From assembly GCA_950097015.1 (NCBI GenBank), contig CATNEN010000034.1, positions 3,658,001 to 3,722,000 on the forward strand: 64,000 nt of DNA, given 5' to 3'. Position 1 is the first letter of the stretch. The number at the start of each line of letters is the position of its first letter. The position numbers and the translations under genes were made by a program. A model generated the notes under the pieces. That model had not been told where the DNA came from. It worked only from the letters and a program-made list of their open reading frames with translations, and did no database searches. Shown in pieces: positions 1-64,000 of this stretch. The DNA is from Macrostomum hystrix. Lineage: Eukaryota > Animalia > Platyhelminthes.

Positions 1-1400
1 AATTGACATCTGATGCTTCAGGATTGACATCTGATGTTTCAGGACTGACATCTGATGTTTCAGGACTGACATCGGATGTTTCAGGATTCACATTTGATGT
101 TTCAGAATTGACATCTGATGTTTCAGGATTGACATCTGATGTTTCAGGATTGACATCTGATGTTTCAGGACTGACATCTGATGTTTCAGGATTGACATCT
201 GATGTTTCAGGACTGACATTTGATGTTTCAGAATTGACATCTGATTTTTCAGGATTGACATCTGATGTTTCAGGACTGACATCTGATGTTTCAGGATTGA
301 CATCTGATGTTTCAGGACTGATATATGATGTTTTAGAATTGACATTTGATGTTTCAGGATTGACATCTGATGTTTCAGGATTGACATTTGATGTTTCAGA
401 ACTGACATTTGATGTTTCAGAATTGACATCTGATTTTTCAGGACTGACATCTGATGCTTCAGGATTGACATCTGATGTTTCAGGACTGACATCTGATGTT
501 TCAGAATTGACATCTGATGTTTCAGGATTGACATCTGATGTTTCAGGACTGACATCTGATGTTTCAGGATTGACATCTGATGTTTCAGAACTGACATGTG
601 ATGTTTCAGGACTGACATCTGATGTTTCAGGACTGACATGTGATGTTTCAGAATTGACATTTGATGTTTCAGGACTGACATCTAATGTTTCAGGATTGAC
701 ATTTGATGTTTCAGGATTGACATCTGATGTTTCAGGATTGACATTTGATGTTTCAGAATTGACATTTGATGTTTCAGAATTGACACCGGATGTTTCAGGA
801 CTGACATCTAATGTTTCAGGACTGACATCTGATGCTTCAGGACTGACATTTGATGTTTCAGAATTGACATCTGATGTTTCAGGATTGACATCTGATGTTT
901 CAGGACTGACATCTGATGTTTCAGGATTGACATCTGATGTTTCAGGACTGACATGTGATGTTTCAGGACTGACATCTGATGTTTCAGGATTGACATGTGA
1001 TGTTTCAGGATTGACATTTGATGTTTCAGAATTGACATTTGATGTTTCAGAATTGACATCTGATGTTTCAGGATTGACATCTGATGTTTCAGGACTGACA
1101 TCTGATGTTTCAGGATTGACATCTGATGTTTCAGGACTGACATGTGATGTTTCAGGACTGACATCTGATGTTTCAGGATTGACATGTGATGTTTCAGGAT
1201 TGACATTTGATGTTTCAGAATTGACATTTGATGTTTCAGAATTGACACCTGATGTTTCAGGACTGACATCTGATGTTTTAGGATTGACATCTAATGTTTC
1301 AGGACTGACATGTGATGTTATGGATTACGATATGTTTTTTTAGGATTAGGATCTGATGTTTTTGGATTGGGATCTGACGTTTTTGGATTGAGATGTTTCA
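1..1400. repeat. 21-bp minisatellite (TTGACATCTGATGTTTCAGGA), runs off the window start
   Basis: Direct 21-bp periodicity, degenerating after ~1320. ORFs 3..1343, 88..681 and 808..1290 are only its translation (LTSDVSG heptads). Confidence 0.97.
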
Positions 1401-2091
1401 GGACTGGGGTGCAAACTTCAGGACTTTGACTTGGTGAATGATATGAAGGCCGATATGCCAATAGTATTTACCTATTCTAATCTATATTAGTAACGTACCC
1501 GCAAAGTGAAGTATAAATTAAATAAACAAAGACAAACAGGATCTGTACTTTTGCACACTGACACACGCAGACCCAGATGCAACGCTTTTGCAGTGCTAGA
1601 GGCTGAAAGCAGAAAAGTGCAAGAAGCCGTGCAAAATGCCTATCTAACTAGCCCCATTGCTGTCTACATGAAAATAAGAACTCAATTGAAGTTTGGCTCA
1701 TTAGGAAGCCATAAAATGTTCCTAATTTCATCAGTTTTTAAGGCGTCACAAAAGCAAGCCCAGGTAATTTCACACTGTTAGTGAATATTGTAGCATATTG
1801 CATAATTGAATAGCTGCAGTGAGGTAACTAGTATTAAAATAACACTGACCAATTGTAACGGAGACAAAGTACGCAGTATGCAGCCATTGATTTTTCTATT
1901 AATCATTTATTTTCCAAGGATTTGCCGCGCAAAGGCGAAAAAAGCAAGCGAGAGGACACGATGATGTCGGCACAAAATTAAAGTAAAAACATCAATAAGG
2001 GTAGTTTAATTATTGATAACAATTATAATTATAATATATTTATGATACAGACATAGAAGATATCCTACTTGATCTATTCGAACAGTTGAGT

Positions 2092-5000
2092 TTACTTGAT
2101 TTGAAGGTGCTCAAATTTTTTTAGCAGATCCTCACGATCCTTCTCGCGCTTGCGCTCCCTGTGTGAGCGGGTGAATTAATTAGGATTTAATGAGGATAAT
2201 TGAATGGAAAAGGACTTTTCATGTTTACTGGCGAATAAAAGTACAACGAGCTACCAAAGACCATGAGGTATTGTAAAAAAGGAAAGGAAAAAATAGATTT
2301 CACTTCTTAAAACAACAATTACTTGGAGATTGTCCATCCAATAATTTCCATCCCATGAATACTTAAGATCCTCAGGTAGCTTTACCTCAGATCCTCAGGT
2401 AGCTTTACCTCAGATCCTCAGGTAGCTTTACCTCAGATCCTCAGGTAGCTTTACCTCAGATTCTCAGGTAGCGCTACTTCAGATCCTCAGGAATCGCTAC
2501 TTCAGATCCTCAGGTAGCTTTACCTCAGATTCTCAGGTAGCGCTACTTCAGATCCTCAGGTAGCGCTACTTTAGATCCTCAAGTAGTTTTACCTCAGATC
2601 CTCAGGTTGCGCTACTTCAGATCCTCAGGTAGCGCTACTTCAGATCCTCAATTAGTTTTACCTCAGATCCTCAGGTAGCTTTACCTCAGATCCTCAGGTA
2701 GCGCTTCTTCAGATCCTCAAGTAGTTTTACCTCAGATTCTCAGGTAGCTTTACCTCAGATTCTCAGGTAGCTTTACCTCAGATTCTCAGGTAGCTTTACT
2801 TCAGATCTTCAGGTAGCGCTACTTCAGATCCTCAGGTAGCTATACCTCAGATCCTCAGGTAGCTTTACCTCAGATCCTCAGGTAGCTTTACTTCAGATCC
2901 TCAGGTAGCGCTACTTCAGATCCTCAGGTAGCGCTACTTCGGATCCTCAGGTAGCTTTACCTCAGATTCTCAGGTAGCGCTACTTCAGATCCTCAGGTAG
3001 TTTTACCTCAGATCCTCAGGTAGCGCTACTTCGGATCCTCAGGTAGCTTTACCTCAGATTCTCAGGTAGCGCTACTTCAGATCCTCAAGTAGTTTTACCT
3101 CAGATCCTCAGGTAGCGCTACTTCAGATCCTCAGGTAGCGCTACTTCAGATCCTCAATTAGTTTTACCTCAGATCCTCAGGTAGCTTTACCTCAGATCCT
3201 CAGGTAGCGCTACTTCAGATCCTCAAGTAGTTTTACCTCAGATTCTCAGGTAGCTTTACTTCAGATCTTCAGGTAGCGCTACTTCAGATCCTCAGGTAGC
3301 TATACCTCAGATCCTCAGGTAGCTTTACCTCAGATCCTCAGGTAGCTTTACTTCAGATCCTCAGGTAGCGCTACTTCAGATCCTCAGGTAGCGCTACTTC
3401 GGATCCTCAGGTAGCTTTACTTCAGATTCTCAGGTAGCTTTACCTCAGATCCTCAGGTAGCTTTACTTCAGATCCTCAGGTAGCGCTACTTCAGATCCTC
3501 AGGTAGCTTTACCTCAGATCCTCAGGTAGCTTTACCTCAGATCCTCAGGTAGCTTTACCTCAGATCCTCAGGTAGCTTTACTTCAGATTCTCAGGTAGCT
3601 TTACCTCAGATTCTCAGGTAGCTTTACCTCAGATCCTCAGGTAGCGCTACTTCAGATCCTCAGGTAGCTTTACTTCAGATCCTCAGGTAGCTTTACCTCA
3701 GATCCTCAGGTAGCTTTACCTCAGATCCTCAGGTAGCTTTACCTCAGATCCTCAGGTAGCGCTAGTTCAGATCCTCAGGTAGCTTTACCTCAGATCCTCA
3801 GGTAGCTTTACCTCAGATCCTCAGGTAGCGCTACTTCAGATCCTCAGGTAGTTTTACCTCAGATCCTCAGGTAGCTTTACCTCAGATCCTCAGGTAGCGC
3901 TACTTCAGATGCTCAGGTAGCTTTACCTCAGATCCTCAGGTAGCTTTACCTCAGATCCTCAGGTAGCTTTACCTCAGATCCTTAGATTGAACTACAAAAG
4001 CTAATCCTAAAATATTGATTCCAAAAAAATCTAGAATTTCCAACAAGGCGACTCACTTCTGCCGCTCGGTCTTGTAGGCGTTGGTGAGTTCGTCAAATAG
4101 CTTGCTATTCATCTCCATGAAGGTCTTGAGCACATTGTAGACTAGGGCCATAATGGTCTGGTTCCAGTGCTCCCTAGAGATGCGATAGAACGATGGGAAC
4201 AATATCGGCATGATGGTAGCGTTGTTCTCCTCGATTAGCTGCGTGATGTACTCGTTGTTCCAGAAAAATAGCGCCCGCTCCGCTACCTGAATAAGTCAGG
4301 TACAGTGGGGCACATGTAATTAGCGACTTATTTAGTTATGCATAATCGAAGTGAATTGGGAACGCCTTATAGCAGACTCAATAGACTTAAAAAGTGCTTA
4401 TAAAAGCGTATAAGCTAGAAATAGAGCTATATTCCCTGCCCTTATAGAATAAGGACAGGGATTATAATATGTTGACAGGGATAATAATATGATAACAGGG
4501 ATTATAATATGAGGACAGGGATTATAATATGAGGACATGGATTATAATATGAGGACATGGATTATAATATGAGGACAGGGATTATAATATGAGGACATGG
4601 ATTATAATATGAGGACAGGGATTATAATATGAGGACATGGATTATAATATGAGGACATGAATTATAATATAATAACAGGGATTATAATATGAGGACAGGG
4701 ATTATAATATGAGGACATGGATTATAATATGAGGACAGGGATTATAATATTAGGACAGGGATTATAATATGAGGACAGGGATTATAATATGTTGACAGGG
4801 ATTATAATATGAGGACAGGGATTATAATATGAGGACAGGGATTATAATATGAGGACATGGATTATAATATGAGGACAGGGATTATAATATGAGGACATGA
4901 ATTGTAATATGAGGACAGGGATTATAATATGAGGACAGGGATTATAATATGAGGACATGAATTGTAATATGAGGACAGGGATTATAATATGAGGACAGGG

Positions 5001-8000
5001 ATTATAATATGAGGACATGGATTATAATATGAGGACATGAATTGTAATATGAGGACAGGGATTATAATATGAGGACAGGGATTATAATATGAGGACATGA
5101 ATTGTAATATGAGGACAGGGATTATAATATGAGGACAGGGATTATAATATGAGGACAGGGATTATAATATGAGGACAGGGATTATAATATGAGGACATGG
5201 ATTATAATATGAGTACAGGGATTATAATATGAGGACAGGGATTATAATATGAGGACATGGATTATAATATGAGGACAGGGATTATAATATGAGGACATGG
5301 ATTATAATATGAGGACATGAATTGTAATATGAGGACAGGGATTATAATATGAGGACAGGGATTATAATATGAGGACAGGGATTATAATATGAGGACAGGG
5401 ATTATAATATGAGGACATGGATTATAATATGAGGACATGAATTGTAATATGAGGACAGGGATTATAATATGAGGACAGGGATTATAATATGAGGACAGGG
5501 ATTATAATATGAGGACAGGGATTATAATATGAGGACATGGATTATAATATGAGGACAGGGATTATAATATGAGGACATGGATTATAATATGAGGACATGA
5601 ATTGTAATATGAGGACAGGGATTATAATATGAGGACAGGGATTATCATACGATAACACGGATTATAAAATTATTGTATAAGAATATATAAATTATATTAA
5701 AAATAATTAAAATATGGTTTTAATAAAAGGGGATAAATTGTAATGAAACAGAAGATAGCTCTGACCTGAAAGTGCGAACTGCTAACCGACTTCGCGATTT
5801 GCTTGAACAGTGGCACCATAATCTTTTCAAACTGGCCAGGCTCCATCACGTCCAGAATCTCTTCGATCTCGCCTAGATACATGATCTCCTTTGAGCTGAC
5901 TGTGCGCGGCCAGAATTTGAGCAGACCGCGGACGACCTGCTCGGTCAGGGTGGCGTCCTTCTCCAGGAACTGAACCACACAGTAGGCCAGCTGTGCATGA
6001 AACATGCCCAATGATTTGGCCTTGTGCAACGGTAGCAGCACTTTGACTAGGAACTGCTTATGCTCGGCCTTCAGTGGCAGAGCGAATCCGTTGATGATGC
6101 TGCCCAGAATCTCGAGCAGTTCGCCAACACCGTTGAACTGCTCAGTCTCGTAGATGAAGCGCAGAAAGATATTATTAATCTGTTTGCGTATGAAAGCCCG
6201 CAGGCCAAGAAATTTGCCATAGATGCGGTGAAGCACCGTTTTAAGAAAGTCGCGCTCTCTAGGATCTTCGCTGTCGAATAGTTCCAGAAGCTGCGGGGAT
6301 GACAATTAAACTAAAAACGTAACTGTGTATCTATGACGCCCTCGACATCCTACTGACAAGATCGAGTAGGATATACGCATATTTATTATGTGTAAAATAA
6401 TATTTTGCCTAACGATTTCCCGATTGTTTGGTCATTTGTAGATTTTTTGTTCATCAGAGATTCGGGATAATTTACTTACTCTATGAAAATTTTCACTGAA
6501 GATTCTCTTAGTTGGAATAGGCTATATTGCAAGTAATTTCTTGCAAATTTATTACGAATTTGTAATTTATTACAATAGACAGAGTAAAATATGGGTTATA
6601 AAAACATGTTTCAAACAGGGGATAAAGAAATTTATTTTTTAATACAAAGAATAAAGAATAAAGGATAAAGAAATTTAATTTTTTAATTTAACAGCATTAT
6701 TATTTAGCAAATTAAAAAATCAATAATAGTATAGTAATAATATTATATTGATTGACTGAGCAAACGCTTTTTTGTCTTAACTAAACACTACAGCTTGCTT
6801 TAATTATTACATCTAATACGCAGACACTTACGTTTCTTGTGTTATAAGTTTTAAGGATTATTTTACTAATAAAGTGCATACCCTGATGTAGTATAAATAA
6901 ATTGGGAAAGAAAAAAGAAGTCCTATAAAATATGGACCCGCCCAATTCTAGCCCGCGTTGAGTACTGCCCGTTCTCTGTGGTGTGTATTCTAAGTATACA
7001 AAGGAATTCTAAGACATTGTCTAGCCTCTCACAACAACTAGACAACGTTTAGAGAAGATAATGTCATAGTGACCGCTAGATACCAGATGCAGGCACAAAG
7101 TACACTGTCCATCAATTATACTGAGTCCGATGGGCCCAGCGATGCAAAGAAACACGGGACAGTTAGGTCGTCAGAAGATCTATTGCTAAGGCATAGATTT
7201 CTATCGTCTCTTAACTTTAGAGCAGTAAAAAGAGAACGGCCCTTTGCAGCCAGTCGTGCTTGTAATCATAGTTGACAACGCGACAGTCTGAATGACTACT
7301 GGCACTCAGTGATCTAGTCTAGTAGACAAGATAAGGCAGCGCCTACCACATTCGATGCTTGCATAGCCAACTTTATCCTGCATCGGTTTTTAGGGCCGCG
7401 TTTTTTTCTAATATTTCAGTTGTAATAGTTGCATTCGTTTCAGTTTTTATCCTGCCTCAGTTGTAATAGCTGCATTCATTTCAGTTTTTATCCTGCCTCA
7501 GTTGTAATACGAGCGTAGCTGCATTCATTTCAGTGTTTATCCAGCCTCAGTTTTAATAGCTACATTCATTTCAGTTTTTATCCTCCCTCAGTTCTCATAG
7601 TTGCATTCATTTTAGTTTTTATCCTGCCTCAGTTGTAATACGAGCGTAGCTGCATTCATTTCAGTTTTTATCCAGCTTCAGTTGTAATAGCTGCATTCAT
7701 TTCAGTTTTTATCCAGCCTCAGTTGTCATAGTTGCATTCATTTCAGTTTTTATCCAGCCTCAGTTTTCATAGCTGCATTCATTTTAGTTTTTATCCTGCC
7801 TCAGTTGTAATAGCTGCATTCATTTCAGTTTTTATCCAGCCTCAGTTGTCATAGTTGCATTCATTTCAGTTTTTATCCAGCCTCAGTTGTCATAGTTGCA
7901 TTCATTTCAGTTTTTTTTCCAGCCTCAGTTGTCATAGTTGCATTCATTTCAGTTTTTATCCTGCCTCAGTTGTAATAGCTGCATTCATTTCAGTGTTTAT

Positions 8001-11000
8001 CCAGCCTCAGTTTTAATAGCTGCATTCATTTCAGTATTTATCCTGCCTCAGTTGTCATAATTGCATTCATTTCAGTTTTTATCCTGCCTCAGTTGTAATA
8101 CGAGCGTAGCTGCATTCATTTCAGTGTTTATCCAGCCTCAGTTTTAATAGCTACATTCATTTCAGTTTTTATCCTGCCTCAGTTCTCATAGTTGCATTCA
8201 TTTCAGTTTTTATCCAGCCTCAGTTGTCATAGCTGCATTCATTTTAGTTTTTATCCTGCCTCAGTTGTAATAGCTGCATTCATTTCAGTTTTTATCCAGC
8301 CTCAGTTGTCATAGTTGCATTCATTTCAGTTTTTATCCAGCCTCAGTTGTCATAGTTGCATTCATTTCAGTTTTTATCCAGCCTCAGTTGTCATAGTTGC
8401 ATTCATTTCAGTTTTTATCCTGCCTCAGTTGTCATAGCTGCATTCATTTCAGTTTTTATCCAGCCTCAGTTGTCATAGCTGCATTCATTTCAGTTTTTAT
8501 CCTGCCTCAGTTGTAATAGCTACATTCATTTCAGTTTTTATCCTGCCTCAGTTGTCATAGCTGCATTCATTTCAGTTTTTATCCAGCCTCAGTTGTCGTA
8601 GCTGCAGTCATTTCAGTTTTTATCCTGCCTCAGTTGTAATAGCTACATTCATTTCAGTTTTTATCCAGCCTCAGTTGTCATAGTTGCATTCATTTCAGTT
8701 TTTATCCAGCCTCAGTTGTCATAGCTGCATTCATTTCAGTTTTTATCCAGCCTCAGTTGTAATAGCTGCATTCATTTCAGTTTTTATCCTGCCTCAGTTG
8801 TAATAGCTACATTCATTTCAGTTTTTATCCTGCCTCAGTTGTCATAGCTGCATTCATTTCAGTTTTTATCCAGCCTCAGTTGTCATAGCTGCAGTCATTT
8901 CAGTTTTTATCCTGCCTCAGTTGTCATAGCTGCATTCATTTCAGTTTTTATCCTGCCTCAGTTGTAATAGCTGCATTCATTTCAGTTTTTATCCTGCCTC
9001 AGTTGTAATAGCTACATTCATTTCAGTTTTTATCCTGCCTCAGTTGTAATAGCTACATTCATTTCAGTTTTTATCCAGCCTCAGTTGTCATAGTTGCATT
9101 CATTTCAGTTTTTATCCAGCCTCAGTTGTCATAGTTGCAGTTATTTCAGTTTTTATACTGCCTCAGTTGTAATAGCTGCATTCATTTCAGTTTTTTATCC
9201 TGCCTCAGTTGTAATAGCTACATTAATTTCAGTCATCTTCGTTTTAGTTTTTATTAAAATACTAAAGTTTTTTTTCTGAAATTTCACTTTGATCACAATC
9301 TTGTCTAAACGGTGTATTCTATTTTAATTATCACGACACCAGAATAAGAAAGCGAAGGTCTTGCATAAGACTTTAATGAAGAAAAGAAGAAACCGCGGCA
9401 AAACGTGACCGCGACAAAACTTGCCCGCCTCATCACCTCCAGAATATTCCGTTTTTATCCGCTGCTATTGCGGGCCTTGCCCACCCCCCGCCTCGGGGCA
9501 GGATGCAGCGAGTAGAGAGAGGCAGAAAAGACAGCAAAAATCCCAAAGCTATAGCTATATAAGTCAGTAAAATAATAAACTTATCCATGGTAGGCGCCAG
9601 AATTAAATTATCTCTCAGCTGAAGCATCAGACACGAAATAAGCTAGATGAAACCGACTGTGACAAAACATGGCAACATGTACCGAGTCATGTAGTCCACA
9701 GACACTTAAATTAGTCATTTTAGCTGCCGCTTAATACATGTTTAACCCATAGCTTTCAGCTTGGGGGTTTTTTATAACCTCCTTAAGTGTGCTTGAACAT
9801 TTTAACCTCCTTAGTCAGTACATACTCTGTGTTTTAGGTTGTACATTAGACACCCCTGTATGTCAGTTTGCACATTGGACACCCCTGTATGTCAGTTTGC
9901 ACATTAGACACCCCTGAATGTCAGTTTGTACATTGGACACCCCTGTATGTCAGTTTGTACATTAGACACCCCTGAATGTCAGTTTGTACATTGGACACCC
10001 CTGAATGTCAGTTTGTACATTAGACACCCCTGTATGTCAGTTTGTACATTGGATACCCCTGTATGTCAGTTTGCACATTAGACACCCCTGAATGTCAGTT
10101 TGTACATTGGACACCCCTGTATGTCAGTTTGTACATTGGACACCCCTGTATGTCAGTTTGCACATTAGACACCCCTGAATGTCAGTTTGTACATTAGACA
10201 CCCCTGAATGTCAGTTTGTACATTAGACACCCCTGAATGTCAGTTTGTACATTAGACACCCCTGAATGTCAGTTTGTACATTAGACACCCCTGAATGTCA
10301 GTTTGTACATTAGACACCCCTGAATGTCAGTTTGTACATTGGACACCCCTGAATGTCAGTTTGTACATTGGACACCCCTGTATGTCAGTTTGCACATTAG
10401 ACACCCCTGTATGTCGGTATGTACATTAGACACCCCTGTATGTCGGTATGTACATTAGACACCCCTGAATGTCAGTTTGTACATTGGACACCCCTGAATG
10501 TCAGTTTGTACATTAGACACCCCTGAATGTCAGTTTGCACATTAGACACCCCTGTATGTCGGTATGTACATTAGACACCCCTGTATGTCAGCATGTACAT
10601 GTACAGCATGGGCCAGTTTGCACTTGTCCCATTTGAATTTAACATTAAGCATTCGTTTTAAGTTCACAACAAAAAGTAAAGATCGCATAGGCCACACAGA
10701 AGTCGCCATTATCTCACCTGCAGAACGAATCGCTGATCGATGTACTTCTTAGCAACTGACGGTTGAAAATCCGGCGATTCCAAAACGCGCAAAAAGAATT
10801 CGTAAACAAACTAAAAATATTCAATCGAATCATTTAAAATATAACGAAGCGTTTAAATATCTGAGTAAATAATTATAACAAACAGGTCAACTTGGTCAAA
10901 TACCTGCAAGTGCGGCCAAGACGCCTCGAGGGTAGGATCGTCTTCTTCGGGATCAAAATCCGGATTATCAGACGGCGGAAGTGTTCGAAATATGTTGCAG

Positions 11001-12397
11001 GCAATCTGAAAGAAAAGTATGGAACATAATTTTTGCAGGGTAACATTCTTTAGTTTACTAATAAGTATATAACTTTTTTTCAGTAGAATCTTAAAATGTG
11101 AGACGTAAAGTGGGAATAAATCTACAACTTATAGGCTTGTTTGGGACAGCCAGTTTATTAATCAACACCTCTATAATTTTAATATGGTAATATGGTAACA
11201 ATAGCACATCATTTGGTGACACTAGACCCGCAGCCAGCGAGGAGGCAATTCTGCCCATTTCGCTGACTCCTGAGCACACACGCACACAGATACTGCACGA
11301 TGGCACGCGCTCACACAGGTGTGTACATCTGCCCTGACTTTCTCATCGTCAGGCAGTGTACACTCTCACTGTACCTTGGAGGTTGGCCCTCAAGGGCGTA
11401 AATTGCACGACAAGTACCCTTCACGCCTTCTCTCCGCGGCTGCGCCCCAAATAAATGTGGCCTCGCCGCGGAATCGAACTTAGGGACCGCGGTGCGAGAG
11501 GCTAACGCCTTAACCGCTCTGAAGGCTTGATCAGTGAAATTAGAAAAATTCGCGTCAGGGTGTCCATAGTGGCCTAGTTCCACCTGTTGTAGTCCTAGAA
11601 GGCCCAGCAGTCCGTCTAGATAAGGTAGGTGACCACCGTAGACGGAGAAGATGCAGGCACATTCGGGTGACATGCTGTTAAATTTTGAATGCCTGGCAAG
11701 GCCGCACTGAGGCGCAGTGCTAATTCGTGTATAGCGGGGTGTATGAAATACACTAGCGCCCATTGAAAAAATCTGACCTTTCGGCCAGAATCATTGAATA
11801 TCTCGACGGCCAGAAGAACTGGCGACTTGATTATTGTTTCAGAAGATGCGCAACAAAAAGTTAGCCAGTGTTCCCGAGTTTCGTGTGCTTGCATTGCTCC
11901 GTTCGGGTGCAGCACAAAATGGTGAAAATTCAACCCCCTGGTAGTTCTACTGTTAAGTGTCCAACTTTTACTTACTCATACTTTTCAAACATTTATGTTC
12001 CGCCGAATTTTCAGAGCTAGCTCACCATTCGAATAATTTCCGGATAAGTGGCATCTTGCAGCACGCTTCTAGTGACTGTGACATAATCCACCAGCTCATT
12101 AAGGCAGGTTCGTTTAATCTCCTTGGATTTCACATCGGACACTGGGTCCGAGAAGTCGAACACAACGCAGCATTGTTGCAGCTTTTTAACAAACAATTCC
12201 TGCTGCTCCCCGGCAGGTGAATCTTTCAACTGCGGCAATTGGGTCAGCTCTGTTGGCGCCTTCGGCCGGTAGTGAGACGAACCGCGCGACCTTTTCGCCG
12301 CCTTCTTGCTGGCTTTTAATTCGTTTTTATTGCGAAACGGATCGGATTTATCTTTGGCTGGCCCGTCTGGCTTGCCACCGACGCCGGATGCGGACAT
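2092..12397 (-). CDS. PPP2R5: PP2A regulatory subunit B56/B' (PPP2R5A/E, widerborst-like), 6 exons, 462 aa
   Basis: Exons complement(12026..12397, 10904..11005, 10718..10810, 5766..6290, 4057..4286, 2092..2158), all GT-AG and phase-consistent, total 1389 nt. B56 motifs: [77 protein letters not shown]. Confidence 0.96.
2365..3985. repeat. 23-bp minisatellite (AGATCCTCAGGTAGCTTTACCTC / ...GTAGCGCTACTTC) in PP2A intron 5
   Basis: 23-bp period with two interspersed unit variants; rare variants recur at 460-bp spacing (2801/3261, 2841/3301). Confidence 0.97.
4453..5645. repeat. 20-bp minisatellite (ATTATAATATGAGGACAGGG) in PP2A intron 4
   Basis: Exact 20-bp period visible in column alignment. 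Confidence 0.97.
7420..9230. repeat. 41-bp minisatellite (GTTGTAATAGCTGCATTCATTTCAGTTTTTATCCTGCCTCA) in PP2A intron 3
   Basis: 41-bp period (e.g. 7801/7842); a 7-nt CGAGCGT insertion variant occurs at 7510, 7641 and 8101. Confidence 0.97.
9843..10590. repeat. 29-bp minisatellite (ACATTAGACACCCCTGAATGTCAGTTTGT) in PP2A intron 3
   Basis: 29-bp period (10201/10230). Confidence 0.97.
11185..11526 (-). mobile_element. tRNA-derived SINE, family A, copy 1 (PP2A intron 1)
   Basis: Minus strand begins with A-box-like CAGAGCGGTTAAGGCG and B-box GTTCGATTCC; body closely matches copies at 22428 and 47266 (GAGTCAGCGAAATGGGCAGAATTGCC). Confidence 0.85.
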
Positions 12398-12804
12398 GTG
12401 TGAGTGCTTCTTGACACTTGATTGGATCCGTTTAAAGTCAATGCAAACTGCTTGCCAGTCTAAATGGCTGAAATGCAAATCAAAATTATGAAAAGAAACA
12501 TTTTTTATGCATTGATTAAAAAATTCCAATAAAAATCTAACATAGAAGAAACACAATATTTTGTCATAACTATCATTACAAAAAATGATAGGATTAGCTA
12601 GTAACTGTCTGTATTCTCTCTTAATTTAAATCTTTTTTGCCATTTCAATTCCAAAAACCAACCCGCAACATAAAAAAGGTATTTAGCAGTAAATAAAAAT
12701 AAGATAATAAGAACTCAATACACAAGTTTAGTGATGTGCTTACTTAAACTGACTAAACTCAATACTTATTTGTAATACTATTGAAAATAGATATAATACT
12801 AATA

Positions 12805-13112
12805 ATAATAATTGATTACACCTGCCCCAATCGGGTCAGATGTGCAGCCGACAGCACAGCCGCAGCTATTGCGCGGCGCATCAGAAGGCTGCGTACAGCT
12901 GTTCAGTCCATGGACTGGGGGGACGCCACACCCACCTTCAATTATCCCAGCTAATGCTGGTACCCATTTAACAGCTGGGTGAACTGAAGCAATGCAGAGT
13001 TAAGTGTCTTGCTAAAGGACACAAATTGTTTCAGTGGAGTCGGGAATCGAACCCCCGACCTTCAAGTCGTTAGTCTGATGCCCTAACCACTAGGACTAGG
13101 CTACAACCTCTC
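12805..13112 (-). mobile_element. tRNA-derived CORE-type SINE, family B, full-length copy
   Basis: tRNA head (TAGCCTAG..GGTT; GGTTCGATTCC) followed by TGTGTCCTTTAGCAAGACACTTAAC...CTGTTAAATGGG resembling the MIR/CORE domain; AT-rich tail; near-identical to 19014..19320. Confidence 0.88.
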
Positions 13113-14482
13113 CTAATCAATGAAAATAGATAAAATGTCAATAATTCAAATAAATGTTATTTAATGATCTTTGTTTTATGGCCACAGCCAATGGGGCTAA
13201 GGATTTGCCAAATACAATATTTTGGATCCTTATTGATATCATTTCGTAGAAACTTTTAAGTGATAATAGAAACAAAACTCTGGTCTAAAAGCTTTGAGTT
13301 TTAACCTAATTATTGACTTAAAGACTTCTAAAATAAAGTGAACAGAAGTCAAGTCAGAACTAAACTAGAACATCCAAACTACCTAAGGATAGAGTTCTAT
13401 TTCTATTAGGATAGATGTTGGAAAAATCCAACATCACCTGCGCACTAGGGCATTTATTGAAAGACTTACCTAGTAGGCAAGCTATACTGTACAATCATTT
13501 GTTGTTATACATAATACTTTGTATATTTTTATAGCTGTTAAATCAATAGTGAACTCTAAACTATTGACCCTGCATATATCAAGCTACACAAACCAAAGGC
13601 ATTGATCAAGAGCTTGTAGAATGCTCTCAGGTTAGTTTAGTACTGTCCATGGCCTTTAGGTAAGCTCTATATCTAAGGGGAGAGTGGTTGAACAGTGTCC
13701 TTGAACTCGATTCCATTCTGAGGTTATATTCTCTTGGTGTAAAATTTACACCTTTGCAGACCAACCTTCAAGACAGAGTAAGACAAACTTCACTACTAAT
13801 GTTAAGTCAGGGGCAGATACACATACCTAAGAGAGTATGTGCCTATATCTGGTATCTAGGGGTGCCAAACCTAGGGACCTAAATCCCTTAGGTTTGGTCC
13901 AGGGATCCATAAATAGAAAAAAAATGGTATAAGTAAGGCCTAAAGTATAAGTAAAACTAAATATATTAATAAAAGTATTATAGTACATATGTTTTAAGCA
14001 CTTAAATGATTTTTCATTTGTTTTCTTTCATTTATTGACAAATCACTTTCATTTGTAGACTAGATCTACAATTAAAAAATATAGCAATTTCAACTATTTT
14101 ATTTGAATTATTTGAACATTTTTATTGTTAAGATTTTGATTTCCAATCCAGCACAATTCATTCATTCAATCAATCAATCTAAAGTCCAGAGTCCAAACCC
14201 TATTCTATTTCCAGCAAGATAATATTAGTTCTCAAATGTGCAAATACAATTCTATGATATATATTTTACTTACTATATACTAAATTACTAATACTAGTTA
14301 GATGAGATAGTGACTTGGTAAGGCGAGGATGGGAAAATTGGGATAAAAAAGTAAGTTTTAAGTTATAAAAAGCAACAAAAGAAACGAAGTTACAGAGGAT
14401 GAAAACTAAGTTGCATTTGAGGAAAAACTAAGTCGCAGATGGAGCAAAAATGAAGTTGCAGTTAATAAGAAGACTTAAGTCA

Positions 14483-14763
14483 CATACATGCGCAACACCC
14501 GGCCGACCCGGCCGAACCGGCCGGGTGAAATGAGGGCCAAGCAAGGTAAGTCGCAAAAACCAATCGACCAAGCGCCAAAAAATCAAAGGGGGGACCAAGG
14601 GACAAAAAAGGAAGGCGTGAAGAAAAGGAAAAAGGGGAGAGAAAAAGAGAGCAAATGAGAGCAAACTAAGTCGTAAATAGAGCAATGAAATGAACTAAGT
14701 CGCAAATGAGAGCAAAAACTAAGTCGCAAGGCCGGCTAAGATTTGGGAGGTTGCGCATGTATG
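14483..14763. mobile_element. hAT-type MITE (281 bp)
   Basis: 14-bp perfect TIR CATACATGCGCAAC / GTTGCGCATGTATG; 8-bp flanking duplication TTAAGTCA / CTAAGTCA (1 mismatch). Confidence 0.72.
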
Positions 14764-17700
14764 CTAAGTCACAGATGAGTGATAAGTTAGGTGCAGTTAG
14801 GCAGTGAGGGAAAACTATGTTGCAGATGAGGAAATTTGTTTGTTGAAATTGTTGAAAATCAAGTTTTGGTGGTAGGGTAGTATTAATTGAAGGTCTAAAC
14901 TTCAGCCCAGCTGAATCATTTTTTAAACTTATATCCCAGATGCATGAGTTAAATAGTATAACTTATCAGCTTTCTATGTAACACATTGTGCATGCAATGT
15001 TTATACTGTCAATGAAGGTGGTATGGTGGCAATGACAAATAATATCCTATAATTTACCATTTTGCTAATCCTACTGTGTACAATTAACTGCCTAATGATA
15101 TTATTATACAAAATTGAGTGTTGTTTCAACTCCACTCACACTAACATCAATAATTTAACTTTTTGTTACTTATCTTAGCTAGACTTCTTAACACAAATAC
15201 ATAGTTAGGACTCTAGTAAGCAAAAAAAACCGGGAAAAATGAAACAAGATAAAAAATAATGCTATGTTTGGATGAAAAAAAGGAACATAAATTTTATGTT
15301 AAGAAAATAAAGCCTACCATCAATAGAAAGAAGATAAACTTTACTTTACAAAAAGTGTTTATACTCTACAATTAGTGCAAAAACAAATAAGTTATACAGA
15401 CTTACCAAAATTTGTTTTTTAAGTATTCTGTGTGATCAAAATTTAGAAAAAAACTACCTTATGTTGAACTTAAAAATTTAACTAATGCATTGATACTGAA
15501 AAAAACAAATTAAAAATTAAGAAAGAGGATATGAAAATCTATATTAACAACTCTTTTTTAGTAAAAGACAGTTGTTTTACTTTGCAAATTTTTTGGTTAA
15601 AATTTTCTTTTCTTTTTTTTAATCATTGTTTATAGTGTTTTCCAAGTATATCCCAGTAAAATTTCATGTAGAATTTTATGTAGAATATGATATACTCAAA
15701 CCTTTTTATTTTCTTTTAGCAGAATCACTGGGAAACATGTTCCTCTAATGTACCCCCTTTACACATTTCAGATGGCTTTTGCAATTGACTGTAAATAGTA
15801 AATTGATGTCTATGTGACATCTATTTGTTAAACTATGGAATAGGTATGGCTTTGCCACTTCTTTAAAGACAAGAGTTTTATATTGTAAGCAAATAAACAC
15901 ATCTTGTCAGCATAGTAATCCTATTCAATGTCAAATCAAAACTTAATACTTTAATACTGAGTGTTAATAGAAGATTTATATATTCCATAGTGTTGATAAC
16001 AAAAACAATTAGGTTCTATATGCTTTTAGAATTAAAAAAATTCATTAAAAAGTAAAAAAGTTATTGCAATTTTTTTGTTTTCCAAGTCAAATCTATCTGG
16101 TCATCTGGATCACAGCCCCTTATGGGAAAAATACATTACAAAAACAACTAAAATGTTGATCAAAAAATTGTTATAACTTTTTTATTACCAAACCAATTTT
16201 GATGACTGGGGTGTCTTTTAACTCAGACAAGCAAGAACTGTAGGCCCCCTAACACAAGAAAACCAAAAATATGGAATTTTTTTTAATTTCTCACTGGAGT
16301 CTGGAGCCCTTAACATAGTTAATTAAGTATTTTGAAACCATCGATTTATTGAATGTAAATATACGATTCATCCCATAGCCCTGTTGAAATTATCATTACT
16401 AGTGTTAACTCTTAATTTTATGGTTTCTTTTTATTTATTAATATTATTTATCTTACTAGTTACTAACTTACTACCATACTTCAAACGATTTTGCACAACT
16501 TTTCAATCCAGTTTGGCCGCCACACCAAATCCCTCAAATATGATTCAACGATTCTTGTATTATAGAAAATTAAGCTAATGATAGTAAAACTTAGAAAGTA
16601 GCCAGGCAGATAATCAGGATTCAACCAAGGTTTCGTTTCAGATCAAATATTAACAGTCGTAGGCCCTACCCTCAATAGTGTAAAGTAGACCTAAAATAAT
16701 TTAGAAAGTTATAAAAACATAAGAAAACAAGAAGGTCAAAAAACAAAACAATATAGGTTAGTGATTTTGATTATCCATTTCAATTTTATTCAACACATCA
16801 AACAAGTTTGGCTGTAACCCCCCCCCACCACAAAAATTTGCGAAGCAGTTCTTGGAAAACTGCTTTTCAATGTGAAAATATAGTTACACATAAAATAAAA
16901 TAAATTGAAAATGATTTCTTGCTATGTCGTCATTTTTAGGGCAAATAAGCTTCGTATTCAAAATAAAGTATAATTTTTGTTAATATGATTGTTTTATGAA
17001 TTGCACTTCAAAGCGGCCCACAAAAGTATAACATCTACTCGAGGTTCACTATGTGTATACGCGTCATCACCGAATTATCATGTGGGCTGCTTTTTGGCTC
17101 GTTTTGCAGTGCCACTTTCTATCATATATCTATATACGGATGAAAATCGTGTTTCATTAGATTATATTATTATAGTGTCAGAAATGCTGCAGGGTATCTA
17201 GCTCTCTTATATTGATGATAATAAATAATTTCATTGAAATTGATCTCTTCACGTGCATTCAATCGCGTGCTCACTCGGTGTGCAAAGCTTATTGCATGGC
17301 AGTGATTTGCAGGTCGGATACAAATTACTGTTTGTATGCATGCTACATTCAAACTTTAAAAAACTTAAAAGGCGAAATCGTAAAATCTCACTCTGCATGC
17401 CTGGGTCTCAAAGCAGGATCTGAAGCATGCTATCATGTCACCTAATCCCTACCTTGACAATCTCAAATTCTTAATGCAACCTACTTAATGCAGCCTACAA
17501 CCTACGCTAGATCAAGGAGGCGTCCATCGTGTAAAAATGTCAGTGAGATATTTGGAATACAAAGGTGTATATTTACGTCCGGTGGGTTGTGTCATCCCGA
17601 AATTCTTGAGCGTATTTATAAAGTTACTAAACAGAAAATTTTTATATGACATTTTTGGTCATAAAAGAGTAAAACCAGTAAAATGTTAGTCCTATATATT

Positions 17701-18575
17701 CCAATGTAACTCGTGTTAGATCTGAAAACATTGTCGCAGCTACAGCAGAATTGTTCAACTGTTTTACTCAGTCACCAAAAAATTATTTAGCATGCAACCA
17801 TTTATTTTAGTATACTCGTTTATACGCAGTTGGATATATACACCGTTCCTAACATGCTGCGCATTTTCCAGTAAATTAGTCCATGAATATTCTACAATCC
17901 AAGTACGAGCTATAATTATAAAGTGTGAGGAATATATGCATCCGGTTTTTACCTCATCTAAGTTCCAACTTACGCTCGTACGATACGAAAATGTCAGGTA
18001 TTTATACCATTCGATTCCAGGAATTGAATCAGGATAGTGGCTTAAATGCTGTCAGAATTAAACAGCATATCTATCGCTAAGTAAGTGTGTAAACAGTTCT
18101 GTCTCAAAATAGCTAACTCGGTTCTACGCAATTAAGCTTTGTGTTAAAATCAAGGCAGATATATGCATGAACTGCTCTTGTCCACAGTTAGTTTTATATT
18201 AATTGTACATTTAGATTGGTAGTTTAAAACTTCGCAAAAGTTGAAAAGCCATGCGCGAAGTGGAGGTGGCACTGCTGCACCACACCTATACGGAATGCAC
18301 ACTCGGCCTATAGTTTCATCGATCGGTTCACTATAGTCGCTTGGCAAAGACCAATTTAAATTTAAATCATGCATGGCTTGCAATGTTTGTTGCTTGGCCA
18401 CTAATTGCAAGCCAAACTGACAGCAGCTCTGCATGCTTGTACAAGCCAACCAAAGCGATATGGATCGTATATCTTGCCTATCCAGGTTATCAGGTAAGGG
18501 TGCTTTTTTGTCATATAACCATGGGCTTGAAAAATACAATGACCAATTATTCATTGAGTAGCTTTTGTTTTACAG

Positions 18576-18859
18576 TCGAGCACCTGAATTCGCATAGATT
18601 CGCAGCCAAAGGTCCAGAGTGCAAGGGATGTCTAATTAGGCGAGAGCTCAACCCAGTGACCGGAGAGCACTTTTGTGAGTACACTCGCCTCACAGAAAAG
18701 TCTACTAAGACTATGAGTCTTTCACTAGCAAAACCTACTCTCACGATCGATAATTTCAGACATGATTTATTACGCCATTCTGCGAGCTCATCATCTGTTT
18801 CTATTTCGCAACGAGCGAGCCAATTCCTGCGATGGTGTCAAGGATCTGCGGCTGCCGAT
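18576..18859 (+). CDS. Candidate upstream exon of the SH2 adaptor gene (no recognisable domain)
   Basis: TTTTACAG acceptor, open frame (EHLNSHRFAAKGPECK...SAAAD), GAT|GTGAGT phase-0 donor matching the phase-0 acceptor at 19681/19682. Not supported by homology. Confidence 0.4.
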
Positions 18860-19013
18860 GTGAGTTACCGGGGGAGAACTTTCCACACAGTAGCTTCCAA
18901 ACAAACGAAAATCATATTAATGTACCCATTGTTAAAAAATAAATATTAGAACAAAGTATAAGCGAATGGGTGCACCCTGTTCAAAGTCTAGAAGGTTCAT
19001 TTAACAGTAGAAC

Positions 19014-19320
19014 AGAGGTTGTAGCCTAGTGGTTAAGGCGTCGGACTCACGACTTGAAGGTCGGGGGTTCGATTCCCGACTCCACTGAAACAATTTGTGT
19101 CCTTTAGCAAGACAACTAACCTGCATTGCTTCAGTTCAACCAGCTGTTAAATGGGTAACAGCATTAGCTTGGATAATTGAAGGTGGGTGTGGCGTCCCCC
19201 CAGTCCATGGACTGAACAGCTGTACGCAGTCTTCAGATGCGCCGCGCAATAGCGGCGGCTGTGCTGTCGGCTGCACATCTGGCCCGATTGGGACATGTGT
19301 AATAAATTAATTATAATTAA
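19014..19320 (+). mobile_element. CORE-type SINE, family B, full-length copy
   Basis: GTTGTAGCCTAGTGGTTAAGGCG A box, GGTTCGATTCC B box, CORE-like segment, 3' AAT-rich tail; matches the 12805..13112 copy. Confidence 0.88.
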
Positions 19321-19681
19321 TCAATTAAATTAGGGGTACAAAGACCACACTATTTTGCCCTTGGGGAAGACCACGGGGGTATTCCAAATACCCACTGCCT
19401 ACATTACTTCACAAAAGCTCCCAAACCAAATAACCGATTTCCGTGAAAGTCCACCATATGGATCAAATTTTCCGTCCTTTACGATGAACTCACTTTCGAA
19501 GCCGACCGAGTCAGCTTATGAATAAGCCATGAATAGAACTTTTTCAGTCTGTTTAAAGAGTGGAAGTTTGTAAGAAGGCTTGTTGTGCATGTAGATTGCA
19601 GCATTAGAAGACCAGATTTCGTTGAATCCTTGACAAGCCCCGCGTTCTCCCCGAGCAGCCGCGAGTTTAAGCCGGACTCAG

Positions 19682-22600
19682 ATTGGCCTCACTGCGGCGA
19701 CGGCTTTGAGCTGGGCGCCGGCGCCGGCGCCTCCGCCTCTGGACAGCCCAGCGCAAGCCCAGCCGATGACGTCAGCTGCTGGACGGTTGGCATTCCCCTT
19801 TCAGGCGGAGGGCGCTGGCAGAGTCCTTTCAGCAGCTACGCCTAAGTCGGCAGTCTGCGGCCTCGAGCTGCCGCCCGGCGAGGACGAATACGAAGACGGC
19901 GAGGGAGCCGACGGCGGGTCTGAGTTGGACGGCCTGCTGGCTGAACTGGCCGAGAAGCAGCCGCCGAACACGGATTCACCACCGGCCTCCGATTCTGGCA
20001 GCATTTCTAGGTAATTCCCTACCATTCTCGAAATTTATAAGACAAAAGAAATAAAATGCTGCAGCAAAGTCAAATCATTTGAAATCGACAGCAGTGGCAA
20101 GCCACGACCGCCGCCACCACCGCGCCGTTCCTCGGTTTTGAGCTCCGGGACGCCAGCAGCGCCGTCTACCTGTTCCACGCAGTCGCAAGCACATCTTTGC
20201 GTGCCGGAGCCGCCAGCCAAAGAGAAGCCGCGCCCGCCTTCAAGGAGTTCAAATTTGATGCCCACTGAAAACACGAAGCCGCCTTTAGTGCTTCCAAAAC
20301 CGGCAACTGCAGCTAACCAACCGCCAGTGCCTCCGAAGGCGCCTGTGCCACCAAAGCAGCAGCGACCCGCAGCTCCTGCAAATCAGCCGCCATTGCCATC
20401 AAAAATAGGAACCTTTGTTGAACGAGATATTCCACAGCTACCTCTAAAGCTGCCGTTGACGGCAAATCAACCACCGCTGCCACCGAAGCTGCCGTTGACG
20501 GCAAATCAGCCACCTGTGCCACCGAAGCTGCCGTTGACGGCAAATCAACCACCGCTGCCACCGAAGCTGCCGTTGACGGCAGATCAGCCACCTCTGCCAC
20601 CGAAACTGCCGTTGACGGCAAATCAGCCACCTGTGCCACCGAAACTGCCGTTGACGGCAAATCAGCCACCTGTGCCACCGAAGCTGCCGTTGACGGCAAA
20701 TCAACCACCGCTGCCACCGAAGCTGCCGTTGACGGCAAATCAACCACCGCTGCCACCGAAGCTGCCGTTGACGGCAGATCAGCCACCTCTGCCACCAAAG
20801 ACATCAAGCGTGGTTGAACCGGATGTTCCACAGCAGCCTCTTAAGCTGCCGTTGATGGCAAATCAGCCACCTGTGCCACCGAAACTGCCGTTGACGGCAA
20901 ATCAGCCACCTGTGCCACCGAAACTGCCGTTGACGGCAAATCAACCACCTCTGCCACCAAAGACATCAAGCGTGGTTGAGCCAGATGCTCCACTGCTGCC
21001 ACCGAAGCTTCCATCGACGGAAAATCAGCCACCGCTGCCACCAAAGACATCAAGCGTGGTTGAGCCAGATGCTCCACTGCTGCCACCGAAGCTTCCATCG
21101 ACGGAAAATCAGCCACCGCTGCCACCAAAGACATCAAGCGTGGTTGAGCCAGATGCTCCACTGCTGCCACCGAAGCTTCCATCGACGGAAAATCAGCCAC
21201 CGCTGCCACCAAAGACATCAAGCGTGGTTGAGCCAGATGCTCCTCTGCTGCCACCGAAGCAGTATTTGTCCGTGAATGTGCCACCGTTGCCACCGAAACT
21301 GTCATCAGACCCGACCGAGCCAGAGGCGCTCCCGTTGCCACCGAGGCAGCCAGTGGAGCGAGAAGTCTTCCAGCCCAACCTATTCGGCTTGCTGCATTTT
21401 CCCGGAGCGGCGCCACCCGACGCCATTTGCGGCTATTATCGACGGGGTTACTACTCTGGGAACGATGTTAAAGATGCAAAACGGTAAGGCGCATCGTACA
21501 AAGTCAAACCCAGTAACATGTTAAGGAATATTTTTATCGCCTCTTTCGACCATCCCCAGGTTGATGCGCAAAGCGTCAGGCAACGGAGTGTACATGCTCC
21601 GCGGCTTCTGTCAGGGCCAGCAGGATCAGGAACTGGCTGTCTGTCTGCGCTTAGACGAGAAATCCTACAAATTCCGCGTCGAAATGACGTCAAACCCGAG
21701 CGGCTGTCAGCAGTTCTGCATTGCTGGAGAGAAAAACCGGGGAGACCACGCCAGCATGGAGGCTCTGCTGTTTCATTATCACCTGTTCCCAATCCTCACT
21801 GGCATCGACGTCACTGACATGCGACTGGCCAGGCCTTTTGACTTGGAGTGAGCGAGCCGACTAACTTACCGTTTGGCGAAGGAAACTGTTGAACTGTGTT
21901 GGTTGTCATGATGTTGTTTGCTGACGTGCTTGGTTACTGTCACTTTTGTCGTTGTCGAGTTAGTTGCTAACTAGTTGGCTGCAGTCATATTGCTTGCTAT
22001 CGTACTACTTACTACCGTGGTTTTGTGTCGTGTTGGTTGTGTTTCTCTATAAGTAAAATACTGAGTGTGAATTTTTGCCAAGATAATAGTGCACAAAATT
22101 GCATTTCACTTTTTCAGACCCGACGCTGTCATCACTGGCCTGACGGCCGTGTTCTCAGCCTGCCTGTGGCAGTACGGTGGCAAGGCCACTTGCACGGAGT
22201 GAGCAAGCATATTATAAATATTCATCGGCTACAAAATTTACAGTTAAAAAATAATTTCGTTTTGTTTTTCAGCGTCCTAGTTGAAGCCGGCGATGGGACA
22301 TACGCCCTGCGCCTGGACTCGGACAATGCGACGGTGGTGTGTCTGTGCGTTGTACAGCAGAGCCAGGTGTTGAAGTTTCGGATTGTTGTGTCCGGCTCCG
22401 GCCAAAAGGTCAGTTAAGCGTCAATTTGGGGGGGGGTGAGTGGCAGAGCGGTTCAACGCGCATTTGCCTCTCGCACCAAGGTCCCTGAGCTCCCTGAGGT
22501 CAGTGAGAGTGTACACTGACTAATGATGAGAGAGTTAGGGCAGATGTACACACCTGTGTGAGTGTGTGCCTGCGTACAGTATCTGTGTGCGTGTGTGCTC

Positions 22601-24918
22601 AGGAGTCAGCGAAATGGGCAGAATTGCCTCCTCGCTGGCTGCGGGTCTAGTGTCACCAAATGATGTGCCACTGCCCGCAGCAGTCCCGCAATTATTGTTA
22701 CGAGTATTAGGGGTACCATTTTAGAATGGCCTCCAGCTACAGTGACATATCCAGACCGTGTACGAAAATCCCCATTTCAGAAGACGTTTGCCATAAATTT
22801 TCCTAACTCGACACAATTCGACAGCATTGAAGATCTTCTGCTGCATTATCACAAGAACCCGCTGCCTACCAACACGCAGTGTGCGCCGCAAATTATGCTT
22901 AAAATTCCGTTTCAACTTTCAGCGTAAGACAGCAATTGTGCAGCATTTATTGCTTGGGATAAAGGAAATTCATTGTATGACAGATAAAAGAAACTCATTT
23001 GCAAATTGTTTTAACTTTTTTGTCGTTCAAAATCGAGAAAATGGAGATAAAAATATGATCGGCAAAAACTGTCGGAAACTTGTTGAGAAACTCGGGGGAA
23101 CATTGGGACGACACTGTAAAGACAGGAGAAGGATATTAAGTAGACACTTAAAATGTGTAGAACAAAAGGTTGACACAGTGAAGGATATTGGGTAGACACT
23201 GCGGAGGATATTGGGTAGACACTGAGGAGGATATTGGGTAGACACTACGGAGGATATTGGGTAGACACTGCGGAGGATATTGGGTAGACACTGAGGAGGA
23301 TATTGGGTAGACACAGTGGAGAAAATTAAGTAGACACTGAGGAGGATTGGGTAGAAATTGAGGAGGATATTGGGTAGACACTGCGAAGGATATTGGGTAA
23401 TTGGGTAGAATCTGAGGAGGATATTGGGTAGACACTGCGAAGGATATTTGGTAATTAGGTAGAATCTGAGGAGGATATCGGATAGACTCTGAGGAGGATA
23501 TTGGATAGACTCTGAGGAGGATATTGGATAGACTCTGAGGAGGATATTGGGTAGACACTGCGAAGGATATTGGGTAATTGGGTAGACTCTGAGGAGGATA
23601 TTGGGTAGACTCTAAGCAGGATATTGGGTAGACTCTGAGGAGGATATTGGATAGACTATGAGGATGATATTGGGTAGACTCTAAGGAGGATATTAGGTAG
23701 ACTCTGAGGAGGATATTGGGTAGACTCTGAGGAGGATGTTGGGTTGACACTGAGGATTATTTTGGGTTGGACTCACAAATTGGGGGGTAGGGTTTGATTT
23801 TATTAGAACAATTTGTGTCCCCAAGAAAAAACTTGACACTGCATCACTTTCGTTCACCCAGCTTTTATAAGGCTGTTATCATTAGCTGCATGGGCCAATT
23901 GAGGGTGGTTGTGGCACCCCCTCACCAGTCCATGGACAGAACAGCTGAACGCAATAGCTGCGGCCGTACTGTTGGCTGCACAGCAAACCCAATGGGGGGC
24001 AAGTGTAATAAAAAAGTGATTTTTGTATTTTCGCGCTCTACTACTTACAAAAGGAATCGAACATAAGTAGTAAGTTGTGAAAGCGCAAGACTTTACGAAA
24101 TTTCCAGGAAATGCCAGCAGGAGCTAAGCCGTCACGTCAAGCTGCCAGACGAACTGGCAGTTCGCAGTGGCACAGCGGACGCCTTGGCTGCCAAGTTGAG
24201 CAAAGCTGGATCAGCGAAAGGTGGCGGCAATTTTTTTTTGCACGTGACTAAAGAGCGCAAGGGAGGTGGGGGAATCCTGCTGGCTATTGAAGAGGGCGGT
24301 GGCACCGAAGTACAGCGTCTTCGCATTGTTGCCATGGATACGGGTCTGATCGGACAGCTACAGGTCAGTGATAAAAATAAGTAGACCCTTTAAGGTAGAC
24401 TTTTTAAGAGTTCTACGACTTCTAAGAATTGTACGACTTCTAAGAATTGTACGACTTCTAAGAATTGTACGACTTCTAAGAATTGTACGATTTCTAAGAA
24501 TTGTACGATTTCTAAGAATTGTACGACTTCTAAGAATTGTACGATTTCTAAGAATTGTACGATTTCTAAGAATTGTACGATTTCTAAGAATTATACGATT
24601 TCAAAGAATTGTATGATTTCTAAGAATTGTACGATTTCTAAGATCTCTATGAATTTTACAAATTCTAAGAATTCTACGATTTCGAATAACTCTGCGATTT
24701 CTAATAAGTCTTCGGTTTCTAAGAATTATTTCGTTCCTAACAAATCGTCGAATCTACAAGTTCCAAAGTAAAAAAAATTCCCAACTCTGCAGAGAATTTA
24801 CTACCTGGAAGACAAGCCAGAGGTGGCAGCACTCAGCATGGACCGCCTGGTTCAAATCCTCTGCGTCAATCCTAGCTGCCTAACTCAGGGATTCCCTCGA
24901 CTCACGGTTAGGCTGTGA
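19682..24918 (+). CDS. Adaptor protein: acidic Tyr motif, long PxxPPK repeat region, three tandem SH2-like domains (5' end uncertain)
   Basis: Exons 19682..20010, 20065..21483, 21560..21847, 22118..22198, 22273..22408, 22781..22923, 24108..24363, 24793..24918(TGA), all GT-AG and phase-consistent. SH2 hallmarks: DAKRLMRKASGNGVYMLR...SMEALLFHY; DVLVEAGDGTYALR...FDSIEDLLLHY; KLSKAGSAKGGGNFFLH...SMDRLVQIL. Start is either ATG 19766 or an upstream exon. Confidence 0.8.
20449..21300 (+). repeat. Coding minisatellite: 39-bp (LPLTANQPPLPPK) and 84-bp (TSSVVEPDAPLLPPKLPSTENQPPLPPK) units
   Basis: In-frame tandem units inside the 1.4-kb exon; unit lengths are multiples of 3 and no frameshifting variants occur. 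Confidence 0.92.
22428..22700 (+). mobile_element. SINE family A, copy 2 (internally deleted), in an intron splitting SH2 domain 2
   Basis: GGGGGTGAGTGGCAGAGCGG head; lacks the B-box-to-middle segment present in copies 1 and 3; 3' body matches. Confidence 0.82.
23185..23755. repeat. ~22-23-bp minisatellite (GAGGAGGATATTGGGTAGACTCT) in SH2-gene intron
   Basis: Tandem periodicity with indel variants; source of ORFs 23148..23750 and neighbours. Confidence 0.93.
23855..24015 (+). mobile_element. SINE family B, 5'-truncated diverged copy
   Basis: CCAGTCCATGGACAGAACAGCTG...CAATAGCTGCGGC...GGCTGCACA matches the 3' half of family B. Confidence 0.7.
24410..24700. repeat. 18-bp minisatellite (TTCTAAGAATTGTACGAC/T) in last SH2-gene intron
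   Basis: 18-bp period; ORF 24368..24616 (LLRIVR)n is its translation. Confidence 0.95.
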
Positions 24919-25074
24919 CAATAAGTTTGCCTGGCCACGCGAGCGGAAAATAGGCGGCTAGACAGTTGAGCTTATTCTCGTTAAAAACTTAAATATAGCT
25001 GACTTCAGATAACTGATAACTGACTGTTATTGTCACTGAATGGAATTTAACTAAAACTTACTTGACTGACACCC

Positions 25075-40084: not shown

Positions 40085-40325
40085 TGTGAGAGATACAATT
40101 CAGACTACTGACAACAGTAGAAAAGCAAAGACTTGGCTGCAAAACTCTCACATAACACAAAAAAACATCGCCATAAAAATGGCTAGGTTAAAAGAGACTT
40201 CTGTGCACACTAAGGTGGTGGGAGAGGACGGCGTGTGGCTATGGCTGACTGACGAAGGCAAACAAGCCAGAAACCGGTCTCGGTCTGCCAGCGCAAGGTT
40301 CGTTCCCCACTTTTAGTGTGTTACA
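40085..40325. mobile_element. Solo LTR (241 bp) inserted in the mariner right TIR
   Basis: TGT...ACA termini; 5-bp TSD CTAAG at 40080-84 and 40326-30; removing it restores the TIR. Confidence 0.82.
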
Positions 40326-40418
40326 CTAAGACTTTTTGGACACCCCTCGTATTTATGCAAACGCATTTTCCGTGTATATAATTTAATAATTCAATTTAAT
40401 TTCATGTTCTGCAGAGCT

Positions 40419-41056
40419 GGGGGGGTTTTACGAACTGCATCTTAAGACTGACTCCTAAGTTCCAACTTAGGCTCGAACTTAAGACTGAGCCATAAATGCG
40501 TTTTACAAACACTAAATTAGGAGTCACTTCTAACCTCGATCTTAGCTAAGGTCGAGCTTTGGTTGTGGACGAGAAAGTTTAAGATAGGGTTGACCATAGA
40601 CTAATTCCGAGTGGCGTCAAACTTTAGCCGTTTTATTATGCCTTATTTTACCCAGAGACACGGTCACAGCTTATATGTACTTCTTGGTGAGTTTATTTTG
40701 CATTGCAAATCACATTCGAATGGCTGATAAAAGATCGACTCTTGCTGTTCAGATAGCGACTTGAAACTTAGGACAACTCTAGATGTGTCCTAAAGTTAAG
40801 ATCGACCATGACAGTTTGGTCATAGACATTGCAATCCGCTATCAATGCAGTCAAATCGTCACCTGTCCTCTCAAAGTTGCTGGACACTTTCAATAAACAT
40901 TTCGTCGCCACTTAATCCAGACACCGTAACGTAGCGAAAATCAATTAATGGAGGATTCAGAGTTCGATCCCAGCTAAGATCGAATTTTATCTTCATAGAA
41001 CACGTCAATCCTAAGTTTGATCTTAAGATTGAACTCAAGTTCGTAAAACACCCCCC
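40419..41056. mobile_element. MITE with G-rich TIRs (PIF/Harbinger-like)
   Basis: GGGGGGGTTTTACGAAC ... GTTCGTAAAACACCCCCC termini with subterminal (CT)TAAG motifs; TSD not cleanly resolved. Confidence 0.55.
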
Positions 41057-41645
41057 GGGATTTACTGCGCATATACAAGAATGAATATCTTCATTATCTA
41101 CATAAGCACTTTTGCAATCCAACCGGATTCTACTACTTAAGTGATTTCCGCAAAAGCAACACTAGAAATTGTCTGTCTTTAGAAAAACGCTCGTAATAAA
41201 AGAAAAATATGAACGTTGGAATATATCGACGGTCTGAAATACTGTCGACCTGATTAAATTGTTTTGAAATTAATAAGCCATAAAGAAAGAAAATAAATAA
41301 AAAAAATACACGACTGAGTGATATAAAAGCTTATTAGGCCTTGCTTGATCCATGCAACAGAAAATATCCATTAGCGTTCTGGATTTAGTGTATCTGTTCA
41401 ATGACCCCATTTTATTTAAGAGCGGCTATTAAGATTTTGATCGACAGATCTGTGCAGGAGCAGGGAATTCTATCGATAAGATCGAGGACCTCATCAATCT
41501 AGAAGAGCCATATATAGCTAGTCATGGTAGACATCAGTCAGTCTTAGATGAATTATAGTTTTCAAAAAAACACATTTGCGCTCATAGCATCTTGTTGTTA
41601 TGATGATAAATATCGAGTTCTGATCGCCTGATCGAGGTCTAACAA

Positions 41646-42192
41646 ATGTCTATCGTGCAGCAAAATCAGAGAATGGTTTTGCTTTTCTCTATCATTCTGA
41701 TATGGACAGCGGGCACAGCTGACTCTGTCGCAGTACAGGTCGACGCTGCTGGAATTGACGAATCGGCCAACAATGACCCTGCGGTGATCGCTGGCGGTGG
41801 GCAGCGCAAAGTTCCTGTTTACTTTGCTTCGACTGAAAATTTTAAATTGTATCTGCGCGACTTGAACCAGTTCTTGGCTCTGGTTGGTAGACCCAGGTCA
41901 GTAATGGATTATCACTGAGCTTTGACATGGCAGTATGCCCTACGTCCAGCGGGGCGCAGTAAGAGTGCAAACTGACTAACGGGCATCTCTCCTTCTCCTG
42001 CCCCTCCTCTTCCTCCTCCTTCTATCCCTTCTCTCCTCCTACTTCCCCTACCAGATGAAAATAGTAAATAAAAATATGATTATTTAAATGCAATGCATAA
42101 ACTAAAAAACATTGATCAACTATACTTGACAAGTGGCAATTAAACAATTCTTTTTCAGATACGGCAAACGATCTGGAACATATTACTATTGA
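41646..42192 (+). CDS. npy: Neuropeptide Y/F precursor (C-terminal GRPRY-amide), 2 coding exons, 94 aa
   Basis: join(41646..41896, 42159..42192): hydrophobic signal-like N-terminus, YLRDLNQFLALVGRPR^Y-G-K-R-SGTYYY*; phase-2 intron inside the penultimate Arg codon as in NPY/NPF genes; Gly amide donor plus KR cleavage site. Confidence 0.93.
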
Positions 42193-42329
42193 CAGCGGTG
42201 GCCTCCGGCTAGAGTTCGAAGTTAGCACTGCACTTCTGACCATAGACAAAACACGCTGAACAATCCAGCTTGCAATCTTCATTCAGAGGCTTTAGCAGCT
42301 TCATAGCAGTGAAAGTAATAAATTGTATT

Positions 42330-44210
42330 AATGCCCAGTTAGGCCCGGTCATAGACTAAGGAAAGCATTTATTTGATGCGAGAGAAATTTATTTGGCCGG
42401 GACAATAAATTATTTATTGGCCCGAGTACTTTAGAGTTTCTGTTTGAACGAAATAACGTTTAAGAAACGAAGAACGAACGAAGTACTGCACTTTTGTCAT
42501 TGAGTTCTCAAAAACGAAAATTGTTAATCGAAAGTAATCGTGACCTTATTCGATTCGCCACAGATCTCGATTCGCATCTTCTTAGGACTAGGACTGTCGG
42601 AGTTGACGGCGACAGTTGACTGTTGTCCTTGGTGGGCAACAACATTAGAAGAGGTAGCAGTAGTAGCTCCAGTGGTAGTAATGACGGCAGAGGCCTGGCT
42701 CTGGCAGACTATGTGCGTCATGGAATCTCCACCAGCGTTGATGTTTGTCACTTGGTTCACGTCTCTTGCGGCAATGATTGCCGAGGCCTCCTTCTGCTTA
42801 GTCACGGATTGACGGATATACCTTTCAAGAGCCGAGGAGCTGTGGCCGGTGACGCGACAAATGTCGGCACGTTCGACACCGGCTTCATGAAGTCTTGTTG
42901 CAGCCGTTTTGCGCAAACTCTGGTTGGTATACTTGCTGGTATCCTCAGGTGCAACTAGTTTGACACATGTCTTTACTGTCTCTGCGAGAGTGTGCCGTCC
43001 GACAGGAGATCGCATGAACCATGAACAGGCTGAACCAGGCGACCACGACCGATTCACCGCCAAGAACAAGGCGGCTTCGCTATTAGGAGGACGCTTTGTC
43101 GTGTACTCTTTGTAGATACACACTGGGCAGCGTTCATGATTATCCGTATGAAACGCACGAACTACCTTCGGGTCACGGAGCAATCCCTTCAGACCGCCTT
43201 GATTGGTTTTGGTCACGCAATTTTCTCTGTAGACGATGCACTCGTGGCATCCAACAGACTCCAGTTGAATCTGCCTGTCAAATTCTAGGTCACGTAGTTC
43301 CGCACCGCCACGCAGGGCAAAATGTTTCCTTAACAGCCACACGACGGCGTTTAGTAGGCTGCGCGGCGTCGTCACACCCAGCACACCATCAGCCCATAGT
43401 TTGTCCTCAATCGTATTTGGAATTGTTTCAGCCTTGTTCAAGCGAGCACCTTTGCCTTCTCTGGTAGCCACCTTCATAGCCGCATCCAATGCGACACGGG
43501 TTTCCCGGAAGGCGTCGTCCCTCCAGATTGACCAGTTTTGTTTCAACACATTTTGCCAGTACCATTGAATCATGGACACAAAGTCTTTGAGAGTGGTGGA
43601 AGTGTACCGTTCTCCATCCTGATTGCGTACTTCCATTACGAAGTACTTCAGAAGAAAATTCAGATCTGGCTTCGTCATCTCCGAGAGATCTTTCAGGACC
43701 ATTAATGATGGACCACCACCCGTTGACCAAAGCAGTCTTCTTCTGCTCATGCCAATTCTTGAATACGCCGACGATCCAATCAGCCTTCTTTTTAGTATTT
43801 TCTGGTATCGCTTTCTCCAGTTGCAAATTCAACTCCAACTCGTTCATCATCGCATGCCGACTCGAAACCACTCCATCACGTTGTTTGTCGCCTTCGGCCA
43901 CCATGAACAGGTCAAGATTAAAATCCATGTCCGGCAGAGTCAAGTCAAGTAAGTCGTCAGGAATACTCATTGTGGTTTTTTGGCTGGATAAGTCGCTGGT
44001 AAGTACGTTGCCGGATTTCATCGTAACTTTCCTCTCGCTTGACACGAACTGAGTAATAAATACATCATTCCCCACTTGTTTGACTTATCTATGGCCGTAA
44101 CCGTCTTCGGCCACGTTTATTTGGCCTCGGCTTCGCCTCGGCCAATAAACGCGTCCTCAGCCGCTTACGACCAAAATAAATAAAACAAGTGGGGAATAAC
44201 ATATACTTAG
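42330..44210 (-). mobile_element. Crypton-type tyrosine-recombinase DNA transposon (boundaries approximate)
   Basis: DUF3504-like YR coding region flanked by a ~135-bp hairpin (44068-44200) and related TTTATT(T)GGCC motifs at 42388-42426; no TIR or TSD seen. Confidence 0.75.
42524..44021 (-). pseudogene. Crypton tyrosine recombinase (DUF3504/ZMYM-KCTD1-like domain), one frameshift near 43720-43750
   Basis: PENTKKKADW..VFKNW in ORF 43428..44075 continues in ORF 42524..43750: YFVMEVRNQDGERY, FALRGGAELRDL, KTNQGG, RCPV, TNQSLRKTAATRL, RVTGHSSSALERY. Confidence 0.85.
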
Positions 44211-44789
44211 CTTATCAGTTCATAAAAAATGACACTACTAAGAGGAGAATTCTTGTTTATAAATAAAAGTAAAGTCAAGACGATGCAAAAAAACATTTTC
44301 GGCAACAACAGCTGAATGAAGGTAGTTAGAAATAGCAGATAATTATTTCAATATTGCCAGTCCGAAATCAGCATATCGATCTTTAGCTTTAAATTTACCA
44401 TTTTATTATTAATTACAAAGAATTTGTTTACCAACACGTTTAGAGCACGTTAATTAGAGTACTGGCGTAGAGGCGCCGAAATGTACTTTAGAGTACATCT
44501 ATTTTGGAACCAGAAATTTCTCTTTGTTAATATTCTCTTTATTAATTTTTTCTCTAGAAGTAAGAATGCATAATTAGTGTTAACGACTCATATACTGTTT
44601 GTGTCTATCAAGGATAGAAAGAACAATTGGACACATACTTCATACACGTGCTTACATGTAAATAAACAAAAACTGACTATAAAAGTACATAAACAAATAT
44701 AACTCCATGACCTTATAATAGGGGTCGGACACTTTAAATATTATAACCTGACGAGCCAAGGAGGAAAGCCAAAACACAACAGTGGGCCG

Positions 44790-45285
44790 CACTGAAAGTG
44801 GAGACGGAGCAGGGGAGAGATGAGACACGGGAGAATTGAAACGGGGAATAGATGAGGCAGTGGAGAGAAGAGACATGGGGAGAGATGAGACAGGGGAGAG
44901 ATGAGACAAGGGAGAGATGAGACACGGGAGAATCGAAACGGGGAATAGATGAGACGGGAGAGAAATGACACAGGTGAGAGATGAGACAGGGTAGAGATGA
45001 GACAGATGAGAGATGAGACGGGAGAGAGATGAGACAGGTGAGAGATGAGACAGGGGAGAGAGATGACATATGTGAGAGATGAGACAGGGGAGAGAGATGA
45101 CATAGGTGAGAGATGAGACGGGAGAGAAATGACACAGATGAGAGATGAGACGGAAGAGAAATGACTCAGGTGAGAGATGAGACGGAAGAGAAATGACTCA
45201 GGTGAGAGATGAGACGGAAGAGAAATGACTCAGGTGAGAGATGAGACTGAAGAGAACTGACACAGGGTTAGATGAGACAGTGGGA
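44790..45285. repeat. Purine-rich ~15-bp minisatellite (GGGAGAGATGAGACA)
   Basis: Imperfect tandem GAGATGAGAC units. Confidence 0.9.
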
Positions 45286-45424
45286 GAGAGAGTAATTAAA
45301 GGAGCTAGGCGCAATTGCGTCGACAGTTACCCTGTCCCACAGGGCAACTGAAATCAGTATAGACCTCAACAGCACAGCTAAATATTTATTTATGATCAGG
45401 AAATAAGCAGGGCAAAAGCAAGAG

Positions 45425-47856
45425 TTATTCGGCCACAGACTTGGGCAGGGGCAGGTCCGCAGACACGGCCATGACTCGAGCCTGGGCTAGCCCAGCCAGC
45501 AGGTCCTCCTTCGAGTGCAGCGTCTCCGGTGTGTCGGCCCGAGCCTCCTCAAGTCGCAGTTTGTCAATGTCGCAGCTAGTCAGGCTGATTTGGGAGGCGA
45601 TGGCGGCTGCTGTGCTGCTGCTAGTCAGGGTGGTGGCCGTGAAACCGTACGTGAAGGCGTACGTTGGCCCGCCCTGCGTTGGATTGGCGGGTTCAGATTT
45701 TTCGGGTACACCATAGTGGGTAGACAAAGACTATAGTGGGTAGACAAAGACTATAGAGGGTAGACAATGACCATAGTGGGTAGAAAATGACCATAGTGGG
45801 TAGACAATGACCATAGTGGGTAGACAATGACCATAGTGGGTAGACAATGACCGCAGACGGTAGTCCATGATTAGCCTTTTCAAACGCGACAATGCCGCAA
45901 GGTATAAAGCCTTCGACGCCCATCTGTCTCTCCCACGCACCTGAGGCCGCAGAAAGGATGACATTGTGTAGCCGCAGCTGGTCCGCGGCGGCAGCTCTGG
46001 AAAGGCCAGCGTCACGGAGCCCGCAGTGCATCGGACGGCCGCGGCGGCGGCGTCGGCCGCAGCAACAGCGGCAGCATCAGCGGCATCGGCGGCGTCGTTG
46101 GTCGGCTTTGCAAGACGGTCGGCTCGGCGCAGTTCGGCAGCCTCCTGGTAGGGCGGACAGATCGGCGGCTGGCTGGGCTCCGAGTGCTGATGTGCGTCCG
46201 ACAGCGGATAATTTCTGTCGGCGTCGTAGGCGCTCAAGTCTCCGCAGGCAACGAACGGCACCACGACGCGATTTGAGTCGCGCAGCCGATTGAGGTCCAG
46301 GTCGTAGTGCCCGGTCAGCAGCGGATTGGACAGGTTGGGCTCGTAGCCAATGGGAGGCCGGTAGCACTGGCAGACGGCGAATGCTTCTAGGCTGGAGTTT
46401 CTGGACGAGCGCGGCTTGGCGATGGCCACGGACTGGAAGAAGATCTTCAGCTGGGCGTGCAACAGCGAGACGTCGCGACCGCGAAATATTTTCGCTACAA
46501 ATGTGGCTCCGGGGCCCAGAACGAAAGTGGCAATGTTCAGTGCAGCGATTAGCAGCTGGCTCTGGACGTATTCGTCGATGTCATGCAGGCCGGTGACATC
46601 CGGAGCGCCGTCGCAGACAACCAGATCCGCCGGCTGGCCGCCAAGCAGGTCGATGATGCCGCGAGCGGTGGCAGCCTTGGTGATGTCGCCCTGCAGCTGT
46701 GACACGCCCGGTATCGGAGCCATGGCCTGCAGGTCCACCGCTACGATGTGAGCAGGGGCGTCTGAGCCTTCGGCTCCGCCTGGATTCAGCTTGCTCACTA
46801 GCACCTGTGCGGGAAATGAACGGGTGGCTTAATTAACGGCTTGACTGCCCCTGCTCTCTGGCTCATGACTTGATTTATGCATCAGCAGTTAATTATTAAT
46901 ATTATTCAATTCCTGATCAGTAATCACATATTAAACCTCTAATCTACATCTTAAAGTCACTAACTCCCTAAAATTACAATCTTAGCAGTCTGATCCATTA
47001 TATCAAGCGTCTCTAATCGCCATCCCGAAATTCCCTAATCCCCATCCCAACAGTCCCTAATCCCCATTCGAAAATTCCCTAATCCCCATCCTAAGTCTCT
47101 AATCCCCAATCCTAACAGTCCCTAATCCCAATCCCAACAGTCTCTAATCCCCATCCCAACAGTCTCTAATCCCCATCCCAACAGTCTCAAATCCCCATCC
47201 CAACAGTCTCTAATCCCCATCCCAAATTCCCTAATCCTAACTCAAAAGTGTTGTATCCCAATCAATGGGGGTGAGTGGCAGAGCGGTCGGTTAACGCGGT
47301 TGCCTCTCGCACCAAGGTTACTGAGCTCGATTCCGCGGCGAGGCCACATTCATTTGTGGCGTAGCCGCGGAGAGAAGACTTGGGAGCTTGTCGTGCAATT
47401 TAAGCCATTAAGGGCCGACATCCAAGGCACAGTGAAAGTGTACACTGCCTGACGATGAGAATAGTCCCATACGTGTGAGCCTGTGGCTGCGCATGGTATC
47501 TGTGTGCCCAGGAGTCAGCGAAATGGGCAGAATTGCCTTCTCGCTGGTAGCGGGTCTACTGTTACAAATGATGTGCGATTGCACGCAGCCCTCCTGCAAT
47601 TATTATTATAATTATTTATCCCCATGCCTATCGTAGTCTGTCAACACCCGCAGTCTCCATCATCAGCCGAGCTTCTTACCTGACTCCAGCTTCCGGGCGC
47701 AGCGCACAGGTCAACAACTCGCCTTACTTTGGCCGGATCTAGCAGAGCGAACTCCTGGTCTAGCTGCAGAAGCTTGAAAGCGCTGCGGGCTCGCCAGCCC
47801 TCCTCCTTGGCCAGACGATAATAGATGTCGCGTCTGTCCTTGCTGGACTTGCCCAT
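45425..47856 (-). CDS. FTSJ1: tRNA (C32/N34) 2'-O-methyltransferase FTSJ1/Trm7, with an uncertain C-terminal extension
   Basis: Exon 1 47680..47856 ([29 protein letters not shown]...[11 protein letters not shown]); exon 2 from 46804 ([52 protein letters not shown]); K-D-K-E tetrad intact. Likely donor at 45941 (CAG|GTGCGT) to a last exon ending TAA at 45425; 3' structure is less certain. Confidence 0.9.
45712..45852. repeat. 20-bp minisatellite (CATAGTGGGTAGACAATGAC)
   Basis: About 7 tandem units. Confidence 0.92.
47020..47240. repeat. 22-bp C-rich minisatellite (CTAATCCCCATCCCAACAGTCT) in FTSJ1 intron 1
   Basis: 22-bp period (47141/47163). Confidence 0.9.
47266..47610 (+). mobile_element. 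SINE family A, copy 3 (FTSJ1 intron 1)
   Basis: GGGGGTGAGTGGCAGAGCGG head, CTCGATTCC B-box-like, shared body, (ATT)n tail. Confidence 0.85.
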
Positions 47857-48479
47857 GCCGCTAGCAATTCAATCGACACACGGAAAATTTAGATTTTAGA
47901 TTTAGAAGACTGGATGGGACTGGGCTGTAGACGAGTACTACTGAAACTATGTGTTAATCAAGGTTATGATGATTTTATCCACAAATTTGGCTCGCCTAAT
48001 TAGTATTGTTTTTCTTATAATTTCATTCAACCAAGAATTAAAAAAGAGAAAAGAAAAACAATAAATAGCCTGAAACCTAGCCACACTGCAACTGCAACTT
48101 TATTTAGTTAGTTATGTGCATATTATTTATTACTTTAAGTAATATTAAGGAAGGAAAGTAGCCAAAAATCTCGAGAAAACTTGAAAAACTAATTTAGAAT
48201 AGAAAAAAGCAATCATACAAGCATCTTGCAAATTTTCCTGCTGACGTACAAGACTGTAATAATGAAACCACTAAACCAGTATGAAAAACCGATTTATATT
48301 CCGCTAAGTCTTTATTTAAGAGACTGCTTAAATTATTAAGTGCTTCAATTTGTCTTGGCCATTTGAATCAGACTCGGCTAGAATAAGCCATTAAAAATGA
48401 ATTGATCAGATATTTCAATTCTAACTAACCTTAAATAGGATTATTTGAGTACATTTTAAGCTTTACTGACGTATCTTAT

Positions 48480-50050
48480 GCACTCAAACCCTTTCGACTC
48501 GCTCGAATCCAATCGACTCGCACAGACCCGTTCGACTCGCTCGAACCCTTTCGACTCGCTCGAACCCGATCGACTCGCACAGACCCGTTCGACTTGCTCG
48601 AACCCGTTCGACTCGCTCGAACCCTTTCGACTCGCAGACCCGTTCGACTCGCAGACCCGTTCGACTCGCTCGAACCCGATCGACTCGCTCGAATCCGTTC
48701 GACTCGCACTGACCCGTTCGACTTGCTCGAACCCGTTCGACTCGCACTGACCCGTTCGACTCGCACAGACCCGTTCGACTTGCTCGAACCCTTTCGACTC
48801 GCACTGACCCGTTCGACTCGCACAGACCCATTCGACTTGCTCGAACCCGTTCGACTCGCACAGACCCATTCGACTTGCTCGAACCCGTTCGACTCGCACA
48901 GACCCGTTCGACTTGCTCGAACCCGTTCGACTCGCTCGAACCCTTTCGACTCGCAGACCCGTTCGACTCGCACAGGCCCGTTCGACTCGAACAGACACGT
49001 TCGACACGCAGACCCGTTCGACTCGCTCGAACCCGATCGACTCGCTCGAATCCGTTCGACTCGCACTGACCCATTCGACTCGCTCGAACCCGTTCGACTC
49101 GCACAGACCCGTTCGACTTGCTCGAACCCGTTCGACTCGCACTGACCCGTTCGACTCGCACAGACCCGTTCGACTTGCTCGAACCCTTTTGACTCGCACT
49201 GACCCGTTCGACTCGCACAGACCCATTCGACTTGCTCGAACCCGTTCGACTCGCACAGACCCATTCGACTTGCTCGAACCCGTTCGACTCGCACAGACCC
49301 ATTCGACTTGCTCGAACCCATTCGACTCGCACAGACCCGTTCGACTTGCTCGAACCCGATCGACTCGCTCGAACCCTTTCGACTCGCACAGACCCGTTCG
49401 ACTTGCTCGAACCCGTTCGACTCGCACTGACCCGTACGACTCGCTCGAACCCGTTCGACTCGCACTGACCCGTACGACTCGCTCGAACCCGTTCGACTCG
49501 CACAGACCCATTCGACTTGCTCGAACCCGTTCGACTCGCACTGACCCGTTCGACTCGCACAGACCCGTTCGACTTGCTCGAACCCTTTCGACTCGCACTG
49601 ACCCGTTCGACTCGCACAGACCCATTCGACTTGCTCGAACCCGTTCGACTCGCACAGACCCATTCGACTTGCTCGAACCCGTTCGACTCGCACAGACCCG
49701 TTCGTCTTGCTCGAACCCGTTCGACTCGCTCGAACCCTTTCGACTCGCACAGACCCGTTCGACTTGCTCGAACCCGTTCGACTCGCAGACCCTTTCGACT
49801 CGCTCGAACCCGATCGACTCGCTCGAATCCGTTCGACTCGCACTGACCCATTCGACTCGCTCGAACCCGTTCGACTCGCACAGACCCGTTCGACTTGCTC
49901 GAACCCGTTCGACTCGCACAGACCCGTTCGACTTGCTCGAACCCGTTCGACTCGCACTGACCCGTTCGACTTGCTCGAACCCGTTCGACTCGCACAGACC
50001 CGTACGACTCGCTCGAACCCGTTCGACTCGGAGACCCTTTCGACTCGATT
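48480..50050. repeat. CpG/TCGA-rich minisatellite of 19-bp subunits (CGACTCGCACAGACCCGTT / CGACTTGCTCGAACCCGTT)
   Basis: Alternating 19-bp variants, degenerate at both edges. Confidence 0.95.
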
Positions 50051-50786
50051 AGCCCCGTTCGACTTGCACAAACCCACACGATTCGATCGAACCAGTTCCC
50101 ATCGTTTGAACCACTCGACTTGACCAAAACATATTCGACTAGTTCGAGCAGTCGAGTCTCTGATTCCGCTGAGATTGAACATCGTTTGAACATGCAAGGC
50201 TAGCTCGAATTCTGGCCTGAGCCAGTTTCATTCGGTCGGCTCAAAATTATTCGAATCGGTTCGCATCGCTCGGTGACAGTTCAACCTGACCAACGCCTAG
50301 ACGCTAGTCTGTCCAACGCACTCTCAAGTCAAGGCTGTCTTAACACGGTCTGCAAATATTAAAAAGTAAAACACAATCAACTTAAACTTGCACATGAAAA
50401 TATTTTTGATCAAACTACGAGTATTATTTAGGGAAACTAAATTCGAAATACGAGTACAAAAAGCTAGGACTACCACGGAAGATGAAGATGGGTTGTTCGA
50501 TTATAAATAAGCACTTAAACAGTCAAGCTACTAATAGTAATATAGAAATATAAAAATTAGAAATAATTTGATTGGCTAATGCGTAAGTAGTGAACGAACA
50601 ACACAATGACAACATGCAGGACCGACAATAGAGATGAGTATATAGGGGACTAACTCGTGCAACAGTTTGACAACAAAACTACGCAACGCTCAAGTCATCA
50701 ACTATTAATCATTATTACCGAGACAATTTCGTCCGGCCGTCGCCCCAGTTTCATGAGGTCGCTCATGCAAAACTTGGGACGTCAGT

Positions 50787-51251
50787 TCAACGACGACCGT
50801 CGCGACGTCTCGGACTGCGGCTTCGGCTGCGACTGTAGCTCCTGCCGCGGCTATCGCTGCGGCTGCGGCTGTAGCTGCGCCTGGAGCGGGAACCGCCGCC
50901 GCCGCCGCCAAAGCCACCGCCGCCGCCCCTCTCCGGGCACTCGTAAGCGAAGTGGCCGCTGCGGTTGCACTGATAGCAGCGATCGTTGCGCGGCCCGCCG
51001 CCAGCCGCGCGCCGCTCGTGCTTGGCTAGTTCCATGCGAATGCGCCGACCGTTCACTTTAGGAGAGTCGCGAACGGCGTCTTCAGCGTCGCGACGCTCGG
51101 CGAATGTGACGAAGGCGTAGGTGCCTTTGCCGTGGACCCAGACAGAGTCCAGGGTGCCGTAACTGCGCAGGCTGCGCTTGATGTCGCTCTCGTTGGTACC
51201 GTCAGGCAGGTCGCCAATGTACACGCGGCGGCCCATTTCATTTTTAGACAT
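50787..51251 (-). CDS. SRSF7: SR splicing factor SRSF7/SRSF3-like (RRM + CCHC zinc knuckle + RS domain), intronless, 154 aa
   Basis: RVYIGDL, SVWVHGKGTYAFVTFAERRDAEDAVRD, RCYQCNRSGHFAYECP, RS dipeptide tail. Confidence 0.9.
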   Translation of the reverse strand: MSKNEMGRRVYIGDLPDGTNESDIKRSLRSYGTLDSVWVHGKGTYAFVTFAERRDAEDAVRDSPKVNGRRIRMELAKHERRAAGGGPRNDRCYQCNRSGHFAYECPERGGGGGFGGGGGGSRSRRSYSRSRSDSRGRSYSRSRSRSPRRRDGRR

Positions 51252-51311
51252 GGCTGTTTCGGGCTAGAAAGGGAAGGTGGACAGTTCAAAAAACACATTC
51301 ACTTCCTACCA

Positions 51312-52342
51312 GCTGTGACTAGAGTCTGAATCTCCTGACTGTGACTAGAGTCTGAATCTCCTGACTGTGACTAGAGTCTGAATCTCCTGACTGTGACTAG
51401 AGTCTGAATCTCCTGACTGTGACTAGAGTCTGAATCTCCTGACTGTGACTAGAGTCTGAATCTCCTGACTGTGACTAGAGTCTGAATCTCCTGACTGTGA
51501 CTAGAGTCTGAATCTCATCACTGTGACTAGAGTCTGAATCTCCTGACTGTGACTAGAGTCTGAATCTCCTGACTGTGACTAGAGTCTGAATCTCCTGACT
51601 GTGACTAGAGTCTGAATCTCCTGACTGTGACTAGAGTCTGAATCTCCTGACTGTGACTAGAGTCTGAATCTCCTGACTGTGACTAGAATCTGTACCAGCT
51701 GAGTGTGACTAGAATCTGTATCAGCTGACTATGACTAGAATCTGTATCAGCTGACTGTGACTAGAATCTGTACCAGCTGACTGTGACTAGAGTCTGAATC
51801 TCCTGACTGTGACTAGAGTCTGAATCTCCTGACTGTGACTAGAATCTGTATCAGCTGAGTGTGACTAGAATCTGTACCAGCTGAGTGTGACAAGAATCTG
51901 TATCAGCTGACTGTGACTAGAGTCTGAATCTCCTGACTGTGACTAGAGTCTGAATCTCCTGACTGTGACTAGAATCTGTATCAGCTGACTGTGACTAGAA
52001 TCTGTATCAGCTGACTGTGACTAGAATCTGTACCAGCTGAGTGTGACTAGAATCTGTACCAGCTGAGTGTGACAAGAATCTGTATCAGCTGACTGTGACT
52101 AGAGTCTGAATCTCCTGACTGTGACTAGAGTCTGAATCTCCTGACTGTGACTAGAATCTGTATCAGCTGACTGTGACTAGAATCTGTACCAGCTGAGTGT
52201 GACTAGAATCTGTATCAGCTGACTGTGACTAGAATCTGTATCAGCTGACTGTGACTAGAATCTGTACCAGCTGAGTGTGACTAGAATCTGTACCAGCTGA
52301 GTGTGACTAGAATCTGTACCAGCTGACTGTGACTAGAATCTG
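51312..52342. repeat. 26-bp minisatellite (CTGACTGTGACTAGAGTCTGAATCTC and variant) upstream of the SR gene
   Basis: 26-bp period; a rare variant recurs at 182 bp (51891/52073). Confidence 0.96.
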
Positions 52343-53032
52343 GTAAAGCAAAATACTACAAGGAGACGAATCCTTAACACACACTCAATGACACCGCAAA
52401 TATGTAATTATCTTGTTTTACAAGCAAAACTAAAGAAGAAATTACTCTTAACAAAAAAATTCTGGATTCCTGCGAATGACAAAAACGATGATAATTTCTT
52501 TATGGAGATCGTGATAAAGAAGAACCAATAACAAAGGGAAAATTTTTTGTTGCTAGACAATTTCGAATACAGTTGTTTAAATCGGTTAGAAAGATGAGTA
52601 AGAAAATCTGTCCAAAAAAAATAAACAAACATAAGTTGCTGCAATCAATCAATTTAGCGCATTATCGGAACTAAAGTGGACCTTTTAAATTAGATAACTT
52701 AAAGTTTTTAAATGCAAGGCCCTTGAGTTGTCGAGTTTAAACTTTTATGTGCTGGCGAAAGGAGCCTATAGGCAATTGTTCATGATGGATAAGAAATCAC
52801 TATTGAATAGGAAGAACAATCAAATCAATATAATAACGATACAAAACATGTTCTCATAGTGACCACAGATTAAGGAGGGTCTAAATTATGCAATATCAAT
52901 CCATAATTAGTAGCATACATTCTAAAAGGCCGAGATCTAAATTAATGAGCCTCAAAGCTCAGGAATAGAAAAACAATGAACGAGACTAATATACAGACAT
53001 GGATCTAATGTTGCGCTGTGAGTTTGAAGGTA

Positions 53033-53400
53033 CGGGTGGTAGATTTATAGGAAGGGGTGGTGGGTTTAGGGTTTATAGGAAGGGGTGGTAGATTTATAGG
53101 AGGGGGTGGTGGGTTTATAGGAAGGGGTGGAATATTTATAGGAAGGGGTGGAATATTTATAGGAGGGGGTGGTGGAAGGGGTGGAATATTTATAGGAAGG
53201 GGTGGTGGGTTTAAGGGGTGGGATATTTATAGGAAGGGGTGGTGGGTTTATAGGAAGGGGTGGTGGGTTTATAGGAAGGGGTGGTGGGTTTATAGGAAGG
53301 GGTGGTAGGTCTATATGAAGGGGTGGTGGGTTTATAGTAAGGGATGGTAGGTCTATATGAAGGGGTGGTGGGTTTGTAGGAAGGGGTGGTAGGTTTATAG
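53033..53400. repeat. G-rich 21-bp minisatellite (TTATAGGAAGGGGTGGTGGGT)
   Basis: 21-bp period (53226/53247). Confidence 0.92.
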
Positions 53401-53554
53401 TAAAGGCGGAGAGTGTAGAAAGGGCGGGGCCTTGTTTAAGTGTGGGAGGGAAGGGTTTCAGAAAATACAATGGAAGCTTAAGAGCTTAAAAAGACCAAAA
53501 AACGGACGAATCAATCGATCATAACAAAGCAGGGCATTCAGGTCAGAGAATTGG

Positions 53555-56500
53555 TCAGTAAAGAGGTCGTCGACCAGAATCGTGGCCATAATGAAACTGG
53601 CTAGTTGAAGATGATGGGCCGGAGCCAATAGCAGAATGACCGGCGCCGAGGAACATAGGCGGAGGTCGCTGCTGCTGCTGCAGCATTTGCTGTTGCTGCT
53701 GCTGTAAAATTAACTGATGCTGCTGCTGCAGTTGCTGCGGATAGGCGTGCCGATAAAAGACATCCGCTCGGTGACCGGAATAACTGGCCGCCGAGGCCGA
53801 GCCTCCAGGCCAGGAAATGATCGGCCCGGAGGCTTCGGCCGATGCGCCGGATGCGGAGGCCGGACTGCGGCGGCCACGGCTGCGGCTTCTGTGACGGCTG
53901 CGGCTGTGATGACTGTCACGCCGACGGTCTCGAGAAGTGGATCGACCATGGCTTGACGGGCGGGTGGACATGGACAGGTATATCGTTTGAAGAAATTCGA
54001 CTTTGAACCTGGATCTCTATGAGCATTGGGATCTCTATGAGCACTGGGAATTCTATGAGCACTGGGATCTCAATGAGCACTGGGATCTCAATGAGCACTG
54101 GGAATTCTATGAGCACTGGGATCTCAATGAGCCCTGGGATCTCAATGAGCACTTGGAATTCTTTGAGCACTGTGATCTCAATGAGCCCTGGGATCTCAAT
54201 GAGCACTGGGAATTCTTTGAGCACTGGGATCTCAATGAGTATTTAAGACTTATGAAACTCTAAGTAAGAAATTTAATCACGAGAAAAAGTCCAATGATTT
54301 TTATCGTCTTTAGCATTGAATTAAAAATGTGCCTCTCATTACGAATCGCTGTTCAGTAAAATAGAACTCGCCTGGATGCGACCAGAGATTGAGAGGCTTA
54401 TATTAATATTACACACCTTTACTCTTGGAAGCTGTCGCGTCGAAAAAATGACAAATGCCAGAAATCTAACACCACTATTTTATGAATCTGTGTTAGATTG
54501 CAATTCGCCAATTTATTCGCCCCAAACCAGCCGACCGCAATGCAGTTTATAAAGCACTGCCTTCCGAAAGTAAAAAATTTCCTGCGACTAAATTGAAAAC
54601 AAATTGTGCAAGGAATTTTCTCGCTTCAGATTGCAGAGCTGCGGACGACTGATGCCTCATATCAATTAAAAATCGATTAGTGAGACAGTAGGGCTAGCTT
54701 CCATTACCTACCATGCTTTAAAGTAGTTTCTTTATTAACTAAATGTAACTATGAAGTACGGGATTAACACATACTAAAGATTATAATATAATATCTAAGA
54801 TCATAAATCTGTAGATTGGGATCTAATGTCTGAGATAAATAAATCTGTAGATTGGGATCTAATGTCTGGGATCAATAAATCTGTAGATTGGGATCTAATG
54901 TCTGGGATCAATAAATCTGTAGATTGGGATCTAATGTCTGAGATAAATAAATCTGTAGATTGGGATCTAATGTCTGAGATAAATAAATCTGTAGATTGGG
55001 ATATAATGTCTGGGATCAATAAATCTGTAGATTGGGATATAATGTCTGGGATCAATAAATCTGTAGATTGGGATATAATGTCTGAGATCAATAAATCTGT
55101 AGATTGGGATCTAATGTCTGAGATAAATAAACCTGTAGATTGGGATCTAATGTCTGAGATATTGGGATCTAATGTCTGGGATCAATAAATCTGTAGATTG
55201 GGATCTAATGTCTGAGATATTGGGATCTAATGTCTGGGATCAATAAATCTGTAGATTGGGATTAAAAACTAGCTGATTCAAAGTTTGAGGGTTTCAGAAA
55301 TGAATTGTAAATTTGTGATCGATCCCCTTTGCTACCTGCCGCTTCCGGCCTTAGAATATCGGCCCTCCCGGCGCCGATGACTTGTCGAAGGGCGCGAACA
55401 GTCTGAGCGAGATCGCGAACGAGAACCCGTCCTGCCCGAGCGCCTACGCCAGTCGTGATAATTCCTATCCCGACTGACGCTTATTTCGTCGCGTTGGCGA
55501 CGCAGCTCAACTTCACGCTCCCATTTTTGCCGATCCAATTCGTCTCTGAGCTCGCGTTTGACCTCTTCTTTCATGCGCCTGTAATCTTCTTGCTCTTGCA
55601 TAAGTCGCCGCTCCTCCGACTCCGCCCTCTCTTTTTCCCATTTCAGTCGCAGTCGCTCAACCTCGAGCTGTTGCTGGTCGCGCTGCAGCTTCAGCCTTAA
55701 CTGTTCCAATTCAGTTTCGCGGCTAGGTTGCTGCGGGGGCGTCGGCAGCAGACAGGACATCCGGTCACGATCATTGGTGCCATAGTTTTCCTGTCGCCAG
55801 GACTCTTTAAAGCCTCTCCGTCCGCGACTATTTCCTAGACCTATCGGCGGCATTGACGTTAGCAGCGTCGGCTGCTGCTGCAGCGGCGGCGGCGGCGGCG
55901 GCGGCGGCGATGTCGGACTAATAGAAGCCATCTCGCCGACTCTGGCGCAACGCGCCGATTCTAAAAAGAAGCGCAAGTCATCAGATCGCACCGAAGCCGA
56001 CGGATGCGGCAGAGGCGCTGGCGGCGATGGCAGCTTCGGCTGCCGGCGGCCGCTCACCTGTTGATGATGCCTAGAAGCCTTGCTGGAATCATTCCGTCGC
56101 CCTGTGCCAACGGTTGATAATTTATTCGATGACGCAATCTTTTTTTTTCGCCACTCCGACAAAGGCGGCGATGATGACGGCGAAATCCGTCTGTTAGTGG
56201 ACGGTCGCTTATCTTTGTCCTTCTCTTTCTGCTTCTCTTGGCGATGCTGGCCAAGCTTCTGATGCGATGCGGAAGCAGAAACTGATCCGGAAGCAGACTT
56301 TGATTTCGAAGAAATATCTCCTTGCCTCTGACGCATTTTATCATGAGAAGGTTTATGCTGTGACGTTGGCGTCGGTGGCTTCGGTGGCCGCGGCGGCGAC
56401 TTTGACTTAGTCCTCGACTTTGAAGTCATAGACTGAAGAAGTGATGAGCAGGGGCAGAGGCAATAGAAAGTGCGATAATTATTAACTAGTTTCTGTTTAC

Positions 56501-58052
56501 TGTTTTTAAGCACTAAATATGCTGTGAGGTGCTTGTAAGTAGTAGTTGCGTGTATTTTCTTACCTTTCCAGTATGCCATTTCGGTTGACTATTGCTATTG
56601 CTATCAGGTGGCGATCTAATCAAAGTTGGCTCCGGGCGTTTTTCTACAGCAGCGGAAGACGCAAGGGAAGAGGATAGTGTTGCTGCTTCTTTTGTTACCG
56701 ATGTTTCTGCTGCTGCTGCTGCTGCTGCCGCTTTAGCAACTTTGACTTTAACGGCTTTCTCAATTGGCGACTTCGGCCGGGAACGGTCGACGAAGAGCTT
56801 TTTGCCGTGGAATTCAGACTGGTTAAGCTCTTGTACACACCTACGATTGGGTTTTGCAATACGACTGAATGTTAGTTAAAGAATACCACTTATAAAATCT
56901 GTCGGTCTATTCACTTAGTTGGCTATTACCCACCCAGCCTGTCAGTAGGCTATTACCCACCCAGCCAGTCAGTAGGCTATAACCCACCCAGCCAGTCAGT
57001 AGGCTATTACCCACCCAGCCTGTCAGTAGGCTATTACCCACCCAGCCTGTCAGTAGGCTATAACCCACCCAGCCAGTCAGTAGGCTATTACCCACCCAGC
57101 CTGTCAGTAGGTTATTACCCACCCAGCCTGTCAGTAGGTTATTACCCACCCAGCCTGTCAGTAGGTTATTACCCACCCAGACTGTCAGTAGGCTATTACC
57201 CACCCACCCAGCCAGTCAGTTGGCTATTACGCACCCACCCAGCCAGTCAGTTGGCTACTACCCACCCACCGACCCAGCCAGTCAGTTGGCTACTACCCAC
57301 CCACCCAGCCAGTCAGTTGGCTATTAACCACCCACCCAGCCAGTCAGTTGGATACTCAAAGGTCCAGAGCCCGCAGGCCTCACTGATCAGCATCCTCAGC
57401 CGTTGTCAGCTGCACTAGGCCAAACCGTTGCTGCCTAATGGCGCTGTTGTTGTTGCCACAAGCTGCAAGGCCTTCATAGGTTAAGCCTGGCAGCGCCCTA
57501 GCAACAATCTTGGTTGACAGGACACGACCATGTCGACTGAAGAGTTCCTTGAGATCGGCCGCTTTAGCCCCGTCAGCTAAGTTGCTGACCCACAGCAAGC
57601 ATCGGGAATCTAGAGTAGCAACGTAATTCAAAATCGGGAAAATTGTTTAAAAGCGGTATTTTGTAATTGAGAACAGTACTATTTGATATATTACCAAAAA
57701 GTAAAGAAAGTAAGACAACTCTTACCAGTTATGTCACTCTTCTTTAATAAACGTTTCTAAAATTGGAACCAATTAAGGTAAAAATGAAGACTAAATAGTC
57801 TTGAAAAGTCATTTCAATAATTGTCATTTAGTAAAGCTGTATGTATTGTCTTACTGTGGATGAGGACTTCGTGTCATTCGTAATATCGCATTGAGTTTGT
57901 AAACAATCTTGCAAGTCTTGGCAATCTAAAAATATAGAATATGGTAATTAAATAAACCATTCATCGTGCTTAAAATTACCAAAAACTCCATTATAAAAAA
58001 TAGACTAACCCTTTTTGCAAGACCCTGAAGATTGTCCCGCACTTGTTAAATG
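53555..58052 (-). CDS. SAFB/SLTM-like RNA-binding protein (RRM, Glu/Arg coiled coil, RS/Q-rich tail); 5'-partial model
   Basis: Phase-consistent exons complement(58010..58052, 57855..57925, 57726..57756, 57384..57609, 56564..56840, 55336..56432, 53555..53951). RRM LWVSNLADGAKAADLKELFSRHGRVLSTKIV...FGLVQLTTAEDADQCVQELNQSEFHGKKLFVDR; LQRDQQQLEVERLRLKWEKERAESEERR resembles the SAFB ER-rich region. The three small 5' exons rest on splice logic only. Confidence 0.78.
54005..54245. repeat. 18-bp minisatellite (GAGCACTGGGATCTCAAT) in SAFB-like last intron
   Basis: 18-bp period with alternating variants. Confidence 0.93.
54805..55262. repeat. 36-bp minisatellite (AATAAATCTGTAGATTGGGATCTAATGTCTGGGATC) in SAFB-like last intron
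   Basis: 36-bp period. Confidence 0.94.
56918..57352. repeat. 27-bp minisatellite (ATTACCCACCCAGCCTGTCAGTAGGCT) in the intron splitting the SAFB-like RRM
   Basis: 27-bp period, expanding to 31-bp variants towards 57350. Confidence 0.94.
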
Positions 58053-61000
58053 CTGAAAAGTATAGTTAGTATAAGAATGTTTATAGTATTCTGCCTTTTT
58101 AAACACAGGCACATATTATCAGCATAAGAAAATAACTAGGGCAGTTCTTACTGTTGCCCCTAGGTCTATGGACAATAGAGATTGATAGAGAAAAACTCGA
58201 ACAAAAATTATGTCTGCTTTTAAACATTCATTTAAATTTATATTTTCCTGACATAACCTGGTAATAAATCCATAACTAAAAGCCAGAAAAAACATGGTAG
58301 TACTATTTAATATGACCTAATAAAACAAGGTTAATGCTAAAAGGCAAACACTGTAAATGTCTGTCTTAAAATTGTAATTCTTTTTATAATTTATAATTTA
58401 TAATTTATCTAATTTATATTTATTTAAGATTTAGTTTTATCTGTGTAGCTAGTTTTAGCATAGCTCTTAAGCTCATTAATCTAATTAGTTTTTTCTGTTT
58501 CCACTCTCTTACCTGCAATTATTGTCACTAACATTAACAAATATTTCAAATATTATAGACCATTATGTCAAGACATCTACACGTTGTACTATTATAGAAT
58601 ATACAGACTATTTTTACTTTAGCTAGAAAATACATTAATAGGACCATCAGTATTATAAAAAGAAATGTATGATTCCCTGGTTATGATTATTTGTATAATT
58701 ATAACAAGTAATGATGTAGGCCTAGCTATTTGATGAGTAGGCCTAGCTTCAATGTTTTAGATAGGGTGGGAAGTTTGCATTTTCCCTAATCCTGTTTTCA
58801 GTTGGCTTACAGTAGTATATGGTATAGTATATGGTCCAAGTTTTTTGGTTACACTATCAAACAGAGAAAATTTAAGTTTTTTTGTCATTCCTATAGGCTT
58901 TGAGCCACATTGCCGACAGAATACTTAAAATAGGGGTCCTAAGTTGTGAACATTATATCTGACTTGCTGCCCCTGGCATACATTTTTATGCCTGGCATAC
59001 ATAAGGAAAATTATTTACCATTACACTGAATATCTACAGGAGACAAAATAATAGTCCAACTATACTAAATCTTTCAAATTTGTTTGCTTCTTGGTTGTTT
59101 GATTGTCTGTCTGGCTGAAACTGTCAACAAAGTGAAAAACTAGACCAATTTTCATTGTGTTTTGAATCAAAATTTGCAAATATTTCTGTAACAATATGGT
59201 TCAACTTACATTTTAATCTGTAAACAAGCATTTTAAAACTAGGAAAAAACTTTTCTTTCCCTATCCAATTGCCCAATACACAAGAAAAGAGTGTATTTTT
59301 CTTGCAGTCAGCTTGATTCTAATCTCTGATGTCTATGGTCTGTTTTTGTTGGCTGCTTAGCTCGAGCCTCTATTTAAAGGCCATCTAACCAAGGAATTCA
59401 AAATCTAGCAACTGGAATGGCAACTGAAATAGTGGTGAGGACTTTTTATACAATATTAGGCTTACTATGATTGCCATAGACATAGGATTTGTTTGCCTCA
59501 TCAACTTAGATTGCCACTAAGAAGAATCAGATTTGTTTGCTTTTTGTCTTAGTCTGTAAGCACTAAAATAAAATGCCAAAGTGACTTTCCTATAGCTGTC
59601 TTTACATCCTCTGCAGAAGTTTTGTGTCTTCTACATGCCAAATAAATGTGCCCTTTTGGCTGCAAGTTGGCAATGGCATGGTCAGCAAGGATTTCATCCA
59701 AAAGTGTAATATCTAGACAACCTGCTTGGCACATTGGTAGAAGAGCATTTTCCAAGAAGCAACTTTCAAGGGCACTCGAATTTGCTCTTTTTACTTCACA
59801 GAATCATATTTTATTATTGATAATCAGTCCAACAGCAATGCACATTGAAAAAAAAAGAAATAACATAAAAAATGTACCACTCTTGTAAAAAGAAGATTAA
59901 AAGAAGATGCAGTTCCTACCCAATACAGCATGACATCATATTTCACAAAAATATTTACCTGCTTCGCAGTCAAGAAACACATAGTTGCAATAGCATCACG
60001 AGTTTGATGTTGCACATGTGAAACAACAAGAGAGATTATTATGCCAGTGAAATAATTTGCTCACTTGATGATCTGGTGGCTAAGTGTTCAAAAGAGAAGA
60101 AGCCATTGGGATTTGCTGCATATCAATCAGAAGACGCTCTTAGCATTACACTCCCATGATCAAGACTTCCATAGTTATGAATTGTAAGTTAGAAGTCCTA
60201 GTTTTTTGTGGCAGTCAGGCAAATTACATTTGTGAGTTGCTAACAAAGCAGATCAATCAAGCTGAGACAAACAAAACATTGAAGAAGAGGTTGATGACAC
60301 AGCAAAAAAACTCACAGGTAGGAAGCATTGATTTTGATGAGTGTTGCCTACTTTGTGTATATCCAGACTAGCACAACTGGCCTGGCAAAAGCAAGAATAA
60401 CTTTGTTTTATTGCTATATTCTTTCTTTGCTTGCAAAATATTTCTGAATTGTGCTTAGTTTTCTTTTTGTTTGCCCTTTGTTACATTTTCTCAATACAAT
60501 TAATAAGCTATCTCTTTTTGCTTTACTTGCTTGATATACGTCTGTGCCTACCTGTGTTACATCTAGAAATTGAAATAGTTTAAATGTTTTCTTATGTTGC
60601 ACTTTATTCCTCTGTTTTTTTATTGTTTTGAAAATACACTTTAAAATGCAATCCCTCTTTTTGAATACTCTGTGTGTCTATGTTGCATGCTTGCTATCTT
60701 TAATCTTGGCCTCATTTTGTATAGCTGTAGCTGTATAGATGCATTAAAATTCTTTAATCAATGCTAATTGTAAAAGCTTTTATAACTCCGAGAAACACCC
60801 ACATGTACATTTTCGTTAGTTTTTGTCTATTTAAGTGTATTTGGTTGCACTATGGCATAGATATATATTATCTTATCTTATCCTATGCTAACTTTATTAA
60901 AGGGTAAAACAGCAGAATTTTTATAACTAAGGTTTGGATAGTCTAGGATAAATTTCAGCGACCTGAGTAAACTGGGATATATAAAAATAATAGAAAGTGG

Positions 61001-62520
61001 AAGGCAAAGGGGGACAGATATGATATTGAAATTGCAAAACCAATAAGAATTCAAGCTGTTCCTGTGACAACATGTTTGGGGTGAAACTCCTTCCCCACCA
61101 CTCTACAACATGCATGTAGCATTGAAATCTTGAGAGCCACAGAAATGAATTAAGAGATTATATTGTAGGCAGTTGAAAAAATGCATTTGATAAAAATCCT
61201 ATGACATCTTGTTTATCTTTACACCTTACCAACAATCACCACCAACCATCACCACTACCAACCACTAACAGATTAGGAAAAACCCAACCCCAAAATTTGT
61301 ATCTAGCATTAACATTTCTGAAAGGCTTGAGTACCAAACACAAAGGAAATAAGAGTTCCCATTGCAGGCATAGTTTTACTGTTTTCTGTTTTTGTTTTGG
61401 CACTTACTTCAGTGCCAAGTAAATTTATTATAGTAGGCCTAGTTTACCTAAATCTGTCAAAAAAGCAAATGAAATTCTGAGTAATACAAATGAAGAAATT
61501 GAAAAAGAAAGGACAAAACATTTCTAAAAAAGTATTACATTACGAGGAAGATGAGGTTAAGCTAAGCCTAAAGCCTAGCTAGGCTATGTAGGCTTAATGT
61601 TATTTTTAAAATAGGCCTTTTAAGGACTTTTACTGTAAGCAGATTTAAGTTAGGCTAGTATACTTATAGGCCCCTACTAATAGTATATATAATTAATGGG
61701 TAAAATCCACATAAATTAAAAACCTGTGTAGTAAGGGCAGCTCTATAACAATTGGCATTGGCATTAATCTCAATTTTTTATAAAACTTCTATAGGGCCTA
61801 ACTAAAAATAAATCATCTATAGACATATAGGCCTATACTGTAAATATAAAATGTTAGGCCCCCCTATGTAAAAATAAAAAAACAAATATCACTTGACATT
61901 AAAGGAACATACATTTTTACTTATTATAGCAAATTTCTATGTTTTCGATTCTTCATCGGGACAACAAAACTAGGGGGCCTAGTTGTACTAGTTGTAGTAG
62001 GGCCTACCATTGTCATTGAGACCAATGCAGCCTGTACAGCAATAGGCCTAGATAGTCCTATAATACGCAGTTTCAAGTTTCCACGCTTTCTATCCTTCGA
62101 CATCAATCGTTAAACGTAAGGTTAGTAGCATAATACTCATACTATTCCAAAACGATTAACAATCCTAGATACTTAACTGCATAAACGCCATACAGTCTCA
62201 AAGCTATTAAAACCGAAAACGAAGTAAATGACGGTTTGAAAAATTATTGCCGTATCGAAAAAACAAGTCAAACTGTTTTGTTATGCATGAACTTTTAAAT
62301 AAGGAACTCAAAAAGTTAAATTTGTTTAATTAAAAGTTTTTTACTCAGCAAAAATTGTAAGTGGTAATCTTAAAAATTTTCAAATACACTTTGACTTTCA
62401 TAGAACTTCAGATTCGGCTGAGCTTCATTTTCTGTATGCTGAAGTCTGATTTTATTAGTATTCATAAACGATTTTCAAAGAGGTACTGTGTGCTTAATTA
62501 TATGAACTACTTTTATTTTA

Positions 62521-62830
62521 ATGGCAAGTAAAAATAGTCAGTCTAAAGACCCTAGGGACGAGGACACACTAGAAAGATGCGACAGCTTCAGCTCAACACT
62601 ACCTAAGCCGTCTACGAAAAAACATGATAATTGTGTGCACTGCCAAGAGTCACTTTTTTCTAATTCAGGAACAACGGTAGAAGATTTGAAACTTGTTTTA
62701 CAGGATAAATCGTTCCTAAGTAATGTTTTATCTGACTTACAGGATGACTCGGATAATTCACCAGAACAAAAAATCCTTCAAAGAAGCCTTTCTATTAAGT
62801 CAAGACCAAAGCTTTATTCAACAAGTCATG
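62521..62830 (+). CDS. Probable first coding exon of an unidentified gene
   Basis: ATG, 103 hydrophilic codons (with a CxxC), strong donor G|GTAAGT at 62830/62831; no recognisable domain. Confidence 0.4.
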
Positions 62831-63299
62831 GTAAGTTTCCGTTTTCTAATTTTGCTTGCTTTTCAGTTGAATGTTGAATGTTTTAAAGTAGGGTGCTAGT
62901 CACTTAGTCACAGCTGCATTTCACCATTAGTTTATGGGAAAAGTAAAATTGAGCTTCAAAAAATATATGCCAAGATGCACCGATATTACAAAAATGTGAC
63001 TATAGCTACACTGATATGGCAGCTATGTCCATGCATCTAAAAGGCAAAACAAAGGAAGAAGATAATATTTTTGTATTAGAAACATTATTTTAATAATAAT
63101 ATATATAGGGCCTATATAATTTTAGGACTTAAATTTACTTTCATTCTCTAAATTAATTTCCTCATTTAAAATGGTGCAAATGATGCGGAATGATGAATGG
63201 AAGTTGTCTATGGCCCATAGTAGCCGCGTTGAGTTGTTTGGGGCACAAAAATTTGGCTGAGTTTTATTGAGCCCTCACTAAGTTTGGATTTTAGAGACT

Positions 63300-63582
63300 T
63301 CAAGACTTTTCTGATTTGCAAATGGCTGGACAGCCCCCAAGACCATCGTGGATTGTACCACCGAATTAAGTTCTACCGGCATAGGCACTGATGGAACTAA
63401 ATATGAATTCAAGGGATCTGATGGAAGTGACGGCAAGTACTGACAAGACTATGTGGCATGGCACTAGCGATGCCCTCTTTGAATCATACATCCAAGAGTA
63501 TCTATGGCAACGCCTTCACCCGGGGCCTGCCAAGGCTTTTGTCAGCATTCTGTACTGTATTTGTCATTATTACCCAGTTTAG
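63300..63582 (+). mobile_element. Possible Merlin/ISXO2-like transposase remnant
   Basis: HGTSDALFESYIQEYLWQRLH..AFVSILYCICHYYPV resembles the C-terminus of eukaryotic IS1595/Merlin transposases; the rest is deleted or degenerate. Confidence 0.45.
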
Positions 63583-64000
63583 GAATCTGAGACAGTCAGG
63601 ACTGCATTGAACTGAGCAATGCTCAGTGCCATTTAAATATGTTTCCCACCGGTTGTGTTACCAGTTGACATTATCCGCTTCATTGTTCAACATTTTAAAA
63701 GAAGAAAATAATTTCACGAACAAAAGTAAATTTTTGCCAATTTTTGTTGTTTAAATTTTAGAAATATAAATCAAACAAATGTTAAAGTATTAACAATTTC
63801 ACACAGTTATACATGATATTTGAAGTTCATATTTTGCATATGTATTACACATGCAAAATCAGCTATGTCAATATACTGTGTACCTAGATTTTAGGTTTTG
63901 TCAATACACTATGATCAACATTACTATTTGCTTTGTAAAATGTTTTTTATGCAAACATGTAAATTATTTAATCCTGCATATACTTTAGCAACAAACCACT

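What the first reader, a model, noticed from the sequence alone, without database searches (positions are those of the whole stretch)
19682..24918. Multivalent adaptor: ~20 PxxPPK SH3-ligand motifs fused to three tandem SH2-like domains
Seen: eight phase-consistent exons encode an acidic EDEYED tyrosine motif, then about 20 PP[LV]PPK / PLLPPK motifs, then three consecutive SH2-like folds. The ORF track shows these only as disconnected fragments. Known: PxxPx[R/K] is a class II SH3 ligand; SLP-76/BLNK/SH3BP2 combine Tyr motifs, a Pro-rich region and one SH2; SYK, SHP2, p85 and PLC-gamma have two SH2 domains. Inference: a non-catalytic scaffold that is multivalent on both the pTyr-reading and SH3-binding sides could nucleate signalling condensates, and I know of no described family with this architecture.
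Basis: partly seen in the sequence, partly recalled or inferred. Interest (0 to 1): 0.82.

Follow-up and report, generated by a model that had tools for sequence, protein, structure and literature searches.

The report
Flatworm adaptor: proline array plus SH2 row
This is a real, expressed flatworm (Macrostomum-type) gene for a non-enzymatic signalling adaptor that joins 21 proline docking motifs to two recognisable phosphotyrosine-reading SH2 domains and a third, degenerate one, an unusual build known so far only as unstudied database entries.

Summary
The gene is real.

- **Proline array:** exon 2 encodes 21 P[PL][LV]PPK motifs, made by a 39/84-nt tandem repeat. Fifteen fit the CrkII N-SH3 consensus PxLPxK.
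- **Domains 1 and 2:** they are paralogous, and their joint profile hits only SH2 domains in the PDB (best E 1e-4). The FLVR arginine is invariant.
- **Domain 3:** no Pfam or PDB profile detects it. It aligns in register with domains 1/2 and beats 300 of 300 shuffles, but has His in place of the phosphotyrosine-binding Arg. It is probably a degenerate SH2.
- **Structure prediction:** AlphaFold models were too poor (pLDDT 36-39) to decide any fold.
the gene extends upstream (exons 18576-18674, 18760-18859; exon 1 starts at 19659) and encodes a weakly PH-like N-terminus. The window also carries one extra base at 19843 that breaks this frame; the transcripts lack it.
- **Relatives:** only four uncharacterised Macrostomum lignano clusters ('SH2 domain-containing protein' in UniProt, one mislabelled). 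One is full-length and has about 24 LPPK units.

Verdict: a lineage-restricted new variant of SH2 adaptors. The SH3-docking and condensate functions are inferred, not shown. The scan noted other multi-SH2 genes in this genome before (s1-300424).

The parts
18576..18674 (+). Upstream coding exon (PH-like N-terminus, part 1); at least one further 5' exon with the start codon was not found
   Evidence: tblastn of P0001 gives 73% identity. The acceptor is ttttacAG and the donor GTGAGT. The split codon with the next exon gives Tyr, as in P0001. Not checked with reads.
18760..18859 (+). Upstream coding exon (PH-like, part 2: 'ILRAHHLFLFRNE..DGVKDLRLP')
   Evidence: tblastn of P0001 gives 79% identity. 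The sites are AG/GTGAGT, and the split codon with exon 1 gives Ile, as in P0001. The best PDB hit of the region's profile is the IPCEF1 PH domain, at E 0.81 only.
19659..20010 (+).
   Evidence: The joint 20010/20092 is seen in X3 and X4. The frame upstream of 19843 follows P0001. In the transcript form no in-frame ATG lies before exon 2, so the start must lie in an upstream exon.
19843..19843 (+). Extra T in the window relative to the transcripts; it makes TAA (19843-19845) in the conserved frame, so it is an assembly indel or a disabled allele
   Evidence: One base is left out in every X3 and X4 contig over this place (table 4). Without it the reading is ..SSYAKSAVCG.., matching P0001 ..NAYAKSAVCG...
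19880..19897 (+). EDEYED acidic tyrosine motif (candidate phosphorylation and SH2-docking site)
   Evidence: It is the only Tyr of the linker. GEDEYEDGE is identical in P0001 while the flanks diverge.
20092..21483 (+). Exon 2: Pro-rich region (30% Pro) with 21 P[PL][LV]PPK motifs; its last ~15 codons begin SH2 domain 1 (helix A, 'YYSGNDVKDAK')
   Evidence: Joints are seen at both ends. Motif count is and alignment to P0001/P0002.
20447..21260 (+). Coding tandem repeat (periods of 39 and 84 nt, i.e. 13-aa LPLTANQPP[LV]PPK and 28-aa TSSVVEPDAPLLPPKLPSTENQPPLPPK units)
   Evidence: Tandem Repeats Finder; unit listing.
21560..21847 (+). Exon 3: SH2 domain 1, strand B to strand G ('GVYMLRGF' carries the FLVR Arg)
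   Evidence: Joints. Language-model features place it among SH2 clusters at 0.91, 19 of 20 hits. The profile with domain 2 hits only SH2 domains in the PDB. Pfam and PDB phmmer on the exon alone gave nothing.
22118..22198 (+). Exon 4: linker and helix A of SH2 domain 2 ('LWQYGGKATC')
   Evidence: Joints; 73% identical to P0001; weak match to profile positions 2-18.
22273..22408 (+). Exon 5: SH2 domain 2, strands B-D ('GTYALRLDS')
   Evidence: Joints. It scores 38 bits against the domain 1/2 profile at positions 20-65 and is similar to exon 3 at z 5.2.
22781..22923 (+). Exon 6: SH2 domain 2, C-terminal half ('FDSIEDLLLHYHKNPL')
   Evidence: Joints. It scores 44 bits at profile positions 69-115 and is similar to exon 3 at z 7.7. 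The same domain in P0002 passes Pfam SH2 (30.3 bits against a cut-off of 21).
24108..24363 (+). Exon 7: domain 3, N-terminal two thirds ('GNFFLHVTKE', with His where SH2 domains have the FLVR Arg)
   Evidence: Joints are seen in four runs. There is no Pfam, PDB or Atlas hit. It aligns in register with domains 1/2 at score 20.2, against a shuffle maximum of 20.0 in 300 trials.
24793..24918 (+). Exon 8: end of domain 3 ('ALSMDRLVQILC' = putative helix B) and the TGA stop at 24916-24918; the 3' UTR runs on to at least 25119
   Evidence: Joint 24363/24793; contigs reach 25119 (table 8); 68% identical to P0001.

Best explanation
This is an expressed, Macrostomum-restricted gene for a non-catalytic adaptor of roughly 1000 residues.

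Shown:
- The exon structure and its splicing.
- A conserved acidic GEDEYEDGE tyrosine site.
- An array of 21 [PL][LV]PPK motifs built by a coding tandem repeat.
- Two closely spaced paralogous SH2 domains that keep the phosphotyrosine-binding Arg.
- A third C-terminal domain that is a far-diverged relative of those two, with His in place of that Arg.

Inferred:
- The N-terminus is PH-like.
- The SH2 pair docks the protein on tyrosine-phosphorylated partners, perhaps doubly phosphorylated ones, as in other tandem-SH2 proteins.
- The proline array then binds many copies of an SH3 adaptor. The Crk N-SH3 consensus PxLPxK fits best.
- The EDEYED tyrosine, once phosphorylated, adds one further SH2 docking site.
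- Domain 3 serves as a structural or non-pTyr interaction module.

The net effect would be local concentration of SH3 effectors at phosphotyrosine sites.
For: - **Splicing:** seven GT..AG joints in contigs of X3/X4, several also in X1/X2; phases are consistent.
- **Motifs:**. PxLPxK is the CrkII N-SH3 consensus (PMC10279719), and 15 of 21 motifs fit it exactly. The M. lignano relative P0001 keeps about 24 units ending in LPPK with a different 15-aa spacer, so the motif is kept while the repeats turn over.
- **SH2 domains 1 and 2:** they align collinearly with G, Y, L, R, C, E and H invariant. Their profile finds 96 PDB sequences, and all 60 listed are SH2 domains (VAV2 at 1e-4), with the Arg aligned to the FLVR Arg. 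Pfam SH2 scores 30.3 bits on domain 2 of P0002. The window's exons 4, 5 and 6 match the profile in order. Atlas features call exon 3 SH2.
- **Domain 3:** the hhalign alignment to domains 1/2 is in register; 0 of 300 column shuffles reach its score. The domain 2 exon is its best non-self hit in the window, and the SH3BP2 SH2 domain is its second-best PDB hit.
- **Upstream exons:**
Against: - No binding or phosphorylation was tested.
- Pfam detects no SH2 in any single exon of the window. In the full-length relative it detects only domain 2, just below the cut-off (20.8 against 21).
- Domain 3 has no significant match to any SH2 profile.
- Both AlphaFold models are unreliable (pLDDT 36 and 39), so no fold is verified.
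- The PH-like call rests on a hit at E 0.81.
- The motifs stem from recent tandem duplication, so their number alone does not show selection.
- The window copy is frameshifted at 19843.
- Transcript depth is low (about 4-10).
Confidence: 0.55

Rival explanations
1. The proline array is not an SH3-docking platform. It would instead be a fast-evolving minisatellite-encoded spacer (a polyproline-II rod), or a ligand for other proline readers such as class II WW domains, which recognise PPLP, or profilin. The protein would then act as a plain two-SH2 adaptor.
For: The array is a DNA-level tandem repeat at 75-86% identity. Unit length differs between relatives, 13/15 aa here against 15 aa in P0001, which is typical of rapid repeat turnover. 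PPLP lies inside 11 of the motifs. That class II WW domains bind PPLP is established knowledge, not tested here.
Against: The Lys after PP is invariant in all 21 units, and LPPK is kept in P0001 although the spacers differ. A C-terminal basic residue is the mark of class II SH3 ligands, not of WW or profilin ligands. Six motifs read PPVPPK and so lack PPLP.
Confidence: 0.2
2. It is a divergent orthologue of SH3BP2 (PH / Pro-rich / SH2) in which the SH2 domain was triplicated, and not a family of its own.
For: The order of parts is the same: a PH-like N-terminus, a Pro-rich middle, and SH2 at the C-terminus. The SH3BP2 SH2 domain (2cr4) is hit by the domain 1/2 profile at E 0.0017 and is the second-best hit of the domain 3 profile.
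Against: SH3BP2 is rank 19 for the domain 1/2 profile, behind VAV2, SH2D1B, SHIP2, p85, PLC-gamma and NCK1, so there is no specific affinity. The PH assignment is not significant. phmmer of exon 3 against 1.84 billion representatives found no SH3BP2-like protein. No phylogeny was possible.
Confidence: 0.12
3. The copy in this window is a disabled allele or young pseudogene, because the extra T at 19843 gives an in-frame TAA. The transcripts seen would then come from another haplotype or a near-identical duplicate.
For: The window differs from every contig over 19843 by one base. In the frame shared with P0001 this base creates a stop. That Macrostomum genomes are rich in recent duplicates is background knowledge, not tested here.
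Against: Apart from this base, the contigs match the window with 0-1 differences over 400-900 nt, introns removed (table 8). All other exons are open and all splice sites are intact. A single-base indel is a common assembly error.
Confidence: 0.13

Closest known systems
SH3BP2 (3BP2) adaptor
   Same: Non-catalytic. The order of parts is a PH(-like) N-terminus, tyrosine site(s), a proline-rich SH3-binding middle, and SH2 at the C-terminus.
   Different: SH3BP2 has one SH2 domain and a short proline region. Here there are two SH2 domains plus a degenerate third and 21 repeated motifs. There is no specific sequence affinity, and the PH call is not significant.
SLP-76 / BLNK / CLNK adaptors
   Same: An acidic tyrosine motif upstream, a proline-rich centre, SH2 at the C-terminus, and no enzymatic domain. 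The BLNK SH2 domain is hit at E 0.0056.
   Different: Those have several YxxP sites, one SH2 domain and no PH domain (from established knowledge). Here there is a single conserved Tyr site, a PH-like N-terminus and a row of SH2-type domains.
Tandem-SH2 proteins (ZAP-70/SYK, SHP-2, PLC-gamma1, PI3K p85)
   Same: Two SH2 domains close together in one chain. These proteins appear among the PDB hits. This suggests avid reading of doubly phosphorylated partners.
   Different: All of those are enzymes or enzyme regulators with exactly two SH2 domains. None carries a long SH3-ligand array or a third SH2-like unit.
C3G and Sos proline-rich regions (Crk / Grb2 SH3 docking)
   Same: They have repeated class II motifs, PxLPxK in the case of Crk N-SH3 (PMC10279719).
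   Different: Those have about four motifs next to a GEF domain (established knowledge). Here there are 21 motifs, no catalytic domain, and an SH2 head in the same chain.
Spt6 tandem SH2
   Same: It is a precedent for a second SH2 fold that lacks the pocket arginine (PMC3507883), as proposed here for domain 3.
   Different: Spt6 is a nuclear elongation factor that reads the phosphorylated Pol II CTD and is conserved in all eukaryotes. There is no sequence relation to this gene.

Membership tests
SH2 domain (Pfam PF00017): domain 1 (end of exon 2 + exon 3) | Significant match to an SH2 profile | tested here: met
   Pfam alone gives no hit. The domain 1 + 2 profile finds 96 PDB sequences, and all 60 listed are SH2 domains, best E 1e-4. 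Atlas features call it SH2 at 0.91. The signal is shared with domain 2, to which domain 1 aligns collinearly.
SH2 domain (Pfam PF00017): domain 1 and domain 2 | Invariant Arg on strand B (FLVR motif) that binds the phosphate | tested here: met
   R is invariant in all eight rows (GVYMLR / GTYALR) and aligns to the Arg of VAV2 'GTYLIRERP'.
SH2 domain (Pfam PF00017): domain 2 (exons 4-6) | Significant match to an SH2 profile | tested here: met
Domain 2 of relative P0002 scores 30.3 bits against a cut-off of 21. In P0001 it scores 20.8 bits, E 4e-4. The window's exons 5 and 6 match the family profile at 38 and 44 bits, in order.
SH2 domain (Pfam PF00017): domain 3 (exons 7-8) | Significant match to an SH2 profile | tested here: inconclusive
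   There is no Pfam hit for domain 3 of P0001 or P0003 at E up to 10 and no significant PDB hit. hhalign to domains 1/2 gives P 0.0098, in register. The score of 20.2 exceeds all 300 column shuffles, whose mean is 10.8 and maximum 20.0.
SH2 domain (Pfam PF00017): domain 3 | FLVR arginine | tested here: not met
   The aligned position is His in the window (GNFFLHV) and in P0001 (GNFYLHL). Paralogue P0003 reads GNFLVLRRS there.
SH2 domain: all three | alpha / beta-sheet / alpha fold confirmed by structure | tested here: inconclusive
   The AlphaFold models have pLDDT 36.4 and 39.4. The three-domain model shows helix-four strands-helix for each unit, and the domain 3-only model shows three N-terminal helices, three strands and two C-terminal helices. 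Foldseek on the domain 3 model gave no meaningful hit.
SH3BP2 family | PH domain at the N-terminus | tested here: inconclusive
   Pfam gives no hit. The best PDB hit is the IPCEF1 PH domain, aligned over strands 1-4, at E 0.81.
SH3BP2 family | Single C-terminal SH2 domain with closest similarity to the SH3BP2 SH2 | tested here: not met
   There are two to three SH2-type domains. 2cr4 is rank 19 at E 0.0017, behind VAV2 and others.
SLP-76/BLNK family | Several YxxP sites, one SH2 domain, no PH domain | tested here: not met
   There is one conserved Tyr site (EDEYEDG, not YxxP), more than one SH2 domain, and PH-like exons upstream.
Class II SH3 ligand / Crk N-SH3 ligand | PxxPx[KR]; for Crk, PxLPxK | tested here: met
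   Twenty-eight PxxPx[KR] matches occur in exon 2. Fifteen of the 21 repeat motifs fit PxLPxK; the consensus is from PMC10279719. This is a sequence match only; binding cannot be tested with these tools.

The most novel reading that the evidence does not exclude
Macrostomum flatworms have evolved their own family of scaffolds in which a row of SH2-type domains and more than 20 Crk-type SH3 docking sites sit in one chain. A single phosphotyrosine event could then assemble a large multivalent SH3-adaptor cluster (a condensate), in one polypeptide. Vertebrates need three proteins for this (LAT-Grb2-Sos or nephrin-Nck-N-WASP).
Probability: 0.15. Interest if true: 0.75.

Novelty: new variant of a known kind. 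Interest (0 to 1): 0.55.

Why it matters
Well-studied proteins carry at most two SH2 domains, and multivalency for SH3 partners is usually spread over several proteins. A natural single-chain protein that combines an SH2 row with 21 near-identical SH3 ligands would be a ready-made test object. It would let one ask how valency sets the threshold of phosphotyrosine signalling and of clustering. It sits in an animal, Macrostomum, where RNAi and transgenesis exist. It also shows that a lineage can build new adaptor architectures from old modules, and that SH2 domains can drift beyond the reach of Pfam.

Tried and rejected
- **Pfam on each exon:** no SH2 hit.
- **phmmer of exons 3 and 7 against the PDB:** nothing.
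- **Atlas features for exon 7:** no usable hit.
- **The search for homologous proteins:** the exon 2 tail and P0001:1160-1545 both came back blank. The alignment query returned only the known M. lignano entries plus one garbled copy, P0009.
- **AlphaFold:** the three-domain region and domain 3 alone were both too poor to use. Foldseek on the domain 3 model gave only noise.
- **The look-up of encoding contigs for P0002 and P0003:** not on record.
- **tblastn for a further 5' exon, using P0001's upstream part:** nothing, and that part of P0001 looks chimeric with transposon-like sequence.
- **A weak PH-profile hit at 59869-60018:** read and dismissed as chance.
- **Mutually exclusive SH2 exons:** rejected, because one contig (X3 record 17) runs through exons 2, 3, 4, 5 and 6 in series.
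- **ATG 19766 as the start codon:** it holds only for the window's own frame and is out of frame in the transcripts.
- **Literature:** searches found no paper on a three-SH2 adaptor or on this Macrostomum family.

Full report
**Organism and setting**

The window is eukaryotic. It holds an actin gene, a Crypton-like element, a Pif1/Helitron-like fragment and tRNA-derived high-copy repeats. The best relative is 55-80% identical exon by exon. The window is therefore a Macrostomum-type flatworm, either another species or a paralogue. I could not tell which.

**Is the gene model real?**

Yes. Runs X3 and X4 (organism C, study P2) give contigs that match the window with 0-1 differences and skip exactly seven segments. 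All seven are GT..AG:
- 20011-20091
- 21484-21559
- 21848-22117
- 22199-22272
- 22409-22780
- 22924-24107
- 24364-24792

Three of these joints also occur in X1 or X2, which are other organisms from a second study. One X3 contig runs through exons 2, 3, 4, 5 and 6 in series, so the SH2 exons are not alternatives to each other. The phases fit and the frame ends at TGA 24916-24918. Contigs run on to 25119, which is 3' UTR.

**The proline array**

Exon 2 codes for 463 residues, 141 of them Pro. It holds 21 P[PL][LV]PPK motifs: 11 PPLPPK, 6 PPVPPK and 4 PLLPPK. By the looser class II rule PxxPx[KR] there are 28 matches. At DNA level this is a tandem repeat with periods of 39 and 84 nt at 75-86% identity, so the count reflects repeat expansion and not 21 separate inventions.

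The motif itself is nevertheless kept. The M. lignano relative P0001 has about 24 units ending in LPPK, with a different 15-aa spacer (LPPSSTESQPPLPPK). P0002 has PPPLPPK just before its first SH2 domain. The CrkII N-SH3 consensus is PxLPxK (PMC10279719), and 15 of the 21 motifs fit it exactly. This is a sequence fit only.

**The tyrosine motif**

EDEYED (19880-19897) holds the only Tyr of the linker. GEDEYEDGE is identical in P0001 while its flanks differ.

**Domains 1 and 2**

Single exons gave no SH2 hit in Pfam or by phmmer against the PDB. The evidence for SH2 comes from other tests:
- Exon 3 resembles exons 5 and 6, collinearly, at z 5.2 and 7.7 against shuffles.
- An alignment of domain 1 and domain 2 from the window, P0001, P0002 and P0003 has G, Y, L, R, C, E and H invariant.
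- A profile of that alignment finds 96 PDB sequences. All 60 listed are SH2 domains. VAV2 is best at E 1e-4; SH3BP2 scores 0.0017 and BLNK 0.0056. The invariant Arg lies on the FLVR Arg.
- Pfam's SH2 model passes its cut-off on domain 2 of P0002 (30.3 bits against 21). It narrowly misses on P0001 (20.8 bits).
- The window's exons 4, 5 and 6 match the family profile in order, at positions 2-18, 20-65 and 69-115. Exons 5 and 6 score 38 and 44 bits.
- Language-model features of exon 3 point to SH2 clusters (0.91, 19 of 20 hits).

I take both domains as SH2 domains able in principle to bind phosphotyrosine. The linker between them is short, about 15 residues.

**Domain 3**

No search recognises domain 3 directly. 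Pfam gives nothing for P0001 or P0003. The PDB profile search gives nothing significant, although the SH3BP2 SH2 domain is second at E 2. The Atlas gives nothing.

A profile-profile comparison with domains 1/2 gives P 0.0098, and the alignment is in register:
- GNFYLH on GTYALR
- LLAI on VLCV
- VHRLRLV on VMKFRIV
- ALSLDRLV on SSIEELLL

This is. None of 300 column-shuffled controls reached the observed score of 20.2; their mean was 10.8, sd 2.1 and maximum 20.0. The domain 2 exon is also the best non-self hit of the domain 3 profile among 1851 reading-frame pieces of the window.

In that alignment the FLVR Arg is His, both here and in P0001. By my own reading of the helix A region, the second pocket Arg is Ser. 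The likeliest reading is a far-diverged SH2-type domain that no longer binds phosphotyrosine in the canonical way. Spt6 offers a precedent, since its second SH2 domain also lacks the arginine (PMC3507883).

**Structure prediction**

AlphaFold failed for want of a deep alignment. The three-domain region of P0001 gave pLDDT 36.4 and domain 3 alone gave 39.4. The three-domain model shows helix, four strands, helix for each unit; the domain 3-only model shows three strands between helices. At this confidence that is only a hint. Foldseek on the domain 3 model gave noise.

P0001 aligns to three further stretches upstream: 18575-18673, 18762-18860 and 19660-19842. With canonical splice sites the exons are 18576-18674 and 18760-18859, and exon 1 starts at 19659. 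The two split codons give Tyr and Ile, exactly as in P0001.

This N-terminal region reads like a PH domain (CLIRRE.., ILRAHHLFLFRNE.., DGVKDLRL.., WTVGIPLSGGGRW). The best PDB hit is indeed a PH domain (IPCEF1), but only at E 0.81, and Pfam sees nothing. I therefore call it PH-like, at roughly even odds. The exon with the start codon was not found.

The window has one extra T at 19843. Every contig over that place lacks it. Without it the frame reads ..SSYAKSAVCG.., matching P0001. With it there is a TAA. This is an assembly indel or a null allele.

**Relatives and novelty**

phmmer of exon 3 against 1.84 billion representatives found only three real clusters; the profile search added a fourth, P0009, a garbled copy that UniProt labels 'Rad21_Rec8 domain-containing protein'. 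All are M. lignano UniProt entries, the other three named automatically 'SH2 domain-containing protein': A0A1I8GWQ2, A0A1I8G3B9 and A0A1I8GQE0. A0A1I8GWQ2 is a chimeric model; its real part is residues 646-1545. Together the paralogues show the same order of parts: PPLPPK, domain 1, domain 2, domain 3.

I found no paper on them. I did not examine that locus, but the paralogues seen here agree with a lineage-specific expansion.

**Mechanism**

The shown steps are the architecture, its expression and the conservation of the motifs. The inferred steps are these:
- SH2 domains 1 and 2 dock on phosphotyrosine partners.
- The proline array binds many SH3 domains, with Crk type the best fit.
- The EDEYED tyrosine is a kinase target.
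- Domain 3 is structural.

Condensate formation is possible for so multivalent a protein, but nothing here tests it.

The database relative P0001 stood in for it.

Noticed in passing
window 19300-19496, 22452-22700, 23831-24027: These are high-copy repeats; contig depth reaches the hundreds to thousands in RNA-derived runs. Two lie in introns 5 and 6 of the gene. The ORF at 19001-19126 (-) reads like a translated tRNA-derived SINE ('SRESNPRP').
   Followed up: no
window 23168-23767, 24401-24727, 25081-25905: There are three minisatellites: 23-nt units in intron 6, 18-nt units in intron 7, and 21-nt units (40 copies) just downstream of the stop codon. The last one starts inside the 3' UTR, because contigs reach 25119.
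   Followed up: no
window 29037-30092 (+): This uninterrupted reading frame is an actin (Pfam Actin, E 5.7e-131, profile positions 43-410). The first ~40 residues must lie in another exon.
   Followed up: partly
window 42527-43750 (-): This ORF carries DUF3504 plus a weak phage-integrase match and is Crypton-like.
   Followed up: partly
window 33187-34233 (+): This is a Pif1-type helicase fragment (PIF1 and Pif1_2B domains), probably a Helitron remnant.
   Followed up: no
window 45734-46804 (-): This 357-aa ORF has an FtsJ-like methyltransferase domain (E 4.9e-33).
   Followed up: no
window 3-1340 (+): This long open frame is made of short repeats. It draws many spurious coiled-coil and low-complexity Pfam hits (LPP, DUF948 and others) and is most likely a tandem repeat, not a gene.
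   Followed up: no
P0001 (UniProt A0A1I8GWQ2), residues 1-645 and 1546-2139: The M. lignano gene model is chimeric. The adaptor (residues 646-1545) is fused to unrelated sequence on both sides. Residues 1-42 of that flanking sequence also match window 5818-5943 at 81% identity, suggesting a shared repeat.
   Followed up: partly
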